Source: Candidatus Lloydbacteria bacterium RIFCSPHIGHO2_02_FULL_50_18 (GTDB lineage Bacteria; Patescibacteriota; Minisyncoccia; Phycocordibacterales; UBA6899). From it: 42,604 bases of DNA. Of the stretch, positions 1-42,604 are shown in pieces. The position numbers were made by a program, and so were the translations under genes. Where the stretch lies: NCBI GenBank assembly GCA_001821395.1, contig MHLM01000016.1, positions 1-42,604 on the forward strand, written 5' to 3'. Within the stretch, counting starts at the first letter, position 1. Every line of letters begins with the position of its first letter. A model generated the notes under the pieces. The model ran no database searches. It was not told the DNA's origin and was given only the letters and a program-made list of their open reading frames with translations.

Positions 1-1565
<1,565 letters not shown>

Positions 1566-2336
1566 AAAAAACCATTTTGTTTTGCACAATCTCGCTTACG
1601 CGAGGGCACATGCAAAACATAACCGCAACAATTGTTTTGTTCTCGAATGTACTTGCGTACATCCGTGAATGTTTCTGTGTGATCCCAGCATCTACCGACG
1701 AAAAGACCTCCTTTCGGATTGATCTAAAGTAGAGTGCTGTTGTTGTTCGATGATCACACCTTTTGAATTGCTTACGCTGCTCCTGAAAAGACAGCAATAA
1801 GCATTTGTATATCTTTCGATATACCCCATCTCTCGCTGTTACAACCGGGAATGCTATTCCTGGAAAAACGAGGACGGAATCCATATTTCAAAGAAGTTTC
1901 CTTACAACCGTGTTCCTACCTTAAACAAAAATCCGCCTCTGGCGGACACAGACCAAACGTTGGCGTGTATCGCGCTTTATAGCTGAGATTTACAAAGGTT
2001 TCTCATATCTGGATAGTCCCCAGTATAGCCATGGATTAAATGCTGTCAAGCACTAATGAAACTGGGGACTACATGTGCATAACATTACACACTTTGTCTC
2101 CCCCAATGCGGCTATATCAAGGTAAAAAAACATTACCATAGTATTTACCTATTTGTCAAATACGTTGATAGCTATGGATGCAACACGATATTCGCTGATC
2201 GCGTTTGAAAAATAACGACTGGCCGCACAAGCAAACTCATTCCGCTACGCCGAATGTTCATTGACCGGATCATTTCAGTTGCGCCCTCGAACAAGGAAAA
2301 ATCTTCCCTCAATGACAAAAAGACGATGCAAAAAAG

Positions 2337-2366
2337 CCCCGCAACTGCGGGGCCTTTCTTTTTTAC
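2337..2366. terminator. Bidirectional rho-independent terminator: gccccgcaactgcggggc with an A-run before it and a T-run after it.
   Basis: GC-rich hairpin with poly-T on plus and poly-A on the other side. It lies directly after the stop of the 2373..3056 gene. Confidence 0.6.
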
Positions 2367-2372
2367 ACTCGT

Positions 2373-3056
2373 CTATTTCTTTTCTCTTACCTCAGCGCGC
2401 ATATCTCGTATGAACTCCGCTGCGGCCTCCTTTCCGCCCAATCCAAATGCGAGGCCGCCCGCGAGCGCGAGCATGGCAACAAATCCCGCAAAGATCGTGT
2501 ACATATACTGAGGAGCGATACCAAGCTGAGAAAGCGCGACAATGAATGCAAACATCCAAATGGACCAGCGCGTCATTGTACCGAGCATCTCAGACACGCG
2601 TGACCCCATCGCCTTCGTTGCACCGGTCACCACTCCGCTCAAAAGGTCTGATGCGATCGAAGCAACAAAAAGGATGATCGCCGCAACGAGGACCTGCGGA
2701 ATGTATGTCAATACCTGAACGAGGAACAAATTCACCTGTGAGAGACCGAGGATATCGAATGCGGCCACGAGAAACACGATGATGAAAAAGAGCTTCGCAA
2801 GCCAGCCGAAAAATGCACCAGCATTCAGTGTGTAGCCCGCTTTCTCGAGATATTTATCAACTCCGGCCTTCTTCAGCCACTCATCGGCATTCATTGACTC
2901 AACGAGCTGACGCACGACCTTACCAACGGCGGCACCAAACACCCAGCCGAGGATAACAAAGACAAGTGCCGCTAAAGCCTTCGGCAGCATGTCGGCGACA
3001 CCGCCCGCGACATCGCGGAGTGACTGTACGAGAACGGTTTGTAATGATTGAAACAT
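2373..3056 (-). CDS. Polytopic membrane protein of 227 aa. Possibly a conserved-TM-helix-repeat (MscS-associated type) family member.
   Basis: Long ORF, multiple hydrophobic helices with a repeated pattern, terminator immediately downstream. The family assignment is tentative. Confidence 0.6.
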   Translation of the reverse strand: MFQSLQTVLVQSLRDVAGGVADMLPKALAALVFVILGWVFGAAVGKVVRQLVESMNADEWLKKAGVDKYLEKAGYTLNAGAFFGWLAKLFFIIVFLVAAFDILGLSQVNLFLVQVLTYIPQVLVAAIILFVASIASDLLSGVVTGATKAMGSRVSEMLGTMTRWSIWMFAFIVALSQLGIAPQYMYTIFAGFVAMLALAGGLAFGLGGKEAAAEFIRDMRAEVREKK

Positions 3057-3240
3057 AGCTATTATTTGATTAGATAGTAACTCCGATGATTGAACGATCC
3101 ACTACTGGTATTATATCAATAATTTGCTCATATTGACGTGAATGGGGAAAAGCCTGTGGAGAAGTACCCCGGAACCCTGTGGGTAAGGGCTGGATATCGA
3201 GTGGAAAGCAAAATATGGCTTAATGATGAGCAAAAACGGA

Positions 3241-3858
3241 TTAAAACAAATTCAGCTTATTGAGCACTACTAAGTGCGGGTAGTCGATGATGTCGCGGAT
3301 GAATTTATCGTAGATGCCAAAGCGGTATTCGAACTCGGAGGTTTCCATCATACCGTACGTGAGTTCTTTACCCAGTTCTGCTTCAAGACGTCGGAGGACT
3401 CCTTCAATGACCGGCTTCTTCATCTTCTCCCCTACCAGCAACACATCGACACGAGAGTCGATCTCATCGATAAAAATGCCCGAAACAATGATGAGTTTCA
3501 GCTGCCCGCAATTACGGAAACGTGCGGCGACATCTTCTTTGCCAAGCGCGATCTCGGTCACGAGCGAACGCAATGCGGCAAGAAACGGAAATGTTGAGTC
3601 CATGCCAAAGCCGGTGACCTTGTGTTTCTCCAATGCGCCATCTTTACCGTTCTTCTTCGGTTTCATCTTCACGACGACGCGCTGTTTAATGAGCCCGACA
3701 TCGAGAAGCATGCGCACTTCTTTCGACAAGGTTGCGCCGGTCACCTTGCTCCGTTTCCCCATTTCGATCTTATCAAAAACATCCTCAGGGTTCATGAGAA
3801 AAAGTCTCATCAATTTCACCCGTGCGGGGCTACCAAAAAGTTTTGCAAGAATATCCAT
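3241..3858 (-). CDS. Hypothetical protein of 205 aa with an N-terminal winged-HTH-like segment. Putative regulator.
   Basis: ORF whose N-terminal 60 aa resemble a wHTH (LFGSPARVKLMRLFL...TGATLSKEVRMLLDVGLIK). Same strand as, and directly after, the 3965..4303 gene. Confidence 0.5.
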   Translation of the reverse strand: MDILAKLFGSPARVKLMRLFLMNPEDVFDKIEMGKRSKVTGATLSKEVRMLLDVGLIKQRVVVKMKPKKNGKDGALEKHKVTGFGMDSTFPFLAALRSLVTEIALGKEDVAARFRNCGQLKLIIVSGIFIDEIDSRVDVLLVGEKMKKPVIEGVLRRLEAELGKELTYGMMETSEFEYRFGIYDKFIRDIIDYPHLVVLNKLNLF

Positions 3859-3964
3859 ATGGGGACATTGTACTACGCAGAGAGACGGTAAGGCTAGACT
3901 ATTTACCGGGCATGAACCATACGGGAATACAAAAAACCCGCCTTGTTAAGGAGGGCTTATCGCA

Positions 3965-4303
3965 CTACGGGCACGAATCATCGATGGGAATCGGTGGAAA
4001 CTCCACCTCTCTCATATCACGCATCCGCTCTGTCTGCGGATCTGAGCGAGAAAGGCGACGTGAATTAAACACTTCAATGCGAAGAATTGTGTGTGCTGCG
4101 ATCTTCGTGACACAGACCGACGATTGGTACACGAGGATGGACAGCTCCATGCCGTCCGGTGAGACGCGCAGCACCGAGCCGAGGCAAGCGGGATTTGAGG
4201 ATGTATGCACACGCACATCCTGTTCATTTTTGACAAGCACACTTCCGCACTGGAGCAGCCAGTCGCGCCACCCAATGGGACCCTTTCCTTGAATAACCTT
4301 CAT
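3965..4303 (-). CDS. Hypothetical protein of 112 aa.
   Basis: ATG preceded by AAAGGAG at 7-nt spacing. It begins 13 nt after the stop of the upstream small Cys-rich gene, so the two look co-transcribed. The overlapping ORF 4012..4275 has a junk-like Cys/Arg/Ser composition and is rejected. Confidence 0.6.
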   Translation of the reverse strand: MKVIQGKGPIGWRDWLLQCGSVLVKNEQDVRVHTSSNPACLGSVLRVSPDGMELSILVYQSSVCVTKIAAHTILRIEVFNSRRLSRSDPQTERMRDMREVEFPPIPIDDSCP

Positions 4304-4315
4304 GAAAAACTCCTT

Positions 4316-4513
4316 TCAGTGTTGTTCCGCAAAAAAGAGCGGCAATGGGGGGTTATGAATCTTCGGATCAAGGTTCGGCGATACGCAGGTACCACCACAC
4401 ATACCCGGGCATTCTTCGCCGTGAAGTCGTGCGGTGCATCGTTCGCTCGCGGGAACCTCAAAGCAGACCCGTTTGACCGTGCGATACTGATCAAGAGAAA
4501 CAACGTTTGTCAT
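4316..4513 (-). CDS. Small Cys-rich protein of about 65 aa (MTNVVSLDQYR...CPGMCGGTC...). The 7 Cys suggest metal or Fe-S binding.
   Basis: ATG at 4513 preceded by AAGGAG. The listed ORF start at 4534 is a TTG. The Cys pattern is C-x7-C-x7-C-x3-C-GG-x-C. Confidence 0.5.
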   Translation of the reverse strand: MTNVVSLDQYRTVKRVCFEVPASERCTARLHGEECPGMCGGTCVSPNLDPKIHNPPLPLFFAEQH

Positions 4514-4588
4514 ACCATTTCTCCTTCTTTTCAATGTTGACGAACCTGAACCAACCCTACATCAGGGCTCTATTTTGTGCAATGAAAA

Positions 4589-4607
4589 ACGGCACAGGTG
4601 GTGCCGT
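4589..4607. terminator. Bidirectional terminator hairpin acggcacaggtggtgccgt, flanked by an A-run and a T-run.
   Basis: Lies downstream of the stop of the HD-domain gene at 4685. A near-identical hairpin occurs at 5611-5625. Confidence 0.55.
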
Positions 4608-4684
4608 TATTTTTTTGCTTGTCTTGATGAGAGAAACATCATCGTTCAAACAGTGCAGTTGCTCAATGCGTGCGGCGTATCGGT

Positions 4685-5320
4685 CTACAAGCACCCTGAG
4701 GATCGAGCCCAGCCGGCCTCAACACGAATGATCGCGGCCTCGATCTCACGGGAAAGAACATTGTGCTTCTGTGCAAGCGGCAAATAGATACGCCGTGCGA
4801 TCTCAACGATGCGTTTCTGCTTTTGGATATCACAGGCAAAAAGTGTACGCAGGTTGTGCAACACGTCGGGAAGCTTGTTTTCGAGCACATCAGTAGGAGC
4901 ATCTAAAAAACGTTCACTGTATGCCTTGTCTCGCGCCGTTTTGTTCGGAAACTCTTCACGAGGGTCTTTACTCGACCACCTGACATAGTACGAAGGACCC
5001 TGACCGAACTCTGCCTCGATCTCTGCGTGCGTCTTTCCTTTAATATCCTCCACGACGTCGTGAAGCAGGTCTGCAATAATCTGTGCCGGATTTTTCACCC
5101 CAACGCAGATCACAGCGATAAGCGCGACCGAAACGCCATGACCAAACGCCGTCGATCCATCTTCACGCATGCGATTGCGGCATGCCTTCTTGGCAAACGC
5201 ATACGCCCGCAGGATCTCCTGGTACTGCAAGTCAGTTTCCGGAAGAAATTTTTTGATATGACGGAACAAGTCCCTTTTTGGTGAGCGAGTCGCAAGCACC
5301 TTATCAACGCATTTCAACAT
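4685..5320 (-). CDS. HD-domain phosphohydrolase of the RelA/SpoT hydrolase type (small alarmone hydrolase / Mesh1-like), 211 aa.
   Basis: HGVSVALI...DLLHDVVEDI matches the HD motif of (p)ppGpp hydrolase domains. ATG at 5320 is preceded by a G-rich Shine-Dalgarno; the listed start at 5350 is a GTG. Confidence 0.7.
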   Translation of the reverse strand: MLKCVDKVLATRSPKRDLFRHIKKFLPETDLQYQEILRAYAFAKKACRNRMREDGSTAFGHGVSVALIAVICVGVKNPAQIIADLLHDVVEDIKGKTHAEIEAEFGQGPSYYVRWSSKDPREEFPNKTARDKAYSERFLDAPTDVLENKLPDVLHNLRTLFACDIQKQKRIVEIARRIYLPLAQKHNVLSREIEAAIIRVEAGWARSSGCL

Positions 5321-5384
5321 CGCATTCCCCTCACTAAAAATTCTGAGCACATCCTACCATGTGCTAACAAATTGTGAAGTAAGT

Positions 5385-5607
5385 AAAAGATATTAAACCC
5401 CAGGGCAAGCCCTAGACTCGCAATGAGCTCGCAAGGCCTCACGCGAGTCCGCGGCAGAGCCGTGGGGTATTGAACTTTTTTAGCTCTCCTCGGCACCACG
5501 GTGAGTACTTCCATTTTTCTAAAGCAGAATACTGCTAAGAAAAATTGGTCGCTCGGAGATGAAAAAGAAGACCTTTTCCATTTCGCTCGCTCTACGTCGG
5601 CAATAAA
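5385..5607 (+). repeat. Repeat element A, copy 1. It is a structured unit of about 150 bp, here carrying a nested 59-bp insertion of element B at 5494-5552.
   Basis: Near-identical to the copies at 10292-10457 and 28201-28365. Hairpins ccagggcaagccctgg, gactcgc...gcgagtc and ccgcggcagagccgcgg; flanking direct repeat ggtattaaacc; hairpin gaaatgaaaaag...tttttcatttc. Confidence 0.85.
5494..5552 (+). mobile_element. Element B copy 1, a roughly 59-bp hairpin-bearing miniature element nested inside element A at ctcctcgg^ttcgga.
   Basis: caccacggtgagtacttccatttttctaa...ctaagaaaaattggtcgc matches the B copies at 20885-20942 and 23017-23074. Element A copies 2 and 3 lack it. Confidence 0.75.
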
Positions 5608-5637
5608 AAACGGCACATGGTGCCGTTCTTCTTGAGG

Positions 5638-6606
5638 CTAGCTTTCTGCCGCAAGAACTTCTTCCCTAATCATCAAAAGCCATGCGATCCACTCTTCGAG
5701 CGGTATGCGCGTGAGCACTTCGTGACGCTCATCCTCGGGAAGACCCAAGAGGCGGTGATCAAGCAGCGGGAGCCACTTCGTTATACACGACTCCTTCCAT
5801 GCGGCAGTCATGGTGGGAATATTCTGCGGACCAAAGACATCTTCCCCGCTCTTCCAATTAGTGACGCGCACGATCTTCGCATAAAGGGTAAACATGAAAC
5901 AATCCCCCGCCTCACCATTCGGCCATCCGAGCGGAACCTCAATCCAGTATGCGAACTGACGATGGAGTTCTTCGGGGAAACGAAAGGATTCACTGTACGG
6001 TACGAGGATCATTCCGTTCAAGTCGACGAGCTTCCGTTTCTTAAGTTCAAAGATCGCGGAACGGATCGCCTTGCTGGGACAAGAGATGTGCTCCACTCTT
6101 GGCGGGCTCACGATCTCACCTTGTGCATTTCTTCCTGCACCCACTTGCACGTTAAGAACATCCGGCGTTGTGCCAAGTAGTCGTTCAATATCTTGAACGT
6201 AGAGCGAGCCGACGTTATGCTCACCCATATATTCACCGGCGCAAAATTTTTGCCAAATATCGTTTGCGCGGTCGGCGAGCGACATAGTTGCCCACACCTC
6301 CTGATACTTGCGTTGTATCTCATTTCGTACGACCTCACGCGCGTCCTCTTGTGCAGCGCAATGAAAGCCATCACCGGTCATGACCATCGTACGCTTTTTC
6401 GGCGTTCCGAACATTTCCCATTTCCACTTGAGGTCACATGGGCACATGAGATGCATCCATGAATTATTCTTGCGTGGTGCACCGGCATGACACTCGCTCA
6501 TCATGACCACGGGGTGTCCATTGCCATTGTCGAACTCACGGATGGGCCTCAATTGAGACTGGTAATACTTCTGGTATATCTTCAATTTCTTTTCTGAGAG
6601 CGGCAT
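5638..6606 (-). CDS. Hypothetical protein of 322 aa, family not recognised. Cys/His-rich segment HAGAP...HLMCPCD.
   Basis: ATG at 6606 with AAAGGAGG Shine-Dalgarno. A terminator-like hairpin at 5611-5625 lies just after the stop. Confidence 0.7.
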   Translation of the reverse strand: MPLSEKKLKIYQKYYQSQLRPIREFDNGNGHPVVMMSECHAGAPRKNNSWMHLMCPCDLKWKWEMFGTPKKRTMVMTGDGFHCAAQEDAREVVRNEIQRKYQEVWATMSLADRANDIWQKFCAGEYMGEHNVGSLYVQDIERLLGTTPDVLNVQVGAGRNAQGEIVSPPRVEHISCPSKAIRSAIFELKKRKLVDLNGMILVPYSESFRFPEELHRQFAYWIEVPLGWPNGEAGDCFMFTLYAKIVRVTNWKSGEDVFGPQNIPTMTAAWKESCITKWLPLLDHRLLGLPEDERHEVLTRIPLEEWIAWLLMIREEVLAAES

Positions 6607-6676
6607 GAAAGCCTCCTTTGTGATGAACTAAATATCTGGATTGAGCTTACCCGAAAATCCTTTTCACGCAACAAAA

Positions 6677-6703
6677 AACACTGCCCTTTGTGACGGCAGT
6701 GTT
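6677..6703 (-). terminator. Rho-independent terminator downstream of rplL (acactgcc ctttgtga cggcagtgt followed by a T-run on the minus strand).
   Basis: 8-bp GC-rich stem followed by a U-run in the minus-strand sense. Confidence 0.6.
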
Positions 6704-6723
6704 TCCGTTGCGAATTAGCTGAA

Positions 6724-7110
6724 TTACTTGAGGTTGACCTTTCCGCCAACTTCTTCAATACGCTTCTTGAGCGCCTCTGCCTCCGCCTTCTTCATGCCTG
6801 CCTTCACCATGCTTGGTGCGCCATCGACAAGGTCCTTTGCCTCCTTGAGTCCAAGTGCCAAGACTTCCTTGACGATCTTGATGACCTGAATAGGTGTTGC
6901 ACCGCCTGCTGCGAGCTCAACGTCGAACGAGTCCTTCTCCTCGACTGCTGCGGCTGCAGGGCCTGCTGCGGCCACGGCTGCGGCTGCCGACACTCCCCAC
7001 TTCTCCTCAAGCATCTTCACGAGCTCGTGAAGTTCGATAAGTGTAAGCTTCTCTACTCCTGCCACAATGTCCTTGAACTTTGCGGGTACTTCTACTTTTG
7101 TTTCTTCCAT
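6724..7110 (-). CDS. rplL: 50S ribosomal protein L7/L12.
   Basis: Ala-rich hinge and the C-terminal domain [26 protein letters not shown]...[16 protein letters not shown] are diagnostic. Confidence 0.95.
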
Positions 7111-7133
7111 AATGTTTATGACTATTTAATTAA

Positions 7134-7709
7134 TTATGCGATCGCAGGCACTGCGTCTGCGGGAACTTCGGGTGTAGCCTCTGCTGCTACGACGGGAGTT
7201 GCAACTGCTGCGGGAACCCCTTCTTCCATCTTTGCGGCACGCTCCGAAATGATGCGCACCACGCGTGCGATCGATTCGTTGAGCATCCCCACAAACTTGG
7301 AGAGCAGCTGGTCGCGACCGAGAATTGCCGCAAGCTGTGTGATCTCCTCCTTCGACATATACGCACCTTGGTATACACCGCCCATGAGGGACATCTGATC
7401 TTTGTGTGTCTTGATGAACTCGAACACACCCTTTGCGGGAGCGACCGGGTCAGCACCCCACGCGAGCGCAAGCTCTCCTTTCAATTCCGGCTGAGTGCCA
7501 GTGACCTTCTTTGCATCAAGTGCTCGCCTCACGAGTGACTTCTTTGCGACATAGAGAGTGACTCCCGCTTCGCGCAACTCTTTGCGCAGCTGTGTGAGGT
7601 CCTTCCCGGGAAGTTTGTAAAAATTTACAAACGCCACCGTTTCTGCCGACTGCAATCCTGCATCGAGCGTCGAGAGGATCACTGTTTTCTTTTGTTTACT
7701 GATTGGCAT
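7134..7709 (-). CDS. rplJ: 50S ribosomal protein L10.
   Basis: L10-like sequence directly upstream of rplL. The start is placed at the internal MPISKQKK, since the N-terminal extension of the listed ORF is not L10-like. An Ala/Val/Pro-rich C-terminal tail is present. Confidence 0.85.
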   Translation of the reverse strand: MPISKQKKTVILSTLDAGLQSAETVAFVNFYKLPGKDLTQLRKELREAGVTLYVAKKSLVRRALDAKKVTGTQPELKGELALAWGADPVAPAKGVFEFIKTHKDQMSLMGGVYQGAYMSKEEITQLAAILGRDQLLSKFVGMLNESIARVVRIISERAAKMEEGVPAAVATPVVAAEATPEVPADAVPAIA

Positions 7710-7910
7710 GAATTTATTGAATGACAAATAAAAAATCGACCAACGCGTCGACTGATATCCAGTACAGCCCAAAATGGGCTTGAGTATGGCTTCGGCAGGG
7801 GGCATACGCCTTTATTCCCCTATTATTCTCTTGGGGTCCCTACTGTCTTGAGCGTTAGACACAGTATAGTCAAAATCCGCAACTGGTCAATATCACCCGG
7901 GAAAATGAAA

Positions 7911-7935
7911 AAGATCGCAGGAGTTTCCTGCGATC
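7911..7935 (-). terminator. Terminator hairpin agatcgcagga-gttt-cctgcgatct downstream of the hydrolase gene.
   Basis: 11-bp stem with a T-run in the minus sense. Confidence 0.6.
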
Positions 7936-7942
7936 TACAAAT

Positions 7943-8794
7943 TCAACGCACATTGTTCCGCACGAGCCAATCCGCGATAACCCTCGAATTCTCTTCCCAG
8001 CCGGCCTCGAATGGGCACATATGGCCCATTTGCTCGTGCATGTGCAATTCTGCACCAAAGAACCGGGCGATACGCCCTGCGACACTGGGATGAACAACCA
8101 CGTCTTTCTTCGCGCCAATGACAAGCATGGGGGCCGCGATCTTGACCGGATCGACAGCAACCTGGCTCAGCCCCATCTGTAGCGCGGCGAGCAATGATTC
8201 ATTACTGAGACGACGCTTTTCCCACACATCAATGATGTGTCGACTTGCAACCGGATCGGCAAAGAGCGAATCAAGAAATCCTCGGCTGGGGATGAAACTC
8301 TTTCCCCCCATGACCATGGCGAGTGCGGAGAGAACATCTCCTAATGAAATGCGTATCAACCCTCCGGGAAGAAGCATGACCCCTGAGGGTGGCGCCGGAG
8401 TGACCAGTACCGCGTGACCGACATCGTTGCGCATCTCTGCAAGTTTTGCAGCGATCAGTCCGCCCATACTATGACCCACGAGCACGAGCGATGCAGTGTG
8501 CCTCGGACGGACGACCCTCTCGATGAAGCCTGAAGCATCATCAACATAATCGAGGATGCCTTTTCCTCCGACGTCCTCCGCATGACGTTCACCATGCCCC
8601 ATGATGTCATGTGCATAACAGATAAAACCGAGCTTCGCGGCATACATCATGGCATCGCCAAGATATGCGGCAAAACCGGACATTCCGTGGATAAAAACGA
8701 TTGGCTGTGCGTAAGCAACAACCGTCGGAAGAGCGACAAGAAAATTATGCCCGTGCGAAACGTGACGCCGGAGCGAGACAGAAGGAGCTCCCAT
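7943..8794 (-). CDS. Alpha/beta-hydrolase fold protein (esterase/lipase-like).
   Basis: Nucleophile elbow LVGHSMGG, HG oxyanion motif near the N-terminus (FIHGMSG), and a late His. Confidence 0.8.
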   Translation of the reverse strand: MGAPSVSLRRHVSHGHNFLVALPTVVAYAQPIVFIHGMSGFAAYLGDAMMYAAKLGFICYAHDIMGHGERHAEDVGGKGILDYVDDASGFIERVVRPRHTASLVLVGHSMGGLIAAKLAEMRNDVGHAVLVTPAPPSGVMLLPGGLIRISLGDVLSALAMVMGGKSFIPSRGFLDSLFADPVASRHIIDVWEKRRLSNESLLAALQMGLSQVAVDPVKIAAPMLVIGAKKDVVVHPSVAGRIARFFGAELHMHEQMGHMCPFEAGWEENSRVIADWLVRNNVR

Positions 8795-8865
8795 CCTCTT
8801 CTCCTTTCAAATAGCAATATGGATCTCCCTACAGCGTACCACGTAGTGCACACACGTCGAGCATG

Positions 8866-9035
8866 CTAAGAGCCCATCGAATAACTATTTACGTTACGAA
8901 AATTCATGGTGTTGTGGCGAAAAAATTTTATGCTGACCGATGGTGTGCCTATAGGACACAGCGAGGGAAGATAAAATTTTTACAGCCCGACAACATGGAT
9001 TTGCAGTCGTAAAGAGTTATTCGATGGGCTCTAAG
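8866..9035. mobile_element. Candidate 170-bp miniature element bounded by 28-bp imperfect terminal inverted repeats (ctaagagcccatcgaataactatttacg / cgtaaagagttattcgatgggctctaag).
   Basis: The two arms are reverse complements with 2 mismatches. The element sits in the promoter region of the hydrolase gene. There is only one copy in this window. Confidence 0.5.
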
Positions 9036-9251
9036 GTTTCGCACATCCAATGAGACAATCGGGGTCGGTGTTTCCGCCACGATATGTGCTCACCGCAAAG
9101 ATCGTCACCACGGACAACATGATGATCCCGATAAATCCAAAGGCAAAGCGGAAGAATGTCTTGCTGAAGAAGTCCACGATATGCTCAGTATAGCAATATT
9201 ACTGCTCGTCAGTCGACAAAAATCCCCCCCTAAAAAAAAGGGGGGGTGATA

Positions 9252-10169
9252 CTACTTACTGGGAACGACGCGACCGCCTTGTTCCAGCCGATATTGATGA
9301 TAATTCTCCTCACGAGCATTGAACGGGCGGGCACACTCTGCGTTGATATTTTTTTGTTTTTTGAACTCGATCGCAAAGTGATCAAATACAAATTTGCTCT
9401 CCCAATCAAAACACATGAGCGCCTTCTTGGAATCAAGGTCGGTGCCATTTGTCACAAGCGGAACGTCGATAGTCTTGAATACACACATCCGAAATTCAAG
9501 TGACATATTCACCGCCATCTTCATGTTTGGACTGTAATATGCAGGTCCGGGCGTATCAGTCACGTAGCCAAACGGAATGACCGGGCGATTCTCACCAAAA
9601 AGTTTCCCTTGTCGATCGGGTATCCACGATGGAATAGCTTTCGCATGCTGCAGTAGATAGTGCCTATCGCCGAACTCGGACACCGTCGCATATGCGGGGT
9701 CGGTATCGCTCGTATCAACCACCCAACTTGGAAAGACGTGCTGAATTCGCGTAATACCCAAAAAATCTCTGAGCACTCCGAATTCCGTCTCGACCTCATT
9801 CTTGTCATTCATATATGATTGCCACATGCACCCGCGAGTGAATTGCACAAATGAATATCGCGTTAGTGCAGCAACATCACTTGTGACCAAGCCTGCAAAC
9901 AGATGTGTACTTTGGATGACCGGATCACCATCCACTAATGGGTCGGCCGGGAGCACGTAGTCTTCCGTACGAAAAATTATCTTTTTCAGGTCGCACGTGT
10001 CATTCTTTGCACACGTTGACTGTGGATTTTCAAACGTTATCTCCTTGGTCCAGAGCGGCCGTGAGACTCCAGTTTTTTGCCCCACAAGCTCCCATGCGGG
10101 CACAGTGCTACCGAGTGATAGAATCGGTGCAGAGGACAGCAGCAAAAGCGTGAGTAGCGATTTATGCAT
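9252..10169 (-). CDS. Secreted protein of unknown function (305 aa, signal peptide), paralog 1.
   Basis: N-terminal signal peptide MHKSLLTLLLLSSAPILSLGS. Shares motifs with the 10484..11338 product: FVQ[FY].RGC, [FH]P[SD]WVVD, AY.S, CF[DE]W.S...DH. Terminator ccccccT-A8-gggggg lies after the stop. Confidence 0.8.
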   Translation of the reverse strand: MHKSLLTLLLLSSAPILSLGSTVPAWELVGQKTGVSRPLWTKEITFENPQSTCAKNDTCDLKKIIFRTEDYVLPADPLVDGDPVIQSTHLFAGLVTSDVAALTRYSFVQFTRGCMWQSYMNDKNEVETEFGVLRDFLGITRIQHVFPSWVVDTSDTDPAYATVSEFGDRHYLLQHAKAIPSWIPDRQGKLFGENRPVIPFGYVTDTPGPAYYSPNMKMAVNMSLEFRMCVFKTIDVPLVTNGTDLDSKKALMCFDWESKFVFDHFAIEFKKQKNINAECARPFNAREENYHQYRLEQGGRVVPSK

Positions 10170-10291
10170 GTTATTGCTCCTTGAAAAGAACGCACCTACC
10201 TTCTTTTATGCTACGCGACCCTCTGCGACTGAATAGATTGACATATTTCCGATCTATTTTTTAATACACAAGCGATGACTACTTTTTTGAT

Positions 10292-10457
10292 AAAAGGTAT
10301 TAAACCCCAGGGCAAGCCCTGGACTCGCAATGAGCTCGCAAAGCCTCGCGCGAGTCCGCGGCAGAGCCGCTGGGTATTAAACCTTTTTTAGCTCTCCTCG
10401 GTTCGGAAATGAAAAAGAAGAATTTTTCATTTCGCTCACTCTACGTCGGCAATAAAG
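10292..10457 (+). repeat. Repeat element A, copy 2, intact. It lies between the two secreted paralogs.
   Basis: Near-identical to 5385-5607 (minus the B insert) and to 28201-28365. Confidence 0.85.
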
Positions 10458-10483
10458 CAAAACCCCCACAGTGGGGGGTATAT

Positions 10484-11338
10484 TTATTTTTTTTCCTCAT
10501 TGAGAATACTGAGGTCCGGAAGCCGTTCGGGTCTGCACGCGTCCACAATGCCGTCTGGTGAGGCAAACTTGCGGAGCGTATGGTCATACACATGGGAACT
10601 TTTCCACTCAAAACATCCAAGCGCACCGGGGATGATCGACCCGTCACTCGTGTTCGGAATATCCCTTGTGCGATACAGGCACGTGCGGTATTTGAGGGAG
10701 TGATTAATAGCCACATCCGTAGCACCGCCTCGTGATACATATGCCGGAGTTGTGGGACTATTGAACATAAAGAGTCGCGGTGTAGCGGGGACAGCATCTC
10801 CATAATATGACCCATGCGACCTTGGGAACTGTTCAGGGGCTTTATTCCACTCCATGAAGTAGTGCCTCGTTGCACGCTTTGGATCGCTACCAAACAGCGG
10901 ATCAAGTAGAGGGGAGTCCACGACCCAATCAGGGTGAAGAAACAGCTGGTGCTTCCCGAAATGCTGATGCAGCACATTATGCTGAATGACCATGGTGCCG
11001 TCCTTATTCTTCTCCGAAGAATAGACGCAGCCTCGCACGTACTGCACGAACGCAAAATCTTCAAGGTGTGCGTGATCTGTCGTTTCATACCAGGCATACA
11101 CGGATGTGTTCGCTATCTCGAAATCATTGCGATTCGCCGCAGGGAGTTGCCAGTTCTTCACACGAAAACCAAATTCCTTGAGTGCTGCCGGAAGGGTGGG
11201 GTCTTCACTGCACGAAACTTTCGGCGGACATGCACTGGCGCGGAATGTTTTCTGGTCTCCACTCGAACCTTGACCCGCCAAACATGCGGACGCAAGTATC
11301 GCGGCGAAAAAGACGGTGGAAATGGTCTTATGCATCAT
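10484..11338 (-). CDS. Secreted protein or lipoprotein of unknown function (284 aa), paralog 2.
   Basis: Signal peptide MMHKTISTVFFAAILASAC. The conserved blocks shared with paralog 1 are listed at 9252..10169. Terminator cccccacagtgggggg lies after the stop. Confidence 0.8.
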   Translation of the reverse strand: MMHKTISTVFFAAILASACLAGQGSSGDQKTFRASACPPKVSCSEDPTLPAALKEFGFRVKNWQLPAANRNDFEIANTSVYAWYETTDHAHLEDFAFVQYVRGCVYSSEKNKDGTMVIQHNVLHQHFGKHQLFLHPDWVVDSPLLDPLFGSDPKRATRHYFMEWNKAPEQFPRSHGSYYGDAVPATPRLFMFNSPTTPAYVSRGGATDVAINHSLKYRTCLYRTRDIPNTSDGSIIPGALGCFEWKSSHVYDHTLRKFASPDGIVDACRPERLPDLSILNEEKK

Positions 11339-11640
11339 TTTGCTCCATGAAAAGAGCGGTCACGTCTCATTTCATGCTACGTGCCTCTTCGCCCCTGACC
11401 ATATTGACACAATGCGGATTCAATATTCCGCATGAATATCGAAGACGGTTACAATATTTGACCATCCGCAAAACCACGCGAAGTTTCCACACATGGGAGG
11501 TGAAGGAGTTCCCGAATTGTGCCGGGATGTATCAGGGTACCCTTAGTACAATTCACTAGGCGATGAGATGCGTGATGAAACACGCAAGCCGTTGAGGCAA
11601 CCTCTCTGTGTAATTTCGTTCCTGCAAAGTTTTTCAACCA

Positions 11641-12315
11641 TCAATCGACGGCTTTCTCGACCTGTTCTTTCTCATAGTCCAGCCATTCTTCAACAAATTT
11701 GGCGAAGTCTCCTGTGTTTTCAAAATAATCAGGAAACTCGCTCGGTGAAAGTATCGCCGACTCTTCCCTTTTGCCAACGGCATAATCCTCGTAGCTCGAA
11801 TATCGATACCCCTCGAGATACTTCTTCGCCGCAGACAGATTCTTGATTCCTCCCTCCTTCCACTCGGGCTCGATCAGTTTCACGGGGTTCAAGTGAATAT
11901 ACGCATATAGGTATTTCAAATACTCGTCACTGTCGACATGCTCCGCCTTAAATCTACCTTGAAATAGCGGACCAACCCTCTTATTCTTTAAATTGAAATA
12001 CTTCGAGTAGCTCGTAGTGAGTTTTTCCATGAACGTACTAACTCCCCCTTCAGATATCTCCTTAACAAGTAGGTGAAAATGATTATTCATAAGTACATAC
12101 GCACCAATCGCAACAATTTTGTCATCTACCTCTATTTTATCCAAAGGCAGCCTTTGGATAAGTTTATAAACTACTGGCCGAGTGCTATTTGAGATGTGTA
12201 ACATCCGGTGGAAACGTACTCGATCACTCCTATCCATGAAGATATCTCTTTTCTCAACTCCGCGATTGTAAACGTGGTAGTACTCCCCTTCTGCAAAAGT
12301 AATCTTTCTATTCAT
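11641..12315 (-). CDS. HUH Y1 transposase, IS200-like / REP-associated tyrosine transposase (RAYT-1), 224 aa.
   Basis: YHVYNRG...YVLMNNHFHLLV (HUH motif)...GPLFQGRF.AEHV...YLKYLYAYIHLNPVK (catalytic Tyr region). A paralog is at 32268..32930. The cognate palindrome ccaaaggctgcctttgg lies upstream at 12331-12347 and 12397-12413, and inside the CDS at 12141-12157. Confidence 0.85.
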   Translation of the reverse strand: MNRKITFAEGEYYHVYNRGVEKRDIFMDRSDRVRFHRMLHISNSTRPVVYKLIQRLPLDKIEVDDKIVAIGAYVLMNNHFHLLVKEISEGGVSTFMEKLTTSYSKYFNLKNKRVGPLFQGRFKAEHVDSDEYLKYLYAYIHLNPVKLIEPEWKEGGIKNLSAAKKYLEGYRYSSYEDYAVGKREESAILSPSEFPDYFENTGDFAKFVEEWLDYEKEQVEKAVD

Positions 12316-12330
12316 TCAACTAATTTTACT

Positions 12331-12413
12331 CCAAAGGCTGCCTTTGGACAATTGGTCGGGGTGTTAATTCAATCACGTCTGCTCCAATCAACATATCCAA
12401 AGGCTGCCTTTGG
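12331..12413. repeat. Two REP-1 palindromes (ccaaaggctgcctttgg) at 12331-12347 and 12397-12413, upstream of RAYT-1.
   Basis: Perfect 7-bp stem palindrome. The two copies are 66 bp apart. Confidence 0.8.
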
Positions 12414-12486
12414 ATGGGGTGGGGGGGTATTCAGGATATAACAAAATCCCCTCTTTCGAGAGGAGTTTTGTTTTCCAAAAAATTAC

Positions 12487-12530
12487 GGCAAACACAAAAG
12501 CCCCTTTCGGGGCTTTTGTGTTTGCCAAGG
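12487..12530 (-). terminator. Strong terminator for the surface-protein gene. Perfect 18-bp stem ggcaaacacaaaagcccc / ggggcttttgtgtttgcc with a tttc loop.
   Basis: Hairpin followed by a T-run in the minus sense, about 50 nt after the stop at 12579. Confidence 0.7.
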
Positions 12531-12578
12531 TAGGTCCTTGGGAGTTTAGAACTCCAACTGAGTTCAGACTGGGACGAA

Positions 12579-15500
12579 TTACTTCGTGAGAGCCTGTGAG
12601 TCGGTTGGGATGTTCTTGACCAAGTAGTCGTTGTTCCAGTCCGCAGTTGTTCCGGAATGTCCGAGAACAGACTCATCTGACCATACAAATGTTGCTGTTG
12701 CTCCAACAGTATTGCTGTTGGTTGGCGCAACATAAGTAAGACCACTTGAGGCGATACTGGTTGTGACACTAGCACCTGCGGTTACTGTTCCACCGATAAG
12801 TGCCTTCACGACGTAGGTCTTCGATCCGGAAACTTCCTGATCATTAAGACCTGAATTGAAGGTAACTGTACCTGCGTTCCAATCTATCGTTGAGGTTGCT
12901 CCAGTGAGTGCAGATGACTCATTGGCCGAATCGTAAATTGCGAACGAACCGATGGTAACGGCCGGTGATGACGATGTCGCAAATGACATTGCCAATTTTC
13001 TCCACGCGATCGTGCCACCTGCATCAGCAGTGACCGTGAACTTTGCAATCGTCATCGTTCCTGCATTGAGGACCGTTGTTGGGAGAGCAACATTCGTGAT
13101 CGTTGGCTTGGTCTTGTAAGCGTACATACTGTTTCCAGTGATTTGTGCATTGTTGAATGTACTTGTCGCTGAGTAGAATGCAGTCTTAACGCCATTTGAG
13201 TCCTGGCGCTCGTACGCTACAAGCGATACTCCGATATTCGAACCAGCTGCTGCTGCTCCTGTACCAACCGTACCAAGGTTTGCGTAAACGTCGATGACCT
13301 TGTTTGAGTTGTAAGGAACTGCGAATGACAATCCGGTCTTTGTTGCGACTGAACCATCAAACGGCTGATTTCCGATCGTTGTTGCACCATCCTTGAAGAT
13401 GAGTTCCGCGATCGCAGCTGAACCTGTCGAGGTTGCAGTGAGCGAAGTGATCGTGAACGCATCGTTCTGAGCAGAGAACTTGAACGAAGCGACCTTTGGC
13501 ATCGAGTTTGCAACAACAAGTGCTGAAACTGGTGTCGATGCGTCAAGTGCGAGCGTCAATGAACCTGTGCCAACAGTAATGGTCTGTCCTGCAACTGCAG
13601 TGCCAGTAACTGCTGTGCCTGAGTTCTGGGAAGTTCCCGAAACGCCAAGCTTCATGACAAGATTCTGCAACGCAACAGGAGTTGCATTAATCGTACCGTA
13701 CACTGAGAAATTCAACGTCGTGTTGGCAGCGATTGCCTCGTTCACTGAGAACGTCGAAGTTGTCGCGAGTGTAGCCTTCGCTACTGAAGTCTTTGTGCCG
13801 TACACGACATACAAATTCGATACTGCGGTAAGAGGAAGTGTTCCTGAATTTACCTCAACAGTAATTGTATCCATGTTCAGACCCTCAGAGTTACCTGAGG
13901 TCACGCGGAAATCACCAAGCTTGTACGCGGACTGAGGGACCGTGATGGTCTGGTCTGCATATGCGGTGTATTTCGCGACAGATGCAGTACCTGCGGCAAC
14001 CGTGAGCTGGCTTCCCGATACTGCACTACTGTTGAAGTATGCGAGTGAGCTCATGCGGTAGACGTTCGATACACCTGCAGCGAGATTTACAGTGAGTGTA
14101 TCGCCTGCTGTTGCAACTGTACTGTCAACAGTATCTGCGATGTCACCGCGAACTTCGAGCATGTAATCCTTTCCGTTTTCAAGCACCATGGATGAGCCGA
14201 GATTGTACGAAGTGTAAGTTGACGATGCATTGTCCTCATTGAGGGCTGCTGTCGAACCAACCTGTACGCCATCGAGGAAGAGTGCGCCGTTGCGAATCTG
14301 GTGCCATGAGTTATCGGAACCAGTGAAATTCACACGGAGATTCTCAACCTTGAGATTCTCACCCGCTGCTCTAACCTTGAACTTCGCAAGAGTCACCCCT
14401 GAACCACTCAAGACAACATTGCCTGAAGGCGATGATGTGTCTTTTGTGATCGTAAGTGTTCCTGTGTTGATACTCACTGCAGCACCCTCAACTGGGAACG
14501 CAGTAAGCGCAGGTGAAGTCACGTTAACCGTTGGTGTGACGACGATGTTCAGCTGGCTGTCCCAAAGCTCAACATCCACCACGCGGCGAAGTGAGAACTG
14601 GAAGTTGCGGTTTGAACCACCGACAATGTCAGCGACCATCTTGATCACGTGGCTACCGGCCTTGACCGTAGCAGGAGTTGCGAGATTGAACGAAACGAAG
14701 CGGTTGCTGTCAGCTTTTTCAACTGCAGTACCCACCTGTACTCCGTCCACCATAAGGCGGAAATTCTTCACGTCATCTCCATATACCGAGCCGATCTGCT
14801 GGAAGCGGATAGCCGACATAAGAGTATCGCGAGAACCGATAGTGACGTTTGACTGCCACACTGTGTAGTCATTCTGAGGATCGATCGTTCCACCGTTAGG
14901 AGAGAACGTTGTGAACTGCGCTGTTGCCATTCCTGAAGGAGCGGCAGCAATCGTCATTTCCGAACCAGAGATAGGAGTACCAGTGATTGCACCAGTGTCC
15001 GATGTACCATCAGTAATCATGATTCCGACAGTCTGACCATTGGTCGAACCGGCGATATCTGCGCGAACTGCAACAACGACTGAGCTCATTGCAGGAACCG
15101 TGATGAGTCCAGCTGAGTCAGAGAACGAAATCACACCTGTTGAGATGGAAGCGGCGTCCGTCAAGCGGTTGCCCATACCATCGTAAAGGTAGACGTTGTT
15201 CAATGTTGCGTCAGACGAAACACCAGTGCGCTTGAACTTAAGCGAAGTAACCTTCGCTACTGCTCCTGCGTTGGTGAGCTTGAATGCTGCAAGTGTTGCA
15301 ACACCCTGACCAGAGATAAGCGTCTTGCCCGTTGGTGACGAAACATCAAGTGTTACTGAGACTCCCGTACCTGAAGGTACGCCTGGAGTAACTGTTGCAC
15401 ACGAGACTCCTGTCGTTGGGCTGAAGCCAACAGCTGACGTACAACCTGCTGGGAATCCAGTCGTGGTCGTTGTCGTCGTCGTTGTCGTCGTCGTTACTGA

Positions 15501-15947
15501 CGATGCGATCATCCCGTTCATCGCTGTGCGTGAGAGGGGTCCAAAGTATCCCACTGCTGGGGCGATACCGTTGGCTGCCTGCCATGCTGCGACTGCTGAC
15601 TTCGTAAGTCCTCCGAAGTATCCGTACGCAACGCCGGCTGGCATTACGAGGTGACCCTTCGAAACGAGATACTGCTGAAGCGCAGTAACATCTGCACCTT
15701 TCGATCCAATCGTGAGACTGGTACCGAAGGTATAGCTCGTTACTGTTGAGCCTGTTGTACTTGTTGTGCTACCAGCCTGTGCAGCCTGAAGTGCTGACAC
15801 CTGGGCAAGCAGCGCGTTGATCTGAGCTGTAAGATCTGCGATGGTATCTGCCGAAGCAACTACCGGGCCCATCATCATGATGGCCGTCGCAAAACCTACG
15901 AATCCAGAAACGACTTTCGCCGTTTTCGTATTCTTAAAATTCATCAT
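12579..15947 (-). CDS. Large secreted surface protein of 1122 aa. Signal peptide, N-terminal peptidoglycan-binding domain (PG_binding_1-like), poly-Thr linker, long Ser/Thr/Ala/Val-rich Ig-like repeat region.
   Basis: Signal peptide with VASA cleavage motif. GSKGADVTALQQYLVSKGHL...GYFGGLTKSAVAAWQAANGI resembles PG-binding domains. A run of 13 Thr is encoded by a triplet repeat at about 15465-15500. Embedded overlapping ORFs such as 12431..12775 and 14230..14868 are spurious. Confidence 0.85.
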   Translation of the reverse strand: MMNFKNTKTAKVVSGFVGFATAIMMMGPVVASADTIADLTAQINALLAQVSALQAAQAGSTTSTTGSTVTSYTFGTSLTIGSKGADVTALQQYLVSKGHLVMPAGVAYGYFGGLTKSAVAAWQAANGIAPAVGYFGPLSRTAMNGMIASSVTTTTTTTTTTTTGFPAGCTSAVGFSPTTGVSCATVTPGVPSGTGVSVTLDVSSPTGKTLISGQGVATLAAFKLTNAGAVAKVTSLKFKRTGVSSDATLNNVYLYDGMGNRLTDAASISTGVISFSDSAGLITVPAMSSVVVAVRADIAGSTNGQTVGIMITDGTSDTGAITGTPISGSEMTIAAAPSGMATAQFTTFSPNGGTIDPQNDYTVWQSNVTIGSRDTLMSAIRFQQIGSVYGDDVKNFRLMVDGVQVGTAVEKADSNRFVSFNLATPATVKAGSHVIKMVADIVGGSNRNFQFSLRRVVDVELWDSQLNIVVTPTVNVTSPALTAFPVEGAAVSINTGTLTITKDTSSPSGNVVLSGSGVTLAKFKVRAAGENLKVENLRVNFTGSDNSWHQIRNGALFLDGVQVGSTAALNEDNASSTYTSYNLGSSMVLENGKDYMLEVRGDIADTVDSTVATAGDTLTVNLAAGVSNVYRMSSLAYFNSSAVSGSQLTVAAGTASVAKYTAYADQTITVPQSAYKLGDFRVTSGNSEGLNMDTITVEVNSGTLPLTAVSNLYVVYGTKTSVAKATLATTSTFSVNEAIAANTTLNFSVYGTINATPVALQNLVMKLGVSGTSQNSGTAVTGTAVAGQTITVGTGSLTLALDASTPVSALVVANSMPKVASFKFSAQNDAFTITSLTATSTGSAAIAELIFKDGATTIGNQPFDGSVATKTGLSFAVPYNSNKVIDVYANLGTVGTGAAAAGSNIGVSLVAYERQDSNGVKTAFYSATSTFNNAQITGNSMYAYKTKPTITNVALPTTVLNAGTMTIAKFTVTADAGGTIAWRKLAMSFATSSSPAVTIGSFAIYDSANESSALTGATSTIDWNAGTVTFNSGLNDQEVSGSKTYVVKALIGGTVTAGASVTTSIASSGLTYVAPTNSNTVGATATFVWSDESVLGHSGTTADWNNDYLVKNIPTDSQALTK

Positions 15948-16503
15948 ATAAGTCTGCTTGTTAATGTGCTGTAAATAATACAGCTACGAACCTACTAATA
16001 ACTTTCTTATAATCACGGTAATACGTATGCGATCGATATTCCGCCCTACTCGCCGAATCCCGCAAGAGAGGCAACGGGCAAAGCAAGAAATATTTTTCAC
16101 ATACGACGGGCACGACCAACTGCTATCGTATGTACCCTTCTATTCGGAATGCCTTGTGCACTCCTCCTTCGAGTCTACATGCGACGCATGAATTCGTACC
16201 GAACTAGAAATCGTTCATCGAGAACGAATAACAAGATCCGTTACTTCCCTCCGCAACTCCGAACATAACATTGAGAGTCACTTCGGAAATCACACATCCG
16301 CTATTTTGTTTTCAATGAGCTATCCATTTCGGCTTTCCTCCATACGTGTCCACTTCATGCACCCCGGAGCGTCCGGACATAAAGCGAGCGCATCGCATTG
16401 CATTCTGTACAAACATACAAAGACAGAATCGCTCTGCTCTCGAAAGCACAATATAATTATAGTATTTCTCCCCTCTTCGCGCCAAAAAAATGGTGCAAAT
16501 ATT

Positions 16504-16512
16504 GTGGATAAC
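16504..16512. promoter_or_regulatory. Perfect DnaA-box 9-mer TGTGGATAA (TTATCCACA).
   Basis: Exact consensus 9-mer in the 1.1-kb non-coding region. A second one is at 18219-18227. Confidence 0.3.
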
Positions 16513-16689
16513 ATTTTAAACAGCCACGTGCTGTTTTTTGCCCCACAAACGTTGAGAATACCTGCGTGCACCATCCCTGGTACACGCAGGGGCATAGTAC
16601 ACGCCCCCACCCATGCCAGTCAAACGATTATACGGCCTGTTTGTGATGTATTTAAGACATGGAAATAGAGCTATTGGACATTGGACACC

Positions 16690-17000
16690 AGCAGACAGCC
16701 AACTTCTCTAGGGTCGAACCTCCCAAAGCTGAGGAACGACCTTGGGCTGTCAAAGACACTGGTAAAGGTGTCTTTGAAAGTTGTCTTTGAGGCGGTTGTT
16801 TTAGGGGTGTAGGAAGGTGTGCACAACGTCGATGGGAATAGGCGGATGCTTAAAAGTTGGGGAGAGATGGGAGACAGACAACTTCTCTGAGGTTGGACCC
16901 TAAAAAATGAACGGCTTCATCAAGGTTGAACCTTTCAAAGCCAGACAACTTCTCCAAGGTCACACCTTCCAGAGCTAAGGAATGACCTTAGTCTGATATT
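16690..17000. repeat. Cluster of REP-like hairpins in a 1.1-kb intergenic region. Units at 16708-16746 and 16936-16973 match the consensus, and half-units lie between them, each preceded by acaacttctc.
   Basis: Consensus ccaagg-NNNN-acc-tYYcaaagcYRagg-N-NNNN-accttRg. Other units: 17462-17499, 17559-17596, 18426-18463, 20992-21029, 33433-33470, and a split unit at 22997-23016 plus 23075-23091. Confidence 0.8.
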
Positions 17001-17076
17001 GGTGACTAACCTTCGCGAAGTGAATATATGCTCCCCGAAGCAAAGACGAAGACGTCTTGCAACGGGGCAGGCCAGC

Positions 17077-18045
17077 TTATCCAATCAATGAGTATGTTGA
17101 CCACCTACGTTCGCCCCTTTTGACCAACGTGCCTTCTATCACCATGGAGAGAAGTTCACGCTGAATGGTTTTTTCTGAAATGCCGGGGATGCTCTTTGCG
17201 ATATCGCCGACCGTGATGGCGGGCTTCTGCTTGATGAGCGCGAGGATGATCTTGCGTCGGTCATCACGGGTCACATCAGGGCGAGAGCGGGCGATGACAT
17301 CGCGGTCGGAGATGACCAGGCGAGGCTGCATGTAGGAGCGGGCGGGTTGCGGAGTTGGGGTATTGGGTGCTCTTGGTGAGACTAAGGGGGGTTGTTGCAT
17401 CATCAAGGAATCACCTTTGCGCTGCGTTGTCGCTGGTGTGAATTGCTGAATCGTTGTGGGTGCTGCAACCAAGGAGACACCTCTCAAAGCCGAGGAGTCA
17501 CCTTGGTTTTGCTGCGGGGTTGGAGTGAACGTGCGCACGAGAGGAATAGCGGGAGTATCCAAGGAGACACCTTCCAAAGCTAAGGAGTCACCTTGGGTAT
17601 CTTTCGGTACCTCAAAAAAGCGTTCACTCAGCATCGTCTTGCTTCGCTCTTGCATGCGATTCCATTCCATCTCGACGCCATCCTTCAGTGCACAATATTC
17701 TTTCCGCAACATCGAGGCGTTCATCTCGCTCACCAAGTGTGTTGATGTTGCGACATCAAGAAACGAGATCAGCTTCTCGATCTTCTTTAGGACGACACGG
17801 AGCATGCTCATCTTCTCGCTCGACGAGATCGTCGCTGCGACCGTGATGTCGGAAAGCACTTCGACTCCGACCTCCCTTGTTTTCCACTTCATCGGCTCAC
17901 GATCGGACAGAATGTCCGTAACGAGGTAAAGCGCCGTTGTGAGCTTCTCCGCTTTGCGCACAATATACCCATAGCCGTGAAAGGCTTTGGGTGTTTGCCC
18001 TTCGTGGGTGTTCTTATTTTGCTGACTGTCCTTTTGATGTTCCAT
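17077..18045 (-). CDS. Hypothetical protein of 322 aa with a C-terminal winged-HTH domain. The central low-complexity linker contains two in-frame REP-like hairpins.
   Basis: C-terminus DIAKSIPGISEKTIQRELLSMVIEGTLVKRGERRWSTYSL is wHTH-like. The REP units at 17462-17499 and 17559-17596 encode the duplicated peptide QGDS.AL.GVSL. The gene is divergent from ftsK. Confidence 0.55.
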   Translation of the reverse strand: MEHQKDSQQNKNTHEGQTPKAFHGYGYIVRKAEKLTTALYLVTDILSDREPMKWKTREVGVEVLSDITVAATISSSEKMSMLRVVLKKIEKLISFLDVATSTHLVSEMNASMLRKEYCALKDGVEMEWNRMQERSKTMLSERFFEVPKDTQGDSLALEGVSLDTPAIPLVRTFTPTPQQNQGDSSALRGVSLVAAPTTIQQFTPATTQRKGDSLMMQQPPLVSPRAPNTPTPQPARSYMQPRLVISDRDVIARSRPDVTRDDRRKIILALIKQKPAITVGDIAKSIPGISEKTIQRELLSMVIEGTLVKRGERRWSTYSLIG

Positions 18046-18236
18046 ATAGTGTCTTTAAATTGTCCTTATATGATGTCACACAATTTATTAAAAGTCAAAT
18101 GCTGTCTATTAACCTGTCCTTGAATGCGTCTGGAGCAATAATTTATGTCCATCATACTCACCGACGGCAGAATGTCCAATAGTGTCCGATTGAGGGCGGA
18201 ATGGGGCAAAAAAACACCTGTGGATAACCTACGCTC

Positions 18237-18328
18237 GGGATTGCTTATTGAGGGCACGCATAAAAGTCTGCTGACTTTTTGCTCAGACTCCCGCCGCCGC
18301 GGTCCGTAGCCCCTCAATAAGCAATCCC
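18237..18328. promoter_or_regulatory. Long hairpin: perfect 18-bp inverted repeat gggattgcttattgaggg / ccctcaataagcaatccc around a 56-nt loop that contains a smaller hairpin. It lies in the divergent promoter region upstream of ftsK, next to a DnaA box at 18219-18227.
   Basis: Inverted repeat read directly from the sequence. Confidence 0.45.
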
Positions 18329-18505
18329 TCGCTCCGCAGAAAGTATTTGGAGTTTCATGAGAATCATTTAATGCCGTGGCACCAAAACCGGAGGAATTGC
18401 GGCAAATATAAAATGGACAACTTCTCCAAGGTCGGGTCTATCAAAGCCTAGGCCCGACCTTAGTCCATTTTTTTGTGATAAAATCAGAGCAAATTAAATA
18501 CCGCT

Positions 18506-20827
18506 ATGGCCAAAAAACAAAAAAAACGAAACGAGAAGAATATGGAGAGGAAGGAGCGCAGAAGCAACTACGATGCGTCTTCAAAAAAGATCGGCTTCTG
18601 GGGAGGGCTCCGTGATGAGACGCGGAATTCCATTGTTGGAATACTTATGTTCATCGTCGCGGTCATTCTCCTCTTCTCCGCAATGGGTAACGGAGGGATG
18701 CTGGGCGGGAATGTCTACGATGGGATCCATTTTCTCTTCGGCCTCGGATACTACGTCGTACCGTTCCTCTTCGTCTTGCTCGGTATCAACTTCTTTCGCG
18801 CCCGCGAGCGCAGCTTCGCGACGCCGGCACTCGTCGCTGGTCCGTTCTTCATATTGTCCGCGCTCGGACTGCTTGCACAGATGAGCGTCGCCTATGGCAC
18901 GGAAGGGTTTGGAGGATTCGTCGGCTACTACATCATGATGCCACTCGTCGCACTCTTCGCATCGACCTTGACCGCGATCATGCTCGTTACCGTGCTCCTT
19001 ATCGCTGTGCTCATTCTCTTTGATATGCCACTCCACCTTGGATTCATGCTTTCATTCTGGAGAATGCTACGACCGACGAAACGTGACGAGCTTGTGGGCG
19101 ATGAGATCGATACGAGCATCGACGAGGAAGAAGGAACGACCGAGGTCATCTCACTCAAAAATCCTCCCATCGTCGCGGAGGCTCCCGATCCGGAAGAAGA
19201 GGTCATGTCGACGCCAAAAGCATCGCTCTTTGCGAAGTCGAATAAAACAGAAGCAAGAGTGAAGGCTGATGAGGTCCCGTTCCGATTCAATTCGACACTG
19301 CACTCTGAATACACCCCTCCCCCGCTTGCACTCCTCTCTCACGACAAAGGAAAGCCGGGATTTGGCGACATCAAGGCGAATGCAAACATCATCAAGCGCT
19401 CGTTCCAAAACTTTGGCATTCACGTCGAGATGGATGAAGTATCCGTCGGTCCATCGATCACCCGCTATGCACTCAAACCTGCTGAGGGAGTGCGCCTTTC
19501 GAAGATCACCACGCTGCAGCACGACCTCGAGCTTGCACTTGCGGCAGCGCCGATCCGCATCGAAGCGCCAATACCCGGGAAATCACTCGTTGGCATCGAA
19601 ATGCCGAATACCACAAAGTCGACCGTCGGACTGGGGACACTCCTCGCTGAAGCGGAATGGGCGACGAATCCAAACCCGCTCTATGTTCCCCTCGGAAAGG
19701 GAATCTCGGGACTCGCGCAGTTCATGAATATCGCAAAGATGCCACATGTGATGGTTGCCGGAGCGACCGGCTCAGGAAAGTCGGTGACGATGCACACGAT
19801 CATTACCTCTCTATTATATAGAAACTCACCGGAACAGCTCCGCTTCATCATGGTGGACCCAAAGCGCGTCGAGCTCACACTCTATAATGGTATCCCGCAT
19901 CTCCTCACTCCCGTCGTGACCGAAGCCAAGAAGGCGATCCTCACGCTCAAATGGGCAACAAAAGAAATGGACCGACGCTATGACGTGCTTCAAGAAAATA
20001 AAGTGCGCGACGTCGCCTCGTACCACAAGACCATTCTTCAGCCTGCGTTAGAAAAATATGAAAAGCAGAAGGCAGAAGGCAGGCTTGGTGACGGCGAGGA
20101 GCCGGAGCTACCCGAGCTCATGCCGTACATCGTCATCATCATTGATGAATTGGCTGACCTCATGTCGGCATATCCCCGCGAGCTTGAGTCTGCTATCGTC
20201 CGTCTCGCACAAATGAGTCGAGCGGTCGGTATCCACCTCATGATCGCGACGCAGCGGCCTTCCGTGAATGTCATTACGGGACTCATCAAGGCGAATATCC
20301 CCGCACGTATCGCGCTTCAGGTCGCCTCCCAGATCGACTCGCGCACGATCCTGGATACTTCGGGTGCTGAAAATCTTCTGGGTGCGGGCGACATGCTGTA
20401 TCTTTCTGCGGAAATGCCGAAGCCTATCCGCCTTCAGTCTGCATTCATCTCGGAGGCAGAGGTGAAGAATGTGGTGAAATTCCTTAAAGACCACTACAAT
20501 GGAACGCTCGGTGACGAGATCAATGTCACGAAGGATACGGAGAACAGGAATGCGTTCTTTGGCGGCATCCCGGAAGATGCGATATCGGGTGACAATGATG
20601 ATGAGGAGGACGACAAATACGATGCGGCCAAGGAGCTCGTGATGAAGGAGGGCAAAGCATCGACGTCATATCTTCAGCGACGGCTCGGTCTCGGATACGC
20701 GCGTGCGGCACGCATCATGGATATCCTCGAAGAAAAGGGTGTGATCGGACCCGGCGAAGGAGCCAAACCGCGAACGGTACTACAGAGGGATGATAAGAGC
20801 GAGGGATTTGGAAGAGAAGAGGAGTAA
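18506..20827 (+). CDS. ftsK: DNA translocase FtsK/SpoIIIE of 773 aa. N-terminal TM segments, motor domain, C-terminal gamma wHTH.
   Basis: Walker A VAGATGSGKSV. Conserved blocks IIIDELADLM and MIATQRPSVNVITGLIKANIPARIALQVAS. Gamma domain ASTSYLQRRLGLGYARAARIMDILEEKGVIGP. The many overlapping antisense ORFs in the track are spurious. Confidence 0.95.
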   Translation: MAKKQKKRNEKNMERKERRSNYDASSKKIGFWGGLRDETRNSIVGILMFIVAVILLFSAMGNGGMLGGNVYDGIHFLFGLGYYVVPFLFVLLGINFFRARERSFATPALVAGPFFILSALGLLAQMSVAYGTEGFGGFVGYYIMMPLVALFASTLTAIMLVTVLLIAVLILFDMPLHLGFMLSFWRMLRPTKRDELVGDEIDTSIDEEEGTTEVISLKNPPIVAEAPDPEEEVMSTPKASLFAKSNKTEARVKADEVPFRFNSTLHSEYTPPPLALLSHDKGKPGFGDIKANANIIKRSFQNFGIHVEMDEVSVGPSITRYALKPAEGVRLSKITTLQHDLELALAAAPIRIEAPIPGKSLVGIEMPNTTKSTVGLGTLLAEAEWATNPNPLYVPLGKGISGLAQFMNIAKMPHVMVAGATGSGKSVTMHTIITSLLYRNSPEQLRFIMVDPKRVELTLYNGIPHLLTPVVTEAKKAILTLKWATKEMDRRYDVLQENKVRDVASYHKTILQPALEKYEKQKAEGRLGDGEEPELPELMPYIVIIIDELADLMSAYPRELESAIVRLAQMSRAVGIHLMIATQRPSVNVITGLIKANIPARIALQVASQIDSRTILDTSGAENLLGAGDMLYLSAEMPKPIRLQSAFISEAEVKNVVKFLKDHYNGTLGDEINVTKDTENRNAFFGGIPEDAISGDNDDEEDDKYDAAKELVMKEGKASTSYLQRRLGLGYARAARIMDILEEKGVIGPGEGAKPRTVLQRDDKSEGFGREEE

Positions 20828-20884
20828 CGCTCAAATAATACCCTTACGGGGCACGCCTTCAATTTTTCCAGCGAAAAATTGTTG

Positions 20885-20942
20885 CACCACAGAGAGTACT
20901 TCATTTTTCTAAGGCGGGGTACCGTTAAGAAAAATTGGTCGC
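20885..20942 (+). mobile_element. Element B copy 2, directly followed by element C.
   Basis: caccacagagagtacttcatttttctaaggcggggtaccgttaagaaaaattggtcgc. Confidence 0.7.
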
Positions 20943-20956
20943 AGGGGAACGACCTT

Positions 20957-21068
20957 ATACCATCGCTCGTTAACCATTTCTGAATAAGTTTCCAAGGAGA
21001 GACCTTTCAAAGCCAAGGACTCACCTTTGAAACTTACAGAAACGGAAAAGATTAATTGGAGATGGTAT
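20957..21068 (+). mobile_element. Element C copy 1, a roughly 112-bp MITE-like unit with about 11-bp terminal inverted repeats (ataccatcgctc...gagatggtat) that carries an internal REP-like hairpin.
   Basis: About 98% identical to the copy at 33398-33509. The TIRs are reverse-complementary. Confidence 0.8.
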
Positions 21069-21087
21069 TAGTCTGGCATAAGAAAAA

Positions 21088-21112
21088 ACCGCGCCATCAT
21101 TCGATGGGGCGG
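21088..21112 (-). terminator. Terminator (ccgcgccatc-attcg-atggggcgg plus a T-run in the minus sense) downstream of the small ORF 21120..21332.
   Basis: Hairpin plus U-run immediately after the stop codon. Confidence 0.55.
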
Positions 21113-21119
21113 TTTTTGA

Positions 21120-21332
21120 TCAGCGCCGACGACGGGCGACCATTCTTGACTTCAGCTGATTTCTGCGCTTTTGCGCCATACGCCGAGCGACCGCATTTCC
21201 TCTCCCCTTTTCGGGAGGGCTTTGGTTCGGGGTGATGCTGTTCGCCAAATAGATCAGCGAGTGAGAGTGTGATTCACCAGCACTCACAAAGCATGCGGCG
21301 GCAATGGCAGAAAGAAATGACCAACGGGACAT
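21120..21332 (-). CDS. Small hypothetical protein of about 70 aa. N-terminal signal-peptide-like segment and a strongly basic C-terminus (...VARRRR).
   Basis: ORF with a dedicated terminator directly after its stop. No homology recognised. Confidence 0.35.
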   Translation of the reverse strand: MSRWSFLSAIAAACFVSAGESHSHSLIYLANSITPNQSPPEKGRGNAVARRMAQKRRNQLKSRMVARRRR

Positions 21333-21397
21333 AGCATTCTCCTCATGAATTTCTTCAACGACCATACCAACAGAAAATCATTGCGTCAATCAAGCTA

Positions 21398-21438
21398 TCC
21401 TAGGGGTACCCTAAAATTCCTAGGGACCCCTAGGAATT
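21398..21438. promoter_or_regulatory. Tandem near-palindromic 20-bp repeats (tcctaggggtaccctaaaatt / cctagggacccctaggaatt) upstream of the small-ORF/recA unit. Candidate operator. They are followed by a direct repeat tttccgatttt x2 (21446-21468) and a TATATA element just before the ATG at 21493.
   Basis: Read from the sequence. Each half is a near-palindrome around GTAC or A. Confidence 0.4.
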
Positions 21439-21492
21439 GGGGGATTTCCGATTTTATTTCCGATTTTGTGTCTCCTCGTGTATATATAGAGC

Positions 21493-21876
21493 ATGCGCTT
21501 CACGCTCAAAAAGATCCTATCGGTCGGCTCAGGGCTCTTCGTCATTCTTGTGATCGTTCTTTACGCGTACTACCAATCTCGATCGATCATCGCCGGTCCG
21601 CTCATCTCGCTTTCGGAGCCGGAAAACAATATGACATCAACCACGTCACTTATCATGGTCCGCGGTGTGGCGACCCGCGCAAAAGAGATCACCCTCCAGG
21701 GGCGGCAGATATTCATTGATCTCGACGGAAGATTTGCCGAACAATTGTTGCTCTCCCCCGGCTATAATATAATAGAGCTCACCGCACGCGACACACAGGG
21801 CAGACAGATGATCAAAGATCTTGAACTCGTGTACCAAGCCCCCGCGAGCGGCACCGGCGATACTATTATTTTTTAA
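21493..21876 (+). CDS. Small membrane-anchored hypothetical protein of 127 aa, just upstream of recA.
   Basis: N-terminal TM helix [21 protein letters not shown] ends 11 nt before the recA ATG. Confidence 0.5.
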
Positions 21877-21886
21877 TCACATTCTT

Positions 21887-22972
21887 ATGGCAGGTTTTGT
21901 AAAAAAGGTGAAGAAGGAAAAGTCAGAAGCGGAGCGCACGGGCACGATGGGTATTGATGCAACCATCAAGTCGATCCAAACGAAATTCGGCGAGGGCGCG
22001 ATCATCAAACTCGGCGACGCACCAAAGGTGAACGTCGAAGCGATCTCGACCGGCTCCATAGGCCTTGATCACGCACTCGGTGTGGGAGGAATTCCCCAGG
22101 GACGCATCATCGAAATATTCGGACCAGAGTCTTCCGGTAAGACGACACTCGCCCTCCATATCGTTGCGGAGGCGCAGAAAAAAGGCGGGGTTGCGGCATT
22201 CATCGATGCCGAGCACGCACTTGATCCGGACTACGCAAAGAAGCTTGGCGTAAAGATCGACCAGCTGCTGCTTGCACAGCCGGACACCGGGGAGCAGGCG
22301 CTCGAGATCTGCGAATCACTCGTCCGTTCGGGGAATGTTTCCGTCATCGTCATCGACTCCGTCGCCGCGCTCACTCCGAAGGATGAGATCGAGGGCGACA
22401 TGGGCGCACAGCATGTCGGCAAGCAAGCGCGACTCATGTCACAAGCGCTCCGCAAGCTCACCGCTATCGTTGCGAAGACACACACCACGGTCATCTTCAT
22501 CAATCAGATCCGTATGCAGATCGGCGTGATGTTCGGTAATCCCGAGACGACCCCGGGAGGAAAGGCGCTCAAGTTCTATACGTCGGTGCGTATCGACATC
22601 AGAAAGATCGCACAGATCAAGAAAGGTGATGATGTCATCGGCAGTCGTACGCGCGCCAAGGTGGTCAAGAATAAGGTCGCCGCCCCCTTCAAGCAGGCGG
22701 AATTCGACCTCGTCTATAATGAGGGCATCTCCCGCGAGAGCGAAATGCTCATGTTCGGTGAAAAGTATGGCCTCATCAAAAAGATGGGCTCATCGTATTC
22801 ATACGGAGACATAAAGATCGGCCGCGGATATGACTCTGCGCGCATCTTCCTCAAAGAGAACAAGGCGATCGCAAAAGAGATCGTGAAAGAGATACTGAAG
22901 CAGATGAAGTCGGATGATTCGTTCAGCGTTTCCGGAACAGCCAATGAAAAGGACGAGGGAACGCCCGAATAG
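21887..22972 (+). CDS. recA: Recombinase RecA.
   Basis: Walker [10 protein letters not shown]. Conserved blocks [77 protein letters not shown] and [22 protein letters not shown]. The start is placed at MAGFVKK, since the 22 aa before it in the listed ORF are not RecA-like. Confidence 0.95.
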
Positions 22973-23016
22973 CGGGAAGGCGGCGAACAACTTCTTCAAG
23001 GTCTTACCTTTCAATG

Positions 23017-23074
23017 CACCACAGGGAGTACTTCATTTTTCTAAGACGGAGTACCGTTAAGAAAAATTGGTCGC
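23017..23074 (+). mobile_element. Element B copy 3, inserted into the loop of a REP-like hairpin (5' half 22997-23016, 3' half 23075-23091).
   Basis: The flanks cttcaaggtcttacctttcaatg and cagggagagaccttag pair as REP stem halves (aaggtct / agacctt). Confidence 0.7.
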
Positions 23075-23114
23075 CAGGGAGAGACCTTAGTCCGCCAAAA
23101 AAGAAAAAGAAAAT

Positions 23115-23139
23115 CCCCGCTTGTGCGGGGGTTTTTGTT
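23115..23139. terminator. Bidirectional terminator ccccgcttgtgcgggg with an A-run and a T-run. It lies between the recA region and the convergent gene 23155..23502.
   Basis: Hairpin with U-runs on both strands. Confidence 0.6.
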
Positions 23140-23154
23140 TTAACGTTCTGCAGC

Positions 23155-23502
23155 TCAGGGATAGTGATCCTCAAATGCGATGGTCGCTTTCATGCTCGCA
23201 TCATAAACGAAACGATCGGCTGGAGAAAGTGAGGACTCACTCGAGGCGCCAAGTTGTTCAAGCAAATAATTTGCATGAAGCTGCAATGCGTCAAACATCC
23301 TCCTCATGCATGCTTCCAGCTCGGCTTTTTGCGGAGTTGTAAGGTCAGAAAGTGTTTCTGCCTTGTGATGCGCCAGAAAGTCTCGCTCGGTCTTGCATTG
23401 CGGGATACCTGCATATGCTCGCATCTCCTTATGATGCATCGCCGCAAAACCGGAGGTAGCGAACGGGAGCCGCATGTCGATAATGTTGTCCGAACTATCC
23501 AT
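23155..23502 (-). CDS. Hypothetical protein of about 115 aa.
   Basis: ATG at 23502 preceded by GAGGGGA. The longer listed ORF (start 23646) would overlap the upstream gene. Confidence 0.5.
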   Translation of the reverse strand: MDSSDNIIDMRLPFATSGFAAMHHKEMRAYAGIPQCKTERDFLAHHKAETLSDLTTPQKAELEACMRRMFDALQLHANYLLEQLGASSESSLSPADRFVYDASMKATIAFEDHYP

Positions 23503-23627
23503 GAAACATTCCCCTCTTGAAAAAAACCTGCTGGCATCTTTATAGCATGATGAAAATGGTTGTCTATAACCTTCATGCCGGGAAAGAAAAAACCCGCACA
23601 ATTGTACGGGTTTTGAGGTCATCGGCC

Positions 23628-24119
23628 TTATATCTCGAGCGGGCAAGGCGGGAGATTGCGCACATTACCGTGGTGGTAAACATGCCACACGGCACGCCAA
23701 TAGGCGTTGTCATATTGCTTCGCTACTGTGTCGGGGTATGTATACTGAACGCACCCTTCATGATCAAAGAAGGCCCTCAAGGCATTCAAGTGATCATTCA
23801 GCACGATCTTCGCTCCGGGATGACGCAATGTTGCGCTCGGATGCCGCAGGAGCCACGCGTCAACCATATAGCGTGTTCGCACCACCTCGGTGCGGAGCGC
23901 ATACTGCTTGGCGAGCTTCTGCTTTGCACGAAGCCGATCAAACTCTTCCGTCAGCGCATTTTTTTCGATCCGCAGGCGACGCTGCTCTTTGAGAGCTCCG
24001 ATATGATATTGGATCGAGCCGGCCACAATAGCAAACGCGATGAGCAAATACCATTCGCTATAGGTGAGATCAAGCATTGTATATCCCCTTTCAAGGTTGT
24101 TTGGAAAGAACTTTAACAT
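23628..24119 (-). CDS. Hypothetical membrane protein with a coiled-coil segment. An alternative start at 24077 (MLDLTY...) has a G-rich Shine-Dalgarno.
   Basis: TM helix YLLIAFAIVAGSI followed by a charged helix. Terminator at about 23575-23605 after the stop. Confidence 0.5.
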   Translation of the reverse strand: MLKFFPNNLERGYTMLDLTYSEWYLLIAFAIVAGSIQYHIGALKEQRRLRIEKNALTEEFDRLRAKQKLAKQYALRTEVVRTRYMVDAWLLRHPSATLRHPGAKIVLNDHLNALRAFFDHEGCVQYTYPDTVAKQYDNAYWRAVWHVYHHGNVRNLPPCPLEI

Positions 24120-24284
24120 TTTTATTATATCACTAAATTAGCTCTTTGTCTATACTTTGCTCACAAACAAAAAAGCGCTTGGATACGGCGCTTTTTTTGA
24201 CTCTCTATGATGATGAGTCGTACCACTTTCGGTACTCTGTGTTCCCTTACTCGCTTCAGCCGCAAGAGAACAGGATCGCACTTG

Positions 24285-24620
24285 TTAAAAATAGGAATGC
24301 TGTGTCTTGTGAAGAAAATCCGATACGAGCCATGCGCCGAGGACCATGACCCCAAGAAGGAGTCCGACCGCCATCACATCCGCATGCATGAACGCGTCAC
24401 GCAAAAATGCAAGGTTGCGCGGAACATCGGTGAAACGCGGGGCGTTCTCGATCACGTTGGCATATGAGATGTATGCAGTGGACCGCCAAAAAAATACCGA
24501 TGCGATGAGCGCCTTCAGAAACAGCGGATTCAACACCGCACGAAGCGCATACACGAAGTAGATGCGACGCATAATACGTCTGGTGAGCCTGCTATTTCTT
24601 TTTGTTGCAGCATCGTTCAT
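24285..24620 (-). CDS. Small two-TM membrane protein directly downstream of the ECF sigma gene. A putative anti-sigma partner, with no recognisable anti-sigma domain.
   Basis: ATG at 24620; the listed start at 24641 is a TTG. The start is 33 nt after the sigma stop on the same strand. Confidence 0.45.
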   Translation of the reverse strand: MNDAATKRNSRLTRRIMRRIYFVYALRAVLNPLFLKALIASVFFWRSTAYISYANVIENAPRFTDVPRNLAFLRDAFMHADVMAVGLLLGVMVLGAWLVSDFLHKTQHSYF

Positions 24621-24653
24621 ATGTTTTGGGAATTTCCGCAAATGGCGGATCCT

Positions 24654-25238
24654 TTATGCTCTCTCTTTCTCGCCCGCTAATAAGCGCTCGAATTCCCGTT
24701 TCGCACGATAGATCTTCGTCTTCACGGCAGAGACGGTCGTCCCTTCCATATCGGCGATCTCTTTCTGCGAATACTCCTCGAGGAAGTGGAGCTTGAGTGG
24801 CCGGGCAAGCTGAGCGGGCATTTTAGAGAGAAATGAAGCGACATAATCGCGCATGACCTCTTCTTCCCTATGGTTCGCCGGGTCAGGGAGTGTTTCGTAG
24901 AACTCAGGATCGAGTTCGACGTGTGCGGCTCCCTTCTTCTTTAACTTTTGGTAGTGCGTAAAGGTGGTATTCATCAGGATCTTATACCCCCAAGACTTGA
25001 ATGATGCCCCTTCGACGGTCTTAAAGCGGCGCGCATTGAAATAGATCTTGGTGAACGTCTCCTGGACGATATCCTCGGCCTCCTCCTTGCTGTGGATGAC
25101 ACTGTCCGCCTTTCGCAGAAATGCGTCCTGATAGCGAGCAACCAGCACGGCAAAAAGACTCGGGTGCTCGATCGAGCGCTCGAGGATGACCTCGTCTTTC
25201 AGTTCGGCTTCGGGATGTTCGTGCTCATCGAGTAACAT
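24654..25238 (-). CDS. ECF-type RNA polymerase sigma-70 family factor.
   Basis: Region-2-like EAEDIVQETFTKIY and region-4 HTH EYSQKEIADMEGTTVSAVKTKIYRAKREF. Confidence 0.8.
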   Translation of the reverse strand: MLLDEHEHPEAELKDEVILERSIEHPSLFAVLVARYQDAFLRKADSVIHSKEEAEDIVQETFTKIYFNARRFKTVEGASFKSWGYKILMNTTFTHYQKLKKKGAAHVELDPEFYETLPDPANHREEEVMRDYVASFLSKMPAQLARPLKLHFLEEYSQKEIADMEGTTVSAVKTKIYRAKREFERLLAGEKERA

Positions 25239-25253
25239 GGTTTGTATTGTTGC

Positions 25254-26168
25254 CTAGAATCCCCATTCTCGCAATAGCTCGGCGATGCCATCCTCAAAAG
25301 CAACAGTCGGCTCCCAGCCGAGTAATTCCTTCGCCTTCAGAATGTCCGCACGTGTATCGCGTGGTTCCTTGCGGGCAGGAATGTATTCGACAGCTCCCCC
25401 GATCAGCGCCGCGAGCCGGTTGATGGTGATATTTTTCCCGCTCCCGATATTGATCGTCTCCCCGCGAGATACCGCAGCACTCTCCGCCGCCAGAATATTT
25501 GCACGCACAACATCACGGACATGAGTGAAATCACGGGTCTGCTCTCCGTCCCCTGTTATGGTGAGCGGCTTCCCCTCCTTACGCAGGCGCAACAAGAGAC
25601 CGATGACAAGCGCGTAGGGACCTTCTGGATCAAGACGCGGACCATAGACATTGAAATAGCGGAGACTCACGGTTGCTGTACCGTAAAGAAGACTGAAAAG
25701 CTTGGCGTATTCCTCGCCGATAGATTTTTGCAGTGCATACGGCGAAAGCGGACTCACCGCGAGACCTTCGTGGAGCGGCTGCGTTTCGTTGTTCCCATAT
25801 ACAGCACAGGAAGAAGAGAGGATGAATTTCTTCGCTCCACCTTCTTTTACCGCAGTAAGGACATTCAGCGTGCCGCGGGCGTTCACCTCATCGGAAAGCT
25901 TCGGATCATCAATGGAGCACTGAACGCGCGGAAGTGCGGCCAGATGAAATACGACATCTGCCCCCTTGATCACGGGAAGGATGTCTTCGTAATTGCGAAT
26001 ATCCAAAAGATGGAATCGTGCCTTCGGGTTCACTAACTCTTTTTTTCCCGCCTCCAGGTTGTCGATTACATCGACGGCATAACCACGGAGAAGAAGTGCA
26101 TCGACGAGATGCGAACCGATGAATCCCGCCCCTCCAGTCACGACGGCGCGTTTTTGTTGTATGTCCAT
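25254..26168 (-). CDS. NAD-dependent epimerase/dehydratase (UDP-glucose 4-epimerase GalE-like).
   Basis: Rossmann motif VTGGAGFIGSH. Catalytic YxxxK (SPYALQK). The overall GalE/WbpP-like pattern is present. The start is taken at MDIQQKRAV. Confidence 0.8.
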   Translation of the reverse strand: MDIQQKRAVVTGGAGFIGSHLVDALLLRGYAVDVIDNLEAGKKELVNPKARFHLLDIRNYEDILPVIKGADVVFHLAALPRVQCSIDDPKLSDEVNARGTLNVLTAVKEGGAKKFILSSSCAVYGNNETQPLHEGLAVSPLSPYALQKSIGEEYAKLFSLLYGTATVSLRYFNVYGPRLDPEGPYALVIGLLLRLRKEGKPLTITGDGEQTRDFTHVRDVVRANILAAESAAVSRGETINIGSGKNITINRLAALIGGAVEYIPARKEPRDTRADILKAKELLGWEPTVAFEDGIAELLREWGF

Positions 26169-26247
26169 ACTCCTATAATACCCCACCACGCCGTTAAACG
26201 TTTCACCGGTTGCCAAATCGCACAATATCGCCTAGAATAGCCGCATT

Positions 26248-26823
26248 ATGGCAATACTCAATTACAGTGAAATTCTTCCCCGCAGAATTATTCTTATCGA
26301 TGATCAACCTTATGAGGTTCTAGACGCGCACGTTTTCCAAAAGCAAAAGTCGCGACCGGTCAATCACACAAAAGTAAAGAATCTCTTGAGCGGCAACGTC
26401 AAAGAGGTCGTATTCCATCAATTCGAAAAAGCAGATGAGGCGGACATGGGGACCAAAGAAGTAAAATATCTCTACGCTAATAAGGGTGAGTATTGGTTCT
26501 GCGATGCCAAGGATGCATCAGACCGCTTCAAGCTGAGCGCGGATCAACTCGGCAACAGCATTAAATTCATCAAGCCGAACACGGTCATTGATTCCACGAC
26601 CTTCAATGACGACATCATCGGACTCAAATATCCGATCAAAGTAGAACTCAAGATCACCGAAGCCCCTCCTGCAGTGCGAGGTAACACCTCCGGGAATGCA
26701 ACAAAGGCGGTCATCGTTGAGACGGGAGCGACGATCTACGTGCCGATGTTCATCAATGAGGGAGATATTGTGAGGATCAATACAGACTCCGGCGAGTATG
26801 CCGAGCGCGTAGAAAAGGCTTAA
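26248..26823 (+). CDS. efp: Translation elongation factor P.
   Basis: KOW-like N-terminal domain, the loop region GNTSGNATK, and C-terminal IYVPMFINEGDIVRINTDSGEYAERV, which is typical of EF-P. Confidence 0.9.
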   Translation: MAILNYSEILPRRIILIDDQPYEVLDAHVFQKQKSRPVNHTKVKNLLSGNVKEVVFHQFEKADEADMGTKEVKYLYANKGEYWFCDAKDASDRFKLSADQLGNSIKFIKPNTVIDSTTFNDDIIGLKYPIKVELKITEAPPAVRGNTSGNATKAVIVETGATIYVPMFINEGDIVRINTDSGEYAERVEKA

Positions 26824-27032
26824 TTTTTGCGAATTACTTCGTTGGCTGCGTCGTGAGTTTGGCGGACGTATCACTCATACGTCCACTCAAACATCACGAC
26901 TTGCCAGCCTCGTACTTCATCAAAAATTAAGCCTTTTCTTTATTGGGCAAGGTTACACGCGCCTCGTATTCGAGATCATTTTTAATTATTTCTTGGTCTT
27001 GCGTCAAAAAAACCGCCAAAATGGCGGATGTA

Positions 27033-27278
27033 TCAACCTTCGATGAGGACGAAATGGATTCGTCTGATCACCGAACGAATTTCTTTGTCAGTCAGTCCAA
27101 TTACCTCATATTTCTTTCGTAGCGCGAGCACCTCATCGTCGAACTTTCCGTCAAATTCCGCAAAAGTGTTGAGGAAAACGAGGGCGCGATATTCTCCATC
27201 GAGCGATTGCTTCAATTTCCTTTTTCGACTCCATTCGCGCACCGCAGTAATGATCCCAGACATAACGGGAATGTTCAT
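27033..27278 (-). CDS. Small hypothetical protein of 81 aa.
   Basis: ORF with terminator hairpin aaccgccaaaatggcgg just after the stop. Confidence 0.4.
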   Translation of the reverse strand: MNIPVMSGIITAVREWSRKRKLKQSLDGEYRALVFLNTFAEFDGKFDDEVLALRKKYEVIGLTDKEIRSVIRRIHFVLIEG

Positions 27279-27389
27279 ATCGCCCCCTTCAATTGGTCAC
27301 TCTTTTCTGTCTATATTTTCCATGAAACGAATGGCAAGTCAATCGACCTTCTTTGCACAGTGAGGAGTAATTAGGGTTATAATGTAAGC

Positions 27390-28202
27390 ATGTTAAAAGG
27401 ACACGAATCAAGACTCTCAGACAAGCAGCGATACCTTCAGGTGGCGCTTAATGGTACGCGTGCAGATGCACGGGCGATCCTCTCCGTCTTACCATCTTCC
27501 GAACGCATCATCATTGAAGCGGGTACACCCCTCATCAAACGTTATGGTATCGGCATCATCAGGGAGATCTACGACTGGGCTCCGCGGGGGACATTCGGAG
27601 CAGCGGCAGACCGCCGCGCACTAGACGCAAAAATAGCACAATTTGGTCTGATCGGTGCTGTGACACGATCATTTACAGAAGCACAGCGAACACTCCGGGT
27701 GGCGGGAGTGGAGCAGGCTTCAAATAGGCCGTACATTGTTGCCGATATGAAAACGATCGACCGCGGTGAAACAGAGGTGGCGATGTGCGCCTCGGCTGGT
27801 GCAAGTGCAGTGATCGCGATGGGTTCTGCTCCCATCGAAACGCTGAATACCTTCATCGCGTCCTGCGAGAAATACGGCCTCGATGCAATGATTGATATGA
27901 TGAATGTTGAATTCCCACTTGCCGTACTGCGCTCACTCAAAAAACCTCCGCGAGTCATCGTGCTCCACCGCGGTGTCGACGAAGAGCGTGACAACGGACA
28001 AAAAATGCTTCCGCTCCACGAGATCCGTCGCCTCAAGGGGCAATACGACGTCCTCATTGCCGTCGCGGGAGGCGACACAGCGCGGGAGGTACAGAGTGCG
28101 GCATTCAACGATGCGGACATCGTCGTGATATGGAAATCGGTATATGAACAAAACGGCGAGACGCTCGAGCTCATTGAGGGATTTCTCAAAACGATCAAAT
28201 AA
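27390..28202 (+). CDS. OMP-decarboxylase-fold protein of the 3-hexulose-6-phosphate synthase (HxlA) / KGPDC-like family.
   Basis: LQVALN...IEAGTPLIKRYG...IVADMKTIDRGETEVAMCASAGASAVIAMG...VIVLHRGVDEE...AVAGGDT aligns to HPS blocks (LQVAID, ELGTPLIK, FADMKTMD, AGGV). The usual Asp in LQVAID is Asn here. Confidence 0.6.
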   Translation: MLKGHESRLSDKQRYLQVALNGTRADARAILSVLPSSERIIIEAGTPLIKRYGIGIIREIYDWAPRGTFGAAADRRALDAKIAQFGLIGAVTRSFTEAQRTLRVAGVEQASNRPYIVADMKTIDRGETEVAMCASAGASAVIAMGSAPIETLNTFIASCEKYGLDAMIDMMNVEFPLAVLRSLKKPPRVIVLHRGVDEERDNGQKMLPLHEIRRLKGQYDVLIAVAGGDTAREVQSAAFNDADIVVIWKSVYEQNGETLELIEGFLKTIK

Positions 28203-28365
28203 AAGGTATTAAACCCCAGGGCAAGCCCTGGACTCGCGATGAGCCCGCAAAGCCTCGCACGAGTCCGCGGCAGAGCCGCGGGGTATTAAACCTTTTTTAG
28301 CTCTCCTTGGCTCGGAAATGAAAAAGAAGACTTTTTCATTTCACTCGCTCTACGTCGGCAATAAT
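28201..28365 (+). repeat. Repeat element A, copy 3. It sits between the HPS-like stop codon and a strong 12-bp-stem terminator at 28372-28401.
   Basis: Near-identical to the other two A copies. The terminator gaacagcgtatc-atgctc-gatacgctgttc plus a T-run follows. Confidence 0.85.
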
Positions 28366-28440
28366 CTCCGACGCAAGAACAGCGTATCATGCTCGATACG
28401 CTGTTCTTTTTATGGGCAGTTCGACCGCCGTGCAGTGCTG

Positions 28441-29199
28441 CTATTTCTTATCGCGGAAATACTCGCTCATGGTCTTCATTCCTTCAAAAAACTCAACCGG
28501 AAGCGCGAAGATGACCGTCTTTGACGGGTCGGGATTGATCTTCTCGATGGTCTGCAATGTACGCATTGCGATACCTCCGGGGACCCCGGAAAGCACTCCC
28601 GCAGCCTCGGCAAGCTTCTGTGAGGCACTGAACTCCCCTTCCGCACGAATAATGACCGCGCGGCGCTCGCGCTCACTCTCGGCCTGTTTTGCCATGACGC
28701 GCTTCATGTCGGCAGGTAGTTCGAGGTCCTGGATCTTAATGTCGGTCACGTTGATACCCCAACTGTTTGTGGCTTCGTCGACGATCTTCTTGATCGCGTC
28801 GGAGATCTTTTCACGCTCAGAGAGGAGTGCGTCGAGCTCGATGCCGCCGATGACGTCGCGGAGTGCGGCCTGTGCATATTGTGAAACAGCAAGGGCATAA
28901 TTTTGGATATTCAGCGTCGCGAACTCCGCATTTTCAACCTGAAAATAGACGACGGCATTTATTCCCACCGGAACGTTATCTTTGGTGATGACCTCCTGCT
29001 GAGGAATATCGAGCGTCGTGATGCGCAGGTCGATCTTGAACATACGCTGAACTCCCGGGAATATCCACGTGAGTCCCGGCTGTCTCGTTGAAGTATATTT
29101 TCCGAGTGTCAGTATAACCCCGCGTTCATACTGATCGACGACACGAAGACCTGCTATTCCAAAAACAAAAACGAAAGGCAATAATCCAAAAAACTCCAT
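28441..29199 (-). CDS. SPFH/band-7 (stomatin/prohibitin-like) membrane protein.
   Basis: N-terminal TM helix then RVVDQYERGVILTLGKY...PQQEVITKDNV...AVVYFQV. The start is taken at MEFFGLL; a longer N-terminus from 29325 is possible. Confidence 0.8.
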   Translation of the reverse strand: MEFFGLLPFVFVFGIAGLRVVDQYERGVILTLGKYTSTRQPGLTWIFPGVQRMFKIDLRITTLDIPQQEVITKDNVPVGINAVVYFQVENAEFATLNIQNYALAVSQYAQAALRDVIGGIELDALLSEREKISDAIKKIVDEATNSWGINVTDIKIQDLELPADMKRVMAKQAESERERRAVIIRAEGEFSASQKLAEAAGVLSGVPGGIAMRTLQTIEKINPDPSKTVIFALPVEFFEGMKTMSEYFRDKK

Positions 29200-29340
29200 A
29201 AGGTTCGGAATGAATGATAATGCATTGATTATACGTGAATTTGCAACAGACGAAAATGTACTGCTCCTCCGCAAAATAGAAGGGGTAGTGCCACCTAACC
29301 CAAGAATACAACAATGGTCCGACATACATCATGTGAGAAA

Positions 29341-29364
29341 AAACCGCCACAGTGGTGTGGCGGT
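29341..29364 (-). terminator. Terminator aaccgccacagtggtgtggcggtt downstream of 29370..29888.
   Basis: Hairpin plus a U-run in the minus sense. Confidence 0.55.
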
Positions 29365-29369
29365 TCGCT

Positions 29370-29888
29370 TCATGGATGGATAAGACCGTGCGACTCAATG
29401 ATCGTTCGATAAAGGTCCTCAGGGTAAGGCTCGATACGCAGCTTGAGCGCAAGGCCCCGTGCGCGTTCCCAGCAGGTCCCCGTCGAGTTTTCCCACCCCG
29501 GAAGAAAGAAGAGCGTGCCGATGAGCTTGCTCTCAAAGAGCGGCAGATATATCTCATCAAGGATGGGCCAGCAGTAGCCGCTATTTTCCGGATCGCTTTT
29601 CCATTCTTCCCAAATGCGGGAAACTCCTTCCTCAAGCGGCGTTTGATCGAAAACGTGGTCTCCCCGTTCACGGAGCAATCGTACTGCATCCGCAAACACA
29701 AGAAAGTTCAACTTCACGGAATTGAATCCCCCCGTCGAGATCGGCCCGCATACTTGGATGATCGAACCGTGTTCATGCTTGGGAAAACTATGCAGCACGC
29801 TTTGCGCGATCATTCCAACCTCAGCAAAAGAAGCGGCGCGAGAGAGAGACAATCGCCTTGCTCGCGTCCAATAAGGACATTTTTTCAT
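29370..29888 (-). CDS. Hypothetical protein. Possibly a nucleoside 2-deoxyribosyltransferase-like (DUF4406-type) fold.
   Basis: IIQVCGPISTGG resembles the GP[IM]TG motif of that family. The assignment is tentative. Confidence 0.4.
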   Translation of the reverse strand: MKKCPYWTRARRLSLSRAASFAEVGMIAQSVLHSFPKHEHGSIIQVCGPISTGGFNSVKLNFLVFADAVRLLRERGDHVFDQTPLEEGVSRIWEEWKSDPENSGYCWPILDEIYLPLFESKLIGTLFFLPGWENSTGTCWERARGLALKLRIEPYPEDLYRTIIESHGLIHP

Positions 29889-30024
29889 GACGATCCCCGC
29901 CAAATATCTACAACCACGCTAACATATCTTCAAAAAAATACAAAAAAACCCCATCAAGGAGGTTTTTTCACAAACTGCGTCGGCTGAAATTCTTGAGTGC
30001 AGTTCGAGACAACAAGATTGCGGG

Positions 30025-30231
30025 CTATGAAGCGATGTAGGGAAGTAATCCCATGAAACGTGACCGTTTCACTGCAACGGCAAGCGCGCGCTGCTGCTTC
30101 TGACCCAACCCTGAGCGTTTGTGGCCCACGACCTGTCCGTGCGGAGTGAGGAACATACGGAGCAATTCGACGTCTTTGTAATCGATGTACTTGATGTTAT
30201 TTGCCGAAAGATAATCTTGCTGTTTCTTCAT
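30025..30231 (-). CDS. rpsR: 30S ribosomal protein S18.
   Basis: IDYKDVELLRMFLTPHGQV...RSGLGQKQQRALAVAVKRSRFMGLLPY is the classic S18 pattern. Confidence 0.9.
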   Translation of the reverse strand: MKKQQDYLSANNIKYIDYKDVELLRMFLTPHGQVVGHKRSGLGQKQQRALAVAVKRSRFMGLLPYIAS

Positions 30232-30241
30232 GTTGATTTAA

Positions 30242-30736
30242 TTAAAATGGAATATCGTCGGGGTTAATGTCTTCATCGGGGTACTCTATCGTGTCGAGTT
30301 CTGCGGGCTGGGGTTGTGCGGCATTTGCTTTCGGCTGAGCTTTCGGAGCTCCTGTCGGGCTGCCCGTTCCCTTGATCTCCGTCGGGGTATACTCTCCGCT
30401 GGTGCCACCGGCCTTTGGTCCGAACTGGACCCGCTCTGCGTTGATCTCGGTTCGATACTGCTTCTTGCCTTCTTTGTCGTCCCAACTGCGTGTCTGAATG
30501 CGACCTTCGACAAAAACGGATGAGCCCTTACGAAGATACTGTGTGACGATCTCTGCCTGGCGACCGAACACAACAACATTGTGGTAATCAACAGATTCCT
30601 GTTTCACTCCTGCTTTGTCCTTGTAGACGCGATTGGTGGCAACAGAGAATGAAGCTACGGGGGTACCATTCGGGAGGGCTCGTGACTCAGGATCTCTCGT
30701 AAGGTTACCGTAGATGAATGCCTTGTTGATATACAT
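30242..30736 (-). CDS. ssb: Single-stranded DNA-binding protein.
   Basis: OB-fold N-terminus (NKAFIYGNLTRDPE...WHNVVVFGRQAEIV), Gly/Pro-rich linker and acidic tail DDIPF. Confidence 0.9.
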   Translation of the reverse strand: MYINKAFIYGNLTRDPESRALPNGTPVASFSVATNRVYKDKAGVKQESVDYHNVVVFGRQAEIVTQYLRKGSSVFVEGRIQTRSWDDKEGKKQYRTEINAERVQFGPKAGGTSGEYTPTEIKGTGSPTGAPKAQPKANAAQPQPAELDTIEYPDEDINPDDIPF

Positions 30737-30743
30737 GGAATTT

Positions 30744-31202
30744 CTAGCTTATGACGAGGTCCTCGATAGTCTTGTCGATCTCAGCTTCAGTAAGCACAGG
30801 CTTATCTTCCGCCTTTTCCTCAGATCTGACCTCTTCACCGCGCTTCTGTTGAAGAACCTTCTTGGGTACCATCGTGTTCTCACGAACGGTCTTGACCATG
30901 ATGAATCGCAGTATAAGATCATCAGCCTTTAGCTTCACCTCCACCGCCTTCGCTCCGCTTGGTTCGATCTCAAATTTCATCCATCCGAAATATGCGGAAT
31001 GATGCAGTGCACGTTTGTTTTCAGCGATCTTCAGCATCGGATATGCAAGTTCCATGTGTCGGGGAAATTCATCCGCGATCATACTTCCCCCTGCTGCCTC
31101 GATAACGTCACGGATAGCTGTGACCCGTACACCAAGATCGACTTCTGCGACAATTGGGACAATGTGAAATCCGACCTCGTATACTCCGCGGTCCTTTCCC
31201 AT
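30744..31202 (-). CDS. rpsF: 30S ribosomal protein S6 with an acidic C-terminal extension. In-frame alternative starts lie at 31232 and 31244.
   Basis: GVYEVGFHIVP...LAYP resembles the S6 N-terminus (RHYEIVFMVHP...LAYPI). The operon order rpsF-ssb-rpsR is canonical. Confidence 0.75.
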   Translation of the reverse strand: MGKDRGVYEVGFHIVPIVAEVDLGVRVTAIRDVIEAAGGSMIADEFPRHMELAYPMLKIAENKRALHHSAYFGWMKFEIEPSGAKAVEVKLKADDLILRFIMVKTVRENTMVPKKVLQQKRGEEVRSEEKAEDKPVLTEAEIDKTIEDLVIS

Positions 31203-31441
31203 TGCGTCAATGTTTATCTCCTTGTTTTCCATAGATGAGGGCATACTAGCAGAGCTGGGTATTGGTGTCAAACCATTGCAAAACTGAGGTTTTGGAGAGC
31301 ATTACTCTTCGGACACGCCCGCGTTCCCGCCTACCGTGCGCACGATGCGGTTTGGGATTCTCGGTCGGCACCGGGCCATACGAGCAGTAAAAACCTTCAT
31401 TCCGGAGAATAGGCGAATATCCGACGCACATTTGCTCACCA

Positions 31442-32260
31442 CTAGAGACAGAAGATGCGTTTTGCATTCTCCAACAATGTTTCTGTCACGATCTCGGAAT
31501 CTATTCCTTTTATTTCTGCGACGGCACGCACTGTCTCAAGAACATAGGCCGGTTCATTACGTTTACCTCGATAGGGCGCTGGGGCAACATAAGGGGCATC
31601 CGTCTCAACGTGCAGTGAGCCAAGTGGAATATACTTGAGCACTTCGTCGTAATCGTGCGAAAAGGTCAGTACGCCGGTGAATGACATTGTAAAACCCATA
31701 TCAAGAAACTGCTTTGCGATGATAGTATCCCCAACGAAGAAATGCACATTACCCTTCACTCTCCCTCCGTAACGCTCCTGCCCGTTCTTCAGGATATGCA
31801 GAATGTCTTCATAAGCGTCCATGCTCCCCTTCTCCGGTCTGCCGTGGATCATGAGCGGCTTATCGACCGCAGCAGCAAGATCCATTTGCCTCGTGAATAG
31901 TTCCTGTTGGCGATCGGCCTCCGCATCCATGTTCTCAATCCTCCCTCTCGCGCGATCATCTTCCAATCGAAAATAGTCGATTCCACATTCTCCAATTCCG
32001 ACCACGCGGGGATGTTTTGCCATTTTGCAATATGCGGCTTCATCGTATGTCTCAAGCGGATCATCAGTAGGGTGAACGCCTATCGTCGCCCAAATGTCCG
32101 AATGTTCTTCTGCGAGGGCTATCGCACGGAGCGACATCGCCTTGTCCGTCCCCACTACGATCGATGCGACGTGTGCAGCACGCATGCGCAAAAGCACCAG
32201 GGGTAGATCCTCTTCGAAACGCTTGTCATTTAAATGCGAGTGAATGTCTATATATTTCAT
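31442..32260 (-). CDS. tatD: TatD-family metal-dependent deoxyribonuclease/hydrolase.
   Basis: MKYIDIHSHL N-terminus, GIGECGIDY and later His/Asp motifs. The start is placed at the MM pair 32258-32263. The longer listed ORF would read through the REP/RAYT stop region. Confidence 0.85.
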   Translation of the reverse strand: MKYIDIHSHLNDKRFEEDLPLVLLRMRAAHVASIVVGTDKAMSLRAIALAEEHSDIWATIGVHPTDDPLETYDEAAYCKMAKHPRVVGIGECGIDYFRLEDDRARGRIENMDAEADRQQELFTRQMDLAAAVDKPLMIHGRPEKGSMDAYEDILHILKNGQERYGGRVKGNVHFFVGDTIIAKQFLDMGFTMSFTGVLTFSHDYDEVLKYIPLGSLHVETDAPYVAPAPYRGKRNEPAYVLETVRAVAEIKGIDSEIVTETLLENAKRIFCL

Positions 32261-32267
32261 CATATCG

Positions 32268-32930
32268 TCACTCCAAGGTGGAACCTTGGAAATTAAGCCA
32301 GTCGCTGATATATTCGTCAAATTGTTCTGCATGCTCAAAGTATTCGGGAAAATCTTTCACCGAAAGAATGGGTGACTCGATCCGTTGTCTACCCTGCCAG
32401 TCTTGCATACTCGAATAAACATACGCGCTCAAATACTTTTTTGCAGCTGCAGGATCCTTGATTCCCTCTTTTCTCCACGTTGGATCGATGAGTTTGACCG
32501 GATTAAGATGAATGTATGCAAAAAGATACTTCAGGTATTCATCTCGCGACACATACTCCGCCTTGAATGTTCCCTGGAAGAGCGGCCCGACACGTTGGTA
32601 TTTTTTATTAAAGTACATTGTGTATCCCGTCGTCAATTTCCTCATAAACTCAGTGATGCCTGTATCATTTGTTGCACGGACAAGCAGATGGAAATGATTA
32701 GGCATCAATACATATGCACCCATGGCACACTGTGCGTTGCCGCGACCCTTGGGATCAAGCACGTCCCCAGCAAGCAGCTTGTAGACGGTCGGACTATCAC
32801 CATTCGCGTAAAACAACATCCGCTGAAAGCGCACATGATCAGGGTCATCCATGAATACCTGCCGCTTCTCCACTCCACGATTGTAGACATGGTAATACTC
32901 GCCCTCAGAAAAAGTGATATGCCGATTCAT
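32268..32930 (-). CDS. HUH Y1 transposase, IS200-like/RAYT (RAYT-2), 220 aa. Paralog of 11641..12315.
   Basis: YHVYNRGVEKR...YVLMPNHFHLLV...GPLFQGTFKAEYV...YLKYLFAYIHLNPVK. Its last codons lie inside one copy of the palindrome ctccaaggtggaaccttgg (32271-32289). An identical copy lies upstream at 32954-32974. Confidence 0.85.
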   Translation of the reverse strand: MNRHITFSEGEYYHVYNRGVEKRQVFMDDPDHVRFQRMLFYANGDSPTVYKLLAGDVLDPKGRGNAQCAMGAYVLMPNHFHLLVRATNDTGITEFMRKLTTGYTMYFNKKYQRVGPLFQGTFKAEYVSRDEYLKYLFAYIHLNPVKLIDPTWRKEGIKDPAAAKKYLSAYVYSSMQDWQGRQRIESPILSVKDFPEYFEHAEQFDEYISDWLNFQGSTLE

Positions 32931-32953
32931 TGTGGCAATTATACCTCCCCCTA

Positions 32954-32974
32954 CTCCAAGGTGGAACCTTGGAG
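32954..32974. repeat. REP-2 palindrome ctccaaggtggaaccttggag, about 25 bp upstream of the RAYT-2 ATG. A second copy at 32271-32289 overlaps the RAYT-2 stop.
   Basis: 8-bp stem with a 5-nt loop, two identical copies in the same orientation flanking the gene. Confidence 0.8.
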
Positions 32975-33127
32975 TGGATTTTCATGAGCACCCCCCCCCG
33001 AATGGTGCCCTGACTCAAGACATAAGTATTTCGGCCAAAATACCGGAAATGATATCTCGGTCATTAGCCTGCCATGCTTTTCAAAACAAAAAACCGCAAA
33101 AATGCGGTTGTACGGCGTAACCCATGC

Positions 33128-33295
33128 TCAATTTTTCTTTTTGTCCGGAGCTGTGCCGGACTTGTCTTTTTTCTTATGACCATCGGGCTTCTTTTTAGGA
33201 ATGTCTTTCTTCGGCGGTACCGGCTTTGGGTCGCAGCGGCAAAAATCGAAGCAGATCTCGCACACTCCACACGGATGATATTGTTTAACCATCAT
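33128..33295 (-). CDS. Small Cys-rich protein with a Lys-rich tail, about 55 aa (MMVKQYHPCGVCEICFDFCRCD...KKKDK...).
   Basis: GAGGGGGA Shine-Dalgarno before ATGATG. Terminator aaccgcaaaaatgcggtt (33092-33109) directly after the stop. Confidence 0.45.
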   Translation of the reverse strand: MMVKQYHPCGVCEICFDFCRCDPKPVPPKKDIPKKKPDGHKKKDKSGTAPDKKKN

Positions 33296-33397
33296 TCCCC
33301 CTCTCTGCCACATAGGCAAACACGAAACTTATATGAGCGTAGCAAAACAAAAACCACCCCGCAAGGATCCGCAGGGGGGGGTCGTTCAGCAGATATA

Positions 33398-33509
33398 ATA
33401 CCATCTCTCGTTAACCATTTCCGAATAAGTTTCCAAGGAGAGACCTTTCAAAGCCAAGGACTCACCTTTGAAACTTACAGAAACGGAAAAGATTAATTGG
33501 AGATGGTAT
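33398..33509 (+). mobile_element. Element C copy 2, about 98% identical to 20957-21068.
   Basis: ataccatctctcgttaaccatttccgaataagtttccaaggagagacctttcaaagccaaggactcacctttgaaacttacagaaacggaaaagattaattggagatggtat. Confidence 0.8.
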
Positions 33510-33523
33510 GAAAGAAATCTTTT

Positions 33524-34972
33524 CTACGGTAGGCGTCCAAACAGCGGGGTCTCGGGCATTTTATTCTCATGAATGAGGCGCTGTATCTCTTTCGCGGTAC
33601 GGGGGAGAAACGGCTCAAGCAGTATTGCGATACGATAGAGACGCTCAACCATCTCAACGATAAGCACTTCCCCGTCCTCGACGTTCACCTTGATCACCTT
33701 AAAGGGCGCAGTTTCTTGTATATACGCATCGAGTTCGCTTGCGGCCCCCATGACACACTCAAGCGCACGCTTGATATCAAACACATTGAACGCATCGTCG
33801 ATAGCATTGTGGTGATCGAGCTCATGGAGCTCAACGGGGCCATCAAGATGGGTCGTTGCCATCTTCATGATACGGCTCACGAGGTTTCCGATACCATTCT
33901 GCAGGTTCGATGCGTAACTCGCCTTGATACTCTCCAATGTAAGATCGCCGTCTTCAAAAGACGAGATGTCATGCAAGAGCACAAAACGTAACACATCCTC
34001 GGGGAAAGGAGTTACGTCTTTGAATGATGCGACCACATCGAACGGGTTGATCACGTTCCCGAGCGATTTTGACATCTTCTGCCCGCCGCTCATGATGAAG
34101 CCGTTGATGACAATATGTTTTGACGGAGGAAGTTTTGCCGACATGAGCATCGCCTGCCACATTGCGGACTGTTGGCGGTTATTGTCCTTGCCACAATACT
34201 GAATGACCGGCCACCACTTCTCGAACCGATCCATGTCGTCCGGCCAGCCGATGGCAGAGATGTAGTTCACCAAGGCATCAAACCAAACATACATGACGTG
34301 CTCGTCATCCCCCGGCACGGTGACCCCCCAAGGCATCTTTCTGCGAAGACGAGAAATGCTGAAGTCTTCAAGCCCGCGTGCGACGAATGCCTTCGTCTCG
34401 TTAAAACGAAATGAGGGAATGACAAGATCGGGATGCGTTGCGTAAAGCTCAAGCAACGGCTTCGTATAATTAGAAAATTTGAAAAAATAATTCTCTTCTT
34501 CACGGATCTCTATCTCGCGATTAGGATGGATCGAACATCGTCCGTTGACGAGTTCCGAATCGGTCTTCTCAAGCTCACAACCGACGCAATATTTCACCCG
34601 GTAAAGTTTCTTGTAGATATCACCACTTGCGGCACAGCGTTTCCAAAATTCCTGTGCGGACATGACATGATGAGCATCGGTAGTACGGACAAAATTATCG
34701 ACGGAAAGACCGAGTAATCCCTTGAGATCACGGAATCTTGCCGCATAGCGGTCTGTATACGCCTGTGCATCGATCCCCTCCTTTGTGGCGGCTTCATGGA
34801 TCTTTGCGCCGTGCTCATCGGTGCCGGTATTGAAAAAGGCCTCTTTCCCGCTCGAGCGATAATATCGGGCAAGTACATCGGCGCGAATGATCTCCATCGC
34901 AAAACCGACATGCGGGTCAGCATTCACGTAGGGCAATGTTGTCGTTATATACACGCGTTCGTTGTTGGCCAT
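33524..34972 (-). CDS. metG: Methionyl-tRNA synthetase (short form, no C-terminal dimerisation/EMAP domain visible).
   Basis: HIGH-region variant PYVNADPHVGF, KMSKS motif, Zn knuckle CVGCELEK...C. Confidence 0.9.
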   Translation of the reverse strand: MANNERVYITTTLPYVNADPHVGFAMEIIRADVLARYYRSSGKEAFFNTGTDEHGAKIHEAATKEGIDAQAYTDRYAARFRDLKGLLGLSVDNFVRTTDAHHVMSAQEFWKRCAASGDIYKKLYRVKYCVGCELEKTDSELVNGRCSIHPNREIEIREEENYFFKFSNYTKPLLELYATHPDLVIPSFRFNETKAFVARGLEDFSISRLRRKMPWGVTVPGDDEHVMYVWFDALVNYISAIGWPDDMDRFEKWWPVIQYCGKDNNRQQSAMWQAMLMSAKLPPSKHIVINGFIMSGGQKMSKSLGNVINPFDVVASFKDVTPFPEDVLRFVLLHDISSFEDGDLTLESIKASYASNLQNGIGNLVSRIMKMATTHLDGPVELHELDHHNAIDDAFNVFDIKRALECVMGAASELDAYIQETAPFKVIKVNVEDGEVLIVEMVERLYRIAILLEPFLPRTAKEIQRLIHENKMPETPLFGRLP

Positions 34973-34984
34973 AAAAAATATGAG

Positions 34985-36127
34985 CTATGGAACATCATCA
35001 AAGATCTTCCTTGCTTTCGCAATGTCGTTCAGAAATTCCATGAGTATTGCAGTGATGGGTACCGAGAGAATGATGCCCAGAAAACCCGCCATCTTTGCCC
35101 CGACCACGAGCGCGATGATGACGAGCACGGGAGGAATACCAACGATCTTGCGCACGACTTCAGGATAAATGACGTGACTTTCGATCTGCTGAATAACGAA
35201 ATAGATGGCCATCACAATGAGCGCAGCATTCACTCCGGGCGCTACTGAAAGCGCATGCGCGAGCGGATTGATACCGTTCACAAATGCGAGTGATACTCCC
35301 GGGATCGCGGAGAGGATCGGTCCGAATACGGGAATAAGCTCAAACATCATCGCTATAACGGCCAAGAAGAGTGCGGACGGTATGCCGAGCATCGTCATAA
35401 TGAGAAAAACAAGAACTCCCACCACCACACCGAGCATCAGTTGCCCCTGAGCCCATAGTCCGATCTTCGCCTGAGATCGTTTCCAGAGGTCGACCACATA
35501 CGAGCGAGAGTTTATGGGAGTGATGAGGCGTAAGAAATTCTCGATACCGCGCTCCTGCGATGAAAGATAGAATGAAAGCACCATAATGAGAATAAAGGAG
35601 AGCACTCCCCCGAAGAATACGCTCGCCGAATGTAGCGCACCACCTCCCTCGATATTCCCCTTGATAAGATCGAGGACGTTCGCACTCTCGAGTAGCCCCT
35701 TTTGCAGTTCAACTGTCGGAGGGACGAGGGCGGTCGTTGCAAGATCGGTCGTTGCACTATCGGTAAAAGAAAAGAAGGTCGAAGTATCGATGGCACCGGG
35801 TAGCATGCGGACCAGCTGGCTGACGTCGGTAATGATCGCGGGAACGAAGAAATAAAAGACTCCGACGAGCGAAAAGATCCCGAAGCCGTAGACCATGACG
35901 AGCGCGAGTAGGCGTGGAATATATTTGTCGATGACCGGCACCCTTTTTTTGACCAAAAAGTGCACCGCCGGCTCTATTGCCGATGCCAGCACGATAGCCG
36001 TCAGCACGATGAGGATGACGTCCCGTAAAAACCACAGTAGCGCAAATAAGACGATGATCACGAGCGTGCGGATAATCGTTCCCGTGGAGATGTGAATATG
36101 GGCAATGCCGTCCTCGTTTTTCTTCAT
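34985..36127 (-). CDS. AI-2E family transporter (PerM/UPF0118 family) membrane protein.
   Basis: Multi-TM protein whose C-terminal region (IESHVIYPEVVRKIVGIPPVLVIIALVVGAKMAGFLGIILSVPITA) is typical of this family. Confidence 0.75.
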   Translation of the reverse strand: MKKNEDGIAHIHISTGTIIRTLVIIVLFALLWFLRDVILIVLTAIVLASAIEPAVHFLVKKRVPVIDKYIPRLLALVMVYGFGIFSLVGVFYFFVPAIITDVSQLVRMLPGAIDTSTFFSFTDSATTDLATTALVPPTVELQKGLLESANVLDLIKGNIEGGGALHSASVFFGGVLSFILIMVLSFYLSSQERGIENFLRLITPINSRSYVVDLWKRSQAKIGLWAQGQLMLGVVVGVLVFLIMTMLGIPSALFLAVIAMMFELIPVFGPILSAIPGVSLAFVNGINPLAHALSVAPGVNAALIVMAIYFVIQQIESHVIYPEVVRKIVGIPPVLVIIALVVGAKMAGFLGIILSVPITAILMEFLNDIAKARKIFDDVP

Positions 36128-36181
36128 TTTCCCATCATAGCATTGCGCGCGCAGAGACTCAATGAACCGGACTACGGACGT

Positions 36182-37453
36182 TTACAGCTTGAGCAGATCA
36201 AGGAATGGTTTTTTCTCCTTCCACGGACCAATGAGTGCCAAGTTGAGATGCTCGGTCACGAATATCTCTTGCGCAACGCGCAAAATATCCTTTGCCGTTA
36301 CCTTTTTCATCTCTGCAACGAGATCTTCAGGTGTGGTCATTTTTTTGCGAAGTATTTCTTGAAAGCCGAAGAATTCCGCTATTTCATCGGATGATTCCAG
36401 CCCGAGCATAAGTCTGCCTGCCATCATGTCTTTTGCTTTTTGCAGTTCGATCGCCGGAACAAGGTCGGTCTTCAGGCGTTTCAACTCGGCAAGAATAGCG
36501 CTCACCGCCTCCAACGCACGATCGTTCACCACTCCGGCAGAAGCGGCAAACATGCCATGATCGGTGAATGAGTCATTTGCGGCACGAACATAGTAGCCAA
36601 GTCCCATTTCAGTGCGCACTTTTTGAAAAAGACGCGAACTCATTCCGCCACCTAGGACCGCTGACATGACGCCGAGCACCGGATAAGACTTGTGTGTGAG
36701 TGGGAAGCTGCGGACGCCAAGAATAAGGTGCGTCTGATCGGACTCTTTATGCCGCACAAGCACCGCTGGGCGTGACTGGACATCAACCACCGGAAGCTTT
36801 GAATACTTCTTTCCTTTTTGCAGACCGGCGAACTGCTTTTTGATCGCCGCCTCGGTCTTTTTCACATTGAACTTACCGGCAACGACAAGCATAGTTGCAG
36901 AAGGGACATAGTGCATCGCACGATACGCAATGAAATCCGAGCGCGTAAACGTGTTCACGAGCGCTTTTGGTCCTGCGATCTCCCACCCCGCAGGCTGGTC
37001 ACCATAGACCAATTTCATGAAGAGATCCCCGACCTTGCGCATCGGCATGTCTTCATACATGTTAATCTCACCCACGATCGCACCGCGTTCCTGTTCGATG
37101 TCTTCCTTCTTCAACAGTGAGTTACAGTAAATATCCGAAATGAGGTCGAGCGCATCAGGCAAGTGTCCGGCCGCGACCTTCACGTAATAGCCGGTGTATT
37201 CGTGCCCGGTGAATGCATTATATTCGGCACCCATACTATCGAGCTCGCGACTGATAATAAGCTGATTGGGGCGATTCGAGGTTCCCTTAAAACACATATG
37301 TTCGAGAAAATGCGAGATACCGTTCTTTTCTTTTGTCTCGTATTTTGAGCCTGTTTCAACAAGAACAAGGGCGGTTGCCGTGCGCTGATCGTTCATAGGT
37401 ACCAACAGCAATTTCATGCCGTTTCTCAATTTCTTTATCATCGGTTTTTTCAT
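36182..37453 (-). CDS. M16-family (pitrilysin/insulinase-like) zinc peptidase.
   Basis: Inverted zinc motif HFLEHMCFKGT (HxxEH). The start is taken at MKKPMIKK. Confidence 0.85.
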   Translation of the reverse strand: MKKPMIKKLRNGMKLLLVPMNDQRTATALVLVETGSKYETKEKNGISHFLEHMCFKGTSNRPNQLIISRELDSMGAEYNAFTGHEYTGYYVKVAAGHLPDALDLISDIYCNSLLKKEDIEQERGAIVGEINMYEDMPMRKVGDLFMKLVYGDQPAGWEIAGPKALVNTFTRSDFIAYRAMHYVPSATMLVVAGKFNVKKTEAAIKKQFAGLQKGKKYSKLPVVDVQSRPAVLVRHKESDQTHLILGVRSFPLTHKSYPVLGVMSAVLGGGMSSRLFQKVRTEMGLGYYVRAANDSFTDHGMFAASAGVVNDRALEAVSAILAELKRLKTDLVPAIELQKAKDMMAGRLMLGLESSDEIAEFFGFQEILRKKMTTPEDLVAEMKKVTAKDILRVAQEIFVTEHLNLALIGPWKEKKPFLDLLKL

Positions 37454-37550
37454 GAAAAAATTATAGCATATCTCTCGGATGCCAATGATTATTGACATCA
37501 TTTCACAGCGCAGTACACTCTTAGACAGAATATTGTTTAAAGAGAGGTTC

Positions 37551-37880
37551 ATGAAGCCAATCATAGTGGAGGACACTCACACGCTCGGAACGATCAGCGT
37601 CTCGGTGCACACAGATCATGATGATTCTGCGTTGCAATTTTCCATGAGCTACACACTGCAACCGGATGGTTTTATTAATACGATCCACCCGATCGAGATC
37701 GTGCCAACGCATCCGCGACAACACTCGCGGAGTGCAGCAGCCACCCTCTATCCCGACCTGGAAGTGGCGACTGCTCTTTCAGTGGTTGTTCAATATTTTC
37801 AGTATGTAAAACGTCATCTTTCAGGACAGAGATCACGGCCAAGCTCATTCGAAAAATGGAGCAATAAAGCATGGTCATAA
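37551..37880 (+). CDS. Hypothetical protein of about 110 aa.
   Basis: AGAGAGG Shine-Dalgarno before the ATG. A 13-bp-stem bidirectional terminator (37883-37915) lies immediately after the stop. Confidence 0.45.
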   Translation: MKPIIVEDTHTLGTISVSVHTDHDDSALQFSMSYTLQPDGFINTIHPIEIVPTHPRQHSRSAAATLYPDLEVATALSVVVQYFQYVKRHLSGQRSRPSSFEKWSNKAWS

Positions 37881-37882
37881 TA

Positions 37883-37915
37883 AACACCTCTCGAACATTT
37901 ACATTCGAGAGGTGT
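37883..37915. terminator. Bidirectional terminator aacacctctcgaa-cattta-cattcgagaggtgtt with a T-run, shared by the convergent genes 37551..37880 and glyQS.
   Basis: 13-bp perfect stem. Confidence 0.7.
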
Positions 37916-37938
37916 TTTTCTTCAACAACAAGCGTTCG

Positions 37939-39279
37939 CTACCTGATGCGCGCGACGAGCTCCCGTACCGCAACTCGCTCTTGAGCGCCCGTATCGCGAT
38001 TGCGAAGCGTCACCGTATCGAGTAGCTCAGGTTTTTCGCCGAGCGTATCAAAATCGATGGTGATGCACCATGGAGTTCCGATCTCATCCTGTCTGCGATA
38101 GCGTTTCCCGATATTGCCGTTATCATCGAAGCTGACCCGACCAATCTCTTCCTTCAGCGACGCATACACCTCACGCGCTTTTGCGACAAGTTCCGGTTTG
38201 TTCTTGAGGAGAGGAAACACCGCGGCCTGCACCGGCGCGATGCGGTGATTCAGCTTCAAGTAGACGCGCTTTTCACCGCCCATCTCGTCCTCAGTATAAG
38301 CATCATTCAATACCGCAAGCATCGTGCGCCCGACACCAAGCGAGGGCTCGATCACATGCGGAAGGAATTTTTCTTTTGTCTCTTCGTCAAAATATTCCAA
38401 ATTCTGCTTGCTCCCCCCCTGGTGGCTCTTGAGATCAAAATCGGTACGATACGCGAGACCATAGAGTTCCTTGCGGCCGAACGGATAATCATATTCGAAA
38501 TCAATAGTACGCTTCGAGTAGTGCGCACGATCCCCGTCCGCAACCTCAAGTTCATGCACATGGTCCTTGTCGATACCGAGCGCTTCAATAAAATCCCACA
38601 TGCTCTTTCGCCACAGCTCAAAATGTACTTCCCACGTATCCGGACGAACGAAATATTCAATCTCCATTTGTTCAAGCTCGCGGACGCGAAAAATAAAGTC
38701 GCGCGGAGCGATCTCATTCCGAAATGCCTTGCCGATCTGCGCCAAGCCGAATGGAAGTTTTGGATGGAACGAATCAACAACATTCTTGTAATTCACGAAC
38801 ATTCCTCCCGCCGTCTCGGGACGCAGGTAGGTCACACTTCCCGCATCTTCGGTCGCGCCAATATTTGTCTTAAACATCATATTGAACTGTCTCTCCTCGC
38901 CAAGCAACCCTCCACACTCGGGACACTTAGCCTTATCAGAGAGATGGTCTGCACGGAAACGTTTTTTGCACTTCGCACACTCTACGAGCGGGTCGGAAAA
39001 TCCTCCGACGTGCCCTGAAGCGACCCAAGCGTTCGGGTTCATCAGAATGGCAGCGTCAACCCCATACATATCCTCGCGGTCATCGACGAACATCTTCCAC
39101 CAAAGGCCTTCGATGTTCCTTTTGAGGGTCACACCAAGCGGTCCGTAATCCCAAGTACCAGCCAGTCCGCCATAGATCTCCGAGCCTTGATACACGAAGC
39201 CGCGGCGCTTGCACAGTGCGATGATCGACTCCATTTTTTCATTAGGCGGATTCTTTTCCTGTTTTTTTTCTTGGGACAT
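37939..39279 (-). CDS. glyQS: Glycyl-tRNA synthetase, dimeric alpha2 type (GlyQS). The start could alternatively be MESIIALCK at 39234.
   Basis: RRGFVYQGSEIYGGLAGTWDYGPLG N-terminus, class II motifs and a Zn-ribbon-like insert CAKCKKRFRADHL...CPECGG. Confidence 0.9.
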   Translation of the reverse strand: MSQEKKQEKNPPNEKMESIIALCKRRGFVYQGSEIYGGLAGTWDYGPLGVTLKRNIEGLWWKMFVDDREDMYGVDAAILMNPNAWVASGHVGGFSDPLVECAKCKKRFRADHLSDKAKCPECGGLLGEERQFNMMFKTNIGATEDAGSVTYLRPETAGGMFVNYKNVVDSFHPKLPFGLAQIGKAFRNEIAPRDFIFRVRELEQMEIEYFVRPDTWEVHFELWRKSMWDFIEALGIDKDHVHELEVADGDRAHYSKRTIDFEYDYPFGRKELYGLAYRTDFDLKSHQGGSKQNLEYFDEETKEKFLPHVIEPSLGVGRTMLAVLNDAYTEDEMGGEKRVYLKLNHRIAPVQAAVFPLLKNKPELVAKAREVYASLKEEIGRVSFDDNGNIGKRYRRQDEIGTPWCITIDFDTLGEKPELLDTVTLRNRDTGAQERVAVRELVARIR

Positions 39280-39434
39280 AGTTTTCTTATTAGGATTTAT
39301 GTAAATAAATGCACCACGGAGAGTATTTCCAAATTTCAATACTCGATGACTCGATGAAATTTTTGGTCAAATTCGAGTCACAACAAAGAAATTCACCATT
39401 TGCGTAAATCCTACCCATGCTACACGAGCAGTGA

Positions 39435-41369
39435 CTACTCGACAACAACGCCTGATTCCGGAGGTGCCTTCGGATCGGAAGGGAGCTCAATCGTAACGTC
39501 TTTGACCTTCTTGACTATCTCAGTGTTCGTGAAAGAGTCGGTTGCGGTCAACTGCATCCCATTGATGAGCACCGGCGTAAATGAAACCTGAGACAAACTT
39601 GGCAAGATCACAAGCTGAAAGGCGACTTCACGCGGGGGCTTAGTGATACCCGTACCGGCCGGAATGCTTCCGGGGAGCCAAATTATTTCATTTGTTGTCT
39701 GATCGAAGGTGACCTTCTCCGTCGACGGAGAGACTGCGCCATACCATTTCACATACGGAGGTATCACTCCGCGCACGCGGGCATCAACGATATTGTTCGA
39801 GGTATTCACCACGCTCCAGATGATCGTGTAGGTCGTTTCTTGCTCGACCTTCGGAGGGATTGGTCCTGAATTGACGAACGGACCGACGAAGTGCACACCC
39901 CGGGCAACAAATTGAGCCTCGGAGGACATGCGAACAGTCTGCGACATCACCGTCTTGATCTCTTCGGGGACTTTTGTGGGGTCATCGGAAAGACGCTTGC
40001 CGCGCACGGTCACCTCGGCGGTGATCACAGGATTCGTCGTCACCTGATTTCCTGCAACTGCGGGCAGCGGGGTCAGGAAAAATCGAACCGCACCGCTTTC
40101 TCCGGATTCAAGTGCAGTGAGGGTTTGATCACCGCGTTCATCCCAGAAAATAGTATTATCCAACGAGCGGTAAAATCCGCCATTCGCCGCACCGACTGAA
40201 GAACGGTCAAGCGCAGTCCCACGAAAGGAAACCTCGATCTGTGCGTTTATTATCCTGGTCGGGAGATTGTTCTTCCAGGTAATAACGCCTTCGATCCGAC
40301 TACCGTACGAAGCGAGCGCGTCGCCTGCGGGTTTTCCGTTGATCGCGAGCGTGATGCCAATGAATGGACGCTTCACGGTGACCTCCGATACGACTTTTCC
40401 GTAGAGCGTAGCGATCTCACGCTCGGTCTTATTACTCCCCACCCCGATGTTCGTATGAAAGACCCGCTGCTCCGTATCAGCACCTTCCAAGATACCATTG
40501 ATCACGATAGGGAATTTGCCCGACGGACTGAGGGTACCGATGCGCCAGATATTATTCCCGAACGTGGGCTTTGGCTCAGCTCCGATAAAGGTAAAACCCT
40601 GCGGATACTCAACGACGATGAAGACGTCACGGAGCGGGATAACCGTATTTGAAATTGCACTGATCAACAGATCAAAACGCTGCCCCGAGTTTATTTCCTT
40701 GAGCGCATTCACGACAAGATTCACCGGCGCGGCGAGAATGCGTATCGGTCGAGACTCCTCTTTTGTAAGGATGGAATTAACCCCTTCAAAACGATACTCC
40801 AGTACCGCACGAATATCTTTTGTTTCGTTTTCTTCACCCAAGAAGATGGCATTCCCACGAAATTCGATCGACTCACCCGCCTTGATCACTCCGAGCACCC
40901 TCTTTTGATCGCGCAGGTCCTTGTCGGAATTCGCACCATCGCGCGTTCCGGACGGATAAAAAAGCGTAAGGTTGGCATATTCAAGTCCGACTCGATTTTG
41001 ATTTGCGATGTGCACCACGATGTCCGCGGGAACCCCGGGATTGACGCCGACCGGCGTTTCAAATGTAATGAAAATATTTTTATCGGAGACCTGCCGCAGT
41101 GGATCAAAATATTGATAAAGCAGGAACGCACCGGATGAAACCGCCGTCAGCACCGCAATGAGCACGAGCAACTTCAAAAAGAAGTTTATCCCGGGTTTTT
41201 GTGAGCGTTCTTTGCGCTCGGTGATGATCTCCGTGTCACCCCAATCGTTCTCAACATCAACGCGCGAAGGTGAAAGCTCGGCGTACTTTTCACCTACTGC
41301 TTCCTCACCGGGTTTATACAATCCGCGCTTTGTCCGCTCAAGTCGGCTTTTTTCATATTCAGTATCCAT
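39435..41369 (-). CDS. Hypothetical membrane-anchored protein of about 645 aa. Cytoplasmic N-terminus, single TM, large extracytoplasmic domain.
   Basis: Long ORF with TM helix FFLKLLVLIAVLTAVSSGAFLLY. No recognisable catalytic motif. The start is taken at MDTEYEKS. Confidence 0.6.
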   Translation of the reverse strand: MDTEYEKSRLERTKRGLYKPGEEAVGEKYAELSPSRVDVENDWGDTEIITERKERSQKPGINFFLKLLVLIAVLTAVSSGAFLLYQYFDPLRQVSDKNIFITFETPVGVNPGVPADIVVHIANQNRVGLEYANLTLFYPSGTRDGANSDKDLRDQKRVLGVIKAGESIEFRGNAIFLGEENETKDIRAVLEYRFEGVNSILTKEESRPIRILAAPVNLVVNALKEINSGQRFDLLISAISNTVIPLRDVFIVVEYPQGFTFIGAEPKPTFGNNIWRIGTLSPSGKFPIVINGILEGADTEQRVFHTNIGVGSNKTEREIATLYGKVVSEVTVKRPFIGITLAINGKPAGDALASYGSRIEGVITWKNNLPTRIINAQIEVSFRGTALDRSSVGAANGGFYRSLDNTIFWDERGDQTLTALESGESGAVRFFLTPLPAVAGNQVTTNPVITAEVTVRGKRLSDDPTKVPEEIKTVMSQTVRMSSEAQFVARGVHFVGPFVNSGPIPPKVEQETTYTIIWSVVNTSNNIVDARVRGVIPPYVKWYGAVSPSTEKVTFDQTTNEIIWLPGSIPAGTGITKPPREVAFQLVILPSLSQVSFTPVLINGMQLTATDSFTNTEIVKKVKDVTIELPSDPKAPPESGVVVE

Positions 41370-41614
41370 ACTCCAACAATTGTACCATTTACCACAAGAG
41401 ATGTAAGACCAGGCAATCAGTTCTTGGGATTCACGAGAATCAATTAAAATACCCGCAGATACGAGGCGCGGGGAATGGGGCGAGCGACCAAAATTCAATG
41501 ACCGTAGGGAATATGAATTTGGAAGTCCCAGTATGGGGGAAGACGTATGAGCGATACGTAGACCGAGCCACAGAGGCCCCGCAACAAAGTAGATGGGGGT
41601 ATTTTAATTGATTC

Positions 41615-42202
41615 TCAGAGTTGCGTTGAGTCGAGCGCTCTATTCACCCCGGCGACTATTTCAGTACGCATCGGGCGGATCTTCGCAAGGTCCTCATGAC
41701 TAAATGTCACGCTCGAAAACACTGGAAGCAGGTCTTTTTGTTCACCCCAATAGCCAAGCGCATCAAGCAAGCGAACCACAAGGAGTAATTCCGCATCTTT
41801 TTGCGACTCGCGATCAGCAAGCGTTGAAAGCAGGGTGAGTCCTTTGAGCATATCGTCGAACAACAATTCATGGCGCTCTTCTCCCTGAATAAGCCTTCTC
41901 GCAAGATGGAGATGCTCCGCCGCGATACGCCGTCTCCCCGCATGAGACCAGAGTTCACTGAATGATGCTATCGGCGTCGCGGAAATAAGTTTCCATCCGT
42001 ATTTTCCCCGGATCAGATCGACCCGTGCGTGAGAAAAAAGCTGAAGTGCATACCGCAGCCGCGAGCGGTTTTCTCGGATGCTGCGTGCATGCGCAACAAC
42101 GAGCCCCAGCTCGCGTGTGTAGCAATAAAGAAGGCGATCCCCTTCACCCGATGGCAGCGTGCCCAAAATGATTGCTTCGGTGTGGTAAATGTGGTGGCTC
42201 AC
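41615..42202 (-). CDS. recO: DNA repair protein RecO (short form).
   Basis: The N-terminal OB-fold pattern TEAIILGTLPSGEGDRLLYCYTRELGLVVAHARSIRENRSRL matches RecO_N. Confidence 0.65.
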   Translation of the reverse strand: MSHHIYHTEAIILGTLPSGEGDRLLYCYTRELGLVVAHARSIRENRSRLRYALQLFSHARVDLIRGKYGWKLISATPIASFSELWSHAGRRRIAAEHLHLARRLIQGEERHELLFDDMLKGLTLLSTLADRESQKDAELLLVVRLLDALGYWGEQKDLLPVFSSVTFSHEDLAKIRPMRTEIVAGVNRALDSTQL

Positions 42203-42604
42203 AAAAAGATTATACCATCCTTCATACCTTCTTATGTTTCCGCAATACGCACCTTACCATTCAAGTATTTTAGTGTTTTTAGTGCCCCGCAGGTTGTTCT
42301 TGTCCCAACTTTCCGAGAGACACGGATAATTTTCTGCTGAAAATTTCCTGTGCTCGCCCCGTCGGGCTTACGCAAGTCTCTCAAAAAGTGGGACATGGGG
42401 TTTTGTCGGAACAATTATATTTTGTGGTAATCAACAAATTACAGCTCCAATTTTCTCATATTTTATTTACCTCAAACCTCATGACAAACAAAAACTCCGC
42501 GCAGTACACAGGGTACATACGCGGAGAGTCAAAGCATCAAAGGGACAAAGTGCGAGCCCCAAGTATGCAGAGTAGAAGAGCCTAGTTACGAACGGCAAGG
42601 AAGC

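Follow-up and report, generated by a model that had tools for sequence, protein, structure and literature searches.

How does a hairpin of 58 nt come to lie inside another structured repeat in the genome of an ultra-small bacterium? The question is raised by positions 5385-5607 of a Candidatus Lloydbacteria contig (Paceibacteria, CPR), which we analysed over a stretch of 42,604 nt, here called the window. With a probability that we put at roughly 60%, the repeats at this locus and their relatives, families A, B and C, are non-autonomous mobile DNA, moved in trans as single-stranded hairpins by Y1 (HUH) transposases.

Repeat families and nesting in the window

Three copies of A, three of B and two of C had been described in a first-pass annotation as dispersed repeats, one nested in another. 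Re-mapping bore out all of their coordinates as well as the nesting, with B1 sitting within A1 (Table 1). Uninterrupted A copies measure ~165 nt and A1 with its insert 223 nt; A2 and A3 are 93% identical, and A1 minus the insert matches A2 at 91%. The B copies of the window span 58-60 nt (95% identity between B2 and B3, 85% between B1 and either of them). C had rightly been recognised as a repeat of ~112 bp carrying a REP hairpin, which lies centrally between terminal inverted repeats of 8-11 bp; for the C1 hairpin, z is -6.3 and -7.4. The lengths and identities of these repeats make a chance origin impossible. An assembly artefact can likewise be set aside, because four separate assemblies (L001, L242, L243 and L246) carry A1 together with B1 without a single base of difference.

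Table 1 Positions of repeat copies, hairpins and Y1 genes in the window
Feature	Position	Strand	Description	Basis
A1, 5' part	5385..5492	+	head, domain-1 hairpins, T-run and the beginning of domain 2 as far as the B1 junction	A2/A3 alignment, head profile match, fold
A1 head	within 5385..5492	+	TAAAAGATATTAAACC and hairpin CCAGGGCAAGCCCTAG	
B1, in small loop of A1	5493..5552	+	CTCC-TCGG^C-TCGG-AG; net insert 58 nt	
A1, 3' part	5553..5607	+	domain-2 hairpin GAGATGAAAAAG..CTTTTCCATTTC, then tail CGCTCGCTCTACGTCGGCAATAA	A2/A3 alignment, covariation
A2, uninterrupted	10292..10457	+	abuts intrinsic terminator 10462-10479 of 284-aa gene	
A3, uninterrupted	28201..28365	+	absent in strain L247	
B2, after ftsK	20884..20942	+	within 250-nt block 20828-21078 missing from strain L244	
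B3, after recA, in REP-like hairpin loop	23016..23074	+	REP halves at ~22997-23015 and 23075-23090	
C1, 112-nt long hairpin	20957..21068	.	ends ATACCATC/GATGGTAT (terminal inverted repeats) around REP-like hairpin; absent in strain L244	
C2	33398..33509	.	110/112 identical to C1; absent in strain L245	
Y1 (HUH) transposase-like gene 1, 224 aa	11641..12315	-	motifs HFH and YIHLNP	
Y1 (HUH) transposase-like gene 2, 220 aa	32268..32930	-	Pfam PF01797 Y1_Tnp (precomputed, identical protein P0143)	
REP-like hairpin cluster	16698..18465	.	copies at 16708, 16954, 17469, 17559 and 18426	

The interpretation attached to these repeats fared unevenly. That the elements are non-autonomous, polymorphic and accompanied by HUH genes stands, while a duplication of tcgg around B1, a fixed tetranucleotide target and a restriction of A to gene ends do not. 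The tetranucleotide belongs to A itself, as the uninterrupted copies read CTCC-TCGG-T-TCGG (A2) and CTCC-TTGG-C-TCGG (A3), and alignment with these two copies limits the ambiguity of the B1 junction to the dinucleotide GC. A1 precedes the start of an HD-domain gene by 35 nt, A2 lies between co-directional genes, and the wider A family has no preference for convergent gene ends. All three window copies of A are situated downstream of minus-strand genes, adjoining the terminators of those genes. The first bases of A3 convert the pyrF stop codon from TAG to TAA. The A3 junction reads CAAATA^AAAGG...GGCAATA^ (carets mark junctions).

B3 was said to split a REP-like hairpin, and its flanks indeed pair at -15 kcal/mol. 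At B2, of which the same had been said, the left REP half is degenerate and carries an extra hairpin of 20 nt. The interrupted hairpin belongs to a family with the pattern CCAAGGTC..CCT..CAAAGC..AGG..GACCTTGG, which is also carried by C. A related pattern, CCAAGG..CCTTGG, occurs five times against an expectation of 0.03, and this hairpin family, in which no GTAG-type 5' motif was seen, has at least seven copies in the 42.6 kb. Twice, at 17469-17506 and 17559-17596, the REP-like hairpin is translated in frame within ORF 17077-18045, adding QGDSLALEGVSL-like segments that are missing from the homologue.

Insertion polymorphism and the wider families

Closely related strains differ by gains or losses of elements from all three families. 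The comparison of empty and filled sites, for which the first-pass annotation had called, found A1 with B1, A3, C2 and the block of B2 and C1 all missing at the orthologous sites. The empty sites occur in two closely related strains, with flanking identities from ~90% (C2 site) to 95% (ftsK site). These strains were reached through protein clusters at 90% identity; relatives whose RecA is 84-93% identical have intergenic DNA too diverged to align. Across six further, more distant relatives, the ~90 kb of syntenic sequence contained neither A nor B. The sites are not clean: a few bases beside one junction differ in every comparison of empty with filled, so that the cut sites are located only approximately and a duplication of 3-4 nt (ATA or AATA) may be hidden there. 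No target duplication is evident for A.

Further copies exist well beyond the window: A and B are both members of very large families, and the A family crosses phyla. The conserved 38-nt left end of A, its head (consensus AATAAA-GGTATTAAACC-CCAGGGCAAGCCCTGG-ACCC), was found at more than 115 loci in GTDB genomes, with five exact and five diverged heads in addition within those loci. Its hosts are Bacteroidota, Desulfobacterota, several classes of Patescibacteria and single other MAGs. The head is near-invariant across phyla, and the bodies attached to it are lineage-specific stacks of covarying hairpins; in the CPR type, compensatory changes affect 17 of the 42 predicted pairs. Minimal forms have two CAAG-loop hairpins in direct orientation, and the right-end hairpin of the window form is unrelated in sequence. 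Many copies differ by one whole extra hairpin placed within the loop of another. The ends of A are sharp: the left junction is a constant AATA^A motif, the element ends on the right in AATA, and TAA stands at position -9 in 112/120 copies. That this TAA provides the stop codon for the gene upstream was considered and rejected, as it is true of only 9% of copies. One locus that diverges after the head (L012) was considered as an autonomous A element and proved to be a truncated copy adjoining an unrelated gene.

B was recovered at more than 113 loci across metagenomes, in 84 distinct contexts, including one copy at another locus (L170) with 59/60 identity to B1. One of the B-bearing contigs is Paceibacteria-like, as checked by UvrA. 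The ends of B are sharp and constant in all 84 contexts, and tandem copies abut exactly. Beyond (GC)ACCAC...GGTCGC the flanks are random, and a weak GC precedes about half of the copies; this gives no support to a fixed tetranucleotide target in the style of IS200/IS605, and comparison of the flanks of the metagenome copies revealed no target-site duplication. The single hairpin domain that makes up B is 98.5% paired, with three pairs changed on both sides, and 0/500 shuffles match the observed value. Flanks pair at -12 kcal/mol or below in 22% of copies versus 12% of controls (p = 0.007), an enriched minority that rules out a constant location of B in hairpin loops. The copies at hairpin tips, about a fifth, occupy a constant position in the REP loop (CAAA^GCCAAGG). 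Among the fetched loci we found no B within A loci and no A head within B loci.

Beyond these genomes and metagenomes, viral contigs held no A head and the plasmid database no A. Three matches to a B 17-mer occurred in viral contigs, where by a rough estimate it may recur by chance. Full-text searches of the literature for the head or the B sequence returned no paper, and a keyword search on CPR MITEs or RAYTs returned nothing relevant; A and B are apparently undescribed families. We tentatively regard A as a branch of an undescribed, multi-phylum superfamily of non-autonomous hairpin elements, and B as a second, Paceibacteria-associated element, an assignment for which we would claim somewhat less than an even chance. 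The defining trait of the superfamily may be a near-invariant 38-nt end attached to lineage-specific hairpin stacks, and its span would take in Bacteroidota, Desulfobacterota, Patescibacteria and probably others. At 56-60 nt, B would rank with the smallest discrete mobile DNAs known, one that can settle within the loops of other elements.

Candidate Y1 drivers and resemblance to known elements

The presence of HUH transposase genes in the window was borne out by two Y1 genes, each with REP-like hairpins. Identical hairpins, CCAAGGTGGAACCTTGG, bracket Y1 number 2 at 32273-32289 and 32956-32972; for Y1 number 1, hairpins lie on the 5' side of the gene, and TCCAAAGGCWGCCTTTGGA occurs at 12139, 12331 and 12396 and CCAAGGTAGGTCCTTGG at 12525. 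These hairpins are of the CCAAGG..CCTTGG type and are neither A heads nor B. For both proteins the best NCBIfam match is the RAYT model NF047646, with scores of 44-46 bits, below the cut-off of 80. Members of this Y1 family are widespread, at 55-60% identity across CPR classes and in one non-CPR MAG. Y1 number 2 is a candidate trans-acting enzyme.

In the reading that we favour, B, a hairpin element of 58 nt, has landed in a small loop of the ~165-nt repeat A at 5385-5607. Movement would take place in the form of single-stranded DNA hairpins, which Y1 tyrosine transposases of the RAYT or IS200-like type would cut and rejoin in trans; the two Y1 genes of the window, with their REP-like hairpins, are candidate drivers. 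Such movement would resemble that of REP/REPIN elements and PATEs. PATEs are gene-less derivatives of IS200/IS605, elements that have TAM and TEM end motifs and internal guide sequences (PMC10055086).

The likeness to REP, BIME and REPIN elements with their RAYTs lies in the many copies of short extragenic hairpins, the single Y1 gene flanked by hairpins at 32273 and 32956, the RAYT model as best match, and composite mosaics of hairpin modules. C resembles a REPIN in being a REP hairpin extended into a long one. There are differences too: A, with at least 165 nt and two multi-hairpin domains, is not a palindrome of 20-40 nt, and B also misfits in size and shape. The GTAG-type 5' motif is missing, the Y1 proteins score below the RAYT cut-off, and the hairpin that flanks Y1 is not B. 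Furthermore, REP families are species-specific, whereas the A head is common to at least three phyla, with many copies in each.

With IS200/IS605 elements and PATEs, A and B share the lack of terminal inverted repeats and of an evident target duplication; hairpins near the ends on one strand are a further apparent likeness, and AATA^...AATA^ of A resembles the TAM and TEM motifs. The orientation of A also appears to follow the composition of the replication strand. Local GC skew along A is negative in 66/109 loci (overall p = 0.035), and those with strong skew divide 46 to 21; both counts treat copies from the same genome as independent. The direction is the same in four of five lineages. We take this as a hint of a single-strand mechanism. 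B has no such bias (30/53), which, together with its single hairpin domain and the lack of a target tetranucleotide, sets it apart from a classical IS200/IS605 derivative. Only one end of A is conserved across lineages, which counts against a Y1 enzyme, expected to recognise both. Guide-to-cleavage-site complementarity is not evident in A: when either strand was inspected by eye, no convincing IS608-style pairing emerged of the AATA motifs with the sequence 5' of the hairpins. The fetched loci contained neither an autonomous parent (with tnpA, tnpB or iscB) nor an A or B end beside a transposase gene.

All-against-all clustering of the ORFs near the 115 A or 113 B loci gave no recurrent driver protein, only housekeeping genes. 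Three copies (L009, frameshifted, L190 and L230) have a Y1 homologue nearby, which by estimate is about the chance expectation.

Two further comparisons concern insertion into other sequences. Like Rickettsia palindromic elements, the REP-like hairpin of the window enters a real gene in frame; the likeness is confined to that family, unlike A and B, which are almost always intergenic. Hairpins are targeted by IS1397/ISKpn1 and IS621, which insert in REPs, and by class C group II introns, which insert after terminators. B copies at hairpin tips and A copies abutting intrinsic terminators recall this behaviour, but B has only 58 nt, encodes nothing and lies outside hairpins in most copies.

Alternative origins and implications

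Among the alternatives, the one that survives best, although we consider it unlikely, is that A and/or B are structured-RNA genes or cis-elements whose spread reflects RNA function and not selfish transposition. They might then act as small RNAs, as modules that terminate transcripts or stabilise 3'-UTRs, or as omega-RNA-like guide scaffolds left behind by IS200/IS605-type elements, and omega-RNAs are often encoded by PATEs (PMC10055086). Strong covariation of the hairpins suits such a role, as do the stable tetraloops of reverse-strand A hairpins (CUUG in the head, UUCG in Bacteroidales copies) and the reverse-strand head itself, a stem-loop followed by a U-rich tail that was flagged by a terminator scan. 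The position of every window A copy beside terminators points the same way, and conservation of the sequence in several phyla suggests that a conserved partner binds it. However, the terminator role could be a by-product of insertion beside terminators, and the copies are dispensable, being missing in sister strains. Relative to the flanking genes, moreover, A is found in 30 '++', 27 '--', 17 divergent and 10 convergent arrangements, and B in 15, 15, 12 and 11, respectively. The lack of an orientation bias in either family, with many A copies between divergent genes, argues for DNA elements and not RNA genes. In a search of Rfam 15, the window copies of A, B and C gave no match, whether the gathering threshold was applied or a permissive one (E up to 5-10), and there was none at the gathering threshold to Flavobacterial, Bacteroidales, Desulfobacterial and CPR copies of A or to B copies; among the fetched loci, no TnpB- or IscB-like gene recurs near copies of A or B.

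An origin as classical MITEs is rather improbable; the elements would then derive by deletion from insertion sequences with a DDE transposase (IS630/Tc1-like or IS5-like elements duplicating TA or TAA) and be mobilised through terminal inverted repeats. With Correia/NEMIS, ERIC, RUP and BOX elements, those of the window share small size, internal structure, an intergenic position and multiple copies that are in some cases nested or mosaic, and MITEs can bear terminators or promoters. C has terminal inverted repeats, and its ends recur with different interiors at further sites in L239 and L181. The (A)ATA/TAA-type motifs at both A junctions could be a site-specific duplication of 3-4 nt, and the B ends GCACCA...TGGTCGC form an imperfect inverted repeat of 6-7 nt. 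Yet CPR-form A lacks terminal inverted repeats and the Flavobacterial form shares only a sub-terminal AAACCCCA between its two ends; in the latter, moreover, no covariation links the left AGTAAA to the right AATAAA, which limits any duplication to TAA(A). B, with its random flanks, has no duplication, TA duplications are lacking in A and B alike, and the four copies of C have no consistent one. No DDE transposase was detected among the scanned ORFs of the window or near copies. The MITE families named above are also limited to a genus or family, whereas A is spread across phyla.

Least probable, at less than one chance in ten, are 'families' that are mere recombination products, formed without dedicated transposition when replication slips or switches templates at palindromes and when gene conversion acts between intergenic hairpins: copies of A that differ by a hairpin in another's loop, fused pairs of head hairpins (L024, L043 and L100) and the reshuffled sequence beside the junction at every empty site would fit, but slippage cannot carry sequence to unrelated loci or between phyla, and near-identical copies at distant loci (C1/C2; B1/L170), the sharp ends and exact tandem junctions of B, and the constant junction motif and cross-phylum 38-nt end of A all speak against it.

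Movement in trans by Y1 transposases remains our preferred reading. Genomes of the CPR/Patescibacteria are considered streamlined, with little mobile DNA. In the window, sister strains differ in at least four repeat families that interact with one another; these alter the ends of genes (the stop codon of pyrF and the C-terminus of FtsK) and even extend in frame into a coding region. Such elements had been thought unusual there, against which argue the presence of B on a Paceibacteria-like contig and of A in several Patescibacteria classes. If the proposed superfamily is real, a conserved trans-acting enzyme or RNA-binding partner is implied, plus transfer between phyla. The 38-nt end common to multi-copy elements of Bacteroidota, Desulfobacterota and Patescibacteria suggests a conserved means of recognition, apparently uncatalogued so far, and identification of its partner would bring to light a new system of mobilisation or RNA binding. 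The A, B and C families are also usable as strain-level markers for populations of uncultured bacteria.

Nested repeat families of the window

All three repeat families described in the first-pass annotation (A, B and C) were confirmed where it had placed them; their copies, numbered by position, are listed in the table together with the two Y1 (HUH) transposase-like genes. The composite of A1 and its insert B1 is the same to the base in four assemblies from different samples, which excludes collapsed-repeat artefacts. The tcgg pointed out to either side of B1 does not stem from target duplication, as it is already there in copies without the insert: A2 reads TCGG-T-TCGG and A3 TTGG-C-TCGG, placing B1 between two TCGG-type tetranucleotides of A with a junction ambiguity limited to GC. 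Nor is A limited to gene ends, as had been proposed, with convergent genes flanking A3 only; A1 lies 35 nt 5' of the start of an HD-domain gene and downstream of a 322-aa gene, and A2 between two co-directional genes. All three A copies adjoin intrinsic terminators of minus-strand genes.

Repeat copies, Y1 genes and alleles in close strains (L-numbers denote loci from other assemblies); every A and B copy of the window lies on the plus strand
Feature	Position	Strand	Remarks	Allele in close strain
A1	5385-5607, with insert	+	91% identity to A2 without the insert	A1+B1 absent (L248)
A2	10292-10457	+	93% identity to A3	
A3	28201-28365	+	93% identity to A2	absent after pyrF (L247)
B1	5493-5552, inside A1	+	85% identity to B2 or B3	A1+B1 absent (L248)
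B2	20884-20942	+	95% identity to B3	absent with block after ftsK (L244)
B3	23016-23074	+	95% identity to B2	
C1	20957-21068		110/112 identical to C2	absent with block after ftsK (L244)
C2	33398-33509		110/112 identical to C1	absent after metG (L245)
Block after ftsK	20828-21078		250 nt	absent (L244)
Y1 gene number 1	11641-12315	-	motifs HFH and YIHLNP	
Y1 gene number 2	32268-32930	-	hairpins at 32273-32289 and 32956-32972	present (L245)

When folded, C gives a single long hairpin (z = -6.3 and -7.4), with the ends ATACCATC and GATGGTAT and a REP-like hairpin at its centre. The window contains at least seven copies of the REP-like hairpin family (CCAAGGTC..CCT..CAAAGC..AGG..GACCTTGG), whose core pattern was observed 5 times against 0.03 expected. 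Two such hairpins (17469-17506 and 17559-17596) are translated in frame in a 322-aa gene (17077-18045, minus strand) and add QGDSLALEGVSL and QGDSSALRGVSL to a variable linker of the product, which can be likened to the Rickettsia palindromic elements entering coding regions; a 300-aa homologue (L237) is without both segments.

The window, a metagenome contig of Candidatus Lloydbacteria (Paceibacteria, CPR/Patescibacteria), is also present in the ENA, JGI and Logan assemblies, and its proteins are identical to NCBI entries OGZ06450 onwards. The closest named relatives by RecA are Paceibacterota, Nomurabacteria and Yonathbacteria. At the left end lies the 5' half of a 23S rRNA gene (1-1559, minus strand) with several insertions relative to the bacterial model; such inserted stretches are common among CPR bacteria. 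The window yielded no tRNA and no Rfam family besides 23S rRNA at gathering scores. Two further inverted repeats, both without an Rfam match, were observed. One is a near-perfect 170-nt repeat (8866-9035, nested arms 8866-8893/9008-9035 and 8900-8931/8971-9002) between a hydrolase gene and a 305-aa gene, where an odd 'gene' of the JGI annotation takes up 288 nt (~8906-9193) for 22 residues. The other is a 182-nt region (41435-41616) closed by a 28-nt inverted repeat (GAGAATCAATTAAAATACCC.../...GGGTATTTTAATTGATTCTC), which covers the 5' end of a 687-aa ORF (39435-41498, minus strand) and upstream sequence.

Empty sites in closely related strains

Via 90%-identity protein clusters, two strains close to that of the window were reached in runs SRR22388057 and SRR23617215, and comparing filled with empty sites, as had been suggested, revealed that A1+B1, A3, C2 and the B2+C1 block are missing in close strains. 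After ftsK, the missing block comprises a degenerate REP half, a 20-nt hairpin, B2, a REP half and C1; beyond it, the two alleles are ~95% identical over 300 nt, and the last FtsK codons differ. The pyrF junction (slashes mark junctions) reads CAAATA/GACTTTTG in the empty allele and CAAATA/AAAGGTATT...GGCAATA/ATCTCC in the filled one, the pyrF stop codon being TAG in the former and TAA, completed by A3, in the latter. At the empty A1 site, ~9 unrelated bases separate the terminator T-run from TTTTA. Every comparison also has a few differing bases beside one junction, so that exact cut sites are not readable. Since orthologous sites are empty in close strains, gain or loss of A, B and C takes no longer than the divergence of strains. 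The core of the first-pass interpretation, mobile, nested and polymorphic elements, is supported, and the 'tcgg' duplication and the gene-end rule fall away. In relatives with 84-93% identical RecA, gene order is kept and intergenic DNA is too diverged to align; ~90 kb from these relatives contained neither A nor B.

A 157-nt element with the ends of C (ATACCATC...GATGGTAT) and another interior lies between recA and a Glucodextran_B-like gene in a strain whose RecA is 93% identical (L239, 258-414); the matching window site carries no element. That public contig opens with an Illumina adapter remnant (TACACGACGCTCTTCCGATCT, 1-21), its first bases being non-genomic. Upstream of the Glucodextran_B-like gene, the window has the hairpin repeats CCTAGGGGTACCCTA and CCTAGGGACCCCTAGG (21385-21470) and L244 has others, GGTAGTCTTTGG..CCAAAGACTACC (~2780-2900), making this region a putative further turnover hot spot.

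Families A and B in other genomes

Additional copies do exist elsewhere: a 20-mer from the left end of A occurs at at least 115 loci in species-representative genomes, and a gapped pattern for B at at least 113 metagenome loci. Among the matches listed for A, many contigs are from Flavobacteriaceae, Bacteroidales and Rikenellaceae, and many from Desulfobacteraceae, Syntrophaceae and other Thermodesulfobacteriota. Several Patescibacteria classes (Saccharibacteria, Moranbacteria, Kaiserbacteria, Pacebacteria) are represented, as are one Clostridia MAG and one Neomarinimicrobiota MAG with one locus each, which could be binning errors; one Flavobacteriaceae MAG contributes a sizeable fraction of the loci listed and one Patescibacteria MAG ~10. 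The copies have in common AATAAA[A/T]GG[T/C]ATTAAACC-CCAGGGCAAGCCCTGG-AC[C/T]C; beyond this head they carry hairpin stacks specific to each lineage, with GGTATTAAACC usually repeated and a right end of ..AATAA(A) or ATTAAA. Ten 'extra' heads found unselected in A loci were split evenly between the exact 20-mer and diverged versions (5/10 each); conservation of the head is strong without being absolute. Differences between copies consist of whole hairpins set in the loops of others and of fusion of the two head hairpins. For CPR-type A, RNAalifold predicts a two-domain fold of 42 pairs with compensatory changes in 17, and the closing stem covaries (AAGG/CCTT, CGGG/CCCG; ATGG/CCAT in Bacteroidales). 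No match to A was found in Rfam, copies from other phyla included, in 2.9 million viral contigs or in 72,556 plasmids, nor to its head in the searchable full-text literature. One Patescibacteria contig with an A-family copy also bears a group I intron (L011, 4679-4929; Rfam RF00028, 72 bits).

Filtering left 84 distinct contexts of B among the matches listed. Its consensus is (GC)ACCAC-a-r-GAGTACTTC(C)A-TTTTTCTAA-[variable apical hairpin]-TAAGAAAAATTGG-TCGC, 54-61 nt long. These contexts contain no target duplication, and the proposed fixed target tetranucleotide was not borne out: flanks are random on both sides, the sole enrichment being GC before about half of the copies. Tandem copies join exactly, ..GGTCGC/ACCAC.. 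(L217, L229, L205). The apical hairpin shows covariation: 98.5% of cells are paired, both partners have changed in three pairs, and 0/500 shuffles come up to the observed value. In other organisms, B occupies the same position within REP-like hairpin loops (L139/L224, L173, L208). It also lies at another position within an A-like element (L232) and inside a further repeat whose B-free version lies after recA in L233-L235; yet another repeat contains B in both orientations. Flank pairing of -12 kcal/mol or below characterises 22% of copies versus 12% of controls (p = 0.007), so paired flanks are enriched, not the rule. One B-bearing contig was Paceibacteria-like by its UvrA, and a B1 twin (59/60 identical) sits at a different locus (L170), on a contig that, judging by its name, comes from the same aquifer project. 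Among the fetched loci, A and B did not co-occur.

Nature and proposed mobilisation of the elements

Could A and/or B instead be structured RNAs with a strand-specific function? The reverse strand of A has hairpins with CUUG and UUCG tetraloops, its head there reads as a stem-loop with a U-rich tail, and guide RNAs have been described as products of PATEs, gene-less IS200/IS605 derivatives (PMC10055086). However, neither family is oriented relative to adjacent genes ('++' 30, '--' 27, divergent 17 and convergent 10 for A; 15, 15, 12 and 11 for B), and this, taken with nesting, multi-copy dispersal and the fact that some strains do without the elements, favours selfish DNA over a strand-specific RNA function, which is less likely. 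A and B do not fit classical MITEs, having sharp ends without terminal inverted repeats or target duplication. We consider A, B and C mobile non-autonomous DNA elements, with a probability of roughly 0.85. The kind of element is already known: C is REPIN-like, and A resembles PATEs in its end properties but had no autonomous parent among the fetched loci; no described class fits B well. The families themselves, the cross-phylum head and a 58-nt element lodging in others appear undescribed in searchable literature and databases.

The left junction of A is constant (AATA/A), 112 of 120 copies having TAA at position -9, and the right end is AATA; this TAA was considered as the upstream gene's stop and rejected, being a long-ORF stop codon in only 9% of copies. 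The orientation of A correlates with local GC skew (negative in 66/109 loci, p = 0.035; 46 versus 21 at strongly skewed loci; same direction in 4/5 lineages; copies from one genome counted as independent), and B shows no such bias. Subject to the caveats given below, the ends and skew are hallmarks of single-strand 'peel and paste' elements, and because the window also encodes Y1 (HUH) proteins, we propose that such enzymes might mobilise A and B in trans.

The two Y1 genes are paralogous (58% identical). Their family numbers in the thousands; members from different CPR classes, and one from a Kryptobacter MAG, are 55-60% identical. In NCBIfam, the model for the REP-associated tyrosine transposase fits both genes best, at a score below cut-off; with this proviso, the genes and the REP-like hairpins resemble a REP/RAYT system, to which they may belong. 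Y1 number 1 has three TCCAAAGGCWGCCTTTGGA hairpins on its 5' side. Y1 number 2, bracketed by identical 17-nt hairpins CCAAGGTGGAACCTTGG, forms a ~720-nt unit like a minimal IS200; it has not recently moved, since the same locus is occupied in L245. A hairpin accompanying the window's Y1 gene (TCCAAAGGCAGCCTTTGGA) also lies directly 3' of ftsK in related genomes (L237 and L238), and a variant (TCCAAGGGGTACCCTTGGA; L190, 2430-2455) follows a Y1 homologue ~50 nt from a B copy.

The Y1 link is inferred, since the fetched loci showed no A or B end beside a transposase gene and no protein recurring around the copies, and since the hairpins beside the Y1 genes are REP-like and A is conserved across phyla at one end only. 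Taken by itself, movement by Y1/HUH enzymes is a tentative assignment, at somewhat under even odds. The best combined explanation, and one we regard as moderately probable, is that A, B and C are mobile non-autonomous DNA elements that would be moved in trans by Y1/HUH enzymes.

Follow-up and report, generated by a model that had tools for sequence, protein, structure and literature searches.

Palindrome-associated, RAYT-like Y1 HuH nuclease genes in a Candidatus Lloydbacteria genome

The 42,604-nt stretch of contig MHLM01000016.1 analysed here (the window) carries two genes, R1 and R2, which encode paralogous Y1 HuH proteins, and each gene is accompanied by copies of a short palindrome of its own (Table 1). 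We read them as long-resident, domesticated single-stranded DNA nucleases of RAYT-like type with subclass 2.1 motifs, arranged with their palindromes in a REPtron-like manner, and put the probability of this reading at about 0.7. RAYT/REP is a textbook domesticated transposase system and, to our knowledge, nearly all work on it has concerned Proteobacteria, Cyanobacteria and Bacteroidetes. The present host, Candidatus Lloydbacteria, belongs to the ultra-small Parcubacteria (CPR).

An earlier note on this DNA had described two Y1 HuH genes of about 220 aa, bracketed by palindromes, as an active RAYT/REP system; the observation is confirmed and its interpretation largely right, with "active" unproven. 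Both genes are present as ORFs, and their products share 58% identity across 220 aa (E 7e-95, pairwise protein comparison); no third paralogue was found in the window. The profile search proposed in that note, against PF01797 (Y1_Tnp, "Transposase IS200 like"), gives 30.9 bits for R1 and 35.4 bits for R2, above the gathering score of 23, with alignments spanning profile positions 38–119 only. The curated NCBIfam model NF047646 (REP_Tyr_transpos equivalog) gives 43.8 and 46.0 bits, below its cut-off of 80. When an AF2 model (pLDDT 85, pTM 0.84) was compared with the PDB by Foldseek, the top match was 4ER8, the complex of E. coli RAYT with a REP hairpin (E 4e-6, target-normalised TM-score 0.66), followed by the TnpA proteins of IS608 and ISDra2; matched entries include 2A6M, 2VJV and 2XM3. 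Searches of PDB sequences with phmmer and a 34-sequence profile returned nothing relevant, so the fold search is the sole source of the link to 4ER8. The predicted structure supports the assignment of R1 and R2 to the Y1 HuH proteins, with E. coli RAYT on its REP hairpin as the nearest solved fold.

The HuH residues N78, H79 and H81 (N78-H79-x-H81) and the tyrosine-motif residues Y139 and N143 (Y139xxxN143) are present in all 170 relatives compared, and P144 of YIHLNP in 151 of them. Several sources label relatives "transposase". The motifs of the family are NHFH, LFQG, YIHLNP and S173-S174, and its tyrosine motif is the YxxxNP of class 2, not the YxxxQ of IS200. This set agrees with TnpAY1 subclass 2.1 in Table 1 of PMC6006769 on a comparison of motifs. 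Placement in a RAYT group, which the earlier note had suggested, comes out as subclass 2.1/Group 1 (TIRYT-like) and not as one of the classic REP-associated subclasses. The C-terminal tail is helical in the AF2 prediction and has no Pfam match to Bac_DnaA_C, HTH_23 or HTH_28 at E ≤ 1.

Table 1. Positions of the R1 and R2 genes, their palindromes and adjacent tracts in the window.
Feature	Position	Strand	Description	Evidence
R1	11641..12315	minus	224-aa Y1 HuH (RAYT-like) nuclease gene	ORF, PF01797, AF2/Foldseek, motifs, synteny
R2	32268..32930	minus	220-aa paralogue of R1, tatD immediately downstream	ORF, PF01797, synteny
H1 internal station	12137..12161		11-bp stem, TTATCCAAAGG-CAG-CCTTTGGATAA	
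H1 proximal upstream copy	12330..12348		−33 from R1 ATG	
H1 distal upstream copy	12395..12415		−100 from R1, 9-bp stem	
GGGGTGGGGGGG tract	12416..12427		abuts distal H1; C-run in gene sense	
H2-like hairpin CCAAGG-TAGGT-CCTTGG	12525..12541		between terminators of 1122-aa gene and R1	
H2 3′ station	32271..32291		overlaps last R2 codons (FQGSTLE) and stop	
H2 upstream station	32953..32975		−45 from R2; 10-bp stem ACTCCAAGGT-GGA-ACCTTGGAGT	
C9 tract	32991..32999		16 nt away from upstream H2 copy	

The palindrome of R1, H1 (TCCAAAGGCWGCCTTTGGA), occurs twice upstream of the gene and once in frame within it, at codons 52–58. As CCAAAGGCTGCCTTTGG it is exact on the plus strand at 12331–12347 and 12397–12413 and exact on the minus strand inside the ORF at 12141–12157, so the central base of the in-ORF copy is flipped relative to the upstream copies. 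The in-frame copy encodes LIQRLPLDK (codons about 51–59). The proximal upstream copy lies inside the 17-nt spacer of a sigma-70-like match, TTGTCC-17-TAAAAT (12351..12323, minus strand), which is a consensus match only and by itself not significant. R1 has no 3′ hairpin in the station survey.

The palindrome of R2, H2 (TCCAAGGTGGAACCTTGGA), is found once upstream of the gene and once across its stop codon, in the same orientation. The upstream copy is exact as CTCCAAGGTGGAACCTTGGAG at 32954–32974; the 3′ copy, which overlaps the TGA stop (32268–32270), is mismatched at its last base (...GGAA), and the arm of this copy provides a GGAG 7 nt ahead of the tatD ATG (32263). The layout of a gene with its own palindrome, described in the earlier note, recurs at every homologous locus surveyed below. 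No R2 promoter was called in the sigma-70 scan. Chance expectation in shuffled sequence is 0.00 for H2 and likewise 0.00 for H1 (100 shuffles). The window holds no tRNA, and 23S rRNA is its sole Rfam match.

We surveyed 13 loci of the family (R1, R2, R3, R3b, P0007, P0022, P0042, P0090, P0111, P0084, P0097, P0109 and P0124), and each has a palindrome of its own. The copies fall into three stations: upstream of the gene at about −33 to −110 (13/13 loci, the P0111 copy imperfect), inside the ORF at +154..+157 (8/13, the P0022 copy imperfect) and at the stop codon or 3′ of it at +640..+735 (8/13). Within one locus the copies match each other, and between orthologues they differ through compensatory changes. 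From R2 to its orthologue P0124 the loop changes from GGA to GAG in both copies, and the 3′ palindrome of P0124 keeps its position (+640) and the role of its GGAG ahead of tatD. Taken over 11 homologues, the in-ORF station has 85% of its cells paired, and 14 double-sided changes are observed against 6.3 ± 2.0 in shuffles, none of the 500 reaching 14. Compensatory changes occur there in 5 of 8 pairs, with a score of 0.50 against at most 0.25 for slid controls. Far from being accidental, the copy within the gene marks a station that is conserved, kept in frame and covarying, which the earlier note had not recognised.

The type of palindrome fails to follow the protein phylogeny: H2 is common to R2 and the non-syntenic R3 (58% identical), and R1 differs in palindrome from an orthologue 72% identical to it. 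By synteny, R3 is not the orthologue of R2. The orientation of the 3-nt centre varies among stations and orthologues, so a double-stranded palindromic protein-binding site fits as well as a hairpin. When the flanks of 54 copies were inspected by eye, neither a GT[AG]G or CGTC foot nor any other conserved tetranucleotide was seen, and the GGGGWSAS of TIRYT repeats, also sought by eye beside the palindromes, was unmatched. C/G runs of at least 6 lie within 30 nt of 9 of the 54 cognate palindromes, where our own run-density estimate predicts about one.

Copies away from the genes exist in relatives. A Lloydbacteria MAG, GFS_12220, has five exact H1 copies on four contigs, with no homologue inside about 3 kb of any of them; H1 is also present in the MAG CAZERF01, and H2 on several metagenome contigs that lack the gene. 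The metagenome scan missed the known R2 contig of sample 3300002529, and the metagenome collection is incomplete to that extent. A scan of genome contigs, among which the source MAG was absent, gave 10 matches, six of them in other taxa, of which five are consistent with chance; L017, at first counted among the other taxa, proved to be a relative. ORFs of about 220 aa beside dispersed H1 copies (L019, L021 and L016) were examined as candidate homologues and rejected as not homologous.

Some of these copies lie in frame within genes: one queA contains both H1 and H2, argS of a relative contains tandem H1, and a metallophosphatase gene contains H2. In these three genes the exact 19–20-mers are tandem or nested within other palindromes. 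The source-strain argS lacks palindromes at the corresponding site, and argS thus provides one clear case of a lineage-specific insertion. In the source genome, no H1 or H2 was found outside the R1 and R2 loci in 52 kb (the window plus a 9.6-kb contig extension, which added no copies), so their copy number there is low or nil. The spread of repeats proposed earlier is supported by exact H1 and H2 copies away from the gene in relatives and by the argS insertion, but the empty 52 kb does not bear out an active process in the source.

The earlier note had further connected the R2 palindrome to a dispersed hairpin family. All that the window contains of such a family is the H2-like hairpin of Table 1, whose loop differs, and two CCAAGG-containing repeats of 112 nt (20957–21068 and 33398–33509). 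The proposed link is weakly supported at best, with one extra hairpin in the window and a real family seen only in the relative L042, where six TCCAAGG-N5-CCTTGGA hairpins lie in 20 kb around the R1 orthologue.

We propose that each gene and its own 19–25-bp near-perfect palindrome make up a REPtron-like unit. The palindrome occupies up to three fixed stations: the promoter region or the sequence just ahead of it; codons about 52–58, where it is in frame and lies in a loop preceding the HuH motif; and the stop codon or the sequence right behind it. By analogy with E. coli TnpA-REP and IS608 TnpA, we infer that the enzyme recognises the palindrome as a single-stranded DNA hairpin and cuts and rejoins beside it, so that palindromes would occasionally be copied or replaced. 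Two outcomes may follow. Palindromes would spread at low copy number, both between genes and, with the frame kept, within housekeeping genes at variable loops; and concerted evolution would keep every copy at a locus matched to its enzyme. Expression is probably also affected in cis by the copies close to the gene: one overlaps the putative promoter, and the 3′ copy of R2 holds the Shine-Dalgarno sequence of tatD.

A further idea, which we hold tentatively and regard as possible though not probable, is that the in-frame palindrome has a function in the system and is more than an insertion that the gene tolerates, the enzyme carrying its own site within its gene. Its role might be that of a protected master (template) copy or of a site for self-recognition and feedback, and enzyme-driven replacement would keep it matched to the promoter and stop-codon copies. 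If so, that replacement would couple the specificity of the enzyme to its substrate in evolution, and the family would represent a CPR-wide, self-referential HuH–palindrome circuit in a subclass previously thought REP-free.

Some of the same observations would be expected if the palindromes were purely cis-regulatory, as operator, attenuator or translational coupling element of a domesticated nuclease that does not mobilise them. The nuclease itself would then have another main task, such as replication or repair together with TatD, and the other copies would be a regulon or of other origin. Such a role agrees with the proximal H1 within the promoter-like spacer of R1, with the GGAG that precedes the tatD start codon at R2 as well as at P0124 and with the unconserved centre orientation, which is expected of a symmetric double-stranded site. 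It also agrees with the 52 kb of source genome, where no dispersed copy was seen, and with the published subclass 2.1 proteins, which have helix-turn-helix-like tails and no REPs. However, exact 19–20-mers in frame in argS, queA and a metallophosphatase gene are in an unexpected place for operators, the argS copies are lineage-specific, Pfam finds no HTH domain in the C-terminal tail (E ≤ 1), and the closest fold is that of an enzyme crystallised on a DNA hairpin. On balance we consider a solely regulatory role unlikely.

The inheritance of the two genes bears on whether they could be autonomous IS200-type insertion sequences, with the flanking hairpins as left and right ends of a mobile element of about 0.75 kb. 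Like hairpins do bracket the gene, in the same orientation for R2, as in IS200/IS605 ends, and both the Pfam family name and the "transposase" label of relatives would suit such an element. Yet each gene is present in one copy, and the two are only 58% identical. The R1 neighbourhood (recA, ftsK, the ~1100-aa gene, the RAYT gene and then L10–L12) is kept in six genomes including the source, with syntenic orthologues in the other five at identities down to 60%; R2 and P0124 (74% identical) both lie between metG and tatD. Single-copy and syntenic down to 60% and 74% identity, respectively, R1 and R2 look domesticated and vertically inherited, and active IS elements seem unlikely. The motif is YxxxNP instead of YxxxQ, R1 lacks a 3′ hairpin, and tnpB is absent among the called neighbours of either gene. 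In plasmid and phage collections the matches reach at most 37% identity, so that no close relative is among them, and viral contigs have neither H1, H2 nor a family member. An autonomous IS thus seems very improbable.

Ordinary intrinsic terminators, or inverted repeats that arose by chance, are a scarcely credible reading of the palindromes: a consensus scan marks the distal H1 and the upstream H2 as terminator-like, but T tails are weak, the same sequence lies inside ORFs and in the promoter spacer, the genuine strong terminators of the neighbour of R1 are separate structures (12486–12527 and 12447–12465), and the shuffles, the station pattern in 13 homologues and the compensatory changes effectively refute this case, which the earlier note had itself raised.

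Genome-reduced Parcubacteria hold a large clade of such genes (more than 3000 sequence clusters), with chromosomal position held over deep divergence. The cognate palindrome of the clade is small, simple and present in few copies, which together with the fixed position makes the relationship between enzyme and site unusually tractable. It helps further that the stations are fixed and three in number, that compensatory evolution is clear and that orthologues offer natural variants in specificity. The retention of two such genes in streamlined genomes of roughly 1 Mb argues for a host-beneficial role.

REPtrons, in which REPs flank a RAYT/TnpA-REP gene (E. coli yafM type), are reportedly the subject of work by Nunvar in 2010, Bertels and Rainey in 2011, and Ton-Hoang and Messing in 2012. 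R1 and R2 share with them the Y1 HuH fold (4ER8 as best match), YxxxNP and a single-copy, vertically inherited gene. Further shared features are divergent paralogues, two or more to a genome, that each have a palindrome of their own, and palindromes that flank the gene and occur elsewhere too, including in frame within genes. Unlike in REPtrons, the palindromes are short (19–25 bp) and near-perfect, with a 3-nt centre and without the GT[AG]G foot. Their copies are few (five seen in one MAG, and no dispersed copy in the 52 kb of source genome), whereas classic REPs number tens to hundreds. The proteins score under the cut-off of the curated RAYT HMM, exceed those of REPtrons in length by about 60 aa and have a conserved tail that is predicted to be helical, and the host belongs to the CPR/Parcubacteria. 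Of the RAYT/REP organisation first proposed for this DNA, the layout of gene plus cognate palindrome stands, but the NF047646 score and the missing foot do not fit it.

TnpAY1 subclass 2.1 of Quentin et al. (2018) corresponds to the RAYT Group 1 that Bertels et al. described in 2017, and consists largely of the TIRYT/TIRtron genes reported by Di Nocera et al. in 2013. Class 2 (RAYT) is defined by YxxxNP rather than YxxxQ, and subclass 2.1 genes are reported with HTH-like tails and with no REP-like structure nearby (PMC6006769). In Group 1 the flanking 16-mer averages about 12 genomic copies, and some TIRs are self-complementary and overlap the 5′ or 3′ gene end; many TIRs carry GGGGWSAS. R1 and R2 share with subclass 2.1 the motifs NH[YF]H, FQ instead of W[EQ], Y[IV]HLNP and a conserved SS pair in the proximal tail, a length of about 220–240 aa, low copy number, divergent paralogues and flanking repeats of modest genomic frequency. 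The G/C runs beside the palindromes recall GGGGWSAS, but that consensus itself is unmatched in the family. In contrast to the published subclass, every member examined has a nearby palindrome, and the tail has no Bac_DnaA_C or HTH_23/28 match. The family qualifies the published statement that subclass 2.1/Group 1 genes lack REP-like partners. We know of no description of an in-ORF palindrome station for subclass 2.1.

In TnpAY1 subclass 2.4 (RAYT Group 4, Cyanobacteria and Bacteroidetes), REPs do lie in frame inside the tnpA-REP gene. Common to both are cognate palindromes in a surface-exposed variable region of the nuclease gene, with the frame unbroken. In the R1/R2 family, however, the gene has just one internal palindrome, always at the same place ahead of the HuH motif and without a change in length, maintained clade-wide with compensatory changes, and the subclass 2.4 motifs WQ and YIxNNP are unlike those of R1 and R2. 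With the TnpA proteins of IS200/IS605 elements (IS608, ISDra2) the family shares the HuH/Tyr core and gene-flanking hairpins as recognition elements; YxxxQ, multi-copy near-identical insertion sequences, a frequent tnpB and a length of about 150 aa are features of those elements and not of R1 and R2. Among the papers listed by our literature search, none connects RAYTs with CPR/Patescibacteria. R1 and R2 with their palindromes are a REPtron-like variant of the RAYT/REP arrangement, not a new kind of system.

This locus is best read as a REPtron-like system belonging to a CPR lineage, in which a domesticated RAYT-like HuH nuclease is paired with a cognate palindrome, present as gene-proximal copies at fixed stations and as a few dispersed copies. 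The window encodes two such nucleases, R1 and R2, where the earlier note had placed two IS200-like/RAYT reading frames; they are 58% identical over their full length, and the window holds no third copy. Both pass the Pfam Y1_Tnp profile, the check proposed with that claim (30.9 and 35.4 bits, respectively, vs. 23), covering its C-terminal two thirds. Their best NCBIfam match is a curated RAYT equivalog model, at 43.8 and 46 bits well under its cut-off of 80. PDB sequence searches returned nothing. An AlphaFold model built with 34 homologues is confident (pLDDT 85, pTM 0.84); among solved structures it best resembles 4ER8 (the REP-associated tyrosine transposase of E. coli on a REP hairpin), and next IS608, ISDra2 and IS200 TnpA. 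Residues N78, H79, H81, Y139 and N143 are invariant across 170 relatives, 169 of which also carry S173-S174. The family motifs (NHFH, LFQG, YIHLNP, SS) are the same as those that Quentin et al. 2018 (PMC6006769) list for TnpAY1 subclass 2.1, a group that corresponds to RAYT Group 1 (Bertels et al. 2017) and largely to the 'TIRYT' genes (Di Nocera et al. 2013). The family comprises >3000 clusters (E below 1e-40); few carry a source name, and among those Parcubacteria predominate.

Coordinates of genes, palindromes and repeats (L numbers denote related genome or metagenome contigs)
Feature	Source	Position	Strand	Remark
R1 gene	window	11641..12315	-	224 aa
R2 gene	window	32268..32930	-	220 aa
H1 (R1 palindrome)	window	12331, 12397		upstream of R1
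H1, in-gene copy	window	12141		inside R1
H2 (R2 palindrome)	window	32954		upstream of R2
H2, 3′ copy	window	32271		overlaps R2 stop codon
H2-like hairpin	window	12525		
R2/tatD junction	window	32260-32291		
P0124/tatD junction	L050	10641-10680		
C/G runs beside palindromes	window	12416-12427, 32991-32999		also L016, L036, L042, L044, L050
Terminator-like hairpins (region 12447-12527)	window	12486-12527, 12447-12465		18-bp and 7-bp stems
In-frame palindromes	L016	4422-4460, 5685-5715		argS
In-frame palindromes	L034	1593-1611, 2001-2031		queA
In-frame palindrome	L023	324-344		metallophosphatase
Elements centred on H1	L019	4614-4722		
	L021	1143-1250		
Inverted H2 copies	L032	99-570		flank HTH gene
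Lone H2	L029	5598-5617		
	L035	1152-1171		
112-nt element	window	20957-21068, 33398-33509		98% identical
166-nt repeat	window	10290-10455, 28199-28364		94.6% identical
~106-nt element	window	18230-18335		between 322-aa gene and ftsK
~106-nt element, 93%-identical copy	L034	455-560		upstream of queA
REPIN-like doublets	L040	3167-3206, 3290-3327		near P0097 gene
23S rRNA gene, 5′ part	window	1-1559	-	Rfam, 1151 bits; extends past window start

H1 has the sequence CCAAAGGCTGCCTTTGG with the core TCCAAAGGCWGCCTTTGGA, and H2 is CTCCAAGGTGGAACCTTGGAG. Each gene was said to be bracketed by perfect copies of its own palindrome: cognate copies are indeed present, but the central base is flipped in the copy within R1 and the last base is changed in the 3′ copy of R2. 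DNA was examined for 13 family members (R1, R2, R3, R3b, P0007, P0022, P0042, P0090, P0111, P0084, P0097, P0109 and P0124), and all 13 loci possess a palindrome of their own. The upstream station is occupied in every case (imperfectly in P0111) by 1-4 copies, of which the nearest to the gene usually lies between -33 and -55; a station within the ORF, at +154..+157, is found in 8/13 (imperfect in P0022), and one at or just after the stop codon, at +640..+735, likewise in eight. The palindromes are TCCAAAGGCWGCCTTTGGA for R1, TACAAAGTCCGTCTTTGTA for P0007, GTACAAGGGCNGCCCTTGTAC for P0090 and P0111, TGTACGAGGGTACCCCTCGTACA for P0042, CCTAGGGGTACCCTAGG for P0022, TTCCAAGGGTWACCCTTGGAA for P0084, CCAAGGGCSGCCCTTGG for P0097 (an inverted doublet), CAGAGGGWWWCCCTCTG for P0109 (doublets on both sides), TCCAAGGT-GGA/TCC-ACCTTGGA for R2 and R3, and TCCAAGGT-GAG/CTC-ACCTTGGA for P0124. 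They are alike within one locus and unlike between orthologues, with pairing kept despite the differences. By analogy with 4ER8 and IS608, the enzyme would cut and rejoin at hairpins in single-stranded DNA, which would explain how the copies disperse and also why they evolve in concert.

The 3-nt centre varies in orientation among stations and among orthologues. The stems are perfect palindromes, so both strands offer an identical stem, and the palindromes could also be a symmetric double-stranded binding site. The proximal H1 copy sits exactly in the 17-nt spacer of TTGTCC-17-TAAAAT, a consensus match only. R2 and its orthologue P0124 abut or overlap tatD (DNase family), and the 3′ arm of their 3′ palindrome includes GGAG(G) 6-7 nt ahead of the tatD start, suggesting that a ssDNA nuclease and the TatD DNase are co-transcribed and translationally coupled. 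A purely regulatory role of the palindromes, to which these placements are relevant, is unlikely and less well supported than the REPtron-like reading.

Genomic position bears on a second alternative. The R1 orthologues P0007, P0022, P0042, P0090 and P0111 (72, 69, 63, 60 and 60% identity) share one neighbourhood: recA, ftsK and two genes of ~320 and ~1100 aa lie upstream, in that order, where contigs extend (P0007 contigs start just upstream), and rplJ-rplL follow in 5/5. P0124 (74% identical to R2) is flanked, as R2 is, by metG on one side and tatD on the other, with rpsF-ssb-rpsR after tatD at both loci. No tnpB was found among the called genes neighbouring R1 and R2, and plasmid, phage and IMG/VR collections yielded only distant relatives or none. 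R1 and R2 thus look domesticated rather than like active insertion sequences; an autonomous IS200-like element is very improbable and fits the data less well than the REPtron-like reading. The "active" repeat generation proposed in the earlier note is not borne out either: 52 kb of the source genome contain no H1 or H2 outside the two loci. The source is a Candidatus Lloydbacteria (Parcubacteria) strain from Rifle groundwater, which many samples yielded at 100% identity. Copy number is therefore low; the modest flanking-16-mer frequencies reported for Group 1 are in keeping with this.

In an ungapped alignment of 11 homologues, 85% of cells at the in-ORF station are paired, and 14 double-sided changes were observed vs. 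6.3 +/- 2.0 after shuffling (0/500 reach 14), with compensatory changes in 5/8 pairs. Sliding the partner lowers the covariation score from 0.50 to at most 0.25. The station codes for [ILV]-Q-[GRS]-x-[PST]-L at constant length and maps, in the AlphaFold model, to the loop linking helix 29-42 to strand 68-75. A hairpin-compatible peptide, a protein-level proxy, occurs there in 106/170 family clusters, most commonly QGSTL, the H2 type. Terminators or chance repeats are almost certainly not the explanation and are less well supported than the REPtron-like reading; the H1 and H2 patterns each gave 0 matches in 100 dinucleotide shuffles.

Dispersed copies occur in related genomes. In the Lloydbacteria MAG GFS_12220, four contigs carry five exact H1 copies between them, and none of these has a homologue within ~3 kb. 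Two of the five form an in-frame tandem in argS (SKGSLWTPKAAFG), which also contains a 31-nt palindrome (GTCAAGGT...ACCTTGAC); these argS palindromes are lineage-specific, because the source-strain argS (67% identical) has a different, shorter sequence in the variable linker at that site. Two other copies each form the midpoint of a longer palindrome-type element, gcgccagagcagaaaag ... cttttctgctctggcgc, whose two instances, on separate contigs, are 82% identical and oppositely oriented. MAG CAZERF01 contains H1 as well; its R1 orthologue, P0090, carries a variant of H1 at the 3′ station. Thirteen metagenome stretches contain H2, among them R3, a third, non-syntenic homologue with H2 at all three stations; those without a nuclease gene include the copy inside the metallophosphatase ORF and a site with an HTH gene. 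At that site, one strain has inverted H2 copies on either side of the small gene, which is of XRE type (116 aa), and related strains show a lone H2 and differing DNA over ~1 kb; the site is a strain-variable hotspot bounded by H2. A 2.5-kb contig from a source-strain sample carries exact H1 and exact H2, both in frame in queA. Neither palindrome contains a stop codon in any of six frames. The dispersed CCAAGG hairpin family suggested earlier has a counterpart in the 20 kb around P0022 (six TCCAAGG-N5-CCTTGGA hairpins, three loop types), but the 42.6-kb window shows a single H2-like hairpin and, by systematic hairpin scan, no further H1/H2 family member.

Other repeats accompany these loci. The 112-nt element, whose ends are the inverted repeats ATACCATCNCTC...GAGATGGTAT, folds into one extended, imperfect hairpin (DNA MFE -24.4 kcal/mol, z -6.7) that includes CCAAGG..CCTT motifs, and R2 has one of the two copies ~470 nt upstream. 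The element may be MITE/REPIN-like or may encode a small RNA. The 166-nt repeat includes the hairpin GAAATGAAAAAGAAGAMTTTTTCATTTC and the direct repeat GGTATTAAACC, both copies apparently past gene ends. The ~106-nt long-hairpin element has inverted GGATTGCTTATTGAGGG arms (z -5.4) and no Rfam family; its second copy comes from the source-strain sample. Two strong intrinsic-terminator-like hairpins follow the 1122-aa surface-protein gene, separate from the H1 copies beyond. The REPIN-like inverted doublets near the P0097 gene belong to other palindromes (TTACAAGATGCCCTTGTAA and CCTACAAAGGGCATCTTTG types). No tRNA genes were found in the whole window.

This kind of system is already known (REPtron/RAYT-REP). 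New are the CPR host clade, the lack of a GTAG foot in the palindromes, and the internal station, which is in frame, conserved and co-varying; in-frame REPs in RAYT genes have been reported for subclass 2.4 only (PMC6006769). C/G runs 6-9 long lie 2-19 nt from 9/54 cognate copies, mostly the outermost upstream one (30-nt limit), where we estimate from run density that ~1 of 54 is expected, a roughly eight-fold enrichment; they are reminiscent of the GGGG within the consensus of TIRYT repeats but do not match that consensus. Also new is that REP-like palindromes accompany subclass-2.1-type proteins: no REP-like sequences have been reported for subclass 2.1 (PMC6006769), whereas palindromes are present here at every member examined.

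Follow-up and report, generated by a model that had tools for sequence, protein, structure and literature searches.

REP/REPIN-RAYT systems have, to our knowledge, been studied almost only in Proteobacteria. REPs are predominantly extragenic and lie mostly downstream of genes. The genomes of CPR bacteria measure about 1 Mb and are highly streamlined; therefore, persistent repeats within their essential genes bear on whether such repeats are tolerated parasites or useful partners. A REPIN, as defined in PMC3337134, consists of a pair of REPs in inverted orientation folding into a single long hairpin. Di Nocera 2013 describes an unpaired tetranucleotide, GTAG or CGTC, as a tag at one end of the REP, and Quentin 2018 places a guide of four nucleotides on the 5' side of the foot of the hairpin. 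RAYTs are vertically inherited and do not multiply as insertion sequences do (Bertels 2017). Palindromes are also documented within genes, such as the REPs that Di Nocera et al. 2013 (PMC3733652) report within uvrA, uvrB, recB and tRNA synthetase genes, and the Rickettsia palindromic elements (RPE), which are summarised in PMC10969869. Two key papers on RAYT classification (Quentin 2018, Bertels 2017) nowhere mention Parcubacteria or Patescibacteria. In the literature, we found no paper using the terms RAYT or REPIN that also mentions the Candidate Phyla Radiation, and in a broader search, dominated by papers pairing CPR synonyms, terms for repeats and for CPR did not come together in any of the 20 best-ranked matches.

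In this study, we analysed a stretch of 42,604 nucleotides (hereafter, the window) from an ultra-small groundwater bacterium, Candidatus Lloydbacteria (Parcubacteria, Patescibacteria/CPR). The window holds a family of dispersed, covarying hairpins, Y1 genes with matching flanks, and in-frame inserts; one insert of the family, in gatB, is conserved at the nucleotide level. These hairpins probably constitute a REP/REPIN-RAYT-like system, in which doublets of REP-type palindromes are accompanied by adjacent Y1/HUH genes. They would thus belong to a kind of mobile DNA that is already known, in a lineage and phylum new for it, rather than form a category of their own.

The hairpin family in the window

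A covariance model built from the copies recovered exactly seven full family units in the window (58.6-63.9 bits, E <= 2e-16), and a relaxed pattern matched six times, against 0.00 expected from 100 shuffles. An earlier note on this DNA had counted at least 8 units between 16690 and 18463. The family is real, but the count is seven complete units plus two decayed or truncated ones (16879-16900 and 16921-16942), and only five of the complete units fall inside that span, the remaining two (20992 and 33433) lying outside it. The family comes in three forms. Type A units are intergenic and carry an 8-nt 5' bulge, CAACTTCT, and an additional outer stem of 5-7 bp. Type B units are plain extended hairpins, frequently in frame within protein genes. 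Type C is a 112-nt palindromic element tipped by the family hairpin. The copies, with the 38-nt cores placed by the covariance model, and the host gene that contains two of them are as follows.

16695-16750, plus strand: type A unit 1 (58.6 bits), with outer stem ACAGC/GCTGT at 16695-16699 and 16746-16750, 5' bulge CAACTTCT at 16700-16707 and core hairpin at 16708-16745.
16879-16900, plus strand: what is left of the 5' portion of a decayed type A unit, CAACTTCT and then CTGAGGTTGGACCC, the 3' half not intact (family D3).
16921-16942, plus strand: truncated half unit, CAAGGTTGAACCTT-TCAAAGCC (family D4).
16942-16995, plus strand: type A unit 2 (60.2 bits), with outer stem CAGA/TCTG, bulge CAACTTCT at 16946-16953 and core at 16954-16991.
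17077-18045, minus strand: host gene of 322 aa (ORF322), in which a variable linker with two hairpin units separates a conserved N-terminal domain from a winged-helix-like domain at the C-terminus.
17467-17508, plus strand: type B unit AACCAAGG...CCTTGGTT (62.1 bits; core 17469-17506), antisense and in frame in the ORF322 linker, where it reads QGDSSALRGVSL.
17557-17598, plus strand: type B unit (63.5 bits; core 17559-17596), antisense and in frame in the same linker, where it reads QGDSLALEGVSL.
18410-18471, plus strand: type A unit 3 (59.6 bits), with outer stem AAAATGGA/TCCATTTT, bulge CAACTTCT at 18418-18425 and core at 18426-18463.
20957-21068, plus strand: palindromic type C element of 112 nt (63.9 bits; family D5), with ends ATACCATCNCTCGTTAA ... 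TTAATTGGAGATGGTAT and the family hairpin (20992-21029) as its tip.
33398-33509, plus strand: second copy of the type C element, 112 nt and 98% identical (family D5; core 33433-33470).

Type A unit 2 starts directly after the loop of the half unit at 16921-16942, which looks like a nested insertion into that loop. Several further small repeat families are present in the host genome.

The 5' extension (A)CAACTTCT reported before was found again at 16699, 16878, 16945 and 18417. Because three copies possess an outer variable stem (ACAGC/GCTGT, CAGA/TCTG and AAAATGGA/TCCATTTT), CAACTTCT is an asymmetric 5' bulge; across genomes, 39 of 66 type A units carry it unaltered. What had been taken for a conserved loop contains a further 4-bp stem, CCTY/RAGG, and the true loop is the 8-nt YCAAAGCY. 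Among the complementary stem pairs quoted earlier, tcgg/ccga (18426), tca/tga (16954) and gac/gtc (17469 and 17559) were confirmed in the span, whereas gag/ctc belongs to copies 20992 and 33433, beyond it. The Y1 genes, the position of the 17469 and 17559 copies within an ORF and the REP-like palindrome in each arm had been overlooked.

Each hairpin arm is by itself a short palindrome, CCAAGG-N5-CCTT; therefore, the 38-nt unit resembles a REPIN, with two REP units in inverted orientation forming a doublet. The two arms, CCAAGG-N5-CCTY and RAGG-N5'-CCTTRG, are each REP-like, and N5' approximates the reverse complement of N5. Hence, the covarying inner stem would correspond to the paired N5 loops of two inverted REPs. 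The whole unit may then be read as two inverted short REPs (CCAAGG-N5-CCTTGG) whose inner arms have been reduced to CCTY and RAGG, with YCAAAGCY as the spacer between them. A 38-nt core with seven copies in 42.6 kb agrees with the definition of a REP as a repeated, imperfect palindrome of 20-40 nt, and the inverted pair with a short spacer folding into one long hairpin reproduces the REPIN layout, with inner arms shorter than those of single REPs. A test of the doublet model for four-way correlation between outer (A-T/G-C) and inner (T-A/C-G) stem states gave a weak association (odds ratio 7, p = 0.037, 84 copies). No unpaired GTAG or CGTC tag was found in the units, the conserved unpaired 5' motif being CAACTTCT. 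In other genomes, the outer stem of many type A units includes a CCGTC string, which is paired there; the window copies are without it. Type A units of a sister genome bear a different spacer.

In the window alone, 4 of 15 stem pairs are altered on both sides. When 88 distinct copies (42-mers) from many genomes were considered, changes on both sides affected 10 of the 15 pairs (163 cells), and 87% of cells pair. The covariation score of these copies was reached by none of 500 shuffles, and pairing dropped from 87% to 19-56% when the partner columns were slid. Of note, the covariance model favours paired sequences, and the primary pattern scan left the N positions free of any pairing requirement. 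Conservation of the loop outside the window is partly imposed, because the public scans demanded the loop CARAGC.

Two Y1/HUH genes and their flanking hairpins

The window contains two RAYT-like Y1/HUH genes, both accompanied by short palindromes:

11641-12315, minus strand: gene A, encoding 224 aa, 58% identical to gene B.
12139-12415, no strand assigned: three palindromes TCCAAAGGC(W)GCCTTTGGA, one inside gene A (12139-12159) and two upstream of it (12329-12349 and 12395-12415).
12523-12543, plus strand: single REP hairpin GCCAAGG-TAGGT-CCTTGGG, 208 nt upstream of gene A.
32268-32930, minus strand: gene B, encoding 220 aa, the candidate cognate enzyme of the hairpin family.
32270-32290, plus strand: single REP hairpin CTCCAAGG-TGGAA-CCTTGGA, overlapping the 3' end of gene B (family D12).
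32953-32973, plus strand: single REP hairpin identical to the 32270 copy, about 20 nt upstream of the start codon of gene B (family D12).

The encoded protein matches Pfam Y1_Tnp (30.9 bits, cut-off 23). Residues H79, H81 and Y139 are invariant in 30 homologues, and the motif MPNHFHLL aligns with the HUH motif of ISDra2, MPDHVHLL. A comparison of folds was needed because searches of PDB sequences gave nothing significant, either with the single sequence or with a profile, whose best match was to ISDra2 (E = 0.2); 4er8 was not significantly matched. The AlphaFold model of the gene B protein (pLDDT 87.8) had as its closest Foldseek match 4er8_A (E 6.5e-6, TM 0.67), a structure of the E. coli RAYT in complex with a REP hairpin, and the IS608 and ISDra2 transposases were weaker matches (about 1e-3). 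The predicted fold of the gene B protein is thus RAYT-like. The features that define a RAYT are found here as a HUH motif, a putative catalytic tyrosine and, in the model, a Y1/HUH fold. The score against the NCBIfam equivalog REP_Tyr_transpos (NF047646) was 43.8 bits, below the cut-off of 80. These proteins belong to a separate Y1 subfamily, which at E < 1e-5 counts over 7,900 relatives. The best matches are 53-77% identical, and the few named sources among them are mostly Parcubacteria/CPR.

The neighbourhood of both genes is kept. Gene B lies in the order MetRS-Y1-TatD in three other species (loci L039, L120 and L122), and in a fourth (L121) Y1 and TatD are adjacent at the contig end. Gene A sits after a large PG_binding surface-protein gene, a position also held by its counterpart in another species (L040/L041). 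The window has no near-identical Y1 duplicates, only the two diverged paralogues. In the stretches that surround gene A and the Y1 orthologues, the gene calls included no tnpB. Instead of the multiple copies and distinct left and right hairpins of IS200/IS605 elements, we found syntenic Y1 loci. Altogether, these genes are inherited vertically without IS-like multiplication, and in this they behave like RAYTs, not insertion sequences.

The hairpins next to the Y1 genes partly match the dispersed family. The flanks of gene B read CTCCAAGGT...ACCTTGGAG, which is the stem base of the dispersed units. The 9-mer CTCCAAGGT occurs five times in the window, against 0.21 expected, and only in family units and gene B flanks, while single REPs are found only beside the two Y1 genes. 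Moreover, TCCAAGG-N5-CCTTGGA flanks gene B and its four orthologues; the two hairpins around the window gene are identical, and those around the orthologues stand in direct or inverted orientation. In L121 and L122, the Y1 gene is preceded by full inverted doublets laid out as the dispersed units are, and the L121 doublet scores 38.8 bits with a model (R1) built from the window family hairpins. The single hairpin upstream in L039, CTCCAAGGTCTCACCTT, is identical to the 5' arm found in one of the most frequent type A arm variants. Similarly, in the sister genome (L040), the REP flanking the gene A orthologue, GTACGAGG-TCCGA-CCTCGTAC, matches the dispersed doublets ATACAAGGTCGGACCTT...AAGGTCCGACCTTGTAT. 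In the window itself, the flanking single REPs have only the stem base in common with the dispersed doublets, and their N5 loops (TTCCA/TGGAA) differ. Gene A has its own REP type, the palindrome TCCAAAGGC(W)GCCTTTGGA. With two RAYT-like genes, the family stem base in the flanks and a fold nearest to 4er8, the earlier proposal of a protein-recognised hairpin (REP) receives good support, and its RNA alternative is the weaker of the two.

How the Y1 protein would act can be outlined from E. coli TnpA-REP and the IS200/IS605 TnpA proteins, from which we infer binding, cleavage and mobilisation as well as their strand and timing. A unit exposed in single-stranded DNA, for example at a replication fork, would fold into its hairpin. 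The product of gene B, a Y1/HUH protein that is vertically inherited, would as a dimer recognise the stem base CTCCAAGGT/ACCTTGGAG, and its HUH motif and catalytic tyrosine might then serve to cut and rejoin the single-stranded DNA. The unit would thereby be copied or moved into other single-stranded sites, often hairpin loops, which would leave neighbouring copies on one strand.

Dispersal, intragenic copies and competing explanations

The motif was found at more than 100 loci, 34 CPR loci in a genome collection and 76 metagenome loci, in Candidatus Lloydbacteria and other Patescibacteria (CPR) assemblies; in the MAG GFS_1518 alone, it matches on 10 contigs. Two of the 36 genome loci initially retrieved (L003, Puniceicoccaceae; L037, Marsarchaeota) gave no covariance-model match and are probably chance matches to the pattern, and the same pattern had no matches in viral contigs. 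The copies are thus not confined to a local tandem duplication, an origin that we reject given their dispersal over many contigs and many genomes and given that Tandem Repeats Finder gives no array over the units. Neighbouring units lie on the same strand in 18 of 20 pairs (11 loci), the outcome expected of a strand-specific, single-strand mechanism. Hairpin strand showed no clear relation to local GC skew, used as a guide to replication direction (36 negative and 25 positive loci, p = 0.31), which in fragments of 4-14 kb mostly mirrors gene orientation. A replication origin near ORF322 was also considered as the cause of the local cluster and rejected, since perfect DnaA-box 9-mers number just two and boxes with one mismatch are not enriched (12 against 7.75 expected).

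Several signs of mobility were observed. Units are nested in the loops of other palindromes at four loci (L071, L065, L101 and L013), and the spacer downstream of ftsK holds different elements in different species. No target-site duplication is visible at any copy, and no pair of empty and filled sites was found between near-identical strains. According to crude gene calls, type A units are mostly intergenic (8 between convergent, 10 between divergent and 28 between tandem genes), and 17 of 31 type B or other units lie inside called ORFs, a few of which are short and possibly spurious.

In-frame copies were identified in GatB, UvrA, MurD, RsmI, RsmE, TatD, SufC, a cysteine-desulfurase-like gene and the 322-aa gene of the window. 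The insert in UvrA adds 17 residues relative to solved UvrA structures. The unit can be read in three frames, as KETPSKAKESP, as LQGLTFQSQG and, antisense, as QGDSLALEGVSL. The orthologous gatB insert is of particular relevance. It is invariant in five lineages whose flanks have diverged by 7-30%, with 0 of 36 core columns variable against 81 of 202 flank columns (40%; p = 1.2e-7), and its outer stem shows a compensatory change from TTC..GAA to TGC..GCA. Together with the compensatory changes elsewhere in the family, this contrast supports the earlier claim that selection acts on the hairpin and that neutral decay does not account for it. ORF322 orthologues in other species are without in-ORF copies, yet hairpin clusters flank them in at least four other species, at 40-50% protein identity.

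The perfect conservation in gatB and the kept clusters around ORF322 exceed what a purely selfish element needs, and indicate either a host-level role or homogenisation. We consider it conceivable, though doubtful, that the hairpin is a nucleotide-level signal under host-level selection in CPR bacteria, even in the essential gatB, and that domesticated Y1/HUH proteins read it for a transaction on single-stranded DNA. If so, its roles could include replication-fork processing, recombination, repair or the handling of imported DNA, and the domesticated Y1/HUH proteins would be among the best-conserved genes of these reduced genomes.

A related explanation, which we regard as unlikely, makes the hairpin a host DNA cis-element under purifying selection, with the Y1 genes unrelated to it or fully domesticated. 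It could be a site for a nucleoid or repair protein or for the winged-helix ORF322 product, or a DNA-uptake or recombination signal. The invariant gatB insert with its compensated stem, the clusters at ORF322 orthologues, the synteny and high conservation of the Y1 genes, and the presence of the same core in MAGs labelled Lloydbacteria, Saccharibacteria and Minisyncoccia all speak for such an element. However, the nested and in-ORF insertions at unrelated sites and the turnover of orthologous spacers are typical of mobile DNA, and a sequence-specific double-strand binding site would keep both of its half-sites, and not covary.

It is quite unlikely that the family is a structured RNA motif (a protein-binding hairpin, a processing site or a terminator) recognised by YCAAAGCY and the bulge CAACTTCT. 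Strong covariation combined with conserved unpaired nucleotides is seen in many RNA motifs, and type A units between co-directional genes are more often antisense than sense (20 against 8, crude gene calls). In addition, type A unit 3 (core 18426) is followed by a T-run and resembles a terminator. Nevertheless, it is the sole such copy among the seven in the window, a T-run of at least four follows only 15 of 66 type A units, and units also occur between divergent genes; we therefore reject intrinsic termination as a general role. Rfam 15 at gathering thresholds returned only LSU rRNA for the whole window, and nothing credible was matched in 16300-21300 even at E <= 10. Rfam searches with the neighbouring repeats and the conserved spacer found nothing, and the window is free of tRNA and tmRNA genes. 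Orientation also argues against an RNA. The in-ORF units occur in both orientations in unrelated housekeeping ORFs, so an RNA would hold either CAAAGC or GCUUUG, and type A units lie between divergent and convergent genes as well. All seven full units of the window are on the plus strand, whatever the direction of the neighbouring genes, and the scattered G-T wobbles and C-A mismatches make neither strand clearly the better folder. Finally, a MITE moved by an unrelated transposase (e.g., DDE) encoded elsewhere in the genome, with Y1 proximity a coincidence, is very unlikely: the 112-nt type C element does have terminal inverted repeats conserved in three species, and the genome has other small repeat families, but no copy shows a target-site duplication, no DDE transposase was noticed among the selected window ORFs scanned, the stem base of the family is specifically shared by the Y1-flanking hairpins of five species, and CTCCAAGGT occurs nowhere else in the window.

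Comparison with known systems

The REP/REPIN-RAYT-like reading, which we favour, has practical consequences. A very large, highly conserved Y1 family gains a testable substrate, and biochemical work could start from this family and the covariance model. Annotation is affected too, as several ORF calls cross the hairpins, and the repeats are likely to break assemblies of Parcubacteria MAGs. Examples of such calls are a TatD start that is extended and, at 16659 and 33074, spurious ORFs.

The IS200/IS605 transposases (IS608, ISDra2) have in common with the proteins described here an aligned HUH motif as well as the Y1/HUH fold and the recognition of hairpins, both of which are predicted in our case. 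Their strand-specific action on single-stranded DNA, expected here as well, fits the co-oriented neighbouring units. Unlike them, the Y1 genes of this lineage are not multicopy, keep their neighbourhood and are devoid of distinct left and right ends and of tnpB.

The intragenic REPs and the RPE are likewise in-frame palindromes in housekeeping genes, including uvrA, that add short peptides in variable loops. The units described here measure 42-75 nt, whereas RPE-1 is about 150 bp. Moreover, the host is a CPR bacterium and not Rickettsia or Opitutus, the unit is readable in three frames, and the gatB insert is conserved at every nucleotide.

The closest resemblance is to the Proteobacterial REP/REPIN-RAYT systems, that is, E. 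coli TnpA-REP with its REP/BIME sequences and the REPINs of Pseudomonas fluorescens. Both have dispersed short imperfect palindromes, inverted doublets and compensatory stem changes. Both also include a vertically inherited, REP-flanked Y1/HUH gene in a kept neighbourhood, and the fold predicted here is nearest to 4er8. The system of Candidatus Lloydbacteria differs in belonging to Patescibacteria/CPR, in lacking the GTAG/CGTC tag, and in having the 8-nt bulge CAACTTCT and an outer stem, shortened inner arms, a conserved 8-nt spacer, an NCBIfam score below the cut-off and many intragenic copies.

Hairpin copies, fold and spread

The 16690-18463 region contains five complete 38-nt hairpins and two decayed copies, and two further complete copies lie at 20992 and 33433. 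A relaxed pattern gave six matches in the window and none in shuffled sequence. R1, a covariance model built from the seven window copies, was run over the entire window without filters; it recovered these seven, all on the + strand, and nothing more above 26 bits. Three types can be distinguished.

Hairpin types in the window
16695-16750, 16942-16995, 18410-18471 (+): type A, with an 8-nt 5' bulge (CAACTTCT) and an extra variable outer stem
17467-17508, 17557-17598 (+): type B, a plain extended hairpin
20957-21068, 33398-33509 (+): type C, a palindromic element of 112 nt whose tip is the hairpin

In the window copies, the fold runs from CCAAGG through three to five variable pairs, CCTY, the loop YCAAAGCY, RAGG and variable pairs to CCTTRG. 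The conserved loop described in the earlier note is therefore real as YCAAAGCY, but the stretch quoted there also holds the 4-bp helix CCTY/RAGG.

The source of the window is a Candidatus Lloydbacteria MAG from the Rifle aquifer series, a member of the Parcubacteria (Patescibacteria/CPR). Three public collections (genome, metagenome and viral contigs) were searched with a single pattern that left the variable stem positions free. The search yielded 36 loci in the genome collection, 76 in the metagenome collection and none among the viral contigs. R1 confirmed 34 of the genome loci, every one from CPR MAGs, mostly Lloydbacteria and some labelled Saccharibacteria or Minisyncoccia. In a sister genome, type A units carry a different spacer. 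Once duplicates were removed, there were 98 distinct hairpin copies and 88 distinct 42-mers, dispersed over CPR genome and metagenome loci; hence, the family is not a local duplication, a possibility raised in the earlier note. Because CARAGC was a fixed part of the pattern, the search itself accounts for some of the loop conservation beyond the window. R1 rewards pairing, whereas the primary pattern scan did not.

Among the 88 distinct copies, standard pairs occupy 87% of the cells and both-side changes occur in 10 of the 15 pairs (163 cells). None of 500 shuffles matched the observed covariation score or paired-cell fraction, which bears out the covarying stems of the earlier note. Sliding the partner columns by 1-3 positions lowered pairing to 19-56%. 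The three central variable pairs show three or four pair types each (e.g. GC 28, AU 24, UA 24, CG 7). Some non-canonical positions are conserved, namely a C·A at the second pair, an A·A beside the inner helix, and loop ends of T..C or C..T, with T..T or C..C almost absent. The 7-bp outer stem of the 66 type A copies (consensus AGACGGM/KCCGTCT) is paired in 410 of 462 cells, against 297 ± 7 when partners are re-dealt among copies, and the bulge is exact in 39 of them. G-T wobbles and C-A mismatches are scattered and indicate no clear folding strand. Such a three-tier hairpin with a conserved bulge should be of interest to specialists.

Two Y1/HUH genes and their flanking hairpins

Gene calls of the source contig include a weak Y1_Tnp match 4.5 kb from the hairpins. 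The window codes for two such genes, which are 58% identical.

Y1/HUH genes of the window
11641-12315 (-): gene A, Y1/HUH, RAYT-like (RAYT, REP-associated tyrosine transposase)
32268-32930 (-): gene B, Y1/HUH, RAYT-like

The Pfam Y1_Tnp match of the Y1 protein exceeds its cut-off, and the sole NCBIfam match is the REP-associated tyrosine transposase model, under its cut-off. H79, H81 and Y139 are invariant among 30 homologues, and the MPNHFHLL motif aligns with the HUH motif of ISDra2 TnpA. The AlphaFold model is confident (pLDDT 87.8); its top PDB match (E 6.5e-6) is 4er8, in which the E. coli RAYT is complexed with a REP hairpin, and the IS608, ISDra2 and IS200 transposases come next (~1e-3). 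Other species retain the neighbours of both genes. Gene B lies between MetRS and TatD at L039, L120 and L122 and adjoins TatD at the contig end of L121, and gene A is downstream of a large PG_binding protein gene at L040/L041. RAYTs, unlike insertion sequences, are described as keeping their gene neighbourhood (PMC5581495), and in this both genes behave as RAYTs. A more distant Y1 homologue (L060, 42% identical) has direct repeats AAAAAGTTATCCACAGGTGCAGAGAACCGTTCTCTGTAA on either side (~2050-2090 and ~2790-2830), each a DnaA-box-like 9-mer plus a hairpin, and the 14-mer CACCTGTGGATAAC of these repeats also occurs upstream of ORF322, a 322-aa host gene of the window, at 18215-18228.

The single hairpin CTCCAAGG-TGGAA-CCTTGGA(G) stands on both sides of gene B, with a copy over the stop codon and another ~20 nt upstream of the start. 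At both places, TCCAAGG-N5-CCTTGGA is found in 4/4 gene B orthologues, with loops TTCCA/TGGAA or TCTCA/TGAGA. At L121 and L122, the element upstream of the Y1 gene is a full inverted doublet, e.g. TTCCAAGGTGAGACCTTGGA-ATTG-TCCAAGGTCTCACCTTGGAG, and that of L121 scores 38.8 bits with R1. The family unit TTCCAAGG-AGAGA-CCTT-TCAAAGC-CAAGG-ACTCA-CCTTTGAA shares the plan of these doublets, with a centre shorter by 2 nt, so that each arm of the 38-nt hairpin amounts to a REP unit. The inner stem that the earlier note had seen as covarying consists of the two N5 loops of inverted REP units, a layout that matches how PMC3337134 defines a REPIN.

One of the commonest type A arm variants has a 5' arm identical to the upstream hairpin of L039, CTCCAAGGTCTCACCTT. 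CTCCAAGGT has five occurrences in the window (0.21 expected), all within family units or gene B flanks, and single REPs adjoin gene A and gene B only. In the sister genome (L040), the dispersed doublets ATACAAGGTCGGACCTT...AAGGTCCGACCTTGTAT are matched by the REP next to the gene A orthologue, GTACGAGG-TCCGA-CCTCGTAC. The link is weakest in the window, where the Y1-flanking single REPs and the dispersed units differ in N5 and have the stem base alone in common. The two Y1 genes are paralogues, each with its own REP type, a further point of interest to specialists.

Inserts in genes and other features of the window

Type B and some type A units lie in frame within housekeeping genes, in either orientation. 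The loci are genome fragments with crude longest-ORF calls, and some type A cases scored as lying in an ORF are start-codon over-extensions.

Hairpin inserts in genes
GatB (L014 and relatives): confirmed against solved structures
UvrA (L016): confirmed against solved structures
MurD (L005): named from the translation by eye
RsmI (L036): named from the translation by eye
RsmE (L006): named from the translation by eye
TatD (L112): precomputed Pfam matches and alignment
SufC (L071): named from the translation by eye
Cysteine-desulfurase-like gene (L101): named from the translation by eye

UvrA has 17 residues more than the solved structures, exactly at the hairpin unit, and the GatB loop at the unit is larger than in solved structures. 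The TatD insert sits in a hypervariable loop which is missing from the other orthologues. In the window, the two type B copies lie within ORF322, on the opposite strand, and are read as QGDSSALRGVSL and QGDSLALEGVSL; orthologues (40-50% identical) have the N- and C-terminal domains in common, with unrelated linkers devoid of the unit. Intragenic REPs, uvrA included, have been described in other phyla (PMC3733652), as have in-frame palindromic elements in Rickettsia (PMC10969869). Besides the in-frame inserts, nesting, spacer turnover and co-orientation are signs of mobility. Units are nested within loops of other palindromes (L071, L065, L101, L013), and the window unit at 16942 begins directly after the loop of an older truncated unit. 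The spacer 3' of ftsK is occupied by a type C element in the window and by a REP doublet of another kind at L040, and is empty at L039. Of 20 adjacent pairs in 11 loci, some of them orthologous to the window, 18 have both copies on one strand.

Other features of the window
17077-18045 (-): ORF322, whose conserved N-terminal domain and winged-helix-like C-terminal domain are joined by a hypervariable low-complexity linker; no Pfam family
5383-5606, 10290-10455, 28199-28364: second repeat family (~166 nt, three copies) with a T-run, three GC-rich hairpins and direct repeats GGTATTAAACC on its flanks, without Rfam match; the copy at 5383 is interrupted by 58 nt akin to the 75-nt repeat at 20883/23015; possibly a family of small RNA genes or a further miniature mobile element
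20883-20957, 23015-23089: 75-nt repeat, 91% identical, with a GGTCGC...CGACC hairpin at its end; the first copy adjoins the 112-nt type C element without a gap
~16163-16514: non-coding DNA ~73% identical to the orthologous Lloydbacteria spacer (L009, L013, L035, L038), the neighbouring protein being only 40-50% identical; no Rfam match; perfect DnaA-box 9-mer at 16503-16511; a candidate for an RNA gene, a regulatory stretch or an origin-like region
18046-18505: spacer between ORF322 and ftsK, with an 18-nt perfect inverted repeat (18237-18254/18311-18328), a perfect DnaA-box 9-mer (18219-18227), a promoter-like site (+, 18022-18050) and a type A hairpin at 18426 with a T-run; together these could delimit a +-strand non-coding RNA of ~400 nt
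21397-21436: palindromic doublet of another sequence type, ATCCTAGGGGTACCCTAAAATTCCTAGGGACCCCTAGGAA, which suggests an additional REP-like family
31442-32338 (-), 16659-16790 (+), 33074-33496 (+): mechanical ORF calls passing through hairpin units; the first, TatD, is overextended upstream across a REP (ISKVPPWS), orthologues beginning MKYIDIH; those at 16659 and 33074 are short and probably artefacts of reading through units
1-1559 (-): bacterial 23S rRNA gene, 5' half only, cut by the window start (Rfam LSU_rRNA_bacteria, 1151 bits)

Function, mechanism and comparison with known systems

Five lineages have the gatB insert as an orthologous feature, with flanks 70-93% identical. Its 36 core columns are all invariant, whereas 81 of the 202 flank columns vary (Fisher p = 1.2e-7), and its outer stem shows a compensatory change from TTC..GAA to TGC..GCA. 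This invariance reflects either homogenisation or a constraint on the nucleotides over and above the protein code; a repeat kept letter-perfect within an essential gene of a streamlined genome is of specialist interest. ORF322 is flanked by clusters of 3-7 antisense palindromic units in every species examined (orthologues at L009, L013/L040, L035 and L038), and its surroundings are a hot spot or possibly reflect a functional link. Both the conservation of the gatB insert and the clusters kept around ORF322 favour a host DNA signal independent of transposition, an explanation that we nonetheless consider unlikely. Slightly less probable still is that the unit is an RNA motif, given that units lie within ORFs in both orientations and in all gene contexts, that Rfam returns no match, and that T-runs accompany only 15 of 66 type A units. 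A MITE of another transposase is very improbable, with no supporting enzyme among the ORFs scanned and no target duplication at any copy.

The best-supported reading of the anatomy, gene association, predicted fold and evolutionary patterns, which are what the analysis shows, is a REPIN-like family with a RAYT-like Y1/HUH protein as its probable enzyme. For binding, cleavage and transposition, the inference is by analogy with E. coli TnpA-REP and IS608/ISDra2. By this analogy, the hairpin unit would fold once the DNA is single-stranded, and the Y1/HUH enzyme would recognise the stem base and cut and rejoin the DNA via a phosphotyrosine link. Units may thereby spread strand-specifically, often into exposed hairpin loops.

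In the literature, we found no REPIN-RAYT-type system described for this phylum (Patescibacteria/CPR). The family resembles REPIN-RAYT systems on most of the points compared, namely the palindrome, the doublet layout, the syntenic Y1 gene with flanking hairpins and the RAYT-like fold. Unlike classical REPs, it has no GTAG or CGTC tag and carries CAACTTCT in its place, and unlike curated RAYTs, the Y1 protein scores under the NCBIfam cut-off. Altogether, the family is a variant of REPIN-RAYT and not a separate category.

Follow-up and report, generated by a model that had tools for sequence, protein, structure and literature searches.

How a DNA hairpin can come to lie inside a protein-coding gene and share its reading frame is the question raised by one locus in the 42,604-nucleotide stretch of Candidatus Lloydbacteria DNA analysed here, the whole of which is called the window below. 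The gene concerned encodes two folded domains joined by a long linker, and the hairpins lie antisense to it.

17077..18045, minus strand: host gene, 322 aa, defined by its open reading frame (ORF), its homologs and an AlphaFold2 model
aa 25-143 of its product: Avd-like / 23S-rRNA-IVS-protein-like four-helix bundle (Foldseek, AlphaFold2)
aa 145-258: linker, for which AlphaFold2 gives no ordered model
aa 260-320: ArsR/CadC-like winged helix-turn-helix (wHTH; Foldseek, AlphaFold2)
17559..17596, plus strand (antisense to the host gene): hairpin copy HP1, covariance model (CM) 61.6 bits, read as QGDSLALEGVSL, aa 151-162
17469..17506, plus strand: hairpin copy HP2, CM 60.2 bits, read as QGDSSALRGVSL, aa 181-192
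17403..17419, plus strand: degenerate half-copy HP3, a weak CM match (12.5 bits) identified also by alignments

The initial annotation had described the ORF as an N-terminal domain followed by a C-terminal wHTH, and the same layout is seen in the aligned homologs, in AlphaFold2 and in Foldseek, which matches the protein to 2gsc, 2rld, Avd (4dwl and 8ub7) and CadC (1u2w). Both flanking domains are modelled with a pLDDT above 90, against about 50 and zero secondary structure for the linker. Pfam yields weak HTH matches alone, and no domain is recognisable midway along the ORF. Homologs are numerous in Parcubacteria (1,657 found), and N-domain, linker and wHTH occupy a single chain in all 55 that were aligned, with linkers of varying length; the 15 closest homologs show no variation at M1, E2, K5 or D6. 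The interval 17077..18045 is one real, intact gene.

Both hairpins reported inside this ORF are present according to the covariance model, their folds and shuffled sequences. The interval first given for HP1 (17559-17596) was exact, while that for HP2 (17462-17499) lay 7 nt away from the true site at 17469-17506. They are in frame and read as a repeated peptide, as had been proposed, with QGDSLALEGVSL and QGDSSALRGVSL falling within the same 322-aa ORF. In the wider minus-strand translation, HP1 appears as TQGDSLALEGVSLD (aa 150-163) and HP2 as NQGDSSALRGVSLV (aa 180-193), with a spacing of 90 nt, or 30 codons. HP3 is read as ..QRKGDSLMM.., and its flank, CGCAGCGCAAAGGTGATTCCTTG, is identical to the beginning of the full copy in the related locus L001. 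HP1 folds at -15.3 kcal/mol on the plus strand and at -17.8 kcal/mol on the mRNA strand; for the coding copies the folding energies span -15 to -21 kcal/mol, with z about -3.5 to -4.5, and the exact 38-mer is expected 0.00 times by chance in shuffles. From the reading frame, ribosomes would be expected to read through HP1 and HP2 during translation. One tryptic peptide predicted across the inserts would be DTQGDSLALEGVSLDTPAIPLVR.

The hairpins are copies of a dispersed element, a 38-nt imperfect hairpin with 15 potential pairs and the identical 15-pair fold in each copy, composed of the foot CCAAGG/CCTTGG, a variable, covarying mid-stem and the conserved tip ACCTTYCAAAGCYAAGG. The covariance model finds seven full copies in the 42.6-kb window, five of them intergenic, at 53-62 bits and E-values of 1e-15 to 1e-18, and minimum free energies across copies range from -10 to -22 kcal/mol. 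Stem pairs 8-31, 9-30 and 10-29 each occur as three to four Watson-Crick types among 34 copies, and the covariation score is reached by 0 of 500 shuffles. Public contigs hold about 120 copies (38 matches in GTDB genomes and 86 in metagenomes; 104 unique), nearly all in CPR or unnamed MAGs, the metagenome contigs carrying no taxon label; a minority of the 104 unique copies lies inside verified genes. Around about 50 copies, the 5' flank reads (C)AACTTCT and the 3' flank TCC/GCC, and neither a GTAG nor a CGTC tag was found there. The other copies in the window are the following.

16708..16745, plus strand: intergenic type-A copy with the 5' tail AACTTCT, downstream of the host gene, CM 53.5 bits
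16921..16991, plus strand: nested pair (repeat families D2, D4 and D10), CM 59.8 bits
18426..18463, plus strand: intergenic type-A copy between the host gene and ftsK, CM 54.5 bits
20957..21068, plus strand: 112-nt composite palindromic element (repeat D5) with a central type-B hairpin at 20992-21029, CM 61.1 bits
22995..23090, plus strand: type-A copy split at its loop by a 75-nt repeat (repeats D4 and D7)
33398..33509, plus strand: second 112-nt composite (D5, 98% identity) with its hairpin at 33433-33470, CM 61.1 bits

Within the nested pair, a half-copy (16921-16943) is apparently split at the loop by a full type-A copy, whose hairpin spans 16954-16991; another 5' half-copy lies at 16872-16899. 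The 75-nt repeat that splits the copy at 22995-23090 belongs to family D7, which is also found at 20883-20957. These two nested arrangements suggest that hairpin loops are insertion targets. The copy at 18426..18463, which is missing from L001, has the outer stem GGAC/GTCC and folds at -22.4 kcal/mol (z -6.8), and it looks like a terminator because a T-run comes after it. The 112-nt composites have long inverted ends, ATACCATC.../...GATGGTAT; the composite is also present in L013 and L025, and the second one in the window lies about 0.5 kb from one of the transposase genes described below.

Strand is uniform within each locus, in the window (7 of 7) as well as in L004, L013, L038, L042, L043, L064 and L073. 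Relative to the majority gene strand, 38 copies are opposite and 25 the same, which is not significant, and replication-coupled insertion is therefore unsupported; with no switch seen in GC skew either, replication-strand bias was dropped as an explanation. A replication origin was also considered and set aside, as there are only two perfect DnaA boxes and 12 near-matches against 7.75 expected, which is no enrichment. A known RNA family was rejected too, with zero Rfam matches to the hairpins at the gathering threshold or at E<=1.

The initial annotation had proposed aligning orthologs to see whether their linkers lack the hairpins. The linkers of the L001 and L004 orthologs have a clean 42-nt gap at the HP1 site, and HP1 is a clean 42-nt insertion (the 38-nt hairpin plus ATAC) with a direct duplication of 4-5 nt, the repeat GTAT(C) bounding it at 17555-17559 and 17597-17601. 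Deleting the 42 nt restores colinearity and leaves VPKDTPAIP, compared with VPHDAPALE in L001; orthologs without HP1 are 73-75% identical to the host. Among the 120 homologs listed, the peptide is present in 7 and absent in 113. Wherever the DNA was readable, the hairpin accompanied the full peptide in every homolog, with P0016 combining a truncated peptide and a partial DNA hairpin. P0015 has two copies. P0002, a strain variant which is 99% identical over the aligned part and 30 aa shorter, has one copy of the hairpin peptide, and its junction, as known from the protein alignment alone, looks mosaic (PQQT..., ...VTPPTT). Judging from these comparisons, HP1 is a young insertion and HP2 is older, full or truncated copies being present in that part of the linker in related lineages. 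Around the gene, L043 holds a linker copy and two more just downstream, and L004 a linker copy and a single downstream one; L001 has no hairpin outside the linker, and L045-L047 have none anywhere above 19 bits.

The label "REP-like" given at the outset gains support from two genes in the window that encode candidate mobilising enzymes.

11641..12315, minus strand: RAYT-like Y1 (HUH) transposase gene 1 (224 aa), whose product contains an HFH motif and matches Pfam PF01797 (30.9 bits, cut-off 23)
32268..32930, minus strand: RAYT-like Y1 transposase gene 2, 220 aa, 58% identical to gene 1 by tblastn

The NCBIfam model REP_Tyr_transpos scores 43.8 bits on gene 1, under its equivalog cut-off of 80, and the best NCBIfam match for the RAYT-like proteins, NF047646, gives 41-47 bits, also under a cut-off of 80; a sequence search of the PDB returned no useful solved structure. 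Gene 1 has palindromes, TCCAAAGGCWGCCTTTGGA, upstream (12328-12349 and 12394-12415) and within its own ORF (12138-12159), along with a short CCAAGGTAGGTCCTTGG nearby at 12525-12541. Gene 2 has ACTCCAAGGTGGAACCTTGGAGT on both sides (32273-32289 and 32956-32972), with the foot CCAAGG/CCTTGG as in the 38-nt hairpin, and sites of the form CCAAGG-N3-9-CCTTGG occur three times against 0.03 expected. The RAYT-flanking forms, CCAAGG-TGGAA-CCTTGG and CCAAAGG-CWG-CCTTTGG, have the foot alone in common with the 38-nt hairpin, and the 38-nt form was never found directly adjoining a RAYT-like gene in readable DNA, where shorter palindromes with the same foot occur instead. Among the short palindromes are the 17-nt CCAAGGTGGAACCTTGG and the 19-nt CCAAAGGCWGCCTTTGG.

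The genes follow the order wHTH - PG_binding - Y1_Tnp in the window and likewise in L046 and L047. The RAYT-like gene of the latter two has lineage-specific palindromes on both sides, and L097 is likewise syntenic, with flanking palindromes of its own. Genes 1 and 2 are diverged paralogs and not identical IS copies. By synteny and flanks, the RAYT-like gene is vertically kept at a fixed locus and flanked by palindromes, and is not a multi-copy IS.

The host gene is not the only one to carry the element. In other CPR genomes, in-frame copies of the 38-nt element were found in GatB, UvrA, a MurD-type ligase, RsmE, an RsmI-type methylase, a SufC-type ATPase and TsaD, which brings the host gene families to at least eight with the wHTH regulator included. 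Compared with solved structures of UvrA, the copy there is a clean insertion of 17 aa. A loop in GatB, usually 6 aa long (55 of about 110 relatives), measures 15 aa in the 10 that have the hairpin, and in sister lineages the same loop holds other DNA palindromes, three different ones overall. Coding copies use the frames f3, r2 and f2, each of which is stop-free in 44-56% of the 104 unique copies, and in unrelated genes the element occurs in either orientation. Three peptide signatures characterise the inserts, KExPSKAKESP, QGxSLALxGxSL and LQGLTFQSQG. The flanks of coding copies elsewhere are complementary, not direct. Long ORFs over hairpins in L026/L077, L053, L048, L122, L129 and L012 look like non-coding read-through and were left out as hosts.

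The explanation that we consider highly probable is that the hairpins are copies of a multiplying REP-like palindromic family, inserted into a tolerant linker and translated with it. The initial annotation had offered mobile hairpins in a tolerant linker, with the frame kept, as one of two possibilities, and the 42-nt gap in L001 and L004 and the linker pLDDT of about 50 speak for it. The family would multiply in Parcubacteria related to Ca. Lloydbacteria and in other CPR genomes, new copies arising by insertion and old ones being duplicated, truncated or deleted through recombination between copies. The majority of copies are intergenic, and many of these lie at the 3' ends of genes or have nested into the loop of a copy that was already there. 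Coding copies, which would add 14-17 residues each, would survive only where their length keeps the frame, the frame read is stop-free and the insert falls in a disordered linker or surface loop; all of this holds for the host linker, so its hairpins would simply be translated as QGDSLALEGVSL-type peptides. RAYT-like Y1 transposases would act on the single-stranded hairpin and spread its copies, and mobilisation is attributed here to these enzymes by inference. Y1 transposases normally make no target duplications, and a clear direct duplication was found at one copy only, HP1, where what looks like a duplication of 4 nt may instead reflect chance or a motif at the cleavage site. The encoded peptide presumably has no function of its own, and the hairpins in the host linker are probably neutral passengers.

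Other readings of the locus were weighed against this one. One of them ties the hairpins to the host gene, as binding sites, in the form of DNA cruciforms or RNA hairpins, for its own Avd-like/wHTH protein or as cis-regulatory RNA, and so makes them selected. Of the window's seven full copies, five are found no more than 1.8 kb from the host gene, all three loci with double matches in the GTDB scan (L013, L038 and L042) flank a homolog of it, the copies in and downstream of the gene in L043 and L004 add to this picture, and the element near the host gene is antisense in every case; moreover, the fold resembles Avd, and Avd-like bundles bind nucleic acid in diversity-generating retroelements (DGRs). 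The association was, however, not reproduced in 83 metagenome stretches, in which the gene occurs in L122 only, 5 kb from the hairpin. The 113 homologs with no linker copy, the hairpin-free surroundings of the gene in L001 and the absence of any copy above 19 bits from L045-L047 also count against a functional tie, as does the presence of the element in unrelated genes in either orientation. A better operator candidate is found in the GGACA / AAAGACAC repeats, which together with palindromes are conserved up- and downstream of the host gene in all lineages, hairpin-less ones included. Clustering at the host gene can be put down to copies nesting into older copies, and selection for a role at this gene is judged unlikely. 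It is equally improbable that the Avd-like/wHTH gene and the hairpin family are functional partners, the protein recognising the hairpin, for instance while serving a REP/RAYT system as host or accessory factor or as a regulator sensing hairpin or cruciform DNA, or, in a wider version, that CPR palindromes regularly supply essential proteins with lineage-specific variation in their surface loops. Such a partnership, if real, would explain why antisense copies accumulate within and close to one gene in several lineages.

The exact spacing of 30 codons between HP1 and HP2, matched by the 30 aa by which P0002 differs, invites the thought that both stem from one 90-nt tandem duplication of the linker and that the peptide is an ordinary low-complexity repeat; the sequence before HP2 also resembles that before HP3 (TTCAC.CCA.C..CGCAGC.AA.GG). 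Yet Tandem Repeats Finder found no array, the HP1 and HP2 units are unlike outside the hairpin, and HP1 has its own duplication of 4-5 nt, with removal of 42 nt alone restoring the ortholog sequence. As the hairpin is a genome-wide family, duplication would explain HP2 and HP3 at most, and this origin for the pair is very unlikely. Hardly any credence is given to the idea that the ORF is a pseudogene or two genes, made into one frame by misassembly at repeats or by a lost stop codon, although repeats classically cause misassembly and no domain is recognisable in the middle part. Against it stand the single-chain architecture of the 55 aligned homologs, the presence of an identical 322-aa protein (P0001) in the protein collection and orthologs from independent assemblies with in-frame hairpins. 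The alternative first offered, a fusion of two originally separate ORFs, is rejected on that shared layout.

Insertion and translation of a multiplying palindromic family thus remains the preferred reading, and its interest lies in the genomes concerned. The genomes of CPR/Patescibacteria, tiny and dense in coding sequence, are usually called streamlined; the window indicates that they still hold multiplying palindromic repeats and candidate RAYT-like enzymes. Where intergenic room is scarce, copies would persist in genes, adding 14-17 residues to linkers and loops of GatB, UvrA and other housekeeping proteins, in parallel with Rickettsia, another reduced-genome lineage. Such inserts can mislead ortholog alignment, domain annotation and the assembly of CPR MAGs, while the 42-nt and 90-nt alleles could serve as strain-level markers and the whole offers a testable REP/RAYT system for an uncultured phylum.

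The statement that in-frame REP insertion is rarely documented was too strong, given the Rickettsia elements (PMC10969869) and the intragenic REPs (PMC3733652). Rickettsia palindromic elements (RPEs) are the classic in-frame case, according to the summary of Ogata et al. 2000 in PMC10969869. As in the CPR family, RPE palindromes lie between genes and in frame in many unrelated, often essential genes, the peptide is apparently tolerated, and the genomes are small and reduced. RPEs, in contrast, measure about 100-150 bp and belong to another phylum, whereas the CPR element has 38-51 nt (14-17 residues) and uses at least three reading frames in both orientations, with no structure of a decorated protein known for its family. 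The CPR element thus resembles RPEs in behaviour, not in membership, being set apart by length and host phylum.

The MITEs (ERIC, Correia, BOX; PMC10969869) are likewise small, non-autonomous, hairpin-capable repeats that can fuse in frame with ORFs, and HP1 shares with them a short direct duplication at its ends. The CPR element is much shorter, however, no parent insertion sequence with matching ends was found, and the direct duplication is present at one copy.

With REP/REPIN-RAYT systems, the CPR family shares multicopy imperfect palindromes of 20-40 nt that lie mostly outside genes and often at gene 3' ends, as well as compensatory stem variants, single-copy Y1 transposase genes flanked by related palindromes, more than one transposase/palindrome pair per genome, and occasional copies within ORFs. 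Intragenic REPs have been listed for several phyla, and uvrA is among the genes concerned in both cases (Di Nocera et al. 2013, PMC3733652). The GTAG/CGTC terminal tag of REPs (PMC3733652) is absent from the CPR element, many copies of which instead have the conserved 5' tail (C)AACTTCT, which makes a one-sided bulge within the variable outer stem. Other differences are that the palindrome directly flanking the CPR RAYT-like genes is not the 38-nt form, that their proteins score under the curated RAYT threshold and that head-to-head doublets of the 38-nt form, as in REPINs, were not seen. A search of the available literature found no paper joining REP, RAYT or palindromic elements with CPR/Patescibacteria. 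The element is of a known kind, REP/RPE-like, and the CPR is a new bacterial group for it.

The reading frame proposed in the initial annotation is present at 17077..18045 on the minus strand and encodes 322 residues. An identical entry is found among its 1,657 homolog matches, those named being Parcubacteria. Alignments of 15 and of 55 homologs reveal a conserved N-terminal domain (residues 1-146) and a strongly conserved C-terminal one, joined by a linker that differs in both length and sequence. AlphaFold2, run with the 55-sequence alignment, models the N-terminal domain as four helices (residues 25-143, pLDDT 94-98), the linker (residues 145-258) without secondary structure (pLDDT about 50), and the C-terminal domain as a winged helix-turn-helix (wHTH; residues 260-320, pLDDT >90). 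Foldseek matches of the first are the four-helix bundles 2gsc and 2rld ("23S rRNA intervening sequence protein" family) and DGR Avd, and those of the last are ArsR/CadC-type repressors. The middle of the gene contains two imperfect palindromes, of which one lies exactly where it had been annotated and the other 7 nt away from its assigned position, 17462-17499; a half-copy lies in the linker as well:

17559-17596, mid-ORF: HP1, 38-nt imperfect palindrome CCAAGGAGACACCTTCCAAAGCTAAGGAGTCACCTTGG
17469-17506, mid-ORF: HP2, 38-nt imperfect palindrome CCAAGGAGACACCTCTCAAAGCCGAGGAGTCACCTTGG
17403-17419: HP3, a half-copy, with a flank identical to the start of the full copy in the orthologous locus L001

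HP1 and HP2 are near-identical, spaced by 90 nt, and translated on the gene strand as TQGDSLALEGVSLD and NQGDSSALRGVSLV, at residues 151-162 and 181-192, both within the region not modelled as ordered. The exact 38-mer has zero occurrences in shuffled sequence. Each copy folds into a common hairpin with a 6-bp foot, a 3-bp middle stem, a 4-bp inner stem and an 8-nt loop, as well as two A·A mismatches, and the folding energies of the two coding copies (-15 to -21 kcal/mol) are far below those of shuffles.

Two origins had been considered for this arrangement, the fusion of two separate ORFs and the in-frame insertion of hairpins into a tolerant linker. Fusion is rejected, since the single-gene layout is kept in the aligned homologs and the hairpin peptides fall in the linker, where no ordered structure is modelled. 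Insertion, the reading preferred initially, is supported by two syntenic orthologs, L001 from a Ca. Lloydbacteria MAG (75% amino acid identity) and L004 (73%), both of which lack HP1 in a clean 42-nt gap. The direct repeat GTAT(C) edges HP1 in the window, at 17555-17559 and 17597-17601, and removal of 42 nt yields ...FFEVPKDTPAIPLV..., colinear with ...FFEVPHDAPALEEPIV... of L001. By this comparison HP1 is a young insertion, frame-preserving because 42 nt correspond to 14 codons. HP1 aside, the linker is made up of older remnants of this 38-nt family: L001 and L004 each retain one full copy in this region, together with truncated half-copies. A further homolog, P0002, is 99% identical over the aligned part, exactly 30 residues shorter, and carries a single copy; its shortening would fit recombination between HP1 and HP2, although its junction, as seen in the protein alignment, has a mosaic appearance. 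Among the best 120 of the 1,657 homologs, seven contain the hairpin peptide, in the same frame every time, and the DNA hairpin behind it was confirmed in the loci with readable DNA, L001, L004 and L043. The homolog P0016 (locus L044) has a partial copy.

By repeat finding and by regular-expression scan, the window holds seven full copies of the hairpin, at 16708, 16954, 17469, 17559, 18426, 20992 and 33433, all in identical orientation. A search pattern that leaves the middle stem unconstrained, YYARGGNNNNNYCTNNCARAGCNNAGGNNNNNCCTTNG, retrieved 35 stretches in GTDB contigs (one genome per species) and a further 83 in metagenome contigs. The named GTDB carriers are Ca. Lloydbacteria, Parcubacteria/Patescibacteria, Minisyncoccia and MAGs labelled Saccharibacteria, and many others are unnamed MAGs. 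Aligning 34 copies shows covariation at the stem positions that this pattern leaves free: pair 9-30 is seen as A-U, U-A, G-C and C-G, 86% of cells are paired vs 74% in shuffles, and the covariation score was reached in 0 of 500 shuffles and collapses in slid registers. When these copies were used to build a covariance model, it retrieved precisely the seven copies known from the window, at 53-62 bits, and the reverse strand scores at most 27 bits, so the orientation of the element is well defined. Rfam holds no family matching the hairpin.

Forms of the 38-nt hairpin
Type A, intergenic: conserved 5' tail (C)AACTTCT as a one-sided bulge; a variable, complementary outer stem encloses the whole element, often followed by a T-run or separate terminator
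Type B: middle stem AGACA/AGTCA or AGAGA/ACTCA; source of most coding copies
20957-21068 and 33398-33509, also in L013 and L025/L057: 112-nt composite palindromic element with the type-B hairpin as its core

The window copies of the composite element are 98% identical, with long inverted ends (ATACCATCTCTCGTTAA... / ...TTAATTGGAGATGGTAT). It also occurs in other Parcubacteria genomes and looks like a MITE.

Hairpin matches are also found in frame within Pfam-confirmed genes of other CPR contigs:

L009: MurD-type Mur ligase, NQGLSLALEGESLV
L010: RsmE
L018: GatB, SKETPSKAKESPLK; likewise GatB in seven further metagenome contigs
L020: UvrA, TKETPSKAKESPLL
L039: RsmI-type methylase
L075/L124: SufC-type ABC ATPase, LQGLTFQSQGETLG
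L081: TsaD

The UvrA insert is a clean 17-residue gap relative to solved UvrA structures, and that of GatB occupies a variable surface loop between RVEANISV and GTKVEVKN. In a survey of 120 GatB homologs, about 110 of which were parsed, this loop has 6 residues (SKDGQL) in 55 and is the 15-residue hairpin version in 10. Sister lineages with 79-91% protein identity have different inserts at the identical loop; the insert DNA is palindromic in L131 (3001-4401; -27 kcal/mol), with a stem resembling the L040/L041 copies, and in L132 (3001-4395; -32 kcal/mol). Three different DNA palindromes are seen at one loop in sister CPR lineages (L018, L131, L132), and the loop of homolog P0160, SKESPLKL, has the appearance of a deletion remnant. 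The loop is either an insertion hot spot or the site of an old insert repeatedly overwritten. Among 104 unique copies, the stop-free fraction is 99% in f1, 62% in r1, 56% in f2, 45% in f3, 44% in r2 and 8% in r3; coding copies use f3, r2 and f2.

A functional pairing of the hairpin family with the wHTH gene is favored by five of the seven full window copies clustering around that gene, by all three double-hit GTDB loci (L013, L038, L042) adjoining a homolog of it, by three copies within 1.5 kb in L043, and by the hairpin being antisense to the gene in all cases. This pairing did not hold up, however: the association was not reproduced in the 83 metagenome stretches, and hairpin-free lineages keep other conserved motifs around the gene, GGACA/AAAGACAC repeats, which look more operator-like. 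Copies show no significant preference for either orientation with respect to the strand that carries most genes. Nesting, combined with two neighboring regions that tolerate copies (the linker and the long spacer), is the simpler account of the clustering. Two window copies are apparently split at the loop by another repeat (16921-16991, 22995-23090), which suggests that new insertions target the loops of copies already in place; this would explain local clusters.

The GGACA/AAAGACAC motifs occur in every lineage as repeats, both direct and inverted, in the conserved wHTH promoter region (...TAAGGACAATTTAAAGACACTAT-ATG) and in a palindrome just 3' of the stop codon, and are likely an autoregulatory operator of the wHTH protein. 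Other features were also observed nearby.

Features around the wHTH gene
18046-18190 and 16750-16790; L045 11009-11043; L047 11004-11082; L046 11146-11199: GGACA/AAAGACAC motifs
16088-16653, read on the minus strand: spacer block of about 570 nt downstream of the gene
18232-18335: conserved long hairpin between the gene and ftsK, arms GGGATTGCTTATTGAGGG (18237-18254) and CCCTCAATAAGCAATCCC (18311-18328)
16503-16511 and 18219-18227, minus strand: the only two perfect DnaA-box 9-mers (TTATCCACA) in the window

The spacer block is 70-76% identical to L006, L001, L013, L045 and L047 (the neighboring protein only 44-62%), has no gene call in these loci or match in Rfam, and contains promoter-like TTGACT-N17-TACTAT and TACTATAAT sites. 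Indels with lengths not divisible by three speak against a coding role; the block may represent either an RNA gene not yet described or a long leader of the PG_binding gene. The long hairpin has several compensatory changes in L006 (GGTATTGCTTTTAAAGTG / CACTTTAAAAGCAATACC) and no Rfam match; the corresponding region of L001 has a gene call of 86 aa. The DnaA boxes, conserved in orthologous loci, lie just upstream of promoter-like sites, one on each side of the wHTH gene; near-matches in the window are not clustered (12 vs 7.75 expected), so there is no obvious oriC.

The region is rich in small repeats. A 75-nt unit (20883-20957, 23015-23089; 91% identity), one copy of which is nested in a type-A hairpin loop, contains GCACCACRGRGAGTAYTTC and a 3' hairpin half, with the motif at 5490, 20881, 23013, 39308 and 41770. 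Two of three copies of a 166-nt repeat (5383-5548, 10290-10455, 28199-28364) are 95% identical; it contains the palindrome GAAATGAAAAAGAAGA.TTTTTCATTTC internally, and conserved tails are adjacent. The 5' half of a bacterial 23S rRNA gene (1-1559, minus strand; Rfam, 1151 bits) runs off the window start, and ARAGORN finds zero tRNAs in the window.

A candidate mobilizer is encoded in the window. The more distant orthologous loci L046 and L047 share the order ftsK, wHTH, long spacer, PG_binding protein (about 1,100 aa), Y1_Tnp and rplJ, and the Y1_Tnp counterpart in the window is RAYT-like gene #1:

11641..12315, minus strand: RAYT-like gene #1; Pfam Y1_Tnp, 30.9 bits (cut-off 23); best NCBIfam model "REP-associated tyrosine transposase", 43.8 bits, below the cut-off of 80
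32268..32930, minus strand: RAYT-like gene #2, a paralog 58% identical to #1
12328-12349 and 12394-12415: TCCAAAGGCWGCCTTTGGA palindromes upstream of gene #1

ACTCCAAGGTGGAACCTTGGAGT stands on both sides of gene #2, and CCAAGG-N3-9-CCTTGG sites number 3 vs 0.03 expected. The Y1_Tnp gene of L046 and L047 is bracketed by lineage-specific perfect palindromes, and in locus L097 the gene ends in tandem CAAAGGTCAGACCTTTG. A 22-nt perfect palindrome of the type flanking gene #1, TATCCAAAGGCAGCCTTTGGAT, also lies inside that gene's own ORF (12138-12159), another in-frame palindrome. The flanking palindromes are shorter than the 38-nt hairpin and have the (CT)CCAAGG/CCTTGG foot alone in common with it, so we infer only tentatively that the RAYT-like enzyme could mobilize the 38-nt family.

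Such a palindrome-flanked arrangement is what has been described as the REPtron layout of RAYTs (PMC3733652). The 38-nt family differs from classic REPs in the absence of a GTAG or CGTC tag. The initial view that in-frame REP insertion is rarely documented has to be softened: in-frame palindromic repeats within genes are known from the Rickettsia RPEs (PMC10969869), and intragenic REPs from several phyla, uvrA included, for which linker or loop placement has likewise been argued (PMC3733652). The lineage does stand as new, the literature search having returned no report of such elements for CPR/Patescibacteria. What is new here is the CPR/Patescibacteria lineage, the small size of the element and its own sequence signature.
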